DNA of 64,000 nucleotides, taken from contig OZ245838.1 in assembly GCA_965228735.1 (NCBI GenBank), positions 5,440,001 through 5,504,000 on the forward strand, given 5' to 3'. This DNA is from Planctomycetota bacterium. GTDB taxonomy: Bacteria > Planctomycetota > UBA1135 > UBA2386. Shown here in pieces: positions 1 through 64,000 of the stretch. Made by a program: the position numbers and the translations under genes. The notes beneath the pieces were generated by a model. It saw nothing but the letters and a program-made list of their open reading frames with translations, had not been told where the DNA came from and did not search any database. Position 1 is the first letter of the stretch. Every line of letters starts with the position of its first letter.

Positions 1-845
1 GGCCGGCGGAGAAGCTCGCCGACCTGATGGCCGACTCCGACTCGGCGACCGGTTCGACCGTCGCCCCGCGGCGCGACCTCGACGCCGACGCGATGGCGGC
101 CGCGCAGGCCGCGATCGCGGAGGGCGAACGCGCGCTCGCGGCTGCCCGCGCGCAACTCGGCGAGGAGAACGCGCAGAAGCGCTCGGGCAGCGGGCGTGAG
201 CTCGCCCTGCGAGTGCTGCTCGCGGTCAACGTCCTCGCGATGATCACCGTCATGGTGATGCCGTCGCCGCAGGTGGCCGATCCTGCAACGTCGACCGAAG
301 CCACGAACCGCGTCGAACCGACGACGCCCGTTCCCGCGACGCCGTCCGGCCCACGGCTCGCGGACAAGTACAATCAGGCGCTCGTCGCCTCGGAAGGCGG
401 CGACTACGTCGGCGCGATCGCGTTGCTCGAGGACTACCTCGCGGAGAGTCCGCGGATGACTCCGAGCCGGCGCATCAACGTCTATCGCGCGATCGCGCAC
501 TACGCGTCCACGGTCGGCAAGCTCGGCATGGCACAGGACTACGAGCGCAAGGCGCAGTCCCTGGCGCAGAGCCACTACCTCCCCGAGGACCTCGTGGCGA
601 CGGCCAAGGCGGCCGCCGAGAGCGGCGATCAGGAAGCGCTGCGCCAGGTCTGGGCGCGCTTCCTGCTGCAGCAGCGCCAGATCCCGAGCTCGCTCTACCA
701 GCACGTCGCGGAGGCCTATCTCCAGCTCGGCGACAGCTATCGACTCGACGCCAACGCGGCCGCGGAGGCTTCGCGCCTCGCCGAACTGCGCCGCACCGAC
801 GAACTGTTGCAGCGCCAGCGCGACGGCAAGGGCAAGGAACGATGA
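1..845 (+). CDS. Membrane-anchored TPR-like hypothetical protein, probably 5'-truncated by the window edge
   Basis: Frame is open upstream of ATG 27 to the window start. One hydrophobic helix (VLLAVNVLAMITVMVM), a Pro/Thr linker, then TPR-like helical repeats. Stop overlaps the next ATG (ATGA). Confidence 0.7.
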   Translation, partial: PAEKLADLMADSDSATGSTVAPRRDLDADAMAAAQAAIAEGERALAAARAQLGEENAQKRSGSGRELALRVLLAVNVLAMITVMVMPSPQVADPATSTEATNRVEPTTPVPATPSGPRLADKYNQALVASEGGDYVGAIALLEDYLAESPRMTPSRRINVYRAIAHYASTVGKLGMAQDYERKAQSLAQSHYLPEDLVATAKAAAESGDQEALRQVWARFLLQQRQIPSSLYQHVAEAYLQLGDSYRLDANAAAEASRLAELRRTDELLQRQRDGKGKER

Positions 846-2509
846 GGGGGGTGGTCGTTTTCTCGATCATGGCCCTCGTCGCGCCGGTCCTGCTGGCGCA
901 GAACGAGGCGCGAGACGAGCTGTTCCGCGTTCGCGAGGTCAAGGAGCCGACGGATCAGACCGCGCGGCAACTCGTGGAGGCCGACCGGCGGCAGATCAAC
1001 TGCCTCGACGCGCTGCGCGGGCTGGCCGCGGCGCTCAACTGGAACCTCGTCGTCGAGAGTCCACCGCTCGAGAACGAGCTGGCGGGGCGCTTCGTCGACC
1101 TCAACCTGGTGGATCAGGATCCGCGGATGGTGGCGCAGCTCATCGCGGTTGCCGGTTCCGCGGACATCATCTTCGATGACGCCGAGCCCGTCGCGGGCGC
1201 GCGGCCCGTGATGCACGTCGTTCGCGTGCCCGACCCGTCGACCGAGTCCGGTCGGCAGCGGTTGCGCGTGATGTCGGGGCAGTGGTATCGCTCGTTCTTG
1301 CGCGATGAACTGCGCCACGACCCGCTCGTCGCGCGCGAGGCGATCATGGTTCGGATGAACCTCGGGCAGCTGCTGCTCGACAGCGGCGACCTGGAGTCCG
1401 CGATCGGCTTCTTCACGCAGGTCTTCGACGCGCGGCCGCACGATCACGTCGCGGCGGCGGTGCTCAAGATCGCCGCGTGTCACCTCGACATCGGTAGCAG
1501 TCACGTCGACCGCTCGATGCAGCGCTCGCATTTCGAGAGCGCGGAGAAGTGGGCTCGCGAGCTGCTGCAGCGCATGCCCACGGCTCCCGAGATCCCCAGG
1601 GCGACGATCCTGCTCGGCCGCGCGCTGCTCGGTCAGGCCAAGGTCGAGACCGACAAGGAGCTCGCGCGGAAGCGAGCGGACCGGTGTCGCGCCGAGCTCA
1701 GCGCGCGCGTCATCCGCCTCGTCGATTCGGTGGACATGCTCGACGTCTGGCTGCTCGTCGGCGAGGCGCAGCTGCTGCTCGGGCAGGCGCAGCGCGTCTA
1801 CGAGACGATGCTCACGCTGCGCGAGTCGGCCTACTTCGACGAACTCTCGGATCGTCAGTATCGCGACTACCACTTCCTGCTCGGCTACGGCGCGCTCGGC
1901 ACGGAGCGTACGGAGCTGGCGATGAAGTCGCTCGAGTGGTTCCAGATTCACGCCGAGGACGACCCGCGGCGCGGTATCGCGCACGTTCTCCTGTCCGAGG
2001 CCTACCTCGATCTCGGTCGACTGCTCCAGGCCCGAGCGGCGAGCGTCGAGGCGCGGCGTCGATTCCTCGGCCGGTTGACGCCCGAGTGGCGGCAGCGCGC
2101 GCTCGAAGCATGGGCGCGCACGGCGCTCGCGCTCGGCGAAAAGGAGCGTGCGTTCCTCGAACTCGAACAGATGATCGTGCGCGGCGAAGAGCCCGAGCTG
2201 GCGCTGTTCCTGTCCGATCAGCTGCTGGCCGACAACCAGTGGGAACGCGCGATCGCGGTCATCCGGGGTCTGCTCGCATTCCCGAACGAGGTCGGCGACA
2301 AGGCGCGGTTCAAACAGGTCAAGGCGCTCTACCATCAGGCGCTCGCAAGTGAGCACCTCGCCGACTTCCCGCCGCAGGCCATCCGCATCGCGCCGCGAAT
2401 CAAGGACCCGGATCTCGCGAGCGAAGTCGCGTCGATGATCGGCGACGCCTACACGCGGCTGAACATGCTCGAGCATGCGGCCGACGCCTACCGGGGTATC
2501 CTGCGATGA
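842..2509 (+). CDS. Secreted TPR-repeat protein with a possible N-terminal STN/secretin-N0-like domain
   Basis: Signal peptide (MRGVVVFSIMALVAPVLLA-Q) and multiple TPR-like helices. ATGA-coupled on both sides. Confidence 0.7.
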   Translation: MRGVVVFSIMALVAPVLLAQNEARDELFRVREVKEPTDQTARQLVEADRRQINCLDALRGLAAALNWNLVVESPPLENELAGRFVDLNLVDQDPRMVAQLIAVAGSADIIFDDAEPVAGARPVMHVVRVPDPSTESGRQRLRVMSGQWYRSFLRDELRHDPLVAREAIMVRMNLGQLLLDSGDLESAIGFFTQVFDARPHDHVAAAVLKIAACHLDIGSSHVDRSMQRSHFESAEKWARELLQRMPTAPEIPRATILLGRALLGQAKVETDKELARKRADRCRAELSARVIRLVDSVDMLDVWLLVGEAQLLLGQAQRVYETMLTLRESAYFDELSDRQYRDYHFLLGYGALGTERTELAMKSLEWFQIHAEDDPRRGIAHVLLSEAYLDLGRLLQARAASVEARRRFLGRLTPEWRQRALEAWARTALALGEKERAFLELEQMIVRGEEPELALFLSDQLLADNQWERAIAVIRGLLAFPNEVGDKARFKQVKALYHQALASEHLADFPPQAIRIAPRIKDPDLASEVASMIGDAYTRLNMLEHAADAYRGILR

Positions 2510-3567
2510 CGGTCCGCACATCGAGTTCGATTCTGGTCGTGCTCGCGCTGACGATCCTCGCGCCGTCGGTTGCGGGGCAGGCCGTCGGAGATCCGCAGCA
2601 GGAACGGTCGCGAACCGAGCGCCGACTGCGCGAGAACCGCGATCGCGTCGACCGGCTCGTCGATCTGCGTTTCCGTCACGACGTCGGCCTGCCGGCCGAG
2701 GCCGATCCGGGGCGCCCGGTCGCAGCGCCGATGTCGACGGCGGACAAGGAACGCAAGCTCCGCGAGCTCACCGATCAGGACGGCTACAACGCGTCGCTCA
2801 TGAGTCGCTACAACGCGATGCGGAAAGAGCTGACCGCGTTGCAGGCCGAGGCGGCGGCGCGGGCGCAGGATGTCGCCAGCAACCAGTACGTCGTGGTGCC
2901 GTCGGTCGGGGACGGCCGCGCACGCCCGGCGATGCCGCGGCCGGCCGTCGAGATGGCCCCTCAGCGCAAAGCCGCGGGCGACGACGTCCCGAGCGTGGTT
3001 CCGCCGCTGCCGGCGGGCGCATCACCCGCGGTCAAGCTGACGCGCGTCAAGGCGCAGATCCGCGGCTCGGAGGATCACCTGAAGGTCGCGCAGGCACTGT
3101 TCCGGGCGGGCCAGGAGCTCATGGACGAAGCCCAGCGGTTTCGTGACGAGCACGACGCCGATACCGCCATCGAACTCGACGGCCGAGCCAAACAGCGCCT
3201 CGATCGCGCGATCGCGGAGCTGGAGCCGCTGCTCGCAGGAAAGGAGCCATCGTTCGCCGCGCTGTTCTGTCAGGGGCGCTGTCTCGAGTTGTTGTTCCGG
3301 TACTCGGAGCGCTACGAAGGACTGTCGCTCGGGGCGTCGACGCGGCAGTATCAGCAACGCGAGCAGGAAGTGCGCGATCCGTTCCTCGCGATCGCCGCGC
3401 GTGACGTCAGGAAGGAAGGCGCGGCCGGCGCGGTCGAGCGACTCGGATCGTGGGGGCAGGCTGCCAACGCCGCCGTCGAGCACTTCCGCTGGCTCAACCA
3501 GCACGGCGGCTACGTGCCCGTCGTGCCGATCGACAGCATCACCTGGTGGCGCGAGAAGCAGCAGTGA
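2506..3567 (+). CDS. Secreted hypothetical protein (coiled coil plus TPR-like helices)
   Basis: Signal peptide, GC3-rich codon usage, translational coupling to both neighbours. Confidence 0.7.
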   Translation: MTVRTSSSILVVLALTILAPSVAGQAVGDPQQERSRTERRLRENRDRVDRLVDLRFRHDVGLPAEADPGRPVAAPMSTADKERKLRELTDQDGYNASLMSRYNAMRKELTALQAEAAARAQDVASNQYVVVPSVGDGRARPAMPRPAVEMAPQRKAAGDDVPSVVPPLPAGASPAVKLTRVKAQIRGSEDHLKVAQALFRAGQELMDEAQRFRDEHDADTAIELDGRAKQRLDRAIAELEPLLAGKEPSFAALFCQGRCLELLFRYSERYEGLSLGASTRQYQQREQEVRDPFLAIAARDVRKEGAAGAVERLGSWGQAANAAVEHFRWLNQHGGYVPVVPIDSITWWREKQQ

Positions 3568-4610
3568 AGGTCGACGAACTGGAGCTGCAGCAGGGGTTCG
3601 AGCAGTTCGTCGCGGCTGCGCGGCAGCTCGAGATCGGCTACGGCGACCTCAAGGCGCGGGTTGCCGCGTTCGACGAAGAGCGCGAGTCGATCTTCGCGGC
3701 GTTGCCGATCGGACTCGTCAAGGTGCGCGGCGGCACCACGACGTCGTGCAACCGCGAGGGTGAGCGCCTGCGCCAGCTCGGGAGCGAATGGGGTGTGGAT
3801 CTCGGTGCCCGGCCGAGCGGTGAGTATCCCGTCGGCAACGGTCTCGTGCGTGTGCGCCGGGTCGAGTTGCCTGACGGCGAACTCGTCATGCTCGAGGATC
3901 GCTCGCGGGTCCGCGAGCTGGAGCGCGAGGTCGACCGACTCGATCGGCTGGCGGGCCTGTCGGAGCTCGCGCTCGGGATCGCCCACGAGATCAAGAACCC
4001 GCTCAATGGCGTGCTCGGCTTCGCCAACCTCATCGAACGCACCGACGACGCGAGAGCTCAGAAACGCTACGCGGCCAAGGTGTCGGAGGGCGTCAGGCAG
4101 GTGGATCGCATCGTCAAGTCGCTTCTCGGCTTCGCCCGGCCCGAGCGGACCCAGCCGCGCATGGCATCGATCGAGACGATCGTCGGTGAGGCGGCGGCGC
4201 ATGCGGGCGTGCAGCTCGACCATGTCGCTCTCGCCGGAGCGGTCGACGCCACCGCGAACGCGGATGCGCTCGTGCGCGTGCTCGCCAACCTGCTGCGCAA
4301 CGCCGCCGAGGCGAAAGCCGAGTCGCCGAACGGCGGGGGCGACCCCGACCACCTGCGGATCGAGATCGAAGTCGCCGTTCGTGGCCGTTCGATTGAGATC
4401 ACCGTGCGGGACAACGGGCCCGGGATCGCGACCGAGCTCGGGGCGCGCGTTCTCGAGCCGATGGTGTCGACGAAGGCCCGCGGCTCGGGGCTCGGCCTGT
4501 CATTGTCCTCGCGGGTGCTCGCATTCCTCGGCGGTGATCTGCGTCTGCTCAACCCGGGCGAGCCCGGCGCGCAGTTCCTCGTGCGGCTGCCGCTGCTGGA
4601 GGCCGCGTGA
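3564..4610 (+). CDS. Cytoplasmic sensor histidine kinase, FleS/FlrB-like
   Basis: GTG start overlapping the upstream TGA. H-box IAHEIKNPL, N-box NLLRNA, G-boxes DNGPGI and GSGLGL. No transmembrane helix; N-terminus resembles FleS. Confidence 0.85.
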   Translation: MKVDELELQQGFEQFVAAARQLEIGYGDLKARVAAFDEERESIFAALPIGLVKVRGGTTTSCNREGERLRQLGSEWGVDLGARPSGEYPVGNGLVRVRRVELPDGELVMLEDRSRVRELEREVDRLDRLAGLSELALGIAHEIKNPLNGVLGFANLIERTDDARAQKRYAAKVSEGVRQVDRIVKSLLGFARPERTQPRMASIETIVGEAAAHAGVQLDHVALAGAVDATANADALVRVLANLLRNAAEAKAESPNGGGDPDHLRIEIEVAVRGRSIEITVRDNGPGIATELGARVLEPMVSTKARGSGLGLSLSSRVLAFLGGDLRLLNPGEPGAQFLVRLPLLEAA

Positions 4611-6019
4611 CCAGACGTGAGTATGTGCTGCTCGCCGACGACGAACCGTTGTCGCGCGAGTTCCTCGAGGAGGCGCTGCTCGCGCTCGGTTGCGACGTGC
4701 ACGCGGTCGAGGACGGCGATGCCGCGATCGCGGCCCTCGGGCAGCGCGCCTACGACCTCGTCGTCACGGACCTCAAGATGCCCGGTCAGGACGGCATGGC
4801 CGTCCTCGCCGCGAGCAAGGCCAGTGATCCCGACCGGCCGGTGATCCTCGTCACGGCGCACGGCACGATGCATGTCGCGATCGACGCGATGCGGGCCGGT
4901 GCTGCCGACATCCTCGAGAAGCCGCTCGTCATCGACGACCTGCAGCTGACCCTGGAGCGGGTTACCGAACGTCGCCGACTCCTGCGCGAGAACCGCTTCC
5001 TGCGCGCCGAGAGCATCGGCGGTGACATGCTCGTCGCCTCGCCGGAGATGCAGGCCGTCGTCGAGCTGGTGCAGCGCGTCGCGCCGAGCGTGGCGACGGT
5101 GCTGATCCGAGGCGAGAGCGGCACGGGCAAGGAGTGCGTGGCGGCGCTCGTTCACAAGGCCAGCGATCGGGCGAATGGCCCGTTCGTCAAACTGAACTGC
5201 GCCGCGCTTCCGGAGAGCCTGCTCGAGAGCGAGCTGTTCGGCCACGAGGCCGGCGCGTTCACTGGCGCGAGCACGCGACGCGTCGGGCGCTTCGAGCTCG
5301 CGGACGGTGGCACGCTCTTCCTCGACGAGGTCGGTGAGATGTCGGCCGCGATGCAGGCCAAGCTCCTGCGCGTGCTGCAGGAGAGCGAGTTCGAGCGCGT
5401 CGGCGGCAACCAGACGGTGCACGTCGACGTGCGGGTCGTCGCGGCGACCAATCGGGACCTGCGGGCCGAGGTCGATGCCGGTCGATTCCGCGCCGATCTG
5501 CTGTACCGCCTCGACGTCGTGCCGGTGCAGCTGCCGGCGCTCCGCGAGCGGACGGCCGACATCGTGCCGCTCGCCCGCCACTTCCTCGGCGGCGAGGTCG
5601 AGCTCGAATCTGCGGCGGCGGCCGCCCTCGAGAGCTACGCCTGGCCCGGGAACGTGCGTGAACTGCAGAACGTGATGCAGCGCGTCGGCCTGCTCTGTGA
5701 GCACGGCCGCGTCACCGTCGACCTGCTGCGTGAATGGCTCGGTCCGCGCGCAGCCACCGCGGTGACGGAGGCGGCGGACGGCGCCGAGAAGACCGTCGTG
5801 CTCGAGGTCGGCGACCCGTTCCAGGCTCTCGTCGGCCGCCCGTTGCAGGAGATCGAGGACGAGCTCGTGCGTCGGACCCTCGCGCATTGCGGCGGCAACC
5901 GGAAACGCACGGCCGCGATGCTCGGGATCGGCGTGCGCACGCTGTTCAATCGGCTGAAGTCCGCGGACGACGAGCCGGCGACCGCGGAAACCGCGGCGGC
6001 CGCGCTACGATCGCGCTGA
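4607..6019 (+). CDS. Sigma-54-dependent response regulator (NtrC family, FleR/FlrC-like)
   Basis: Receiver domain (DD...DLKMP), Walker A GESGTGKE, intact [22 protein letters not shown] and a C-terminal Fis-type HTH. Confidence 0.93.
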
Positions 6020-6031
6020 CAGCTCGCCTGC

Positions 6032-6988
6032 ATGACGGACCAACACGCGAAGGCGCCGACACCGATCGGCCCGCTGACCGGCAAACGCACGCCGCTGCGC
6101 CGGCTGTTCGCGCGCGCGTGCGCGACCGTGAACCGCGCCCTCGACCTGTTGCCGATGTCGCATTGGCTGCACAACCGGATCCGACGGTCGCTCGAGATGC
6201 CCGAGCTCGATCTGCCGATCGTGCGAGCGCCGCAGCTCGCGGGTCTCAAGATCGCGTTCGTGTCCGACGTTCATGCGGGCAGCTTCATGAACAGCCGCGA
6301 CCTGGTCGCGATCTGCCGCCGCGTCGCCGCGGCCGAACCGGACCTCGTGCTGTTCGGCGGCGACCTCATCAACACGCGTGAGCGCGAACTGTTGCTCTTT
6401 CGCGATGCGCTCGCCGAGTTGTCGCCGCGCTACGGGATGTTCGCCGTGCCCGGCAACCACGATCACTTCTGGGGCCCCGACATCGGGTTGTGGACCTCGT
6501 TCCTCCAGGACAATCGCGTCACGGTGCTGCTGAATCGCGGGCAGCGGATCGAGCATGACGGCGCGACGCTGTGGCTCGCGGGTGTCGACGATCTGACGGA
6601 GGGCCGGCCGGACATCGCGATGGCCCTCGCCGGCCGCCGGGACGGCGAACCGACGGTGCTGCTGAGCCATCATCCCGACTTCTTCTTCGAAGCGGCCGCC
6701 GCGGACGTGGACCTGACGCTGTCGGGTCACACGCACGGCGGGCAGATCCGCGTCGCCGGGCGCGCGCCGATCCATCACAGCAAGTTCGGCTACGAACGCG
6801 GCTGGTTCGTGGAGAACGACTGTCGGCTCTACGTCGGGCGCGGCGTGGGGGTCACCGTGCTGCCGCTGCGGGTCGATGCGCCGCCGGAGATCCCGATCGT
6901 GACGGTGCGCGCGACCGCCGAGCCGCATACCGCGAACGATGGGAGCGGCGGGTCGAACTCGAATGCCGCGCCGGGGCAGCTATGCTGA
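6032..6988 (+). CDS. Metallophosphoesterase (calcineurin-like, YkuE type)
   Basis: Motifs SDVH, GGD, GNHD, LSHHPD, SGHTHGGQ. Confidence 0.9.
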   Translation: MTDQHAKAPTPIGPLTGKRTPLRRLFARACATVNRALDLLPMSHWLHNRIRRSLEMPELDLPIVRAPQLAGLKIAFVSDVHAGSFMNSRDLVAICRRVAAAEPDLVLFGGDLINTRERELLLFRDALAELSPRYGMFAVPGNHDHFWGPDIGLWTSFLQDNRVTVLLNRGQRIEHDGATLWLAGVDDLTEGRPDIAMALAGRRDGEPTVLLSHHPDFFFEAAAADVDLTLSGHTHGGQIRVAGRAPIHHSKFGYERGWFVENDCRLYVGRGVGVTVLPLRVDAPPEIPIVTVRATAEPHTANDGSGGSNSNAAPGQLC

Positions 6989-6994
6989 CCTGCA

Positions 6995-7783
6995 GTGCAG
7001 ACCAAGCTCCAGCGCGTTACAGAGCGGCGTGATCTCGGCGGCGGCTCGTGGGCGATCGCCGTCGACGGCCCGATCCCGGAGACCGGCCCGGGCCAGTTCT
7101 ACATGCTGCGCACGCCGACCCGGTGGCCGGTGCTGCTGCCGCGACCGTTCTCGCTCTACGACCGGGCACCCGACGGCAGCTGGGGCAGCTTCCTGCTGAA
7201 GGGCGTCGGCCCGGGCACCAACGCGTTGCTCGATGTCGCGATCGGCGAAGAGATCGTCGTGACCGGCCCGCTCGGGCGACCGTTCCCCGCGGACGTCGAC
7301 GATCCGGTCTGCGTCGCCGGTGGCGTCGGCCTCGCGCCGTTCCTCCTGCTCGCGCGCGAACGTCACGCGGCCGGCAAACCCGTGCGGCTGCTGTTCGGCG
7401 GCCGCGACCGCGCGGCGCTCGCGGGTCTGCCGGACTTCGAGTCGATCGCGCGGGTGTCGACGTCGACCGACGACGGCAGTCACGGTCATCACGGGCTCGT
7501 CACCGAGCTGCTCGATGCGATGATCGCGCGCGGCGAGGTGAAGACGGGCGAGACCGTGTTCTGCTGCGGCCCCGATCCGATGATGCACGCGGTCGCCCGG
7601 CTCTGCCGCGAGCGCGAGCTGCGCTGCTTCCTCAGCCTCGAGACCTACATGGCGTGCGGCTACGGCGTGTGCAACGGCTGCACCGTCGAGGTCCAGGGCG
7701 ACCGCTTCCACGGCTGGCCCTACAGCAAGACGTGCCTCGAGGGTCCGGTCTACGAGGCGTGCGAGCTGACCGAGTTGGCCTGA
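6995..7783 (+). CDS. pyrK: Dihydroorotate dehydrogenase B electron-transfer subunit
   Basis: RPFS FAD motif, GPLG, AGGVGLAP, CGPxPM, and 2Fe-2S motif MACGYGVCNGC...C.EGPV. Confidence 0.85.
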   Translation: MQTKLQRVTERRDLGGGSWAIAVDGPIPETGPGQFYMLRTPTRWPVLLPRPFSLYDRAPDGSWGSFLLKGVGPGTNALLDVAIGEEIVVTGPLGRPFPADVDDPVCVAGGVGLAPFLLLARERHAAGKPVRLLFGGRDRAALAGLPDFESIARVSTSTDDGSHGHHGLVTELLDAMIARGEVKTGETVFCCGPDPMMHAVARLCRERELRCFLSLETYMACGYGVCNGCTVEVQGDRFHGWPYSKTCLEGPVYEACELTELA

Positions 7784-7790
7784 TCGGCCC

Positions 7791-8174
7791 TCAGCCCGGA
7801 ATCGCGTGCCGCTTGAGCGTCGCGAGGTCGACGAAGTCGAGCGTGCGTTCGTGGGTCGCTTCGAGCACGACGCGCGGCGCCTTGCCAGCTTCCATCGCTT
7901 CGACCCAGCGGCTGGCGCAGAGACACCACCGGTCGCCCGCCGCGAGGCCGGGGAAGCCGAATTCGGGTCGCGCCGTGCTGAGGTCGTTGCCCGCGTCCTT
8001 GCTGAACGCGAGGAACTCGGGCGTGACCTCGGCGCAGACGGTGTGGGCGCCGAAGTCCTCGTCCGCCGTGTTGCAGCAGCCATCGCGATAGAAGCCGGTC
8101 AGCGGTTCGGAGCTGCACGGCTTGAGCGGCGTTCCGAGGACGTTCTTGGCGATCTGCTGCTGCGCTTCCGGCAT
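7791..8174 (-). CDS. DUF2237 family protein
   Basis: NVLG.PL..CS..P.TGFYRDGCC, H.VCA and GDRWCLCA.RW signature. Confidence 0.9.
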   Translation of the reverse strand: MPEAQQQIAKNVLGTPLKPCSSEPLTGFYRDGCCNTADEDFGAHTVCAEVTPEFLAFSKDAGNDLSTARPEFGFPGLAAGDRWCLCASRWVEAMEAGKAPRVVLEATHERTLDFVDLATLKRHAIPG

Positions 8175-8213
8175 GGCTGTGTGGACCATAGACCGTCGCC
8201 GGGCGGACCTCTA

Positions 8214-8422
8214 GCCCGCTTCGCTCACCAGGATCCCGCGCCACCACGCCGCAATCGCCCGTGAGCTGCGTCAGACGGCCGGCGTTCGCCGGCCGCCCGC
8301 GAGGCGGGCTCGGTCAGTCTGCTCGGCGGGTTCACCGACCCGCTTCCGCGGACTTTCCTCGTCTTCCTTGCTCACGACCGATTTCGACGCACTGGCCCGC
8401 GATCCTGGTGAGCGAAGCGGGC
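8214..8422. mobile_element. MITE/REPIN-like element (209 bp) bounded by terminal inverted repeats
   Basis: GCCCGCTTCGCTCACCAGGATC (8214-8235) is the exact reverse complement of 8401-8422, extending to 30 bp with 2 mismatches. Intergenic, with no credible ORF inside. Confidence 0.55.
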
Positions 8423-8443
8423 AGCCCGCTGTCCATGGGGTCG

Positions 8444-11017
8444 TCAGCGCGGCAGCGCGAACGTCGTCTCGCGGCCGGCTGTAACCGTGAACCGCGTCTC
8501 GTGCGGGCCGCCGGGGCTGGCCGTGAGCCATACGTAGTCGCCGGGTGCGAGGCGGAACTCGCCGTCGTTCGCATCACTGCTCGACAGCGCGATCCGGCGG
8601 TCGACGTCGCCCGCGATGCGGTAGAGCTCCCATTCGTCGGGCAGCGCGATCCTGGCGCCCGTCGCGTCGGCCTCGATCTGCCCCGGGACCGTCACGATCT
8701 CGGTCGGGACGAGGTCGAACCGCCCGTTGACGATGGTGGAGAGGTCGATCGGGCCATTGTCGATCGAGCCCGCGTCGCTCGAGCCCGCGTCGCTCGAGCC
8801 AGTGTCGCTCGAGACCGGCTCGACCGCGGCCGGGTCGCGCCGCGCGGCGTCGATCCGAACGAGTCCGGGACGGCCCAGCTCGACGACGCCGAGGTCGCAG
8901 TCGTTGCTGCCGTCGGCCCAGTGGCGGCCGGCGTCCAGCGTGCCGGTCAACGGGTGGAACAGCTCCACGCGGTAGAAGCCGGCGGGCAGTCGTGGCAGGC
9001 GCCACGGCTTGCCCTTGTCGGGCACCTCGAGCACGGTGCCGACGCCGTGCTCGGTATCCCAGACCCGGATGCTGAGCGCGCTCGACAACGGCTCGTCAGC
9101 GGTCGGCCGCAGGCTCAGCGTGCTCGCGCCCGTGACCTGCAGCACCGTCTCGCCGCCGCCCGGCAGGACCTCGCGGGCCGCTGCGATCGGCAGGCCGCCC
9201 TGCTTCGTCCACAGCGTGATCGTCCCCAACGCGCCCGGCAGGTTCGCGAGCACGAACGTGCCGTCCTTGTCGGTCTTCGTGCGGGTGCACCACGAACCGT
9301 CGTCGGCGCGCCACACGACGGGCGCGTCCGCGATCGGCGTGCCGTCCACGCCGAGCGCGCGGCCCGCGATCGAAGCGCCGAGCGCCAGGTGCAGGTCGAC
9401 CGGCGTCGTGCCCGTGCCGGCGACGGTCACCGCGGGGAGCGCGGCCAGGCCGTGGCGATCTCCACCCGCGCGCACCGTGAACTCGGCCGCTTGCAGATCG
9501 GTGAACTCGTACTCACCGTGCTCGTTCGTCTCGGTGGTCGCGACGAGTTGTTCGCCGAGCATCAGCGCGACGGTCGTCTTCTTGGCCGGTTCGCCCGCAG
9601 CGTCGAACACGGTGCCCGCCACCGCCGCCTTCGCGGGTGCTTCGGCAGTGGCGTCGTCGGCCTCGGGTTTCTCCACGTCGACCCGCCCGTAGAAGATCAT
9701 CTGCCCGGTGTCCGTCGTGCTGAGGTTGATGGGCGAGCTGCCGACCGGAGCTTCGCGGTGCGCCGGGATCGAGAACCGGGCGCCGGGGTGCAGGCCGGCC
9801 GCCATCCTTGGCCGCCGCCCTGGCGTGTGGATCGTGTAGCGCACGTTCTGAAAGCTGCGCACGAGGGTCAGCGTGGCGCTGCGCATGTAGCGCCGGCTCT
9901 TCCGCGGCGCGAGCACCGCGATCGCCGCGGCGCGGTCCGCATGCAGCTCGATCTCGCGGAGCGCGCCGGTGTCGTCCGTGATCACGAACTTCGCGCTCGG
10001 CGTGCGCGCCGGAACCGTGACGCGAAGCCGGCCGTCGGCGCCCGATGAGTCCTCGGACTGGTTGAGCACCCCGTCCCTGGGGCCGATCGCGAGGCGTTCC
10101 CCTTCGACCGGCAGGCCGAGGTCGTCGACGAAGCGGACGTCGAGCGTCAGCTCGAACGGGTGGACGAGGTCGGCGATCGCCGGCTTCGGCGTCGTCGCCG
10201 CATCGCGCACGAGCTCGTTCGCGGGCTCGGCGTTGCCGGCGACCTGCGCCGCCATTGCGGCGGGCGGGGTGCCGCCGGGCGCCGGCGCGCCGCCGGTCGG
10301 CGGCGTCGGGTCCGAGCCCGTGGCGAACAGGACGATGGAGATGGTCGTGATGGCGCCCGCGGCGACGGCGAGCTTGGTGGTCGTTCCCATGAGGAGGGGT
10401 CCCAGCAGAGTTCCGGTCGAGGTCACGGCCACTCCGGTGCCCGTCGTCGGCAGGGCGAACGCGCCGGCCAGGGCGAGGCGCCACTGCCGTCGCTGCCCGC
10501 CGGACCGTTGGTCGAGTCGGGCCCGCAGCATGCCCAGGCCACGCTGCAGCCGACTCTTCACGGTCGCGATCTTGGCGCCCGTCCGACGGGCGATCGCACG
10601 CGGCGGCAGGTCTTCGAAGTAGCGCAGAAAGACCGTCGTCTGGTACGGCTCGTCCAACTCGAGCACGGCGTCCGTCACGTGGCGCAGGATTTCGCGACGC
10701 CCGGCGGCCGCGGCCGGGTCGGACTCGCGATTCGCCGGCTCGCGCCCGGCCGCGATGTGCTCGCGGTTGGCTCGGCGGCGGTCGGCGCGATGGCGCTGCC
10801 GCGTGAAGTTCTGCAGCGTGCGCGCAAGCCAGCCGCCCATCGGGCCGGGCTCGGGCTCGTGCCGCAACGCCTGGCAGAGCGTGTCCTGCACCGCATCGTC
10901 GGCCGCGTGCGCGTCGCGAACGAGCGCGCGGGCCATGGTTCGCAGGCCGCGCGCGTGGCGCAGCACTTCGTGCTCGATGTCGGTCGGGTGGCCCATACGG
11001 CGGTCTGTCAGACCCAT
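8444..11017 (-). CDS. ECF sigma-70 factor fused to a transmembrane helix and extracytoplasmic carboxypeptidase-regulatory-like (prealbumin-fold) domains
   Basis: Region 2 (ADDAVQDT...WLARTLQN) and region 4 (LRYFEDL...IA...TVKSRLQRG), a hydrophobic segment, then repeated G.V.D..G.P modules. Alternative start at 10996. Confidence 0.85.
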   Translation of the reverse strand: MGLTDRRMGHPTDIEHEVLRHARGLRTMARALVRDAHAADDAVQDTLCQALRHEPEPGPMGGWLARTLQNFTRQRHRADRRRANREHIAAGREPANRESDPAAAAGRREILRHVTDAVLELDEPYQTTVFLRYFEDLPPRAIARRTGAKIATVKSRLQRGLGMLRARLDQRSGGQRRQWRLALAGAFALPTTGTGVAVTSTGTLLGPLLMGTTTKLAVAAGAITTISIVLFATGSDPTPPTGGAPAPGGTPPAAMAAQVAGNAEPANELVRDAATTPKPAIADLVHPFELTLDVRFVDDLGLPVEGERLAIGPRDGVLNQSEDSSGADGRLRVTVPARTPSAKFVITDDTGALREIELHADRAAAIAVLAPRKSRRYMRSATLTLVRSFQNVRYTIHTPGRRPRMAAGLHPGARFSIPAHREAPVGSSPINLSTTDTGQMIFYGRVDVEKPEADDATAEAPAKAAVAGTVFDAAGEPAKKTTVALMLGEQLVATTETNEHGEYEFTDLQAAEFTVRAGGDRHGLAALPAVTVAGTGTTPVDLHLALGASIAGRALGVDGTPIADAPVVWRADDGSWCTRTKTDKDGTFVLANLPGALGTITLWTKQGGLPIAAAREVLPGGGETVLQVTGASTLSLRPTADEPLSSALSIRVWDTEHGVGTVLEVPDKGKPWRLPRLPAGFYRVELFHPLTGTLDAGRHWADGSNDCDLGVVELGRPGLVRIDAARRDPAAVEPVSSDTGSSDAGSSDAGSIDNGPIDLSTIVNGRFDLVPTEIVTVPGQIEADATGARIALPDEWELYRIAGDVDRRIALSSSDANDGEFRLAPGDYVWLTASPGGPHETRFTVTAGRETTFALPR

Positions 11018-11111
11018 GCCGCAACGGCCGGATCGGATGCAGGCTCCGCCAAAAAAATACCGACTCGGCCCCCGTTCCGCGCCGATGGGTGCGGGAGTCG
11101 GGTGCTGGCGC

Positions 11112-12629
<1,518 letters not shown>

Positions 12630-12771
12630 CCGCGGCACGATAGCACCTGATCTGCTGCGGCTCGCCGCATTCCGCGTGGCTTGGCTCCGGCCCCGCCGTC
12701 AGCTATCGTCGCGCCGCTGCCCGCACTCGCGCCTCGCGCGCGGGGTCTCCACTGCATTCCACGGAGCTGCT

Positions 12772-15414
12772 TTGCAACCGTCTCTGCTCGCGTGTTCGGC
12801 CATCGCCGCTGCGATGGTCCTGTCGTCGTCCCTGCCGGCCCAGTGGGTCACGTTCGTCGACGAGACCAGCACCCGCCTCGTCGCCAGTCCCGGCGTCGGC
12901 GTCAACGACCCCGAGGAGAAGGACTACGCCTGGGCCGACTTCGACCAGGACGGCGACACCGACCTCGTGTGCGTTCGCAAGCAGCCGTTCACGTCGACCG
13001 GCAAGTTCCCGAACGTGCTCTTCATGAACGAGAACGGCGTGCTCACCGATCGCACGGCGACGCTCGCGAGCGCGTCCACGGTGGCCGGCAGCAGCGGCTT
13101 CCTCGATGCGACCAACGATCGCGACGTCGTCGCCGTCGACGTCAACGGCGACGGGTGGATCGATCTCGTCACGGCGACGACGCTGACCCAGAACGACCCG
13201 CAGTACATCCGGGTGCCGCGCGTCTACATCAACCAGGGGCTCGATGCGCAGAACGTCTGGCAGGGTTTCCTGTACGACGACGTCACGCGCATCGACGACC
13301 TAGCCTACGGCTGGCAGGGCGAGCATCGCTTCTGCTCCGTCAGCGCGGGGGACATCGACGGCGATGGTGACGAGGACCTCTATTTCGGGGACTACGAGCA
13401 GGGTGGCAGTCGCAGCGTCGACGTCAACGACCGTCTGCTGATCAACGACGGCACCGGCTACTTCACCGACGAGTCAGCCCAGCGCATGTCGGTGGCGATG
13501 CTCGATTCGGACTTTGCGATGGCGTCGGCGATCGTCGACATGAACGGCGATGGCAAGCTCGACATCGTTCGGGACAACGCGCTCAGTCCACCACAGGCCG
13601 TCACAATCAGCTACAACGATACGTCGACCGAGGGGTTCTTCGGCTCCTACGAAACCGCCTACGGCGGCTTCGCGCCGTACCACTTCGCTGTCGGTGACCT
13701 CAACAACGACGGCCTGCCCGACCTCGTCGTCACGGACGACAACGCCGACCGGTACATGCTGCACGCCGGCAACGGGCCAAACGGGCTCGCGACGTTCTCG
13801 CCCTCGCGGACGTTCTCGTTCGTCGGTGGTGGCTCCGACGACGGGTTCGGCGGCAACAACCTGATCGTCGATCTCGACAACGACGGCTGGCGCGACGTGA
13901 TCATCACGGACGTCGACGTCGACGTGGCGAGCTCGGCGAACCGCCGGTGTCACATCTATCGCAACCTTGGCGACGCGCCGGACGTCACGCTGCAGGAGCA
14001 GCAGCAGGGCGGCTTCGTCTGCGGCATCAATACCGCGGATCTGCGCGGGTCGCACGACGTCGCGGTGTTCGACATCGACGGCGACGGCTGGCAGGACATG
14101 GTCCTCGGTCGCGAGGTCGGGACGCGGGTCTTCATGAACGACCCGCCTGCCGGGCTCGCCATCGCGTATCCGCTCGGGCTGGTCGCGCGAGTCGCGCCGG
14201 GGACGATCACGACGCTGTACGTGAACGCCACCGGCATCGGGTCCGTCGTGCCGGCGGCCGGCACCGGCGAGTTGCACTACTCGATCAACGGTTCGTCCTT
14301 CCAGTCGATCCCGATGCGCGACGAGGGGCCGGGTCAACAATCGGGGAGGCTCTATTCGGTCAAGCTGCCGCGTCTGCTGACGTGCGGCGACCGCATGCGC
14401 TTCTACATCTCGATCGACGACCAGCAGTCGACGGCCTGGCTCGATCCGGTCGGCGGCGCGGCCGCGGCCTACGAGGTCGTCGCGCAGACCGGCGAGTCGG
14501 TGATCTACGAGAACAACTTCGAGAACGGTGCGGTCGGCTGGACCGTCGTGAACGACCCGTCGCTGACGACGGGCGCGTGGGAGGTCGCCGATCCCAATCC
14601 GACCGTGTTGAGCGGGCAGATCGCGGCGCCGGCCGACGACGCGGAGGCCGGGGCGGCGTCGTTCTGCTTCGTGACGGAGAACGGGCCGGTGGGCAACACG
14701 TCCGCGGGCCTCGCCGACGTCGACGGTGGGCCGACCGATCTGATCTCGCCCGTTTTCGACCTCGACGGCGCCGACGGCACGCTCACCTACTCGCGCTGGT
14801 TCTTCTCGAGCGGGGCCGACACGCTCGACGTCGCGATCACGGCGGACGGCAGCAGCTGGGTGCCGCTCGAGGCCGTGACCGGCAGCGGCAACAACAACTG
14901 GTCCGTGCGCACGTTCCGCGTCAGCGACTTCGTGACGCCGTCGGCGACGATGCAGGTCCGGTTCCGCACGCACGACGTGGACCCCGGTTCGATCGTGGAG
15001 GCCGGCATCGACGTGTTCCGGGTCACCGGGTTCCTCTGCGAGTGCGCGCCGATCTGTCAGCTCGACGTCGGGCTCAAGGGGCCCGGCACCGCGAACTTCG
15101 GCGGCGAGGTCGACCTGCCGCCGAACGGGCCGCCAGCCGTCGACTTCGTCGTCACGGGCGCACCGGCCGGCGCCGCGGGCTGGATCCTCGCGAGCTTCGA
15201 TCTCGACCCGGCGCCGCTGCTCGGCGGTCGGGTCATCGATCTCGAACCGTTCGTGATCCTGCCGTTCATCGCCGACGGTAACGGCGAGTACGGCCTCTAC
15301 GACGTGACCGGCGGGTTCGGCCCGCTGCGGTTCTACGCGCAGAGCGTCTACCTGCTCGGCAGCGCTCCGTTCGGCGTCGGCATCACCAACGGTCTCCGCA
15401 TCGACTTCCCGTAA
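12772..15414 (+). CDS. Secreted FG-GAP/VCBS repeat protein with C-terminal beta domains
   Basis: About 7 D.D.DG..D repeats. TTG start at 12772 follows GGAG and gives a signal peptide (alternative ATG at 12814). Confidence 0.8.
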   Translation: MQPSLLACSAIAAAMVLSSSLPAQWVTFVDETSTRLVASPGVGVNDPEEKDYAWADFDQDGDTDLVCVRKQPFTSTGKFPNVLFMNENGVLTDRTATLASASTVAGSSGFLDATNDRDVVAVDVNGDGWIDLVTATTLTQNDPQYIRVPRVYINQGLDAQNVWQGFLYDDVTRIDDLAYGWQGEHRFCSVSAGDIDGDGDEDLYFGDYEQGGSRSVDVNDRLLINDGTGYFTDESAQRMSVAMLDSDFAMASAIVDMNGDGKLDIVRDNALSPPQAVTISYNDTSTEGFFGSYETAYGGFAPYHFAVGDLNNDGLPDLVVTDDNADRYMLHAGNGPNGLATFSPSRTFSFVGGGSDDGFGGNNLIVDLDNDGWRDVIITDVDVDVASSANRRCHIYRNLGDAPDVTLQEQQQGGFVCGINTADLRGSHDVAVFDIDGDGWQDMVLGREVGTRVFMNDPPAGLAIAYPLGLVARVAPGTITTLYVNATGIGSVVPAAGTGELHYSINGSSFQSIPMRDEGPGQQSGRLYSVKLPRLLTCGDRMRFYISIDDQQSTAWLDPVGGAAAAYEVVAQTGESVIYENNFENGAVGWTVVNDPSLTTGAWEVADPNPTVLSGQIAAPADDAEAGAASFCFVTENGPVGNTSAGLADVDGGPTDLISPVFDLDGADGTLTYSRWFFSSGADTLDVAITADGSSWVPLEAVTGSGNNNWSVRTFRVSDFVTPSATMQVRFRTHDVDPGSIVEAGIDVFRVTGFLCECAPICQLDVGLKGPGTANFGGEVDLPPNGPPAVDFVVTGAPAGAAGWILASFDLDPAPLLGGRVIDLEPFVILPFIADGNGEYGLYDVTGGFGPLRFYAQSVYLLGSAPFGVGITNGLRIDFP

Positions 15415-15432
15415 GCCTGCCCGGCTCTCGCC

Positions 15433-17286
15433 ATGATTCCTCATCCGTTCACGTCGCTGGCCGTCGGGCTCGCGGCCACGCTCGCGCTGCCGGCACAGAA
15501 CGTGCCGCAGCCGCCGATGGGCGCCCCGCTGCACGGTCTCGACGCCGCGCAGCGCGCCCGGTTCGACGCCGGCGACGCCGACTTCCGCAAGACCTTCCAG
15601 AACGCCGAAGGTCTCGGGCCGATCTTCAACGACCAGTCGTGCGCGACGTGCCACAACAACCCGGTCGGTGGGCCGGGCTCGATCACGGTCACGCGCTTCG
15701 GCCTCTACGATCCGAAGGGTGTCGGCTGGGATCCGTTGACGGCGCTCGGCGGGTCGCTGCTGCAGGCCGCGGCGATCGATCCGGCGTGCGTCGAGAGCCT
15801 GCCGAGCACCGCGACCAATATCGCGCAGCGCGTGACGACGTCGACGCTCGGCATCGGACTCATCGAGGCGATCCCGGATGCGGACCTGCTGTTCCTCGTC
15901 AACAACCCGCCGAGCCCGGCCGTCAGCGGGCGGGCGCACATGGTCGTGCCGCTCGAGGCGCCGACCGGGCCGGCGCGCGTCGGCCGCTTCGGGTGGAAGT
16001 CGCAGCTCGCTACGGTGCTGAGCTTCTCCGGCGACGCGACGCTGATGGAGATCGGGATCACCAACCGGCTCGTGCCGCAGGAGCAGGCGCCGAACGGCAA
16101 CACGGCGTTGCTCGCCGCGTGGGACAACGTGCCCGACCCCGAGGACGGCCCCGATCCGCAGGGGCTGCACTTCATCGATCGCGTGACCGACTTCCAGCGC
16201 TACCTCGCGCCGCCGCCGCAGACTCCGCGGTCCGGCATGACGGGCGAGCAGCTGTTCGTCAGCGTCGGCTGCGCCGACTGTCACGTGCAGAGCTTCACGA
16301 CGAGCAGTGATCCGGCGCTCGAACCGGCGCTGCGTGGTCGCGCGATCCGGCCGTACTCGGACTTCCTCCTGCACGACATGGGGTTGAACAGCGACTTCAT
16401 CGGGCAGGGCCTCGCGGAGCTGCAGGAGATGCGGACGCCGCCGCTCTGGGGCGTGCGCACGCGCGACCCGATGTGGCATGACGGGCGCGTCGCGGGCGGC
16501 ACGTTCGAGGACCGGATCCGCGGTGCCGGTGGTGCGGTCGCGTTGCACGACGCGTTCGGCAGCGAAGGTGCGGCGTCGGCGCAGGCGTTCTTCGCGCTCG
16601 CGCTCGCGGACCAGCAGCGGATCGTCGCGTTCCTCGATTCGCTCGGTCGCCGGGAGTTCGACGGCAACGGCGATGGCGAGCTCGACCACGACGACTGGGT
16701 CATGTTCGTCAGCGCGCGCGGCGGGTCGGTGACCCCTGATGATCCGCGCGCGGTGTTCGACTTCGATCAGGACGGCGACGTCGACAACGACGACTACGAT
16801 GTCTTCGCGACCGTCTACGAGGAGGACTGCAACGGCAACCTCGTGAGCGATCTGCTCGACATCCAGAACGGCACGAGCACCGACGTCAACTTCAACGGGC
16901 GGCCGGACGAGTGTGAGCACTGTCAGACGGACCTCGGTCAGGGCGGCGGCGGCACGGCCGCGCTGTCGATCTGCGGCGACGATCTGACGACCGCGAGTTC
17001 GCGGGCCGCGCTGCGCATCACCGGCGCTGCGCCGGGGGCGACGGTCGTCTTCGTCGCGGCGCTCACCCAGAACCCGTGGGAGATCGTGCCGGGCGAGTTC
17101 GTCGTCCCGACGGTGCCGGCGCCCGTCGCCGTGTTCGTCGGCTCCGCGGACGGCAGCGGCGCGTTCTTCCAGCTCGTCGGCGGCAACGCCGGCGGCACGG
17201 CCGTGACCTGGGTGTTCCAGGCCGGCACGCTCGACGCGGGCGTCCTCGACATGACGAACGCGTTGGCGGTCGAGCTGTCGTATTGA
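15433..17286 (+). CDS. Di-heme oxidoreductase family protein (DUF1111) with EF-hand/dockerin-like Ca-binding motifs
   Basis: GLGP.FN..SCATCH, GRFGWK, GCADCH, YSDFLLHDMG, RTPPLWG, HDGR. C-terminal DGNGDGELD and DFDQDGDVD loops. Confidence 0.88.
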   Translation: MIPHPFTSLAVGLAATLALPAQNVPQPPMGAPLHGLDAAQRARFDAGDADFRKTFQNAEGLGPIFNDQSCATCHNNPVGGPGSITVTRFGLYDPKGVGWDPLTALGGSLLQAAAIDPACVESLPSTATNIAQRVTTSTLGIGLIEAIPDADLLFLVNNPPSPAVSGRAHMVVPLEAPTGPARVGRFGWKSQLATVLSFSGDATLMEIGITNRLVPQEQAPNGNTALLAAWDNVPDPEDGPDPQGLHFIDRVTDFQRYLAPPPQTPRSGMTGEQLFVSVGCADCHVQSFTTSSDPALEPALRGRAIRPYSDFLLHDMGLNSDFIGQGLAELQEMRTPPLWGVRTRDPMWHDGRVAGGTFEDRIRGAGGAVALHDAFGSEGAASAQAFFALALADQQRIVAFLDSLGRREFDGNGDGELDHDDWVMFVSARGGSVTPDDPRAVFDFDQDGDVDNDDYDVFATVYEEDCNGNLVSDLLDIQNGTSTDVNFNGRPDECEHCQTDLGQGGGGTAALSICGDDLTTASSRAALRITGAAPGATVVFVAALTQNPWEIVPGEFVVPTVPAPVAVFVGSADGSGAFFQLVGGNAGGTAVTWVFQAGTLDAGVLDMTNALAVELSY

Positions 17287-17293
17287 GCGCCGC

Positions 17294-20275
17294 ATGAGGT
17301 TGCTCGGCTCCCGGTCCTGGACCGCCCTCGCGGCCCTCGTCCTGGTCGCGCCGGCGATCGCGCAGAACCCGATCGCCGAACGGCTCGATCCACGAACGGA
17401 TCCCGAGTGGCGCAGCGAAGCGCTCGCGGCGGCGGCGGGCGAGCGGTTGCAGTCGACCCTCACGGATGCGCTGGGACGGGCGGCGGACGAGGCGGCGACC
17501 CTGCCGGCAGTGCGAGAATGGGCCCGGCCGTTGCGCGGCGCCGTCGTCCGCACCAAGGTCAAGCTGTTGTCGGCGGATGTCGACGGCGCGACGTTGACGA
17601 CCCGCGCGCGGATCGAGGCCTTCGGGCAGCGCGCATCGGGAGCGGGGGCGCCGCCCCCATTGCAGTCGCCCGCCACGCAATCGCCACTCGTGCAGTCGGT
17701 CGCGAACTGGCGCGTCACGTGGTCGATCGGCGAGAACGGCGAGCTCGCGCTGGAATCGATCGCGGCGGTTGGCAGCGAGCGGGCCGCCGCCGAACGCGTC
17801 TGGTTCGCCGAGGTGACGGCTGCGGTGCTCGGCCCCGAGCTGGCAGGGAAGCCGGAGCTGCGCTTCGGCGGCAGCTACTGGGCGGGCCGCGTGGATCACG
17901 TCGGTGAGTCCGCGCGGATGGGGCACCAGGGCGTGGCGGTCGGCGACGTCGATGGCGACGGTCGCGAGGACGTCTACGTCGGGATGCCGAACGGTCTGCC
18001 CAACCTGCTGCTGCGGCGACGCGCCGACGGCACGTTCGAGGACATCGCGGCGGCTGCCGGCGTCGCGTTCCTCGACGACACCAAGGGTGTGCTGCTGCTC
18101 GACCTCGACGGCGACGGCGACGACGATCTCGTCCTGGCGATCGGCCCGTTCCTGCTGCTCTGCGATGGCGACGGCGCGGGTCGCTTCCGCCCGGCGCATC
18201 GGCTGCAGGCGCCGACGGGTGGCGCGTTCTATCACGTCACTGCTGTCGACTTCGATCGCGACGGCGACCTCGACCTCTACGGCTGCCGCTACGTCGAGGA
18301 GGCCTACGCCGAGAGCGTGCCGTTGCCGTATCACGCCGCGGAGAACGGGCCTCGCAACCTGCTGTTCCGCAACGACGGCGAAGGCGGCTTCACGGACGTG
18401 ACCGCGGCGGTCGGCCTCGACGCCAACAACACGCGCTTCAGCACGGCGGCGGCGTGGGCCGACTACGACGACGACGGCGACGTGGACCTCTACGTCAGCA
18501 ACGACTTCGGCCGCAACAATCTCTATCGCAATGACGACGGGCGCTTCGTGGATGTCGCAGCCGACGCCGGGGTCGAGGATCAGGGTGCCGGCATGGGGGT
18601 CGCGTTCGCCGACGTCGACGCGGACGGCGACCTCGATCTCTACGTGACCAACATGTTCTCGTCGGCGGGTCACCGCATCGGTTCGCTGCCGGCGTTCCAG
18701 GCCGGCATGAACGCGGCGGAACGCGGCGCGCTGCTGGGCCTGAGCCGCGGCAACTCGCTGTTCCTCAACGCGGGTGACGGCACGTTCGTGCGGGCGCCGG
18801 ACGCCGGTGTGCGCATGGGGCGGTGGGGCTGGGGCGCGCGCTTCGTCGACCTCGACACCGACGGGCTGCCCGACATCGTCGCGCCCAACGGCTTCCTCAC
18901 GGGGCGGCCCGAGGCGGCGGACTGTTGAAGCCTGTTCTGGCGGCGCGTGGCGTCGCAGACCCCATCGACGGTCGAGGTGCTGCAGGCGGGCGTTGCCGCG
19001 CCGGCGACGCTCGACGAGTACCTGCGCGGTTGGGCTGCGCTCGCTGAGCTGATCGAGCGCGACGTGTCATGGAGCGGGCACGAGCGGAACTGCGCGTTCT
19101 CGAATCGCGGTGATGGCACCTTCGCGGACGTCTCCGCGATCTCGGGTCTCGACTTCGACGACGACGGGCGCGCGTGCGTCGCGCTCGACCTCGACCAGGA
19201 CGGCGACCTCGACCTGCTGTTCAAGAACCGCTCGGGCCCGCAGCTGCGGGTGCTCGCGAACGAACAATTCGATGACCGGTCCGCGCTCGCCGTCCGGCTC
19301 GTCGACCCGACGTGCAAGAACCGCGACGCGATCGGCGCGCGGGTCACGGTGCGCGCTGGCGATCACGGACTGGTGCGCTTTCTCGTGGCCGGCGACGGTT
19401 ACCTCTCGCAGTCGTCACGGTGGTTGCACTTCGGTTCGGTCGACGCGACCTCGGGGTTCGAGCTCACGGTGCGTTGGCCCGATGGCGAATCCGAACGGAT
19501 CACCAAGCAGCAGTTCGACGCGGACCGTCAGTTGGCGCGGCTCACGATCGTGCGCGGCCGCAGCGCGACGTGGAGCAGTGCCGCGACCCGCACGCCCTTG
19601 CCGACGACCTCGGGAGCTGCCAAGCCCGCCCCGCCCGATCGCGAGGCGATCGTGTTACGGAACCCGCTGCCGCTCTCGCCGACGCTGCAGCGCGCCGCGT
19701 TCCGCGGTCCGCCGCGGCGACCCGCGCTCCTTGGCCTGTGGGCGATGGGCAACGCCGAGAGCGAGCGGGCGATCACGGCGTTCGCGGGTTCGCAGGCTGC
19801 GCTGGAAACCGTTGCCGTCGACGTCGTGCTGCTCGGCCTGCACGACGGTGCTGAGCAGGCCGCGGCCGCGCGCCGGTTCGTCGAGCTCGCGGGCGACCGC
19901 ACGCCGGGCATGCGGCAGCGGCCGGCGAGTGCGGCGATGCGCGAGTGCATCGACGCGCTCGTGACCGCGATCGTGGGGCCGAGCGATGCCGCGACGGAGC
20001 CTGCGACGTATCTGCTCGTCGATGGGCAGGGGCGCGCTCAGGTCCTCTATCGCGCGGCGCCGACCGTCGCCGAGCTGCGCTACGACGTCGCGCGATTCGG
20101 TGGTGCGCAGGTCGATCCGACGCGCCGCAGCCGCCGATCCGGTCGCTGGGCGTTCGCCGTGCCGCGTGCTCTCGGTCCGCTCGTGCGGGACCTTGCCGCG
20201 CGCGGGCTGCGGCGGGACGCCGCGTTCTATCAGCAGCTCGATGCGGCCCGCCGCGGCGACCAGCCGCCCAAGTAG
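17294..20275 (+). CDS. CRTAC1/ASPIC-UnbV-like FG-GAP protein with in-frame UGA (candidate selenocysteine at residue 545) and a degenerate C-terminal redoxin-like domain
   Basis: ORFs 17294-18928 and 18947-20275 are in the same frame, separated only by TGA 18926-18928. Readthrough gives ...NGFLTGRPEAADC-U-SLFWRRVASQ...SWSGHERNCAFSNRGDGTFADVS, a continuous CRTAC1-type architecture. A hairpin follows the UGA. Confidence 0.7.
18936..18959 (+). promoter_or_regulatory. Candidate bacterial SECIS hairpin
   Basis: UCU(G)GCGGCGC-GUG-GCGUCGC-AGA: 10 pairs with one bulged G. The G-containing loop begins 18 nt after the UGA. Confidence 0.55.
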
Positions 20276-20361
20276 GTTCCCCTTCCCGACGGGGTTGTCG
20301 CCAGTCGCCGGCCCCAGCAAGATCGTCTTCCCTGCCCGCCGCTCTCGCCCCGCCGTCACCC

Positions 20362-22041
20362 ATGCGACCCAGCACTCTCGTATTCCCGACCATCGCGTTC
20401 GCTGCCGCCTTCGCTTGCCCTGCCGTGGCGCAGCGGGTCGCCGAGGTCGAGCCCAACAACACGAGCGCGGCCGCGCAGGCAATCGTTCTCGGATCGCAGG
20501 TCGACGCAACGCTGGCGGCGGGCGAGGAGGACTGGTTCGAGTTCTCGACGACGGGCGGCAACGCCGTCCTGATCTCGCACGGGCCCACGGACGTCGACAC
20601 GGTCTTCGAGCTGTTCGACTCGACGGGCACCACGCTGCTCGCAGTGAACGATGACACCGACGCGTTCTTCAGCGCGCTCAGCGTCGATCTCGCTGCCGGC
20701 ACCTACCAGCTGCGTGTCACCGGCTGGGGCCCGACGACGGCGGGACCCTACCAGCTCGAGCTCGGTGAGGTCGCGACGGTCGGCAACACGGGCACGGAGA
20801 ACGAGCCGAACGACTCGCTCGGGCAGGCCGATCCGTTGGCGGGCGGCGACGTCATCGATGGCGTTCTCGGCAGCGGCGACGAGGACTGGTACCGCATCGA
20901 CCTTACGGCCGCGGCGACCGGCGTGTGGTTCGAGATCGCCGAAGGAGCCGCGCCCTGGGTCAGCAGCCACCGGTGGGAGCTGCGTGATTCCGGCGGTGGG
21001 CTGCTCGGCCCGACGACCGAGTTCGGGCCCAACGCGGGCGACAGCAGCCCGTCCGAGATCCGGTCGTCGACCGTGCGATCGTGGCCGGCCGGAACGTACT
21101 ACCTGGTGATCAAGGAGAGCTCGTTCCCGCTCGGTTTCGGCAACGCGATTCCGCAGGGTGGCTACCGCCTGCGCCTCGCGACGATGCCGGTGACCGGCGC
21201 GCCGGCGTCCGAGTCCGAGCCGAACGACACCGTGCAGCAGGCGAACGCCGTGACGCCCGGGTCGAGCATCGCCGGCTCGATCTCGGCGTCAGGCGGCGGC
21301 GATCCCGTCGACATCTACGGACCGTTCGTGATCTCGGGGCCGACGGTGATGCAGTTCCAGACGCGCCAGGGCAGCAGCGGGCCGTTGCTCGACTCGACGA
21401 TCCGGCTGCTCGACGACGATGGCAACACCGTCCAGCAGTGGACGGTCGGCAACCTCGCGAGTCCGACGAGCCACGCCCGCGCGACGGTCGTGTTCTCCCG
21501 CGTCGAGACCTACTACCTCGAGGTGCGCTCGCCCGGCAACGGAGCGGGGCAATCGGGCAGCTACGTGCTCGAGGTCGGGGCCGCGGCGTCGCTGCACACG
21601 GCGGCGAGCTACGACCTCGCCGAGGTCAACGGCATCTGTCTCGGCAGCAACGGGCTGCGGCCGACGTTGACGGTCGACAGCCCCGGCGAACGACCCGTGC
21701 TCGGCACGAACATGAGTCGGACGGTGGAGTTCCTGCCCCCGCTGTCGCCGTTCTTCCTCGTCGAGGGATTGTCGGACGAGATCGGGCTCGGCTCGATCCC
21801 GCTGCCCTACGACCTCGGACCGCTCGGCGCGCCGGACTGCGGCGTGTTCGTCGATCCGCTCGCGAATCAGCTGATCCTCGGCAGCCCGTCCGGAACCGTC
21901 GCGCTCGACAACCGCATGCCGACCTCGGTCGTGTTCCGTGGCGTGCCGATCTACGAGCAGGTGGTCGCGCTCGATCTGGCCGCGAACGCACTCGGGATCA
22001 CGGCGTCGAACTACGCCCGCAAGCTGCTCGGCGATCGGTAG
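20362..22041 (+). CDS. Secreted protein with three PPC (pre-peptidase C-terminal)-like domains
   Basis: Signal peptide, three E.EPN(N/D) starts, D.D.(F/Y) and G.Y.L motifs, plus the shared C-terminal domain. Confidence 0.8.
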   Translation: MRPSTLVFPTIAFAAAFACPAVAQRVAEVEPNNTSAAAQAIVLGSQVDATLAAGEEDWFEFSTTGGNAVLISHGPTDVDTVFELFDSTGTTLLAVNDDTDAFFSALSVDLAAGTYQLRVTGWGPTTAGPYQLELGEVATVGNTGTENEPNDSLGQADPLAGGDVIDGVLGSGDEDWYRIDLTAAATGVWFEIAEGAAPWVSSHRWELRDSGGGLLGPTTEFGPNAGDSSPSEIRSSTVRSWPAGTYYLVIKESSFPLGFGNAIPQGGYRLRLATMPVTGAPASESEPNDTVQQANAVTPGSSIAGSISASGGGDPVDIYGPFVISGPTVMQFQTRQGSSGPLLDSTIRLLDDDGNTVQQWTVGNLASPTSHARATVVFSRVETYYLEVRSPGNGAGQSGSYVLEVGAAASLHTAASYDLAEVNGICLGSNGLRPTLTVDSPGERPVLGTNMSRTVEFLPPLSPFFLVEGLSDEIGLGSIPLPYDLGPLGAPDCGVFVDPLANQLILGSPSGTVALDNRMPTSVVFRGVPIYEQVVALDLAANALGITASNYARKLLGDR

Positions 22042-22054
22042 CGGCCGGCGGCGA

Positions 22055-22951
22055 TCACGCGCTGGCTGCCGCGAGCAGCTTCGCGAGCGGCTCGACCGTC
22101 CGCGTCGGCACGTCGAACTCGCCGCCGGATTGCGCCCACTCCATGGCGGCTTCGTCGAACAGCTCTTCGAGTTCGTCGTTCGAAACGTCGAGCGCCGCCG
22201 CGAGCCGAGTCGCGGCCTCGGCTTCGCGCGGGCTCGGGTCGCCGACGAGGCACTCGGCCAGGCGACTCGCCAGCTCGAGCATCCGCAGCAAAGCGGCGCC
22301 GGCCGCGTCGGACTCGTCGGCGAGCAAGGCGGCGAACAGCTTCGGCATGCCCCAATCGAGCAGCATGAGGGCAGACAGCTCGTTGGCCTCGACCTGCAGG
22401 AGCCGTCGTTCGGCGTCGGAGATCGCCTTGCGGTTGGTCTGATCGGAGTTCGCGATCACCTGCTCGTAGAGGTCCGGGAACACCGTCGCGAGCGCGAGCC
22501 GGCCGATCAGGCTCAGCAGGCCGTAGGTGAACGCTTCGTCGGGCGGGACGACCTGTAGCCTGGCGGCGAGGCGGCGCATGAGCACGGCGCGTCCGAGCGA
22601 CTCGGCCCACAGGATCTCGTGGTCGAGACCGCCGCAGCTGCTGCTGTCCTCGATCAGTGACGCGGCGAGCGCGAGCGAGCGCACGTTCGAGAAGCCGAGC
22701 ACCGTCGTGGCCTCACGCGCGGACGTGACCTGTCGGCTGAAGCCCGCGACGGGCGAGTTCGCCATCTTGATCAGTCGCGCCGACAATGCCGGATCCTTCT
22801 CGATGAGATCGGCAATGTCGTCGACCGTGGTGTCCTCCAGTTGCGCGACGCGCATGATCTCGAGGGCAACACCCTTGGGCGACGGCAGGCGCTGCATCGC
22901 GTCACCGTGGCTCAGCAGCTTACGGATCTCCTTCTCTCGTTTGCTCGTCAT
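22055..22951 (-). CDS. HDOD domain protein
   Basis: LPSP..VA, IEKDPALSARLIKMANS, A..VLG, EAFTYGLL..IGRL. Confidence 0.85.
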   Translation of the reverse strand: MTSKREKEIRKLLSHGDAMQRLPSPKGVALEIMRVAQLEDTTVDDIADLIEKDPALSARLIKMANSPVAGFSRQVTSAREATTVLGFSNVRSLALAASLIEDSSSCGGLDHEILWAESLGRAVLMRRLAARLQVVPPDEAFTYGLLSLIGRLALATVFPDLYEQVIANSDQTNRKAISDAERRLLQVEANELSALMLLDWGMPKLFAALLADESDAAGAALLRMLELASRLAECLVGDPSPREAEAATRLAAALDVSNDELEELFDEAAMEWAQSGGEFDVPTRTVEPLAKLLAAASA

Positions 22952-23090
22952 GTCGTGCTCGTCGTCCGGGTCTGCGTCTCCATCGAGTGCGCGGCAGCCC
23001 TCCCTGGATCAGGGAAGTCCCCGATCGGCTGCCCGTGGCCCGAAAGCCCGCTGTCGCTGGGAAGCCCGGTGTCACCAGGGCCGCCCGGTG

Positions 23091-23297
23091 TCAGTCGCAG
23101 TCGGGCTTGCCGCAGCCGAGCGCCAGGTCGTTGCACGCGTTCCAGAGCAGGACCATGGCCTGTTTGACGTTGGCAGCGATCACGGGCGGCAGGTCGGTGC
23201 GTCCGGCGAGTCGGACCGAACGGTCGTACAGGTCCAGGAGTTCGGCCTCGTCAGCCGTCAGATCGTTGCCCAGCAGGTCTTTGGTTCGGTCGGTCAT
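23091..23297 (-). CDS. Small hypothetical protein (68 aa) downstream of the CoA ligase
   Basis: Starts 5 nt after the ligase stop codon, with coding-like codon usage. Confidence 0.65.
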   Translation of the reverse strand: MTDRTKDLLGNDLTADEAELLDLYDRSVRLAGRTDLPPVIAANVKQAMVLLWNACNDLALGCGKPDCD

Positions 23298-23302
23298 GGT
23301 CG

Positions 23303-24655
23303 TTACCCCTGCGGCCGCAGATCCTGGAGGCGGCGAGCTTTGAGTTCGAAGCGCGGCAACTCGCCGCGGTTGCTGAGTTCGACGTTGAAGCGCAGGCCCT
23401 CGTGCGCATCCGCGAGATCCGTGCCGAGTTGGGCCGACAGGCGCGGCCAGACATCGTTGCGTTGGTCGTCGATGCCGGGTGACAGCTCGACCTTCACCGT
23501 GATCTCGTCCTGCACGTTGTCCTTGCGCCAGATCACGATCTGGAACTCCTCGATCTCACCATGCTCGCGCACGACGGCCTCGACCGCGCGCGGGTAGACG
23601 TTCGTGCCGCGGATCAACTTCATGTCGTCGACGCGGCCCAGAATCCCGCCCTCGTAGAGATCGCCCGTGCGCCCGCAGCTGCAGATGTCGTGCGGGACCT
23701 TCTTCACGAGATCCTTGGTTCGATAGCGGATCAGCGGGATGAACCCGCGGCCGAACGAGGTGACGACCCGTTCGCCGCGTTCGCCGTAGCCGAGCGGTTC
23801 GTCCGTCACGGGGTCGAGCACTTCCTCGATGAAGTGGTCCTCGATGATGTGGGTGCCGCCGGGTTGCTTCTCGCACTCGAAGATCATGATCGTGCCGATC
23901 TCCGTCATACCGGCGGTGTCGCCGCACTTGGCGCCGTAGAGGTCCTCGATCGTCTGCTTGACCGACGGGACGACCGGCTCGCCGCTCACGATCACGCGCC
24001 GCACCTTGCCGTCCTTCTTCAGGTCGATTCCCATCTGCTCCGCGGCTTGCGCCATGCGCAACGCGTACGTCGGAGTCGCGCAGACGACGGTCGCCCCGAC
24101 CTCGACGATCTGCTTGACGCGCTGTTCGGTGCTCATGTTGCCGGATGCGATGGTCAGGCACCCGAGCTTCTCGCAGCAGTAGTGCGCCCCCCAGAAGCCG
24201 ATGAACGCGCCGTAGGAGAACGCGAAGAACACCGTATCCGTCGGGCGGATGCCGAAGCCCCAGAAGCCGTAGCACCACATGTCCGCGATCCACGACCAGT
24301 CGCGGCGCGAGTCGAGCACGCGCAGCGGCTGGCGACCGGACGTTCCCGACGTGAGGTGGTAGCGGATCGCGTCCTCCTGCGGCCGCGTGATCATGTCGCC
24401 GAACAGCGGCTTCTCGGCCTGGCACGCCATCCAGTCCTCGCGGCGCATGAACGGCAGCCTGCGGATGTCGTCGAGCGTCTTGATCGCGTCCGGGCTGACA
24501 CCGGCCGACTCGTAGAGCCGACGATGGAACGGCGAACGTTCGTAGGCGTGCCGTACGAGCTGCTGCAGTCGATGCAGTTGCAGCGCCCGGAGCTGCTCCT
24601 TCGGCAGGGTCTCGGTCTTCGGGTTCCAGAACGCGGTCGAGGTGGCGCTGCTCAC
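23303..24655 (-). CDS. Phenylacetate-CoA ligase family (PaaK-like) protein
   Basis: TSGTSG, TPTYAL, SGEP, G.TE, PLIRYRTKD, GRVDDM..IRGTNVYP. GTG start after GGAG. Confidence 0.88.
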   Translation of the reverse strand: MSSATSTAFWNPKTETLPKEQLRALQLHRLQQLVRHAYERSPFHRRLYESAGVSPDAIKTLDDIRRLPFMRREDWMACQAEKPLFGDMITRPQEDAIRYHLTSGTSGRQPLRVLDSRRDWSWIADMWCYGFWGFGIRPTDTVFFAFSYGAFIGFWGAHYCCEKLGCLTIASGNMSTEQRVKQIVEVGATVVCATPTYALRMAQAAEQMGIDLKKDGKVRRVIVSGEPVVPSVKQTIEDLYGAKCGDTAGMTEIGTIMIFECEKQPGGTHIIEDHFIEEVLDPVTDEPLGYGERGERVVTSFGRGFIPLIRYRTKDLVKKVPHDICSCGRTGDLYEGGILGRVDDMKLIRGTNVYPRAVEAVVREHGEIEEFQIVIWRKDNVQDEITVKVELSPGIDDQRNDVWPRLSAQLGTDLADAHEGLRFNVELSNRGELPRFELKARRLQDLRPQG

Positions 24656-24801
24656 GTGGGCTCCGCTGCGAGGGATCAGGAGTGGTCGTCGCGAGGTTAG
24701 GGGGGAGACCGGGGTGCTGTCCATGAATGCGGCAGTCGGGTGAATCCCCGCTGGTCGAGCGTCGCACTGCGGGACACACCGAGGATCGCGCGGTCCGCTC
24801 C

Positions 24802-24828
24802 TCAAGCCGGCCGCGCCGTGACCGAGAA
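24802..24828 (+). promoter_or_regulatory. Putative sigma-28 (FliA)-type promoter for motAB
   Basis: TCAAG-N14-ACCGAGAA compared with the consensus TCAAG/TAAA-N14-15-GCCGATAA, 50 nt upstream of the motA start. Confidence 0.5.
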
Positions 24829-24877
24829 TCCGATCGGCGTCTCCTCGCACGAGGCGTGGGATCCGCACCTTCAGGCA

Positions 24878-25651
24878 ATGGACATCTTCACTCCGATCGG
24901 GCTCGTGCTCGCGTTCATCGGGATCATCGGCGGCATGATCCTCGAAGGCGGTCACCCCGAGGCCCTGCTGCAGGTCACGGCGTTCCTCATCGTTATCGTG
25001 GGTTCGCTCGGCGCGACGATGGTCGCCACCCTGCCGTCGGACGTGCCGTTCGCGATCCAATCGCTGAAGCGCGTGTTCCTGCCCGAGAAGCACGACTTCC
25101 ACGGGCTCATGGAGAAGATCATCGAGCTCGCGAACCTCGCGCGCCGCGAGGGCCTGCTCGCGCTCGAGACCTACGCCAACAGCGGCGAAGGCGACCCGTT
25201 CCTCGTGAAGTGCCTCACGCTCGCGATCGACGGCAGCTCCGCGGAAGCGATCCGCGAGACGGTCGAGATCGACATGCACATCACGGAGGAAGACCAGAAG
25301 GCGGGCATGAAGTTCTGGGAGACGTGGGGTGCGCTCGCGCCGACGGTCGGCGTGCTCGGCGCCGTTCTCGGGCTCATGCACGTCATGTCCGTGCTCGATC
25401 AGCCCGCGTTGATCGGCCCGGGTATCGCGGTCGCGTTCGTCGCGACGGTCTACGGCGTCGGCTACTCCAATGTCGTGTGCCTGCCGATGTCGTTCAAGCT
25501 GAAGCGCCACATCGAGCACGACCAGCTGCTCAAGAACATGGTTCTCGAGGGTGTCGTCGGCATCCAGTCGGGCATGGCGCCCGGCGCGCTCCGCAGCCGT
25601 CTCAAGGTCTACCTCGGGAGCCACGGCGGCGGCGACGACGACAAGAAGTGA
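24878..25651 (+). CDS. motA: Flagellar motor stator protein MotA
   Basis: Four transmembrane helices, ARREGLLALE, APTVGVLGAVLGL and AFVATVYG. Confidence 0.92.
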   Translation: MDIFTPIGLVLAFIGIIGGMILEGGHPEALLQVTAFLIVIVGSLGATMVATLPSDVPFAIQSLKRVFLPEKHDFHGLMEKIIELANLARREGLLALETYANSGEGDPFLVKCLTLAIDGSSAEAIRETVEIDMHITEEDQKAGMKFWETWGALAPTVGVLGAVLGLMHVMSVLDQPALIGPGIAVAFVATVYGVGYSNVVCLPMSFKLKRHIEHDQLLKNMVLEGVVGIQSGMAPGALRSRLKVYLGSHGGGDDDKK

Positions 25652-25673
25652 TCGCGGCGCGTGAAGCAGGGCG

Positions 25674-26405
25674 ATGGCCAAGAAGCACAAGCACGAAGAA
25701 CACGTCAACCACGAGCGCTGGCTCGTGTCCTTCGCGGACATGATGACCCTGCTCTTCGCGCTGTTCGTCGTGCTCTACGCGCTCGGGCAGGCGGACCTCG
25801 AGAAGATTCGCGAACTTCGGCAGTCCGTGCAGTGGGCCTTCCACATCGAGGGCGAGGGTAAGACCAAGGACACGGGATTGTTCGAGAACCAGGCCGGCGG
25901 TGGTGACGTGATGGACGCCGTGCCGCTCGTGACCGCCCAGGACGGCGAGATGCGCGAGTTCTTGAAGGACGAGCTCGAGACCTACGAGGAGATCGCGGGT
26001 CAGTCGCTCGACGTCGTGCAGACCGACGATTCCGTGTCCTTCAAGGCGCCGTTGTCGGACTTCTTCCAGCCGCTGCGGCCGCACCCGCTGAAGCCGGGAA
26101 TCGGCGCCTGGCTCGATCGGGTGCTCACCGCGTCACTGACGTTCAGCTCCAGGATCCGGATCATCATCGAGACGCCGGACCTGCTGATCGGGTTGAGCCC
26201 GGGCGGTCAGCGGCGCTCCTCGGTCGAGCTCTGCATCCTGCGGCTGCAGACGCTGGAGCAGTTCGCGCTCAACAGACCCGAAGTGCGCGACGCAATGGTC
26301 ACATGCGAATGGCGGCGCCAGGACCTGCGCCCGGGCGCGAGCAGCGCCCGCTGGGAACGGGAGGCCACGGTCACCGTCGTGTTCGACAACGCGACGCCCA
26401 AGTGA
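25674..26405 (+). CDS. motB: Flagellar motor stator protein MotB with a divergent periplasmic domain
   Basis: HERWLVSFADMMTLLFALFVVLYA with the conserved Asp, directly after motA. Confidence 0.85.
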   Translation: MAKKHKHEEHVNHERWLVSFADMMTLLFALFVVLYALGQADLEKIRELRQSVQWAFHIEGEGKTKDTGLFENQAGGGDVMDAVPLVTAQDGEMREFLKDELETYEEIAGQSLDVVQTDDSVSFKAPLSDFFQPLRPHPLKPGIGAWLDRVLTASLTFSSRIRIIIETPDLLIGLSPGGQRRSSVELCILRLQTLEQFALNRPEVRDAMVTCEWRRQDLRPGASSARWEREATVTVVFDNATPK

Positions 26406-26429
26406 GCCGGTCGCCGGACCGACTCGACG

Positions 26430-27602
26430 TCACCCCGGCTGCGTCAGCAACCGCGCGATGATCGACTTCTGGATCATCGACGTGCCTTCGTAGATCCGCA
26501 GCGCCTGGATGTCGCGCCACATTCGCTCGACGGGCCACGCCGACGTGTAGCCACGCGCGCCGTGCAGCATCACCGCCTGTTCACAGGCGCGCGCCCCGGC
26601 CTCGGTGGCCTGCAGCTTGGCCATCGCGACGTCGGCGTGCGTTTCGGTGCCAGCCGCGCGCCGGCGGGCGCAGCGGTAGACCAGCGCGCGGCTGCAATGC
26701 AGCGACGTGAAGTGATCGGCGAGCCGTTCCTGCACCATCTGGAACGCCGCTAGCGGCTTGCCGAACTGCTCGCGCCCCATCGTGAACTCGACCGCCGCCG
26801 CGAGCGCGGCCCGATGCAGCCCGACCGCGCCGGCAGCGACCGATAGTCGACCCGCCGAGAGGCCGCCCATCGCGACGCCGAATCCATTGCCGATCTCGCC
26901 GAGCACCTCGTCGCCCTGCACCGCGAAACCGTCGAAGCGCAGTTCGGCGTGATCGCTACCGCGGTGGCCGAGGTCGACTCCGGGTACCGGCGTGCGCGTG
27001 ACGCCGTCGCGCTCGAGGTCGACGAGGAACGCCGTGATGCCCTTGCGCCCGAGCGATGGGTCGACGGACGCGAACAGGATCATGACGTCCGCGACGCCGC
27101 CGTTCGTGATCCACCACTTGTGTCCGGACACGCGGTACGAACCGTCGCCCTGCACCTCGGCAACCGTCGACAACGATGCGACGTCGCTGCCGGCGTCGGG
27201 CTCGGTCAGCGCGAAGCAGCCGATCGCCTCACCCGCGATCAGCGGTCGCAGCCAGCGCTCGCGCTGGGCACCGGTGCCGAAGCGCGCGATGCATTGCGCG
27301 ACCAATCCGGTCTGCACGGCGCAGAAGCCGCGCGCATTGCCGCACGCAGCACCGAGCTCTTCGTGCGCGATCGCCAGCTGCATCGGCGTCCAGCCCGCGC
27401 CGCCGGCGTCCACGTCGATCGGCCCGCCGAGGATGCCGGCACGCGCGAGATCCTCGACCATCTCGCGCCGAAACACGCGTTGCTCGTCGATCTCGCGCGC
27501 GAACGGCGCGAGCTTCGCGGTCGCGAACGCGCGGATCTGCTGCGCGAACTCGCGGTCCGCGTCCTCGAGGTCACCGTCGGGCAGCCAGAATGAGTCGTTC
27601 AT
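26430..27602 (-). CDS. Acyl-CoA dehydrogenase
   Basis: FALTEPDAGSD, G.KWWITNG, R.QFGKPL..FQ, HGARGY, IYEGTS.IQ. Confidence 0.92.
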   Translation of the reverse strand: MNDSFWLPDGDLEDADREFAQQIRAFATAKLAPFAREIDEQRVFRREMVEDLARAGILGGPIDVDAGGAGWTPMQLAIAHEELGAACGNARGFCAVQTGLVAQCIARFGTGAQRERWLRPLIAGEAIGCFALTEPDAGSDVASLSTVAEVQGDGSYRVSGHKWWITNGGVADVMILFASVDPSLGRKGITAFLVDLERDGVTRTPVPGVDLGHRGSDHAELRFDGFAVQGDEVLGEIGNGFGVAMGGLSAGRLSVAAGAVGLHRAALAAAVEFTMGREQFGKPLAAFQMVQERLADHFTSLHCSRALVYRCARRRAAGTETHADVAMAKLQATEAGARACEQAVMLHGARGYTSAWPVERMWRDIQALRIYEGTSMIQKSIIARLLTQPG

Positions 27603-27648
27603 GGAGATGCCGCGGTCGCGCTCGCAGCTCGTTGCACGGGATAGCGGC

Positions 27649-28446
27649 TCAGCGTCCGCGGAAGTGGGGATCGCGCTTCTCCATCCAGGCGTTGTAGAAC
27701 TCCCGGTGGTCGTGCGCCCGCAGCAGCAGGGCCTGCGCCTGCGCTTCCTGTTCGATCGCGGCATCGAGGTCCATCGGCCACTCGTTCCAGACCATCTTCT
27801 TGGTCATGGCGTGCGCGAGCCCCGGACCCTGGGCGAGGCGCCGTGCCAGCGCCGTGGCTTCTTCGACGACATCGCCAGGCGGCACGACGCGATTGGCCAG
27901 GCCGATCCGGTGGGCCTCGGCGGCCGTGATCTTGTCGCCGAGCAGCAAGATCTCCATCGCGCGCCCCGTGCCAATGACCTTGGGCAGCAGCCACGCCGCA
28001 CCCATGTCCGCGCCGGTGAGCCCGACCTTGGCGAACAAGAACGCGAACTTCGCGCCCTCGCCCACGACCCGCAGGTCGCTCGCGAGTGCGAGCACGGCAC
28101 CGGCGCCGGCCGCGACGCCGTTGACGGCAGCGATGATCGGCTTGCTGCAGCGCAACATGTTGCGCACCACGGCACCCGTCATGCGCGTGAATGCCAGCGT
28201 CGCGTCGAGCTCGCTCTCGAGCAGCGGCCCGATGATGTCCTCGACGCTGCCGCCGCTGCAGAACCCGCGGCCGTTGCCGGTGAGCACCACGGCTTTGACG
28301 TCTTCGTCGTCGTCGAGCTCGCGGAACAACCGCTCGAGCTGGCCATAGACCGCGAAGGTCAGCGAATTGAGCGTGTCGGGGCGGTCGAGCGTCAGCGTCA
28401 GCACGCCGTCGTCGTCACAGTCGTAGCGGAAGTCGTAGTCGCTCAT
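27649..28446 (-). CDS. Enoyl-CoA hydratase family protein (AbmC-like)
   Basis: FCSGG, AAVNGVAAGAG, KVGLTGADMGA: crotonase fold. Confidence 0.9.
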   Translation of the reverse strand: MSDYDFRYDCDDDGVLTLTLDRPDTLNSLTFAVYGQLERLFRELDDDEDVKAVVLTGNGRGFCSGGSVEDIIGPLLESELDATLAFTRMTGAVVRNMLRCSKPIIAAVNGVAAGAGAVLALASDLRVVGEGAKFAFLFAKVGLTGADMGAAWLLPKVIGTGRAMEILLLGDKITAAEAHRIGLANRVVPPGDVVEEATALARRLAQGPGLAHAMTKKMVWNEWPMDLDAAIEQEAQAQALLLRAHDHREFYNAWMEKRDPHFRGR

Positions 28447-28521
28447 CGTTGGCGCAGCGGCAGGGGAGGGGGCACGTGGGGTTGCGTTCGGGCTCGTGGC
28501 ATTCGGGCTCGTAGCATCATG

Positions 28522-29301
28522 TCAGTCCAGGAACGCCGGCGGATCACGATCGAGCTCGTAGACGCAACCGGGCGGCCGCGTCGCGATGATCTCGGCGACG
28601 GCGTCGGCGACCTCGGTGACCGAATGCATCCGACCGATCGCGTTCTGCGCGGCCATCCGCTCGAACGCCGCGTCGGCCGTGGTCTTGCCGCGCGCCGCGA
28701 TCGCGTCGGCCGCTCCCCGGGTGATCGCCGAGTCGACGAAACCCGGGCACACCGCGTAGACGTCGATGCCGGCCGCGCCGAGTTCGGCCCGCATCGCGCG
28801 AGCCAGTCCCACCATCCCGTGCTTGGCGGCCGTGTAGGCCGCGGTGAACGGGTAGCCCCGCAGCCCGGCCGTCGATGCGAGGTGCAGCAGGCAGCCGGCG
28901 CCGCGCTCTCGCATCCTGGGCAACGCGGCCCGCGCCAGCGCGAGCGGCGCGGCGACGTGCAGATCGAACGTCTCCTGCAGCAGTGCGCCGGTCGTGGCCT
29001 CGACCTTGGCGGTCGGCGCGGTCCCGGCGTTGCTGATGGCGGCGTCCAGCCCGCCGAACGTCGAATGCGCGACCTCGACCGCCGAAACACTCGTGGCCTC
29101 GTCCCGGAGATCGCCGGTCACGACGGCGGCTTCGGTGCCGGTCGCGCGGACTGCCGCGGCAGTCGCCGCCAGTCCGTCGGCGCTCCGGGCCACGAGCACC
29201 AGTCGGTGGCCAGATCGACCCAGGCGCTCGGCGATCGCCGCACCGATGCCCCGGCTGCTGCCGGTGACGATCGTCACAGGTCGATACGGCGCATCGGTCA
29301 T
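28522..29301 (-). CDS. SDR family oxidoreductase
   Basis: TGSSRGIG, SNAG, YTAAK, CPGFVD. Confidence 0.9.
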   Translation of the reverse strand: MTDAPYRPVTIVTGSSRGIGAAIAERLGRSGHRLVLVARSADGLAATAAAVRATGTEAAVVTGDLRDEATSVSAVEVAHSTFGGLDAAISNAGTAPTAKVEATTGALLQETFDLHVAAPLALARAALPRMRERGAGCLLHLASTAGLRGYPFTAAYTAAKHGMVGLARAMRAELGAAGIDVYAVCPGFVDSAITRGAADAIAARGKTTADAAFERMAAQNAIGRMHSVTEVADAVAEIIATRPPGCVYELDRDPPAFLD

Positions 29302-29388
29302 GGGTCAGGCATGCTCGCTGATGGGCCGGGATCCGCGCAACATGCGTCCGGGCAAAGGGCGAACTCGGGGGTAGTTCGGTCGCTGAGA

Positions 29389-29518
29389 GCCGGTGCTTTG
29401 AGTGTGCATGGGGTCTCGGGTCCAGCTGGTGCCTTGAGTGTGCATGAGGTCCCGGGTCCAGCTGGTGCTTCGAGTGTGCATGAGGTCCCGGGTCCAGCTG
29501 GTGCCTCGAGTGTGCATG
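29389..29518. repeat. 36-nt tandem repeat, about 3.5 copies
   Basis: Unit GCTGGTGCYTYGAGTGTGCATGAGGTCCCGGGTCCA. GGTGC starts at 29392, 29428, 29464 and 29500. No unique spacers. Confidence 0.9.
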
Positions 29519-29641
29519 CTCGGCCCGTTCGCAAACGGGGGCGCTGTTCCGAACGCGAAACCGGCCTCAGGTTCGCAGCCTCGGGATTCCGATAGGAGTG
29601 GCAGAGGGAAGGGGGGCGGACGAGTCGAGTTGGACAGCCCC

Positions 29642-29686
29642 CGAAGAGGGCCCGCCGGCGGCAGCCGGTGGGCCCTTTTCGTTTTT
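29642..29686 (+). terminator. Intrinsic terminator-like hairpin
   Basis: 18-bp stem CGAAGAGGGCCCGCCGGC / GCCGGTGGGCCCTTTTCG with a GGCA (GNRA) tetraloop, followed by TTTTT. Confidence 0.7.
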
Positions 29687-29769
29687 CTGCCGCCGCCGAC
29701 TTGGGCTGGCCGCGGGGAACGGTCGATGACACGGGCCCCAGCTCATCCGCCGATACCCAGGAGTCGGTC

Positions 29770-30912
29770 ATGAACCCCCCGTCAGTCTTCCCGCTGTCGA
29801 CCACGGTCGGCGCCGTTCTCGGTTTGTCGATCGGCCTCGGCGCGCAGACCACTGCCGTCGTTCCCGCGATCTGTGAGCACCTGCCTGGCAACGCCGCGGT
29901 GGCGATGCCGCTGCGTTGGAGCGAAGGCGTCATGCAGGTGCGCATCGAGGAAGACCTGTTGCCTGCCAACCTCGGCGCGAGCATCACGGGGGTCCGGTTG
30001 CGGCGGCCGACGTTCCTGGCGGAGCCGGCCTACCCAGCCGTGCAGCGGACGCTCACCGTGCGCGGCGGGTTTCAAACCGGGTCGAACCAGAGCGCGGCCG
30101 CGCTGACGCGCTACCTCACCTTCAATCGGTCGCCGGGGGTGAGCGTGCTCTTCGGGCCTGCCGTCGTTGCCGTCGGGGCGACTGCGGCCCCCGGGCCCGC
30201 GACCGCCGTCGGGGACGAGTTCATCGCGATCACGTTCACCACGCCACTGGCGGTGGGGCCAGGGTCGTTGTTGTTGGAGTTCGAGACCACCGACGCGCCG
30301 TTCCAGGTCATCGGCGATTCCTGGGTCGACGCGGTCTGGTTCGAGGGCGGCGTCGAGAACGGCTACGCCGTCACGCTCGGTGACGGCAGCTGCACGACCC
30401 GCAGCGGGCCGACGGAGTTGCGTTGGAACGACCCGACGACCGGGCCCGTCGTCGGCGGTACGGCTTCGTTTCGGATGACCGGAGCGGAGCCGAGTGCCTG
30501 GACCGCGCTCCTGATCGGCCTGACTCCGAGGCCGCGAGCGGCGAACGCAAGTTACGTCGGGTTCGGTGCTTCTCTGACGGCACTGGACCCCGGGCTCGGG
30601 GGGTGCCATCAGTGGGCGCCCGTGGACGGCATGGTCGGCGGCGCGGCCAACGTGGCGGGCACGAGCGACTTCAGCTTCCCGCTCTTCACGGATCCGAGCA
30701 CGGTCGGGATCGAGGTTGGGGTCCAGTCGCTGTGGCTCGACTCGTCGCGGCCGGGGCTCCAGATCTCCGTCAGCAACGGCGTGATGCTCGTGCTCGACGA
30801 GATCGACGTGGGGGATCAGTGCGCGACCGTGTTCTTCCCGGGATCCGTGACCTTCTCGCCCTGGGAGCCTTACCTCGGCCAGATGCCCGTGATCGTGCTC
30901 GAGCACAACTGA
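29770..30912 (+). CDS. Secreted hypothetical protein with the shared C-terminal beta domain
   Basis: AGGAG ribosome-binding site before ATG 29770, signal peptide ending ...LGA-Q. Confidence 0.7.
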   Translation: MNPPSVFPLSTTVGAVLGLSIGLGAQTTAVVPAICEHLPGNAAVAMPLRWSEGVMQVRIEEDLLPANLGASITGVRLRRPTFLAEPAYPAVQRTLTVRGGFQTGSNQSAAALTRYLTFNRSPGVSVLFGPAVVAVGATAAPGPATAVGDEFIAITFTTPLAVGPGSLLLEFETTDAPFQVIGDSWVDAVWFEGGVENGYAVTLGDGSCTTRSGPTELRWNDPTTGPVVGGTASFRMTGAEPSAWTALLIGLTPRPRAANASYVGFGASLTALDPGLGGCHQWAPVDGMVGGAANVAGTSDFSFPLFTDPSTVGIEVGVQSLWLDSSRPGLQISVSNGVMLVLDEIDVGDQCATVFFPGSVTFSPWEPYLGQMPVIVLEHN

Positions 30913-31052
30913 AGTGGGTGCCAGGCCGCCGGTCCGGGCCTTGCCCCGGGTCGGGCGAGAATTCTGCCGCGGCCGGCCGGTTGGAGCGGCTCGGGTCTTG
31001 ATCCGGGGGCGCGGGTCGCTACCTTGTTCGGCCCTCCCAACGCGACCGAGCC

Positions 31053-31217
31053 ATGGCCAAGCCCAAGAAGAAGAAAGAGATCGTCTTCCTCGTCTGCGAG
31101 GAGACTGGCGACCGGAACTACACGATCTTCAAGAAGCCGGGCACGCCGAAGCTCGAGCTCAGCAAGTACTGCCCTCGTCTGCGCAAGCACACGAAGCACA
31201 TCGAGAAGAAGAAGTAG
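31053..31217 (+). CDS. rpmG: 50S ribosomal protein L33 (missing from the ORF track)
   Basis: [54 protein letters not shown] (54 aa), matching the L33 signature. Confidence 0.95.
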
Positions 31218-31226
31218 GGTCGCGGT

Positions 31227-31331
31227 GGGCCCCGTTTTAGAGGGCCCCGTTTTAGAGGGCCCCGTTTCTGAGGGCCCCGTCCCCCACGGCCCGTCCCCCA
31301 GGGCCCCGTCCCCCAGGGGCCCGGTCTCTAG
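31227..31331. repeat. 15-nt tandem repeat, about 7 degenerate copies, after rpmG
   Basis: GGGCCCCGTTTTAGA x2, GGGCCCCGTTTCTGA and GGGCCCCGTCCCCCA-type units. Confidence 0.85.
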
Positions 31332-31394
31332 CGGCACCGTTCTCTTGCGGCGCCCCGGCCGCGCGGAACCGTCTTCGAGCGCTCCGGCGGACCC

Positions 31395-32852
31395 TCAGTT
31401 CGTGGCGAGTCCGCTACGGAACTCGACCGGCTGTGGCCACGGCAGGCCCTCGCGCAGCGCGCGGCGCACCTCGTCGGCGGCGGCGCCCCCGAGCCCACAT
31501 TCTGCCAGCCGCTGTGCGCATCGCCGGGCGATGACCGTCGCCCCGGACGCCACGAGATTCCGGATCGCGAACCCGAACGCGCGTGCCGTGGGGCCGCGCC
31601 ACGGCGCGCGCGAATCGCGTTCGCGGCAGAACACCTCCGCTGCGCTTTCGAAGCGTGCGGGGGCTACGGCGCTGAGCGCGACCAGGGCGTGCAGGCGCAG
31701 TTCGAGGAGAGGTTCGTTCGTCGCCGCGAACTCGAGGGTCTCGAGCGCGGCAGCCGCGACAGTCTCCTCGCCGATCGGCAGGCCCGCCGACGCGAGCCCG
31801 AGCCCTGACAGGATGTCCCGTCGCGTGGTCGGCGCGACCGCATCCGCGAGGCACGAACAGTAGGTCTCCCGAAGCGGCACGGGGTCGCGTTCGCCGAGCG
31901 CGAGCCAGCCGGCGACGACGCTCGTGCCGGCGCGGGACAGTTGCAACAGGACCTCGGCGGCTTCGTCCCCCGGCCAGCCCGCGCCGATCGCGACTGCGAG
32001 CTGCTGCACGAACGCGTCGGGCTCGGTACGCCGCAGATGTCCGAGCACGGATTCGCGACGGCGCGGATCCCGGAGCAGGTGCTCGTAGGCGATCTGGCGT
32101 TGGCACGGGTTGCCCGTCGTGAGCCAGGTGTGCGCAGTGCTCGTGAGGTGGGCCGCGACGCGTGGGCCGCCGCGGAGCCGGATTCGCCAGTGGCTGCGCA
32201 GCAGCGCGAGCCGCGTGACCGCCGGGACGTGTTCTCGCGTCGTGAGCATTTCGATCGCGGGAGCATGGGCTGCGCCGAGCCAGTCGCCGTCGGCCAGCCC
32301 GTCGATCGCGAGCGCGACCGCCACGCTGCGGCCGGCGGTTGCAAGGGCCGTTGCAACGAGGTGGTCGGGGTCGTCGCGTCGCTCGCAGTCGATCGTGAGC
32401 ACGCGCCGCGTGACCTTGACGAGAGCGGCGTGCCGTCCGTCACGCTGATTCGCCAACTCGGCAAGCGCGCACTCGCCGGCGTCGGCCCGGCTCGCGACGA
32501 GTGCGGCGAGCCGCGCATCGCACTCGCGATCGAGTTCGGCCGCGGCCGTGGGGCGGGCTGCGTCCCAGAGCTCACCGATTCTGTTCACAGCGTTGGCGAT
32601 GGCCTGCAGTTCGCGCCCGAACTCGGTCCGTTGGGCAACGTCGTGCGGGCCCGTCGATGGCTCGGGGACCGGCGGTGGGAACGCCTCGGATCGTGGCGCG
32701 GGGGCCGGTCGCGTCGGGGTTGCCGGTTCGGGTCGTTCGCCGAGGAGTTGACCCGTGCGGAACCCGATCGCGAAACCGATCGCGAACAGGGTCAGGAGGA
32801 ATGCGAGCCACAGTGCGCGGCGGTTGCGTAGGGACGATTGACGTCTGCACAT
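31395..32852 (-). CDS. Membrane-anchored helical hypothetical protein
   Basis: Long ORF with an N-terminal transmembrane helix (ALWLAFLLTLFAIGFAIGF) and a Pro-rich linker. Start uncertain. Confidence 0.55.
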   Translation of the reverse strand: MCRRQSSLRNRRALWLAFLLTLFAIGFAIGFRTGQLLGERPEPATPTRPAPAPRSEAFPPPVPEPSTGPHDVAQRTEFGRELQAIANAVNRIGELWDAARPTAAAELDRECDARLAALVASRADAGECALAELANQRDGRHAALVKVTRRVLTIDCERRDDPDHLVATALATAGRSVAVALAIDGLADGDWLGAAHAPAIEMLTTREHVPAVTRLALLRSHWRIRLRGGPRVAAHLTSTAHTWLTTGNPCQRQIAYEHLLRDPRRRESVLGHLRRTEPDAFVQQLAVAIGAGWPGDEAAEVLLQLSRAGTSVVAGWLALGERDPVPLRETYCSCLADAVAPTTRRDILSGLGLASAGLPIGEETVAAAALETLEFAATNEPLLELRLHALVALSAVAPARFESAAEVFCRERDSRAPWRGPTARAFGFAIRNLVASGATVIARRCAQRLAECGLGGAAADEVRRALREGLPWPQPVEFRSGLATN

Positions 32853-33101
32853 GGTTGATGCTGTCGCGGCGCCGGGCGAACTCAGGTTCGTGCGGCGCCG
32901 CGGTTTTTCTCGGCCGCGGTTTACGGCTGCGGTTTTCTTCGCCGCGGTTTCACGGTCGCGATCCATCGGTCGCGATCTACTGGACGCGGGGACGGTTGGT
33001 TGGCTTCGCGCCCGCAGCGGTTGCCGGGGTGCACCAGTGGTACGTGCGAGACGGGGGGGAAGCCGGGTCGAAAAACCGCCCTCGCGCGGCCGAGCCGAGG
33101 G

Positions 33102-34073
33102 TCAGCGCGCGAGGTCGCGCGCCGCCGCCTCAATGCCGGCGTCGACCGGGCCGGCGCGCCAGCCGAGCTCGCGTTCGGCCTTGGCCGACGAGTACCAGAG
33201 GTAGCGCGGCGCCAGTCGCAAGATCTCGCTGGTGAGCGGCGGCCGGCTGCCGAAGAGTCGTTCCTTGCCGGCGAGCAGGCGCGCCGCGAGCTTCGTCAGC
33301 GTTGCCGGAATCGTCCGGCGTGGCGGCGTGCCGCCGACCAATGCCGCGATCCGTTCGGCCAGTTGCCGGCCGGTGAGGTTCTCACCACCGAGGATGTAGC
33401 GCTCGCCCGTCCGGCCGCGCTGGATGGCGGCCAGGATCCCGGCGCAGACATCGGTCACGTTCGCCACGTTCAAACCGCCGGGCGCGGCCCATCGCAGCTT
33501 GCCATCCAGGATCGCGGTGATCAGCGAGCCGTCGCCGCCCTTGCGCGGATCGCCCGCGCCGAACATCGATGGCGGGTTGACGATCACGGCGTCGAGTCCG
33601 CGAGCCACTTCGGCGGCGACGGCGGCCTCCGCGCTTCGCTTCGTGTCGCAGTACCCGATTCGGAGCGGGCCGAAGTTGAAGGGCGCGGTCTCGTCGACCG
33701 CCTCGGGGCGATCGCGATAGGCCACCGCGCTGATCGTCGAGCAATGCAGGAATCGCCGCACGTTCGCGGCCCGGGCGAGTCGCGCCAGCCTCGCGGTCGC
33801 CTCGACGTTCACCCGCTGCATGAGTTCGCGGTCCTCGGGCCGGAACGAGACCACGGCCGCGAGGTGCACGACGATCTCGGCGCCGTCGACGCCGCGGGCC
33901 AGCGCCGGATCGTCGGCGAGCCGGCCCTCGATGGGCTGGTAGGGCACGTCGGTCGGCAACCGTTGCCCAGGACGAACGAGCGCCCGCACGTCGTGCTCGC
34001 GCGCGAGCAGCGGCAGGAGATGGCGGCCGACGAACCCGCTGCCGCCGGTGAGCAGGCAGATGGGGCGAGTCAT
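33102..34073 (-). CDS. NAD-dependent epimerase/dehydratase (HpnA/dihydroflavonol reductase-like)
   Basis: TGGSGFVG, HLAA, YCDTK, GERYILGGEN. Confidence 0.88.
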   Translation of the reverse strand: MTRPICLLTGGSGFVGRHLLPLLAREHDVRALVRPGQRLPTDVPYQPIEGRLADDPALARGVDGAEIVVHLAAVVSFRPEDRELMQRVNVEATARLARLARAANVRRFLHCSTISAVAYRDRPEAVDETAPFNFGPLRIGYCDTKRSAEAAVAAEVARGLDAVIVNPPSMFGAGDPRKGGDGSLITAILDGKLRWAAPGGLNVANVTDVCAGILAAIQRGRTGERYILGGENLTGRQLAERIAALVGGTPPRRTIPATLTKLAARLLAGKERLFGSRPPLTSEILRLAPRYLWYSSAKAERELGWRAGPVDAGIEAAARDLAR

Positions 34074-34183
34074 CGGCGCCGGCCTGCTGTGGGGCGCCGG
34101 GTTGCGGGGTCAGAGGCAGGCACGGGCTCGCCGAGCGGCATGGGAAGAACGCTAACGCGGCTCGCGGCGGCCGCATCCGGTAG

Positions 34184-34338
34184 CTGGTGCATTGATTGTG
34201 CATGGGGGGCCGGCGGTCGTCCGGTGGCCGCGGCGGACCGCCCAAGCGGCTGCGTGCCAGGGCGTTGTCGCGTCTTCGCCGGGTTGCTTCACCCGAGCGC
34301 GTTCGCCGCGAACGCGCCGTGCACACGCAATGCACCAG
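34184..34338. mobile_element. Inverted-repeat-bounded intergenic element (155 bp)
   Basis: CTGGTGCATTGATTGTGCATGG (34184-34205) matches the reverse complement of 34317-34338 at 19/22 positions. Confidence 0.5.
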
Positions 34339-34474
34339 GTCTCGGTCGCGAGTTCCGCTCGAGGGTAAGCGGCCCTGGAGGTCTGCCGTTCGCGTCACGC
34401 CATGCCACGGCGCGTTGCCCGTGGTTAGACTGCCGGGTCGCCTGCTTCCCCTTCCCCTCCGCCCCAAGAGCTTC

Positions 34475-37315
34475 ATGTTCCAAGCTACATCACAGGCCGC
34501 CTTCCTCGTCGCCGCCCTCGGCGTTTCGGTCGCAATCAGCGCCCAGGCTCCGACCGCGCCGACGAACGAGTCGTCGTTCGTCTTCCTGCGCTACGAGACG
34601 TTCAACCCGTTGCAGGGTGAGCCGGAGATCCCGGCGACGCTCCAGAGCCGCGAGTCCGACCGGCTCTTCATCGTCCAGTTCCACGGCACGCCCCAGCAGG
34701 CCGATCGCGACGCGATCGCGGCGCTCGGCGGCGAGGTGCACGGTTACCTGCCCGACAACAGCTACGTCGTTCGGATGCCGGGTTCGCGACGGGACGCCGT
34801 GATGGCGCAGACCGGCGTGCGTTGGGTTGGCGCCTATCACCCGGCCTACCGGATCGATCCGGAGATCCTCGAGGTGCTCGCCGACGGTGACCTCGGGGCC
34901 GCGCGCTACAACATGGTCGTTGTCGACAAGCACAACGACAAGCCGGCGCTCGCGGCCGGGATCCAGGGCATCGGCGGGATCGTCGACAACGAGCACACCG
35001 GCAGCCTGCTGTTCACGGCCACGCTGACCGCGGAGCAGCTCGTCCAGACCGCGCACTTCGATCAGGTGCTCTGGATCGACGCTTGGGGCGCTCCCGAGAA
35101 CGATGTCGACAACGCGCGCGCGCAGAGCGGCGCCAACTACGTCGAGACGCAGGGTGGCTACACCGGCAACGGTATCAACCTGCACATCTACGAGGGCATC
35201 CTGCAATCACACCAGGCCTTCTCGGGCCCGGTCGTCAACGTCAACAGCGGCGGCCAATCGACGGGCCACGGCACCAACACGGCCGGCATCGTCTTCGGTG
35301 ATGGCACGGGCAACCCGCAGTTCCGGGGCTATTCGCCGGACTCGGGCAAGTTCTACACGAACTACAGCTCGGTCAGCACGTCGCGTTGGCAGGTCGTCAG
35401 CGACCTGATCAACGTGCACAACGTGAGCCACACGACGGCGTCCTGGGGTGACCCACGCACGCGCAACTACACGTCGGTCTCGGCGGAGGCGGACGACATC
35501 ATCTTCGACCACGACATCGCGTGGACGCAGAGCCAGAGCAACGCCGGCAACCAGGATTCGCGGCCGCAGGCATGGGCGAAGAACATCTTCTCCTGCGGTG
35601 GCTTCGGTCACGGCAACAACGCCAACCCGCAGGACGACTCGTGGCAGGCCGGTAACGGCAGCACCGGGCCGGCGGCCGACGGGCGCATCAAGCCGACGCT
35701 GGCCGCGTACTACGACCAGATCGGTACGACGAGCAGCAACGGTGGCTACACGACGAACTTCGGTGGCACGTCGGGTGCGACGCCGATCATCGCGGGCAAC
35801 AACGCGCTCGCGATCGACATGTTCACGGACGACTCGGCGATGCCGGGATTCGGCATCTTCGGTAACCAGCTCCGCAACCCGGGTGCGTCCAAGCACGTCA
35901 ACCGCCCGCACTTCACGACGCTGAAGTGCCTGCAGGTCGCGAACGCGAGTCAGTACCCGTTCAACGCCACGAGCTCCGACAACCGTCGTGAGCACGTCGG
36001 CTGGGGCTACCCGAGTCTCGAGCGGATGCACGACTACCGCGACAAGACGTTCATCGTGGACGAGACCGACATCCTCACGAACGGCAACACGATGGTCTAC
36101 AGCGTGTTCGTGGCGCCGGGTGAGACCCGCTTCAGCGCGGTGCTGCACTACGCCGAGCCGGGGGCCAACCCGGCCGCGACGATCACGCTGATCAACAACC
36201 TGTCGCTGCGCATCACCGCGCCCGACAGCACGACCTACTGGGGCAACAACGGCCTCGAGCAGGGCAACTGGTCGGTTCCGGGCGGCAGCGAGGACGGGAT
36301 CAACCCGATCGAGTGCGTGTTCGTGCAGAACCCGACGCCGGGTGCCTGGACGATCGAGGTCATCGCGACGTCGATCGTGCAGGACAACCACGTCGAGACC
36401 GCGGCGGTCGATGCCGACTTCGGCCTCGTCGTCACGGGTGGCACGGGCCAGCCGCCGACGAACGCGTTCTTCACGACGTTCGGCGTCGCGTGCGCGGGTT
36501 CGTCGAGCACGACCTCGCCTTGCGTCGAGGTCAACGGCAGTGGCGGCACGCTCACGGGTCTGACGAGCAACAAGGAGTTCGGCATCATCCCGGCGCAGGC
36601 TCAGGCCGACATCGAACGATTCGAGGTCTTCCTGCAGTCGACGGGTGGCACGGTCTCGGTGCCGGCGGCGATCTACCCGCTGCTCAGCCCGACGCCGATC
36701 GCGACGACGACGATCACCGTCGGACCCAACGCGGCGTTCTACGAGGCCGACTTCGGTGCGCCGGTTGCCTTGGCGGGCGCGGTTTTCCTCGGCGTCGATA
36801 CCTCCGCGGGCAACGTGTTCGTGCCGAACCTCGCGACCGGCAACTCCGGTGCCGTGTTCTCGCGTCCGAACGCGACCGGCAGCTGGACGTTCGATCCGTC
36901 GGTGAACCGTCCGTCCTACCGCGTGTACTGCACGGCCGGCACGGTCTTCGACGTGCCGGAGCTCGGCAACACCGGCCTGCCGATTCTCGGCACCAGCTAC
37001 GACATCACGCTGAGCAACGCGCTGCCCTCGACGGCTGCGTTCGCCGTGACGGGCCTGTCGGACCAGACGTTCAACGGTCAGTCGCTGCCGGCGCCGCTGC
37101 CGGGTGCTCCGGGTTGTGACCTGCAGGTCTCGGCCGACGCCACCCGGTTGGTCTTCGTCGACGCGAACGGTGCGGCGAGCGTCTCGACGCCGGTGCCCTC
37201 GAACACCTCGTTCATCGGCGTCGTGCTGTTCCACCAGTGGGCGATCGCCGACCCGACCAAGAACGCGCTCGGCATCGTCGTGTCGAACTCGGGCCGTGCC
37301 TTCCTCGGGAACTGA
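34475..37315 (+). CDS. Secreted S8 (subtilisin-like) serine peptidase
   Basis: Signal peptide and prodomain, HGTNTAG, SNAGN, GP..DGRIKP, GGTSGATP. The catalytic Asp position reads Glu (HIYEGI). Confidence 0.85.
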   Translation: MFQATSQAAFLVAALGVSVAISAQAPTAPTNESSFVFLRYETFNPLQGEPEIPATLQSRESDRLFIVQFHGTPQQADRDAIAALGGEVHGYLPDNSYVVRMPGSRRDAVMAQTGVRWVGAYHPAYRIDPEILEVLADGDLGAARYNMVVVDKHNDKPALAAGIQGIGGIVDNEHTGSLLFTATLTAEQLVQTAHFDQVLWIDAWGAPENDVDNARAQSGANYVETQGGYTGNGINLHIYEGILQSHQAFSGPVVNVNSGGQSTGHGTNTAGIVFGDGTGNPQFRGYSPDSGKFYTNYSSVSTSRWQVVSDLINVHNVSHTTASWGDPRTRNYTSVSAEADDIIFDHDIAWTQSQSNAGNQDSRPQAWAKNIFSCGGFGHGNNANPQDDSWQAGNGSTGPAADGRIKPTLAAYYDQIGTTSSNGGYTTNFGGTSGATPIIAGNNALAIDMFTDDSAMPGFGIFGNQLRNPGASKHVNRPHFTTLKCLQVANASQYPFNATSSDNRREHVGWGYPSLERMHDYRDKTFIVDETDILTNGNTMVYSVFVAPGETRFSAVLHYAEPGANPAATITLINNLSLRITAPDSTTYWGNNGLEQGNWSVPGGSEDGINPIECVFVQNPTPGAWTIEVIATSIVQDNHVETAAVDADFGLVVTGGTGQPPTNAFFTTFGVACAGSSSTTSPCVEVNGSGGTLTGLTSNKEFGIIPAQAQADIERFEVFLQSTGGTVSVPAAIYPLLSPTPIATTTITVGPNAAFYEADFGAPVALAGAVFLGVDTSAGNVFVPNLATGNSGAVFSRPNATGSWTFDPSVNRPSYRVYCTAGTVFDVPELGNTGLPILGTSYDITLSNALPSTAAFAVTGLSDQTFNGQSLPAPLPGAPGCDLQVSADATRLVFVDANGAASVSTPVPSNTSFIGVVLFHQWAIADPTKNALGIVVSNSGRAFLGN

Positions 37316-37327
37316 CGCTGGCTGAGA

Positions 37328-37420
37328 GCCGGGTGGTCCGAGGCCGCCCGGCTGGTTCGGTGTGCGCAAGCGCGCCGAGTCGAACGCGCCCGATGACGCG
37401 GTCATCGGGCGCGCTCGTGT
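37328..37420. repeat. Three back-to-back GC-rich hairpins after the S8 gene
   Basis: AGCCGGGTGGTC/GGCCGCCCGGCT; TCGGTGTGC-GCAA-GCGCGCCGA; CGCGCCCGATGAC/GTCATCGGGCGCG. Confidence 0.55.
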
Positions 37421-37528
37421 ACGGTCGGTGGCTGCCGTTGCGAAGCCGCGACTGGTAAATGACCCGCAGCTGCAGAAGCTTGCAGGCAGGCGGCGCGGCC
37501 ATCCCGGCGCCTGCTCGACGGCGGCAGC

Positions 37529-38935
37529 ATGCGCATCCTGCACACGGCAGACTGGCACCTGGGACACACGTTGCGCGGGCATTCCCGGCAACGTGAGCAC
37601 GAGCACTTCCTCGGATGGCTCGTCGACACGGTCGTCGAACGCCGGGTGGACGCGGTCCTCATCGCGGGGGACGTGTTCGACAGCGCCAATCCGCCGCCCT
37701 TCGCTTGGCGGCTCTGGTTCGAGTTCCTCGGGGCGCTGCGGCGGCGGCGGCCGGGTGTGCAGGTGGTGGTCATCGCCGGCAATCACGATTCGGCCGCTCG
37801 CCTCGAAGCGCCGCGCGACCTGCTCGCCGCGTTCGATGTTCACGTGTTGGGGCGAGTGCGGCGCGATGCCGACGGTCGCTTGCTCGCGGACCAACTCTTG
37901 ATTCCGCTGGTCGGGGTGGAGGATTCCGAGGCCCGCGCGCTCGTCGTCGCGATTCCGTTCTTGCGGGCGAGCGACGTGGCCGTCGTTCGCGACGTCGAAC
38001 GGGATGGGGCCGAACGGGATGGGGCCGAACGGAAGGGGACCGAGCGGGAGGGCGGAGCGGGCGAGTCGAAGGCCGTTGCGATTCCGCGGGCCGGTGAGTC
38101 TGTCGAGCGACACGAGCTGGGCAGCGCGGACGGCGATGACCCGCTGATCGTCGGCATGCGGGCGCTGCACTCGGAGCTCTTCGAGGCGGCGCGGTCCCGG
38201 CTCGAGTCGGGGCAGGCGCTCGTCGCGATGGCGCATGGCTATCTCGTCGGCGGCATGTTGAGTGAGCTCAGCGAACGCAAGGTGCTCGGTGGCAATCAAC
38301 ATGCACTGCCCGTCGACCTGTTCCCCGACGATTGCGATTACGTGGCGCTCGGCCACCTGCACCGGCCGCAGAAGGTCGCGATGCGCGAGAACGTGCGCTA
38401 CTGCGGTTCGCCGATCCCGTTGTCGATGCCCGAGCGCGAACACCCGCATCACGTGGTCTTCGCGGACCTCGCGGATGGCGCGCTCGAGAAGGTGTGGTCG
38501 TTGCGGGTGCCGCGTCTCGTGCCGTTGCTGCGGATTCCGGAGCGCGGCGAGCTCGAGCCCGAAGCTGCGATGGCCGCCGTCGCCGCGTTGCCGGCGCGGG
38601 ACGCCGAGGACGGCCTTCTCGACGAGGATCTGCGACCGCTGCTCGAGATCGCCGTGCGGGTGCCGGAGCCGATGCCGAGCCTCGCCGAACGCCTCGTGAC
38701 GGCGGCCGCAGACCGCGACGTGCGGCTCGCGCGGATCGAGCTCAAGACGACCGCTGCACCGTCCGGCGGCGAGCCCGATGGTTCCACGTCGCGCGACCTC
38801 GCCACGCTGTTGCCGGAGGAACTGTTCCGGTTGCGCTACGCGCGCGAGCACGAGGGCGCGGTGCCGAAGCGCCTGCTCGCTGCGTTTCGCGAGCTCGTCG
38901 ACGAGGTCGAGAACGGCTCGGAGGTCGCGCCGTGA
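37529..38935 (+). CDS. sbcD: Nuclease SbcCD subunit D
   Basis: MRILHTADWHLG, AGDVFD, AGNHDS, DYVALGHLH, RYCGSP. Confidence 0.93.
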   Translation: MRILHTADWHLGHTLRGHSRQREHEHFLGWLVDTVVERRVDAVLIAGDVFDSANPPPFAWRLWFEFLGALRRRRPGVQVVVIAGNHDSAARLEAPRDLLAAFDVHVLGRVRRDADGRLLADQLLIPLVGVEDSEARALVVAIPFLRASDVAVVRDVERDGAERDGAERKGTEREGGAGESKAVAIPRAGESVERHELGSADGDDPLIVGMRALHSELFEAARSRLESGQALVAMAHGYLVGGMLSELSERKVLGGNQHALPVDLFPDDCDYVALGHLHRPQKVAMRENVRYCGSPIPLSMPEREHPHHVVFADLADGALEKVWSLRVPRLVPLLRIPERGELEPEAAMAAVAALPARDAEDGLLDEDLRPLLEIAVRVPEPMPSLAERLVTAAADRDVRLARIELKTTAAPSGGEPDGSTSRDLATLLPEELFRLRYAREHEGAVPKRLLAAFRELVDEVENGSEVAP

Positions 38936-41900
38936 AGATCCTCGCGATCCGCGGTCACAACCTCGCGAGCCTGGCGCGTGAGTTCGAGGTCGACCTCGAA
39001 GCCGGCGATCTCGGTAGCGCTGGCATCTTCGCGATCTGCGGCCCCGTCGGCGCCGGTAAGAGCACCCTGCTCGACGCGCTCTGCCTCGCGTTGTTCGATC
39101 GCACGCCGCGGTTGTCGGGGCGCGGCGGCGTCGCCGTCGCCGAGGCCGAGCTGCCGGCCGCCCACTGGCTGCACAGCCACGATCCGCGCACGCTGCTGAG
39201 ACGTGGCGCCGCATCCGGGTACGCGGAGGTCGATTTCACGGGCCGAGATGGCCAGCGCTATCGATCACGCTGGTCCGTGCGGCGGGCGCGCCGACAGGCC
39301 GATGGCCGGATCCAGCCGCAAGAACTCGTGCTCACCGACATCGACCGGGGTGTCGTCGTCGCGGGTGGCGGCAAGGGCGAGGTGCTCAACGCGATCCGGG
39401 CGCGGCTCGGTCTCGACTTCGCGCAGTTCTGTCGGTCGGTGCTGCTCGCGCAGGGCGACTTCGCGGCGTTCCTCGCGGCGCCGGCGGACGAGCGCGCGAG
39501 TTTGCTCGAGAGCCTCACGGGCGCGGACGTTTACCGCCGCATCTCGCGCGCGGCCCATGAACGCAGTCGGGTCGCGCGACAGCGGGTCGAGCAGCTGCGT
39601 GCGCAGGTCGGGACCCTCGATCTGCTCGATGGCGGCGAACGCGCGCAGCTCGAAGGGCGCGCCGCGGCGTTGACGCAACAGGTCGAGGTCGCCGAGGTCG
39701 CGGTCGAGCTCGCGCAGCAGGTGGTGTCGTGGTATGCCGCGGCTGCGGAGTATCGGCGTGAGGAGCAGGAGCGCACCGCCGATCTGCAGCGAGCGCAGCA
39801 GGACAACCGTGCGGCCGCCAAGGCGCGTGAACGCAACCGGCTGCTCGTGCGCGCGCTGCCGATCGCGCCGCGCGTCGAGGCGCTCACTGCGGCGCAGCAG
39901 GCTGTCGTTGCGGCGGTGCAGCGAGAACAGGAACTCAGCGTCCAGCTCGCCACCGAACGCCAGGTCGCGACCGAGCTCGAGCGCGCAGCGCGCGCGCAGG
40001 TCGAGCGCGTGTTCGGCGTCGAGGCGTCGGCGGCGCCACCGATGCTCGTCGCCGAGTTCGAGCGTTGGCAGCCGACGTTCGCGCGGTGGTTGCGTCGGCA
40101 CGCCGAGTGGCGCGCTTTCGGGGTGTCCACGGCGGCCGCGGCGATGGCCGAGCGCGATGCCGCCGATGCGGCCAAGGCGGCGGCGGCAAACCTGGAAGCG
40201 GCCGAGTTTCGCGAGCTGCCAGCGCGCCGCCAGCGCTTGCTCGCCGAGCGCGAGGCCGTCGCCGCGATCACTGCCGCGGTGCGCGAGTGGCAGGGAGCGC
40301 GCTCGGTCGCGAGCGAGCGCCAGGCCGAGCTCACCCGACTCGAGGGCGAGCGCGAACGGTTGGCTCGAGGGTTCGACGAGCTCGCGCGCGCCGTCGAGGT
40401 CGCGGACCGGGAACTGCACGCCGCGCAGCAGGCTGCCGAGCACGCGCGGATCCGCGGCGATCTCGCCGCGTTCCGCGAACACCTCGAGTCCGGCGAGCCG
40501 TGTCCGCTCTGTGGTTCGATCGAGCATCCCCATCCCGTCGATGCGCCGTCGCCCTCCGGCTCTGGCAATGACAACCCCGAGACGGCGGCCGTCGAGCGGG
40601 CCCAGAAGCAGCGCGAAGCCGCGCGCGACGCGGTGGCCGCGCGTGAGGCCGAGCGGCGGGCGTGTGAGCGCGCGCTTCGGGCGGCGCGCTCGGCCGCGGA
40701 GCGCGCGGCGGATGCCGTTGCCGCGTGTGAGCGCGTGGCGGTCGAGGCTCTCGGTGGGGCGGGCGCGATGGCTCGCGGAGCTCGCGAGTCGGAGCTTCGC
40801 GAGCGGCCAGCGGCCGCGGAGTCCGCCGACGAACCGGAAGCCTCCGTCACGTTGACCGAGACCGAGGCCGTGGCCGTTGCCGAGCGTCGCACGGCCGGGC
40901 TCGCCGATGAAGAACGTGCCGTCGCCGCGTTGGCCGATCGTCACGACGAACTCCGGGCCGCGTACCAGACCGCCGTCGATGCCGAGCGGCGGGCGCAGTC
41001 AGCGGGCACGGCGGCGGCCGCGTTCCTCGAGGCGAACGAGGAGCTCGCGCCAGCGCTCGTTGGAGTCAGCGATCCAGTGCAGCGGCTCGCGGCACTGATC
41101 GAGGATGCCGGCTCACCGGCAGCAGGCGATGCTGCGGTGCGCGATTTGGTCTCTGCGCACGAGCAGAGCGCTCTGGCCGCGACCCGCGCCGCGACCTTGG
41201 AGCGTGAACTCGTCGATGCGGCGGCGGCGCGCCAGGCCCGGGAGGGTGAGTTCGCCGCGGTGAGCGCCGAGGTCGAGGCCGCCGCACGGGCGGCCGAGAT
41301 CACGGTTGGCTCGGTTCGCGAGGCGGCCGCCGTTGGCGCCGCGGCCGTCCTGGCGGAACAGCAAGAACTCGACCGACTGCAGGCCGCCGAAGAACAGGCG
41401 CGGGCCGTCGTGCAGCAATGCGCCCGCGTTCGCGGCCGCCACGAACGCACGAACCGGCCCGCGATCGACGAGGGCGACGCGGCGCAGGCGCTCGAGGATT
41501 CGCGATCCGCGCGGCAGAAGGCGCGCACCGAGCGCGACGACGTGCGCGATCGGTTGAGTGCCGACGACTTCCTTCGGCGGCAACGCGAAGAGCTCGCGCC
41601 GCGTCTCCGCGCCGCCGAACGCGAGTGCGAGACCTGGGTCGCGCTCGACGAGCTCATCGGGCACAGTCGCGGTGATCGGTTCGCGGTGTTCGCCCAGGGG
41701 CTGACCCTCGATCTGCTGCTGCAGGAGGCCAACCGGCGGCTCGCCGATCTCGCGCGCCGCTACCGGCTCGAGAAGAACCGCGGCCGCGACATGGACTTCG
41801 TCGTCGTCGACCTCGATCTCGGCGGTGCTCGCCGCGGCCTGCAGTCGTTGTCCGGTGGCGAGACGTTCCTCGTCTCGCTCGCGCTCGCACTCGCGCTCGC

Positions 41901-42135
41901 GACGCTGGCCGCGCCGCGCTCGCGCGTCGAGACGCTGTTCCTCGACGAGGGGTTCGGCACGCTCGACGCTCAGAACCTCGAGGCCGCACTCGGTGCGCTC
42001 GATTCACTGCAGGCGACGGGCTGCCAGATCGGGATCATCTCGCATGTCGACGGCATCGCTGAGCGCATCGGGACCGTCGTCGACGTGGAGCCCGAGGGCT
42101 CCGGGCAGAGCCGGATTCGCGTTCGGGCGCACTGA
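38932..42135 (+). CDS. sbcC: Nuclease SbcCD subunit C (SMC-like ATPase)
   Basis: Walker A GPVGAGKST, LAQGDF, zinc hook CPLCGS, LSGGE, FLDEGFG, ISH. GTG start overlaps the sbcD stop. Confidence 0.93.
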   Translation: MKILAIRGHNLASLAREFEVDLEAGDLGSAGIFAICGPVGAGKSTLLDALCLALFDRTPRLSGRGGVAVAEAELPAAHWLHSHDPRTLLRRGAASGYAEVDFTGRDGQRYRSRWSVRRARRQADGRIQPQELVLTDIDRGVVVAGGGKGEVLNAIRARLGLDFAQFCRSVLLAQGDFAAFLAAPADERASLLESLTGADVYRRISRAAHERSRVARQRVEQLRAQVGTLDLLDGGERAQLEGRAAALTQQVEVAEVAVELAQQVVSWYAAAAEYRREEQERTADLQRAQQDNRAAAKARERNRLLVRALPIAPRVEALTAAQQAVVAAVQREQELSVQLATERQVATELERAARAQVERVFGVEASAAPPMLVAEFERWQPTFARWLRRHAEWRAFGVSTAAAAMAERDAADAAKAAAANLEAAEFRELPARRQRLLAEREAVAAITAAVREWQGARSVASERQAELTRLEGERERLARGFDELARAVEVADRELHAAQQAAEHARIRGDLAAFREHLESGEPCPLCGSIEHPHPVDAPSPSGSGNDNPETAAVERAQKQREAARDAVAAREAERRACERALRAARSAAERAADAVAACERVAVEALGGAGAMARGARESELRERPAAAESADEPEASVTLTETEAVAVAERRTAGLADEERAVAALADRHDELRAAYQTAVDAERRAQSAGTAAAAFLEANEELAPALVGVSDPVQRLAALIEDAGSPAAGDAAVRDLVSAHEQSALAATRAATLERELVDAAAARQAREGEFAAVSAEVEAAARAAEITVGSVREAAAVGAAAVLAEQQELDRLQAAEEQARAVVQQCARVRGRHERTNRPAIDEGDAAQALEDSRSARQKARTERDDVRDRLSADDFLRRQREELAPRLRAAERECETWVALDELIGHSRGDRFAVFAQGLTLDLLLQEANRRLADLARRYRLEKNRGRDMDFVVVDLDLGGARRGLQSLSGGETFLVSLALALALATLAAPRSRVETLFLDEGFGTLDAQNLEAALGALDSLQATGCQIGIISHVDGIAERIGTVVDVEPEGSGQSRIRVRAH

Positions 42136-42155
42136 CCGGATAAGGTCCGCCGCCG

Positions 42156-43460
42156 ATGCCCGAGGCCAAAGCCCCGCGCCGTGTTTCGCTGTCGACGAAG
42201 ATCCTCGTCGGCCTGCTCATCGGTTTGATCGCCGGAGTCGCGCTCAACCTCGCGTACGCCCCCGAACTCGGGCAGCCGCCGTCCGCGACGTGGACCGAGA
42301 TCGACTGGTTCGCCGATCGCATCAGCAAGCCGATCGGCGACCTGTTCCTGCGGCTGTTGTTCATGGTCGTCGTGCCGATCGTGTTCTGCTCGTTGTTCCT
42401 CGGCGTCGCCGCGCTCGGCAGCGTGCAACGCCTCGGTCGGATGGGCGGGCGGGCCCTGCTGTGGTTCCTCGGCACCGGGTTCGTCTCGGCGATCTTCGGC
42501 GTAGTGCTCGTGACCACGGTCGCGCCCGGGCGACGGCTCGACCCCGCGGTCGCCGAGCAGGTCAAGCAGGAGTACCTCGCGGCCGCGCAGGAGAAGGTGT
42601 CCCAGAGCGCCGCGGCCAAGAGCTGGCTCGAAGTGCTCGTCGAGATCGTGCCGACGAACGTGATCGGCGCCGCCAGCAGCAACAGCGGATTGCTGAGCCT
42701 CATCCTGTTCGCCGTGCTGCTCGGCGCGGCATCGATCGCGGTTGCCAGCGAACGCACCCGGGCGTTGCGCGAGGTCGTCGAGGGGCTCTACGAGCTCTGT
42801 ATCAAGCTGCTCGATTGGGCGATGCGGCTCGCCCCGCTCGGCGTGCTGGGGCTGATCTTCCACGCGGCCGTCAAGCTCGGTCTGCCCGTGATGCGCCTCG
42901 TGGGTTGGTACTTCGTCACCGTGATGGCGGGCCTCGTGGTGCTGCAGTTCGTCCTGCTGCCGTTGCTCGCATGGTGGTTCGGCAAGGTGTCACCGGTGCG
43001 CTTCCTGAAGCAGTGTCGCGGCCTGTTCGTGACCGCGTTCTCCACGTCGTCATCGAACGCCACGATGCCCACGACGATGCGCACCGCCGAGATCGAGTTC
43101 GGGGTCAGCAAGTCGACCGCCGGTTTCGTCATGCCGCTCGGGGCGACGATGAACATGAACGGCACCGCGATGTTCCTCTGCGTCGTCGTGCTGTTCCTCG
43201 GTCAGGTCGCTGGCGTCACGCTCGAGTTCGGCGACTACGCGCTCGTGATCGGCATGGCGATGCTCGTCGCGATCGGCGCGGCCGGCGTGCCCGGGGGCTC
43301 GCTGCCGTTGATCGCGATCGTGCTCCTGCGCGTCGGCGTGCCGCCCGAACTGCTGGCGCTGATCCTCGGCGTGGATCGCATCGTCGACATGACGCGGACG
43401 CTGCCGAACATCACGAGTGATCTCGTCTGCAGCATCTGGCTCGAGCGCGACTCCGCGTAG
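42156..43460 (+). CDS. Dicarboxylate/amino acid:cation symporter (DAACS/GltP family)
   Basis: AFSTSSSNAT.P, PLGATMNMNGTA, AAGVPGG, GVDRIVDM.RT..N. Confidence 0.92.
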   Translation: MPEAKAPRRVSLSTKILVGLLIGLIAGVALNLAYAPELGQPPSATWTEIDWFADRISKPIGDLFLRLLFMVVVPIVFCSLFLGVAALGSVQRLGRMGGRALLWFLGTGFVSAIFGVVLVTTVAPGRRLDPAVAEQVKQEYLAAAQEKVSQSAAAKSWLEVLVEIVPTNVIGAASSNSGLLSLILFAVLLGAASIAVASERTRALREVVEGLYELCIKLLDWAMRLAPLGVLGLIFHAAVKLGLPVMRLVGWYFVTVMAGLVVLQFVLLPLLAWWFGKVSPVRFLKQCRGLFVTAFSTSSSNATMPTTMRTAEIEFGVSKSTAGFVMPLGATMNMNGTAMFLCVVVLFLGQVAGVTLEFGDYALVIGMAMLVAIGAAGVPGGSLPLIAIVLLRVGVPPELLALILGVDRIVDMTRTLPNITSDLVCSIWLERDSA

Positions 43461-43484
43461 CTGCGTCGCAGCCGATCGCTGCGG

Positions 43485-43859
43485 TCAGCTGCCTGGGCCG
43501 CACGGGAACTCGGGTTGATCGACGACATATCCGAGGAAGCGAACCTTGCGGATCGTCACCGGATGGAACGTCAGTCCCGTGCATCGCCAGACGACGAGCA
43601 CCCGTGGTCGCTCACGGGCATCGCCGGGATTGAATCCGGTGTGCGGCGCCGGTCGGCGATGCGCGGGAGTGAAGAGGTGCCAGGTCGGCCACGTCGGCGC
43701 GCCGCTGCAGCCGAGCGGTGACCCACTCGACTCCCATCGCGCCGGGGTCGGGATCGAACCGAAGTCGTAGCAACCGGTCTGGGCCCGCACTGCCGGCAGG
43801 ATCATGAGGAGCATGACGAGGCCGAGGCAGAGCAAGAGTCGATTTCGCAGAGGTCTCAC
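43485..43859 (-). CDS. Small secreted Cys-containing hypothetical protein
   Basis: Signal peptide (RLLLCLGLVMLLMILPAVRA-Q) and four Cys in the mature part. Confidence 0.55.
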   Translation of the reverse strand: MRPLRNRLLLCLGLVMLLMILPAVRAQTGCYDFGSIPTPARWESSGSPLGCSGAPTWPTWHLFTPAHRRPAPHTGFNPGDARERPRVLVVWRCTGLTFHPVTIRKVRFLGYVVDQPEFPCGPGS

Positions 43860-44030
43860 ACCCTCGTGCAGTCGGATGGCCAAGAACGGGTCGGAAAAAG
43901 GTCCGTAGTTCCGGAACGCAGGGGTGCAGCCGCGACTCGGCCCTGACGCCGCTGGCACCGGGCGCTTCGAGCACCCATGCAACTGGCGTCCAGTTGGTCC
44001 GGGAGCGGGCCCGATAGCGCTGGCGTAGCC

Positions 44031-44699
44031 ATGCCCAGAGGACTCGCGTTCGCCCTGACGTTCGTCGTGCTCGTTGCCTGCGGGGCAGGCGAGCCGAGGA
44101 GCAGCAGTGCGCCGCCCGCCACGGGTCGAGCGCCGCGCCGCCAGCCCGGCGCGACGCCGATCGTGCAGCCGCGGGTCGCGGCCGCCGCGCCGATGCCGCG
44201 CCGCACGGGCCAAGAGGAGTACTTCCGCCAGCGGATCATCGACGAGTTCCTGATGCGGTTGCGCGACCTCACGGAAGCCGAGCCGGTTCTGCGGGCGGTA
44301 CGCGAGGCCAACGAGCGGCCGGATCGAGCGCTCGCCGAGCTGCAGGAGCTCGACGCTCGATGGCGGGCCGCGCGCGACCCGGCGTTCTTCGCCCCCTACC
44401 TCGAGAGCGAATGCGCAGTCTACCTCCAATCCGTGACTGCGGATCACCCACGGATTCCCGAGGTGTTCGTGATGGACGACGTCGGCGGGCTCGTTGCGAG
44501 CTCGGCGAAGACGTCGGACTACTGGCAGGGCGACGAAGCCAAGTGGCAGCAGTCGTTCAACAAGGGGAAAGGCCAGCTGTTCGTCGATGAGATCGCCTAC
44601 GACGAGAGCACGCGTGAGTACGTCGTGCAGATCTCACTGCCGATCTTCGACGACGGCAAGACGATCGGGGCCATGACCGCGAGCGTCATCTGTCGATGA
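44031..44699 (+). CDS. Stand-alone PDC/Cache-like sensor lipoprotein
   Basis: Lipobox LVAC, EVFVMD..G, TSDYWQGDEAKW, YDEST...VQIS.P. Coupled to the downstream kinase. Confidence 0.75.
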   Translation: MPRGLAFALTFVVLVACGAGEPRSSSAPPATGRAPRRQPGATPIVQPRVAAAAPMPRRTGQEEYFRQRIIDEFLMRLRDLTEAEPVLRAVREANERPDRALAELQELDARWRAARDPAFFAPYLESECAVYLQSVTADHPRIPEVFVMDDVGGLVASSAKTSDYWQGDEAKWQQSFNKGKGQLFVDEIAYDESTREYVVQISLPIFDDGKTIGAMTASVICR

Positions 44700-47374
44700 T
44701 GAGCGTCTCCGAGACAGAGCCGGGGTCGTCGACGTCCGAGGAGCTCGGGCGGTCCGGCGGCAAGTGGTGGTACCTCGTCGGCATCTTCGCGGCCGTCGTC
44801 GTCCCGCTGCTCATTCACGACGCGGCGACGTCGACGATCATTCACCGTGAACTCGCGGATTCGGGCCGGCGGCAGAGCCGTGCCGTGCTCGCCGGTGTGG
44901 CGAACAACGTGCGGATGTTCTTCGCCGAGTGCCTCAACCTCGGTGAGTCGTTCGCGGACGCGAAGGCCGTTCGTGACGCGTTCGAGTTCGAGCGCGAGAA
45001 CGGCTTCGTCCCGTTGACCCTCGTCGACCGGATCGGTCAGAACGTCGCGCGCTCCGGTGCGTTCGACGCGGTCATCATGCTTTCTCGCGACGGCCGCGCG
45101 ATCGGTGCGACCGCGGCGGTCGACGGCGCCGCGCTGGACTCCGTGTTGCGCAACGCGATCAACAGCGGGCCGAGCGGGACGGTCGCCGTGGAGAGCGCGA
45201 ACGACGTGCGGCTCGCGACGTTCGTCGAGGTGCGGGACGTGCAGGACGGTCACTCGATCGGCATGGTCGTGTGCTTCCTGCGATCGCAACGACTGCTCGA
45301 GGTGATCGACACCGCGACGTTCGGTCACGACTCGAGCGGGTTCACGTTCGTGCTCGACTCGCAGCAGCGCCGCCTCGCCGAAGGCAGTCCGGCGGGGGCG
45401 TCGACACTAGCGCAGGGGGCGGCGATCGCCGTCGAGCCGCTCGACCTGTCTGCCGAGCTACAGCAGACGATCCGGGCAGGCGAGGGTGTCGACTGGCGTG
45501 AGGAGCACGTCTTCGGTCGCGGCCACTTCGTCACCACGGTCCCGCTCGGCATCGCGGACTGGAGTCTCGCATTCGCCGTCAGCAAGGCCGACTTCCTGCG
45601 GCCGATCGAGGACGCGACCAGCTCGACGCTGTTCGCCGGTTTCTTCGCGCTGCTCGGCGCCGTCGGTCTCGCATGGAGCAGCGCGTGGGCGATGCGACAG
45701 CACGTGCGCCGGCTGACGCTCGTTGCGCACGATCTCGATCAGGCCGGGCAGGCTGCGGATGCCGCGAGCAAATCGAAGAGCGAGTTCCTCGCGAACATGA
45801 GCCACGAGATCCGGACGCCGATGAACGGCGTTCTCGGGATGGCCGAGCTGCTGCTCGCGACGGAGTTGTCGGGACAGCAGCAGGACTACGCGATCACGGT
45901 TCGCAACTCGGCCGAGGCCCTGCTCGGGATCATCAACGACGTTCTCGACTACTCCAAGCTCGAGGCCGGTCTGTTCACCCTCGAGTGCATCGAGTTCGAC
46001 CTCGGTGACTGCGTCGAGGACGTTGCGCAGCTGCTCGCCGTGCAGGCCCGCGCCAAGGGCCTCGAGCTCATCGTCCAGTACGCGCCGACCGCGCCGCGCG
46101 CCGTGAAGGGCGATCCGGTCCGTATCCGACAGGTGCTGACGAACCTGCTCGGAAACGCGATCAAGTTCACGCGCGAGGGGCAGGTCGTGATCGGCGTCGA
46201 ATGCGAACTCGGAACGGACGGCGCGGCCGGCACGTTCCGCATCCGGGTCGAGGACACCGGCATCGGGATCGCGGAGGACAAGCTCGCGCTCGTGTTCGAC
46301 AAGTTCGTGCAAGCGGACTCGTCGACGACGCGCCACTACGGCGGCACGGGCCTCGGCCTCTCGATCAGCCGGATGCTCGTCGAGCGCATGGGGGGGCGGG
46401 TCGAGGTCCGCAGCGCCCAGGGCGTCGGTTCGGTGTTCACGGTCATCGTGGAGCTCGCGACCGGCGAGGGCGGCGCCGAGGTCTCGCCGAGCAGCCTCGA
46501 AGGGCGGCGCGCGCTCATCGTGGACGACAACGAGGTCAATCGCGCGGTGCTGCACGACCACCTCGTTACCTGGGGTGTGCAGTGTGACATCGCCGCGAGC
46601 GCGGAGGACGGCCTGCAGCTGCTCGAAGCCCGCGCCGCGGCGAAGGAACGCATCGATCTGCTGCTCGTCGATCAGGAGATGCCGGGCATGCGCGGCTCGG
46701 AGTTCAGCTCGGTCGTGCGTGAACGCAAGCTCGCGCCGGATGGCAAGCTCCTGCTCTTGAGTTCGTCCGCGGCCGTGATGGACGAGTCGTTCCGCAAGGA
46801 GCACGGCCTCGACGAGTGCCTGGCAAAGCCCGTGCGACGGAAGCAGCTGCAGCAGCGCATCCTCGCGTCATTGCAGCCTGGCGACGGCCAGGGCAGCAAG
46901 CGGCCGCAGCCGCTCGACACGGCCGTTCCGCCCGGGCTCCGGGTGCTCGTCGCCGAGGACAACCCGATCAATCAGAAGGTCGCCCGTCAGCATCTCGAGC
47001 GGTTGGGCTGCGAGGTCACGATGGTCGCGGACGGCATCGACGCGCTGCAGCAGGCCTGCTATCACAGCTTCGATCTGATCTTCATGGACTGCCACATGCC
47101 GGTCATGGACGGCTTCAAGGCGACGCGCGCGCTGCGCGAGATCCAGCCCGCGGAGGATCGGACGACCGTGCTCGCGCTGACGGCGAGCGCGCTCGACGAA
47201 GACCGGCAGCGGTGTCAGGAGGCCGGGATGGACGACTTCCTGTCGAAGCCGATCAAGCGCACGGTCCTCGAGGAGATGATCATGCGCTGGACGGTCCACC
47301 GCGGGACTGAATCCGACGGTGCTGCGGGTGAACTCGGCAGTGGGTTCCGCACCGGCGCGTCGCCGACGCCCTAG
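44696..47374 (+). CDS. Hybrid sensor histidine kinase with two receiver domains
   Basis: Two transmembrane helices around a Cache-like region, FLANMSHEIRTPMNG, NLLGNAIKFT, GGTGLGL, two REC domains. Confidence 0.93.
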   Translation: MMSVSETEPGSSTSEELGRSGGKWWYLVGIFAAVVVPLLIHDAATSTIIHRELADSGRRQSRAVLAGVANNVRMFFAECLNLGESFADAKAVRDAFEFERENGFVPLTLVDRIGQNVARSGAFDAVIMLSRDGRAIGATAAVDGAALDSVLRNAINSGPSGTVAVESANDVRLATFVEVRDVQDGHSIGMVVCFLRSQRLLEVIDTATFGHDSSGFTFVLDSQQRRLAEGSPAGASTLAQGAAIAVEPLDLSAELQQTIRAGEGVDWREEHVFGRGHFVTTVPLGIADWSLAFAVSKADFLRPIEDATSSTLFAGFFALLGAVGLAWSSAWAMRQHVRRLTLVAHDLDQAGQAADAASKSKSEFLANMSHEIRTPMNGVLGMAELLLATELSGQQQDYAITVRNSAEALLGIINDVLDYSKLEAGLFTLECIEFDLGDCVEDVAQLLAVQARAKGLELIVQYAPTAPRAVKGDPVRIRQVLTNLLGNAIKFTREGQVVIGVECELGTDGAAGTFRIRVEDTGIGIAEDKLALVFDKFVQADSSTTRHYGGTGLGLSISRMLVERMGGRVEVRSAQGVGSVFTVIVELATGEGGAEVSPSSLEGRRALIVDDNEVNRAVLHDHLVTWGVQCDIAASAEDGLQLLEARAAAKERIDLLLVDQEMPGMRGSEFSSVVRERKLAPDGKLLLLSSSAAVMDESFRKEHGLDECLAKPVRRKQLQQRILASLQPGDGQGSKRPQPLDTAVPPGLRVLVAEDNPINQKVARQHLERLGCEVTMVADGIDALQQACYHSFDLIFMDCHMPVMDGFKATRALREIQPAEDRTTVLALTASALDEDRQRCQEAGMDDFLSKPIKRTVLEEMIMRWTVHRGTESDGAAGELGSGFRTGASPTP

Positions 47375-47404
47375 ACTAGACTAGTCTAGTTGTCGGTCGG
47401 CGCC

Positions 47405-47647
47405 CTACTCCGGCAGTCCGCTGTGGGTGCCGTCGCAAAAGGGCTTGTTCGCGCTGTGCTTGCAGCCGCACCAGGCGATCTTCTTGCCCGCCTCGATCAC
47501 TTCGATCTTGGGCACTATCCCGGTGCCGGCGTGGGCGCCGTCACAGTAGGGCTGGGTCTTGCTGCGCCCGCACGCGCACCAGGCGTAGGTCCCGGGTTCG
47601 ACGTCGAGGACGTAGGGGGTGCGCGATGCGATCTTGGGTTCGGCCAT
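47405..47647 (-). CDS. CDGSH iron-sulfur domain protein (two CDGSH motifs)
   Basis: [17 protein letters not shown] and [17 protein letters not shown]. Confidence 0.92.
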
Positions 47648-47690
47648 GCATTGCATTGTGCGGGATCGGGTCTGGTGATTCACTGCCAGC

Positions 47691-48014
47691 ATGGATCTCG
47701 ACCCGCAGGCTCGGATGAACCTCATGAAGTTCGTCTGCTCGTTCGCGTGGACCGACCTCAAGGTCACGCAGGCCGAACGCGACATGGTCATGCGCATCTC
47801 GGGGCGGCTCGGATTGAACAACGACGAGACCGCGCAGGTGCAGCGCTGGCTCGAGGTGCCGCCGGCCCCCGACGATGTCGATCCGACGCTCGTGCCGCCC
47901 GAGCATCGCCAGGCGTTCCTCTCCGCGCTCGAGGCGACGGCGCATGCCGACGGCGCGGTGCCGCCGGCCGAACGCGAGACGCTCGCGTTGTTCCGCGAGT
48001 TGCTCGGCGGCTGA
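47691..48014 (+). CDS. TerB-like protein
   Basis: [12 protein letters not shown] and [12 protein letters not shown] motifs. Confidence 0.75.
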
Positions 48015-48082
48015 CCGCGCGCCTCCCGGCGAGCGGGGGCCCGTCACTCGGGCCCGCGCTGCTGGGGTGAACGCCGCCCGGC

Positions 48083-48559
48083 TCAGCGCGCCACGACCGC
48101 GCCCGGCGTCGGACCGACGTGCGCGACGCGCGTCATCGCGTCGTGGCGGCCGAGGTCCGGGCGCCACACCATCTGCGTCGTGCTGAACGAGCCGTTCGCG
48201 TGCTCGTACCACTCGACGCCGGCCTCGCTGCGCTGCACGCCGACGATCGGGCTCCACGGCTTCGGGCCCCAGAACGTGGCCAGCGGCGCGGCGTCGACGG
48301 CGCCGTTGAGGGTCTGCACGAACGAACCGTCCGGCAGCTCGAGGAGTTTGCTGCGGTCCTCGGGGGTTTCGGGGGCTTCGGGGGCCGACGGCGCGGCTGA
48401 CCCGGCGAGCGGCGCGGGCGCGTCGACATTGGCGGTCACGGCGGCAGCGGGAGTGGCCCCGGGCGTCGACGTCGGGGTGGGCCGCGTGCCGAGCCACAGT
48501 TGGCCCAAGCCGAGCACCGAGATCCCGGCGAGCGCGAGGATCGTGAGTGGGGTCTTCAT
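48083..48559 (-). CDS. Hypothetical membrane-anchored protein
   Basis: GGAGAG ribosome-binding site, N-terminal hydrophobic segment, Pro/Ala linker. Confidence 0.65.
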   Translation of the reverse strand: MKTPLTILALAGISVLGLGQLWLGTRPTPTSTPGATPAAAVTANVDAPAPLAGSAAPSAPEAPETPEDRSKLLELPDGSFVQTLNGAVDAAPLATFWGPKPWSPIVGVQRSEAGVEWYEHANGSFSTTQMVWRPDLGRHDAMTRVAHVGPTPGAVVAR

Positions 48560-48570
48560 CGCTCGCTCTC

Positions 48571-58245: not shown

Positions 58246-60945
58246 CTAGGCCTCCGGTTCGGCGTCCGGAGGCTGCGTCGACTCGTCCGCGAGTCGGCGC
58301 GGCCATATTCCGATGAACAGCAGCACGATGAACACGACGAGTGCTGCGAGGCCGACCACGAGCCCGGCCTTGAACCCCTGCGCCTCGAAGCGCATCTCGA
58401 GCACACACTCCTTCGCCGGGATCCGGATCACGCGCTGATAAAGGTTGCCGCGGACGATCTCGGCGGGCGTGCCGTCGATCGTCGCCTGCCAGCCCGGGAA
58501 GAACGTGTCCGCGAGCACGAGGTAGCCCGCGGCGCCCGCTGCGATGGCGACGCTCGTGCGCTTGCCGTCCTCGTGGACGAACTTCGCGACCCGGCCGCTC
58601 GGGTCGCCGCCGTCCGCCGGCAACGCTCCGAGCAACTCGGCATCCGCGCTGCTGACGAACACGGTGGCGCGGGGATCGAGGGCCGGGTCGGCGAGCCGGT
58701 CGACGAGCTCGTTCTCGTCGTCGATCGTCGTGAGGGAGTCGACGAAGCGCGCGCGTGGCAACGCGGACTCACGTTCGTAGACGAAGTAGTCGTCGTCCCC
58801 GATCTGTTCCGGGCCGACGCGTTTGCCGGCGTGCGTCATCGGCTGCGTCGCGAGCACGTAGCGCAGCCCCATGAGGTCCCAGTACGGATGCTGCAGTTCG
58901 GCGGTGTCGGGCAGCGCGTTGCAGACGAACCCGCGCAGGATGATTCCATCGCCGTAGAGCTTGCGGATCGGCAGGTCGCTCTTGTTGTCGACGAACGTGT
59001 AGAAGTTGAGGTCGCGGATGTGCTCCGCGGCGAGCGTGCCGCCCGGCAGATTGTAGGGGCCGGCCGGGCTCACGCCGCGACCGACCATGAAGCCGCCGTT
59101 CTCGGCGTTGCCGTCGCGTTGGCTGCGCAAGAACTCGTGCACCGCGGTGTCCGTCTCGTGCGCGCACTCCTGGCCGCGGTTGAGCGCGAAGCTGAAGGCG
59201 CCGAGCTCGACCGCGGCGAGGCCGAAGAACGCGATCGTCGGCCAGCCGCGCAGGCCGGACTGGCGATAGCGGAACGCGAGGCCGATCAGCAGGCCGGCAC
59301 CGAGCAGCAGGCGGATGCCACCGAACGTGAGGCTGCCGTTGAGGCGTTCGCGGCCAGCGCGGATCGCGTCGGTCTTGGTGCCGGGCTCGCGGGGGTCGTT
59401 GGGGGAGAAGATGACCTGCAGAGTTGCTGCCGGTGTGACCTGCGCTGGGGTGATGCCGTCGTGCTCGCGCGAGTACGGCACTGCATAGCGCTCCGCGATC
59501 GTCGGCAGCCACGGGTCGTCCGGCGTCGTCACCTCGGGCACCGCCTGCTGCCCGAGGAAGATCATCACGGCCGCGCACGGCACGATGAGCACGGAGAGGC
59601 CGACCATCGCCCACGGCACGAGCGAGCGCGACAAGCCGTCGAAGCCGACCGCCGCGAGCATCGCGACGAGCGCGCACGCCGGCCCGGCGAAGCGATACGG
59701 CGGCACGGCCTTGATGCCGGGCAGGTAGTAGGCGAGGTGGAACCCGAGCGCGCCCGTCGCGAACAGCCAGACGGCGATCAGGGCACCGAACACAAACCAG
59801 CGCCAGCGCGGGCCGGGCATCACGAGGCCGAGCAGCGCGAGCAGCAGCGGCACGACGCCGGGGAAGATCGCGTACTCTGTGAAGTTGTAGTTCGGCAGCA
59901 GCTGCTCGCCGGTCTGCCAGTGCTTCAGGTCCGACCACAGCCACGGCAGCGGCCACGCCTGGTGCGGCACCGAGTATTCGCCCGGGTGCGAGAACGCCTC
60001 GGGCATCAGATAGCCGAGGAAGCCGAACGGCACGAACGCGTGCTCCGAGGCGCGATCGAGCGACTCGGCGATCGGGCGGTTGGACTCGGGATAGAACAGC
60101 AACATCTGCAGCAGCTGCGGCATCGCGAGCAGCACGCCGAGCAGGCCGCCGGTCAGCAGCCAACCGAGCAGTCGGAGGGCCGCGCGGGCGCCGCCCTCGG
60201 AGAGCCACTCGCGCACCACGAACACGAGGCCGAACGCGCCGGCGAGCATCGTGACGGGGATGCCGTACTGCGGAAAGCCCGACAGCCAGCACAGCGCGGT
60301 CATGGCGGCGAGGCCCGTGGCCGGCAGCGCGCGCGCCCAGCCCGTGCGGTTCACGACGCCGATGATCGCCCAGAGCATGCCGGGCAGCACCGCGAGCGCC
60401 TCCATGCGCATGTACCAGTGCCCGTTCGCCGTGAGCGTGCCCGACCACGAGAACGCGAGCGCGCCGAATGCCGCGGCCGGCAGACCGAGACCCATCGCGC
60501 GCAGGAAGCCGAACATCAGGATGCCCGCGAGCGCGAACATCACGTAGGTCAGGTAGAGCAGCCCGTTCGCGGGGTCGTCGAACAGCAGCGCCGGGAGGTG
60601 CAGCGGGTTCATGAACCCCGTGTGCCCGTGCGCGAGCATCGGCGCGCCGTTGCGGACGTAGTGGTTCCAGTGCGGCAGCTGGCGCTGCTGCAGCGCCTCG
60701 CGCGCGAGCTGCATCTCGATCGCGAACCAGATCGGTGCTTCCGTCGCGTCGTAGTTCGCCGTGGAGCGCACGGCCGCGAGCTCCGCGGCGCTGAGCTGCT
60801 GCGCGGCCGGCGGAAACTCGGCGATGTCGTACGGCAGGTAGCGATCGCCGGTGAACAGCGATTCACCGAGCAGCGCGGCCGGCAGGAGGAGGAGCAACAA
60901 GAACGCCAGGAGGTCCTTCTTGCGACGCGGCTCGGCGGAGGTCAC
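58246..60945 (-). CDS. YfhO family (GT-C fold) membrane protein
   Basis: LPHWN.Y...GAP..A, many transmembrane helices, YER..ALPRA, LVLADTFFPGWQA.IDG, and a C-terminal helix. Confidence 0.82.
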   Translation of the reverse strand: MTSAEPRRKKDLLAFLLLLLLPAALLGESLFTGDRYLPYDIAEFPPAAQQLSAAELAAVRSTANYDATEAPIWFAIEMQLAREALQQRQLPHWNHYVRNGAPMLAHGHTGFMNPLHLPALLFDDPANGLLYLTYVMFALAGILMFGFLRAMGLGLPAAAFGALAFSWSGTLTANGHWYMRMEALAVLPGMLWAIIGVVNRTGWARALPATGLAAMTALCWLSGFPQYGIPVTMLAGAFGLVFVVREWLSEGGARAALRLLGWLLTGGLLGVLLAMPQLLQMLLFYPESNRPIAESLDRASEHAFVPFGFLGYLMPEAFSHPGEYSVPHQAWPLPWLWSDLKHWQTGEQLLPNYNFTEYAIFPGVVPLLLALLGLVMPGPRWRWFVFGALIAVWLFATGALGFHLAYYLPGIKAVPPYRFAGPACALVAMLAAVGFDGLSRSLVPWAMVGLSVLIVPCAAVMIFLGQQAVPEVTTPDDPWLPTIAERYAVPYSREHDGITPAQVTPAATLQVIFSPNDPREPGTKTDAIRAGRERLNGSLTFGGIRLLLGAGLLIGLAFRYRQSGLRGWPTIAFFGLAAVELGAFSFALNRGQECAHETDTAVHEFLRSQRDGNAENGGFMVGRGVSPAGPYNLPGGTLAAEHIRDLNFYTFVDNKSDLPIRKLYGDGIILRGFVCNALPDTAELQHPYWDLMGLRYVLATQPMTHAGKRVGPEQIGDDDYFVYERESALPRARFVDSLTTIDDENELVDRLADPALDPRATVFVSSADAELLGALPADGGDPSGRVAKFVHEDGKRTSVAIAAGAAGYLVLADTFFPGWQATIDGTPAEIVRGNLYQRVIRIPAKECVLEMRFEAQGFKAGLVVGLAALVVFIVLLFIGIWPRRLADESTQPPDAEPEA

Positions 60946-61060
60946 GCGGGACACCGTATTGCGACGCTCGCGTCGCGTCGACGCCGACCGTTCGGCCTGT
61001 CGGAAAACTCTCCGCGGGCGGACACGGCGGCGGCTACGATCGCGCCGCTGCGACGCGGGC

Positions 61061-61942
61061 ATGTTGAGACTTTGGAGGCAATACCGGGACCGCGGTCGGA
61101 TCGCGCGAGCGGAGGCGATCGCCGCGCGCGGCGACCTCGAGCGCGCCTTGGCGCCACTGCGTGAGCTGTCGTTGGAGGGCTACGGCAAGGTCCTCTTCGG
61201 CCTACCTACCACGGAGTTGCCGAACCTCTCCAAGTTGCTGCCGGCCATGCCGCCCGAAGAGGTCCAGATCGGGTTCACGGGATCGGCCGGCGAGCACTCG
61301 CTTCACCTCGTCCTGCAGTTCTTGCGGCGGGTGGCAGCGGGCTACCGCGACGTCGCGCGGCGGCCGCTCCGCGACGCGACGATCCTCGACTACGGCTGCG
61401 GCTACGGTCGGGTCCTTCGGATGATGCCGTACTTCACGGCTGCGGATCGCGTCTACGGCTTCGACCCGCTCTAGCAGGCCGTCGGGTTGTGCCGTGATCA
61501 CAACCTGTTCGGCACGATCGAGAAGTGCGATTTTCTGCCGGACGCGCTGCCGTGCCCCGGCGTCGAGTTCGACCTGGTCTACAGCTTCTCGGTGTTCACG
61601 CACACGTCCGAGCGCGCGACGAGAACTGCGCTGCAAGCGCTGCGCGATCGCGTCAAGCCGGGCTCTGTCGTCGTGATCACGATCCGGCCCGGCGGTTACT
61701 GGCAGCAGGCCTCCGGCATCCACGCGGTTGCCGATGCGGCGAGCTACGAGGCCAGGCACGAGGCCGAGGGCTTCGCGTTCTTCCCGCATCCGCGCGAGCC
61801 GGTCGACGGCGACGTCACCTACGGCGACACGTCGATGACGATCGATTGGCTGCGACGCGCAGCCCCGTTCTTCGAGGTCGCCAAGTTCGACGACCAGTAC
61901 GCGGATCGCAACCAGCAGATCGTCTACCTGCGTCCGGTCTGA
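61061..61942 (+). pseudogene. Class I SAM-dependent methyltransferase interrupted by in-frame TAG (61472-61474)
   Basis: ILDYGCGYGR before the stop and FDLVYSFSVFTH after it, in the same frame. Confidence 0.75.
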
Positions 61943-62796
61943 CGCAGGCGCGTTGCGGCGAGCCACGCGCCGCCGGCGACCGACAGCAGGATGACGGCGC
62001 CGCCGGCGAGCGCGAGCGGGTGCGGGGTCTCCCCGTGCACGAAGTAGGCGATGACCGGGTTGAGTGCGGGTTCGATCATCAGCAGCAGGCTCACGCGCAC
62101 CGCGTTGACGTGCGGGGTCGCGCGCACGAGCAGGACGTAGGCGAGGCCGACCTGGATCGTGCCGAGGTAGGTGATCGTCAGCCAGTCGCTCGTCGTCCCG
62201 AGCACGAACCGTTGACCGACGATCGGCATGAGCAGCAGCGCGAGCGGGGCCGCGGCCGCGTTGCCCCACCCGATCGCGGCGGGCGCGGACGTGCGACCGT
62301 GGCGCGACAGTGCGCGCATGCCGAGCAGCAGGAGGCCGAAGCCGAGGCCGGAGGCGAGCGCGAACATGTCGCCGAGGCGCGGTGACGGCGCGGTCGCACT
62401 CGCCTCGCTCGGCGCGCCGAAGAACAGCGCCATCCCGAGCAGGATCCCGACCATCGTGAGGATCTCGATGCGGCTCGGCTTCTCGCGCAGGATCACCGGG
62501 CTCAGCATCGCGACCCAGAACGGCGCGGTCGACTGCATGAAGATCGTGTTGGCCGCGGTCGTCAGCGTGTTGGCGATGACGAAGCCGCAGGTCGCCATGA
62601 AGTAGGGAACGACGAGCAGCAGCGTCGAACGGTCGGGGCGGCGGCGCGCCTCGGGCAGCAGCAGGAAGACCGTGAGCGCGGCGATGAACGCGCGCAGCGC
62701 GGCGCGCTGCAGCGCCGGGAACTCGCAGGTCTTGATCACGGCGCCGCCCGTCGCGAACAGCGCGCCGGCGGCCAGGACGCGCAGGGCGGGGGGCAC
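61924..62796 (-). CDS. DMT/EamA family transporter
   Basis: About 10 transmembrane helices, LFATGG..IK, QSTAP, QVGLAY, IEP.LNP. Confidence 0.88.
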   Translation of the reverse strand: MPPALRVLAAGALFATGGAVIKTCEFPALQRAALRAFIAALTVFLLLPEARRRPDRSTLLLVVPYFMATCGFVIANTLTTAANTIFMQSTAPFWVAMLSPVILREKPSRIEILTMVGILLGMALFFGAPSEASATAPSPRLGDMFALASGLGFGLLLLGMRALSRHGRTSAPAAIGWGNAAAAPLALLLMPIVGQRFVLGTTSDWLTITYLGTIQVGLAYVLLVRATPHVNAVRVSLLLMIEPALNPVIAYFVHGETPHPLALAGGAVILLSVAGGAWLAATRLRQTGRR

Positions 62797-62934
62797 GCGT
62801 TCGTTGTGCCATCTGCCTGCGCCCGCGTCCAGGCCGGCGTCCCGGCCCCCTCGTCCAGGCCCTCGCGTCCAGGCCGGCGTCGGGCACCCGACAGTGGACA
62901 CGAACTCGGCTCTGCCCGACGCTAGTCGGCCCCG

Positions 62935-63720
62935 ATGAGCAGCTATGAGACCCTGGAGGTCGTCCACGACGGCCCCGTCCTCCATATTCGCCTCGACCGG
63001 CCCGACGTCCGCAACGCGTTCAACGGCGTCGTCGTCGACGATCTGCACGCGGCGTTCGCTGCGGCCGACGCCGACGCGACGGCGCGCGTCGTCGTGTTGT
63101 CCGGTAACGGCAAGAGCTTCTCCGCCGGCGCGGATCTCGGCTGGATGAAGGAGCAGGCCGACCTGCCCAAGGACCAGAACGCGGCGTCGGCGGATCACAT
63201 GGCGCGCGCGTTCCTCGCGATCGCGCGCTGCAAGAAGCCGGTCGTCGGTCGCATTCACGGTCACGCGCTCGGCGGCGGCACGGGACTGACCGCGGCCGTC
63301 GACCTCGCGATCGCGACGGAGACGTGCCTGTTCGGGCTGACCGAGGTCAAGCTCGGCATCGTGCCCGCGGTGATCTCGCCGTTCGTCATGCAGAAGATCG
63401 GCGCCGGTCGCGCGCGGGCGTTGTTCCTCACGGGCGAGCGCTTCGATGGTCGCGAGGCCGAGCGCATCGGGCTCGTGCATCGGGCGGTCGCGGAGGGTGA
63501 GCTCGACGCGGCGGTCGAGCAGGCGGTCGGCGAGCTGCTCACGGCCGGGCCCGCGGCGGTCGCCAGCGCGAAGGAGCTGATTCGCGCCGTCGACGGCAAG
63601 ACGCTCGAGGACGCGATCCCGGTGACGTCGCAGTGGATCGCGGAGCTGCGCGCGACGCCGGAGGCGAAGGAAGGCTTCACCGCGTTCCTCGAGAAGCGCA
63701 AGGCGGGGTGGATCCAATGA
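62935..63720 (+). CDS. Enoyl-CoA hydratase, methylglutaconyl-CoA hydratase (LiuC)-like
   Basis: RPDVRNAFN, FSAGADLGWMK, ALGGGTGL, LTEVKLGIVPAVISPFV, EAKEG..AFLEKR. Confidence 0.88.
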   Translation: MSSYETLEVVHDGPVLHIRLDRPDVRNAFNGVVVDDLHAAFAAADADATARVVVLSGNGKSFSAGADLGWMKEQADLPKDQNAASADHMARAFLAIARCKKPVVGRIHGHALGGGTGLTAAVDLAIATETCLFGLTEVKLGIVPAVISPFVMQKIGAGRARALFLTGERFDGREAERIGLVHRAVAEGELDAAVEQAVGELLTAGPAAVASAKELIRAVDGKTLEDAIPVTSQWIAELRATPEAKEGFTAFLEKRKAGWIQ

Positions 63721-64000
63721 GTCGTCGACATCTCGTGCCGGTGTTCGCGTTGGCGGTCCTGTTCGTCGCGTGCAACGCGCCGACGGCGGGTTCTTCGCCG
63801 GCTGGCGGCGGCCGCGGTGCCGCGAGCAGTGCGCCGCCGAACGCGGCCGCCAACGCCGCGGCCGCCGATGACGACCCGCTCGTCGCGCGCTGCTTCGCGC
63901 TCGAAGAACGCGCGCTCGAGGACAACAACGCGATCGCGATGCTGCGCTCGCTCGTCGAAACCGCGCCCAAGCGCCTCGCCGGTTCGCCCGGCATGGTCGC
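63717..64000 (+). CDS. Lipoprotein, probable M28 peptidase N-terminus (3'-truncated)
   Basis: ATGA-coupled start, lipobox FVAC, and L..LVETAPKRLAGSPG resembling the carboxypeptidase Q-type RL.GS motif. Confidence 0.55.
   Translation, partial: MSRRHLVPVFALAVLFVACNAPTAGSSPAGGGRGAASSAPPNAAANAAAADDDPLVARCFALEERALEDNNAIAMLRSLVETAPKRLAGSPGMV

Follow-up and report, generated by a model that had tools for sequence, protein, structure and literature searches.

A CRTAC1-like propeller protein of Planctomycetota with a probable selenocysteine at a conserved in-frame TGA

The window analyzed here is a stretch of 64,000 nucleotides of planctomycete DNA (contig OZ245838.1). On its plus strand, which carries all of the features described below, a frame of 993 codons runs from an ATG at position 17294 to a TAG ending at 20275 (17294–20275). 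Translation shows a single in-frame TGA at 18926–18928, in the context GAC TGT TGA AGC CTG TTC TGG, which reads D-C-U-S-L-F-W, followed by an arginine, when TGA is taken as selenocysteine (Sec). Under table 11 the frame is read as two ORFs of 544 and 442 aa. The gene lies in a same-strand run (12394–17286 and 20362–22041, +) that contains an FG-GAP protein and a di-haem oxidoreductase (DHOR, a putative peroxidase) upstream and a PPC-domain protein downstream. The DHOR gene ends 7 nt before the ATG, and its product may be a redox partner. The gene order of the run is conserved in a genome of the same genus (G321).

The interruption of the frame, noted in a first-pass annotation of the sequence, was borne out by the translation and by contigs from four studies. 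Logan contigs of four runs, one from each study, showed no differing letter at the gene. Three of them span the whole stretch and are near-identical, possibly the source of this DNA; the fourth, from a coral metagenome run, covers 18724–19262. Because the contigs of the four runs agree, the TGA is not an assembly error. A further metagenome contig (L127), which may not be independent, is 99.98% identical over 4654 nt. The syntenic ortholog in G321, which is in two parts on two contigs joined by synteny, has the same Cys codon followed by TGA, and its divergence from the window copy is of the coding type on both sides of the TGA.

The N terminus of the predicted protein is a probable signal peptide (aa 1–23, 17294–17362), judged by eye; pLDDT is low at residues 1–22, and many homologues have similar hydrophobic N termini. 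The 993-residue protein is probably exported. The domain that follows (about aa 35–167, 17396–17794) is predicted to be NTF2/cystatin-like (AF2 pLDDT 86.7) and carries Lys90 (17561–17563), a residue co-conserved with Sec. Its best fold match was LinA (3a76; VIA-align Z 8.8, rmsd 4.0, 120 aligned residues), a middling Z, and the match list consisted mostly of NTF2-like chains, many at Z 6.5–8.3. No Pfam match was found for this domain, and the assignment of an NTF2-like fold is suggestive. The FG-GAP β-propeller (aa 169–657, 17798–19264), identified by Pfam FG-GAP_3 and by fold match, spans the TGA and contains eight Dx[DN]xDG loops, which are putative calcium-binding sites. A helical insertion in the propeller (about aa 533–598, 18890–19087; DSSP helices 544–551, 559–564, and 571–588) bears three residues of interest: Cys544 (TGT, 18923–18925), vicinal to Sec and replaced by Leu in most homologues according to the alignment and the tree; the putative Sec545 itself (18926–18928); and Ser594 in a W-S-G motif (19073–19075), co-conserved with Sec. 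Cys600, in the motif HERNC (19091–19093), is enriched in Sec forms. The ASPIC/UnbV domain (aa 679–742, 19328–19519) matches PF07593 with an E value of 7.5e-14.

The C-terminal part (about aa 785–936, 19646–20101) is a degenerate TlpA/AhpC-type thioredoxin-fold domain, recognized by homology to relatives. It shares 46% identity with the CxxC-bearing segment of the same-genus ortholog (L160), and one relative (P0131) matches AhpC-TSA in Pfam; no meaningful Pfam match was obtained for the segment of the window copy itself. In the alignment, N820-A-E-S823 (19751–19762) replaces the C-x-x-C of the family, with the same letters in the contigs. The identification of the gene as an FG-GAP/ASPIC-UnbV, CRTAC1-like protein was thus upheld by the two Pfam matches and by the fold match to CRTAC1; the earlier domain picture was correct for the propeller and missed the thioredoxin-like domain at the C terminus.

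The structure of the read-through protein was predicted with Cys modeled in place of Sec. As had been proposed for a check, a single confident fold was obtained that spans the codon (AF2 pLDDT 91.5, pTM 0.93). Residues 167–756 match murine CRTAC1 (9etn) across the TGA with Z 36.4 and rmsd 2.3 Å over 454 aligned residues, and the match at the sequence level has an E value of 3.6e-18. The match to CRTAC1 across the codon indicates that the two halves form one propeller plus an ASPIC/UnbV domain. No NCBIfam model was found for the read-through protein. In the predicted structure, residue 545 opens the helix 544–551 and lies in the insertion between two propeller strands; the TGA is therefore not in a blade strand, and its placement inside a propeller blade in the first-pass annotation is corrected to the start of a helix in the insertion. 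The propeller-plus-ASPIC fold is shared with CRTAC1 and with bacterial FG-GAP-ASPIC/UnbV proteins, to which the protein of the window adds the NTF2-like N terminus, the Sec-bearing helical insertion, and the thioredoxin-fold C terminus.

A six-frame search of the class gave 320 matches in 132 of 201 genomes. Among the 150 matches listed of these 320, one TGA was present in 128, no TGA in 22, and TAA or TAG in none. In the phylum sample of 301 genomes, nine of which are common to both samples, one TGA was present in 62 of 70 matches and, again, TAA or TAG in none. In the translated loci the TGA falls at the same column. Among the best 120 of 6205 protein matches, 46 stop exactly before this column, a sense residue stands there in 59, and 15 could not be parsed by motif. 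The source names of the homologues point to Planctomycetota, and the stop-ended halves are also labeled Phycisphaerae and Acidobacteriota. The TGA is thus conserved in other Planctomycetota: more than 100 homologous matches carry it, so it is not peculiar to one genome, and nothing in the listed matches suggests a pair of genes split by TAA or TAG, the two findings that had been named as contrary to a selenoprotein. The number of matches per genome in the class reaches at most 7. Only 2 of 39 other genomes of the taxonomic family to which the window belongs have a match, whereas nearly all genomes of two sister families do (96 of 109 and 31 of 35). In one TGA copy (L020, G172:C1) the frame ends 178 codons past the TGA, probably through a frameshift or an assembly error.

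Downstream of the TGA lies a candidate bacterial SECIS (bSECIS) core (18940–18956), a 7-bp stem closed by a GUG loop (18947–18949), which was assigned by folding, conservation, and a recoding test. The core, GCGGCGC-GUG-GCGUCGC, begins 11 nt after the UGA and has a folding energy of −10.2 kcal/mol; its loop, 18 nt after the UGA, is also the GTG start codon that gene callers assign to the downstream half. The strong hairpin reported earlier at 7 nt corresponds to a longer stem beginning at 18935. Its GUG loop was confirmed; the conserved core starts at 11 nt, and its energy alone is within chance in this genome of 69% GC (z from −1.5 to +0.65 for the single sequence, and 8% under synonymous recoding). 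The significance of the hairpin comes from its conservation across homologues and not from its own energy. Indeed, when the protein was held fixed and codons were redrawn from each gene's own usage, a complete 6-bp stem at 11 nt was expected in 1.9 of 63 TGA loci and was observed in 57, and in the sense-codon loci it was complete in 2 of 22, with 1.1 expected. The six stem pairs were formed in 365 of 378 cells of the 63 TGA loci versus 78 of 132 cells of the 22 sense-codon loci; kinship among loci inflates these stem counts, and the contrast between TGA and sense loci is large. As the proposed test of covariation had anticipated, pairs change on both sides of the stem across the TGA loci: one pair is A-U in 34 and G-C in 27, and another occurs as G-U, A-U, G-C, C-G, and U-A. 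A nonsense mutation or a sequencing error, to which the ordinariness of the single hairpin at this GC content would lend itself, can be regarded as already refuted by the conservation data and has next to no probability, since the same codon recurs in four runs, in the syntenic ortholog, and in more than 100 homologous matches.

The geometry of the window hairpin agrees with all four bSECIS criteria given in section 5 of a 2026 review (PMC13188914). It resembles the in-ORF SECIS elements of bacteria, of the E. coli fdh type and the consensus in that review, in its 3-nt loop starting with G, its 7-bp stem, the 18 nt from UGA to loop, the −10.2 kcal/mol, and the presence of selABCD. It differs in that the carrier protein is outside the 119 families listed there and in the rarity of Cys homologues.

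The genome that contains the window possesses tRNA-Sec, a full-length selB, selA, and selD. Its selD is itself a TGA-bearing selenoprotein gene (G-S-G-U-A-A-K; L162:1531–1533, G000:C1 near 122800). Across the class, selB was dropped as a Sec marker because EF-Tu passes the cut-off; it was used solely for the full-length match in the window's own genome, and selA was used instead. As 194 of 201 class genomes carry selA, the gene is uninformative within the class, and the phylum sample was used, in which selA was found in 36 of 36 TGA-bearing genomes versus 221 of 301 overall, with kin not independent. Co-occurrence with Sec genes, another of the checks suggested at the outset, is thus observed. 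Three TGA-bearing genomes of the class had no selA match (G136, G147, and G166, 83%–85% complete). A genome-wide scan for TGA plus hairpin gave 774 candidates, mostly noise, and was not used as evidence; its sites include possible further selenoproteins in G000:C1 at 1967257(+), 3065085(+), 5872224(−), 7165651(−), and 7100746(−), and protein-like contexts among the sites are ERGY-U-CHQCGFDG, ANW-U-CIGMSPQF, PIT-U-CLSFCPQF, and GRQA-U-GMCRALV.

The UGA could alternatively be read without selenium, for example as Trp, with help from the hairpin, or the two halves could be coupled genes with a restart at the GTG of the loop. The rarity of Cys homologues and the GTG start placed 18 nt downstream by gene callers are compatible with such a scheme. 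Trp, however, is found at the column in none of 96 sense forms, TAA and TAG are absent from the listed matches, selA accompanies the TGA in every TGA-bearing phylum genome, and a break at this point would cut the propeller and leave a C-terminal part lacking a signal peptide. We consider this alternative very improbable. The conserved TGA, the covarying bSECIS, the Sec machinery, and the single fold across the codon together support the earlier proposal of an unusual selenoprotein family, and insertion of Sec at the TGA is, from these comparisons of sequence, very likely. SelB would read the hairpin 11 nt downstream, the TGA would be decoded as Sec, and one protein of 993 residues would result, composed of an NTF2-like domain, a CRTAC1-type propeller, an ASPIC/UnbV domain, and a thioredoxin-fold domain.

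To identify the residues that accompany Sec, 63 Sec forms were aligned with 96 sense forms, some of them duplicated between loci and protein records. Lys90 was found in 54 of 56 Sec forms versus 0 of 91 sense forms, and in all 37 database halves ending at the stop, a few of which may duplicate loci. For Ser594 the counts were 63 of 63 Sec forms and 18 of 96 sense forms; for Cys600 they were 43 of 63 and 8 of 96, respectively. Where the region was covered, the thioredoxin CxxC was found in 53 of 55 Sec forms versus 4 of 86 sense forms. At the Sec column itself, the sense residues were E 43, D 15, Q 11, S 8, A 7, N 4, G 3, C 3, I 1, and M 1, the I and M rows being possibly misaligned. Cys is thus rare, at 3 of 96 among the closest homologues sampled, and the usual Sec/Cys-pair test hardly gives a signal, which counts against the selenoprotein reading; in almost every selenoenzyme the Cys homologues outnumber the Sec forms (PMC13188914, section 8). 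In a midpoint-rooted FastTree tree of 163 sequences, the sense forms lie on several separate branches, which suggests that the joint loss of Sec, CxxC, Lys, and Ser was repeated. Since CxxC, Lys, and Ser are lost with Sec, the non-Sec homologues are probably non-catalytic.

We read this pattern as a composite redox site that the fused thioredoxin would recycle. Sec, predicted to open a helix of the propeller insertion, would be the likely redox nucleophile, with assistance from Lys90 and Ser594 and re-reduction by the CxxC of the fused thioredoxin. When Sec is lost, it usually gives way to Glu, Asp, or Gln and seldom to Cys. A thioredoxin-coupled redox cycle of this kind in the family is, on balance, rather probable. 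A different role for Sec, as a metal ligand, a selenium carrier, or a non-redox nucleophile in a surface-binding propeller, with the thioredoxin domain merely keeping it reduced, would account for the replacements, as most of the sense residues (69 of 96) are Glu, Asp, or Gln, which are possible metal ligands, and Cys is rare; to our knowledge, the CRTAC1 fold also has no known catalysis. The disappearance of Lys90, Ser594, and CxxC together with Sec is nevertheless more easily explained by the loss of an active site than by the exchange of a ligand, and this role appears rather unlikely.

The Cys-Sec dipeptide, to which the first-pass annotation drew attention, turned out to be a minority state in the family. 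Of the 63 TGA loci, 51 have Leu ahead of Sec, 9 have Cys, and 3 have Thr, the Cys share being inflated by targeted searches; in the 46 stop-ended database halves among the best 120 of 6205 protein matches, the last residue is Leu in 41 and Cys in 5. Pattern searches for Cys-TGA gave true family members at 4 of 6 genome loci, 2 of 30 loci in the class (the window copy and that of G321), and 4 of 38 in metagenomes; the other loci were chance matches and were dropped. Cys-TGA loci were found in Pirellulaceae. In the FastTree tree the Cys-Sec forms fall into three separate clades, one of which contains the window copy (support 0.96), so that Cys-Sec would have appeared on three or more occasions from Leu-Sec ancestry. 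Two metagenome loci with Cys-Sec (L098 and L123) form a divergent branch with the motif H-D-C-TGA-S-L-Y-W-R and about 210 residues after the TGA; like the Thr-Sec locus L157, they end before a thioredoxin domain. In L123 the N-terminal part is long, with 892 codons upstream.

The loss of CxxC seen in the window copy does not go with this dipeptide as a rule. CxxC is kept in four of the five Cys-Sec loci in which the thioredoxin domain is covered, and the idea of Cys-Sec as a general substitute for the thioredoxin CxxC was rejected because most Cys-Sec loci retain it. The other Sec form without CxxC, L147, is Leu-Sec. All nine of the closest C-terminal halves (P0125–P0133; P0134 is a near-duplicate) and the same-genus ortholog segment L160 keep CxxC, which places the loss in the recent past and in this species alone. 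The relatives carry the W-A-x-W-C-x-P-C motif of TlpA/ResA-type thioredoxins and match AhpC-TSA, Redoxin, ResA, or TlpA models; they differ from those proteins in that Sec lies outside the thioredoxin domain, and the window copy differs further in having N-A-E-S for C-x-x-C.

The window copy is a member of a small clade in which Cys544 was gained, and it has itself recently lost CxxC. Lacking CxxC, it would resolve its oxidized Sec through Cys544, or through Cys600, and depend on another protein for the reduction. That the copy still cycles through Cys544-Sec545 is put forward tentatively. It is quite conceivable that Sec is inserted and that the redox module of this copy is decaying, the loss of CxxC being a first step toward the Glu, Asp, or Gln forms and Cys544 a trait of the clade with no resolving role. 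The joint disappearance of CxxC and Sec on many branches, the retention of CxxC in the nine halves and the ortholog, and the failure to find a paralog with the same cap in the genome are in line with decay. Yet the copy retains Sec, a perfect 7-bp SECIS, Lys90, Ser594, Ser457, and Cys600, and its thioredoxin-fold segment is intact. That Cys544 made the loss of CxxC tolerable and that the copy is starting to decay are rated about equally.

Vicinal Cys-Sec is known from mammalian thioredoxin reductase. The CU selenoproteins SaoL, SaoC, HgcA, and MbdU are listed in Table 1 of PMC13188914; the window protein is similar to all of these in its vicinal Cys-Sec, with unrelated folds, and differs in that CU is a minority state in its family. 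The earlier statement that CRTAC1-type proteins are outside the classic selenoprotein families holds as far as the propeller family is absent from the 119 families of that table, and it is qualified by Table S9 of Kim et al., 2016 (PMC4807772), where four split ASPIC-UnbV/FG-GAP genes of the planctomycetes P1 and P2 appear as selenoprotein candidates. A SECIS was called in three of the four, and the homologous residue is given as Gly, not Cys. These candidates have the same domain labels and split genes as the family described here; the table rows give no motif or distribution and bring up neither a thioredoxin link nor a Cys-Sec variant, and "ASPIC" is absent from the main text. The Sec column is presumably the same. 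Searched by word, deep-Sep (PMC12013277; main text with four supplements) gave no mention of the family. Nothing relevant was found in further literature tying selenoproteins to ASPIC/UnbV, FG-GAP, or CRTAC1 in bacteria, or on the function of the family. Judged by these tables and texts, the family is one already glimpsed in print and neither described nor catalogued. The present analysis adds the link of Lys90 and Ser594 to Sec, the scarcity of Cys forms, and a Cys-Sec copy with a lost CxxC.

Taken as a whole, a Sec-decoded, probably exported redox protein, belonging to a family with a thioredoxin-coupled cycle and rewired in this copy, is likely to be the best explanation. A bolder reading, which we regard as speculative and on the unlikely side, is a large and uncatalogued family of exported selenoenzymes whose active site is built from three domains (the Lys of the NTF2-like domain, the Sec and Ser of the propeller insertion, and the CxxC of the thioredoxin), with chemistry that strictly needs selenium because Cys almost never replaces Sec, and in which the window copy has swapped its thioredoxin for a Cys-Sec center; if true, the window copy would be a natural experiment in rewired Sec recycling.

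The family is common in its lineage, with matches in 132 of 201 class genomes, and since databases halve the gene, a possibly major use of selenium in these bacteria would be invisible. That the place of a lost Sec is taken by Glu, Asp, or Gln and not by Cys would offer a direct test of why Sec persists where Cys usually suffices. K90, U545, S594, and CxxC provide a map for mutagenesis and raise the prospect of catalysis by a CRTAC1-type fold, and the window copy and its CxxC-bearing ortholog would form a natural pair for the study of Sec recycling.
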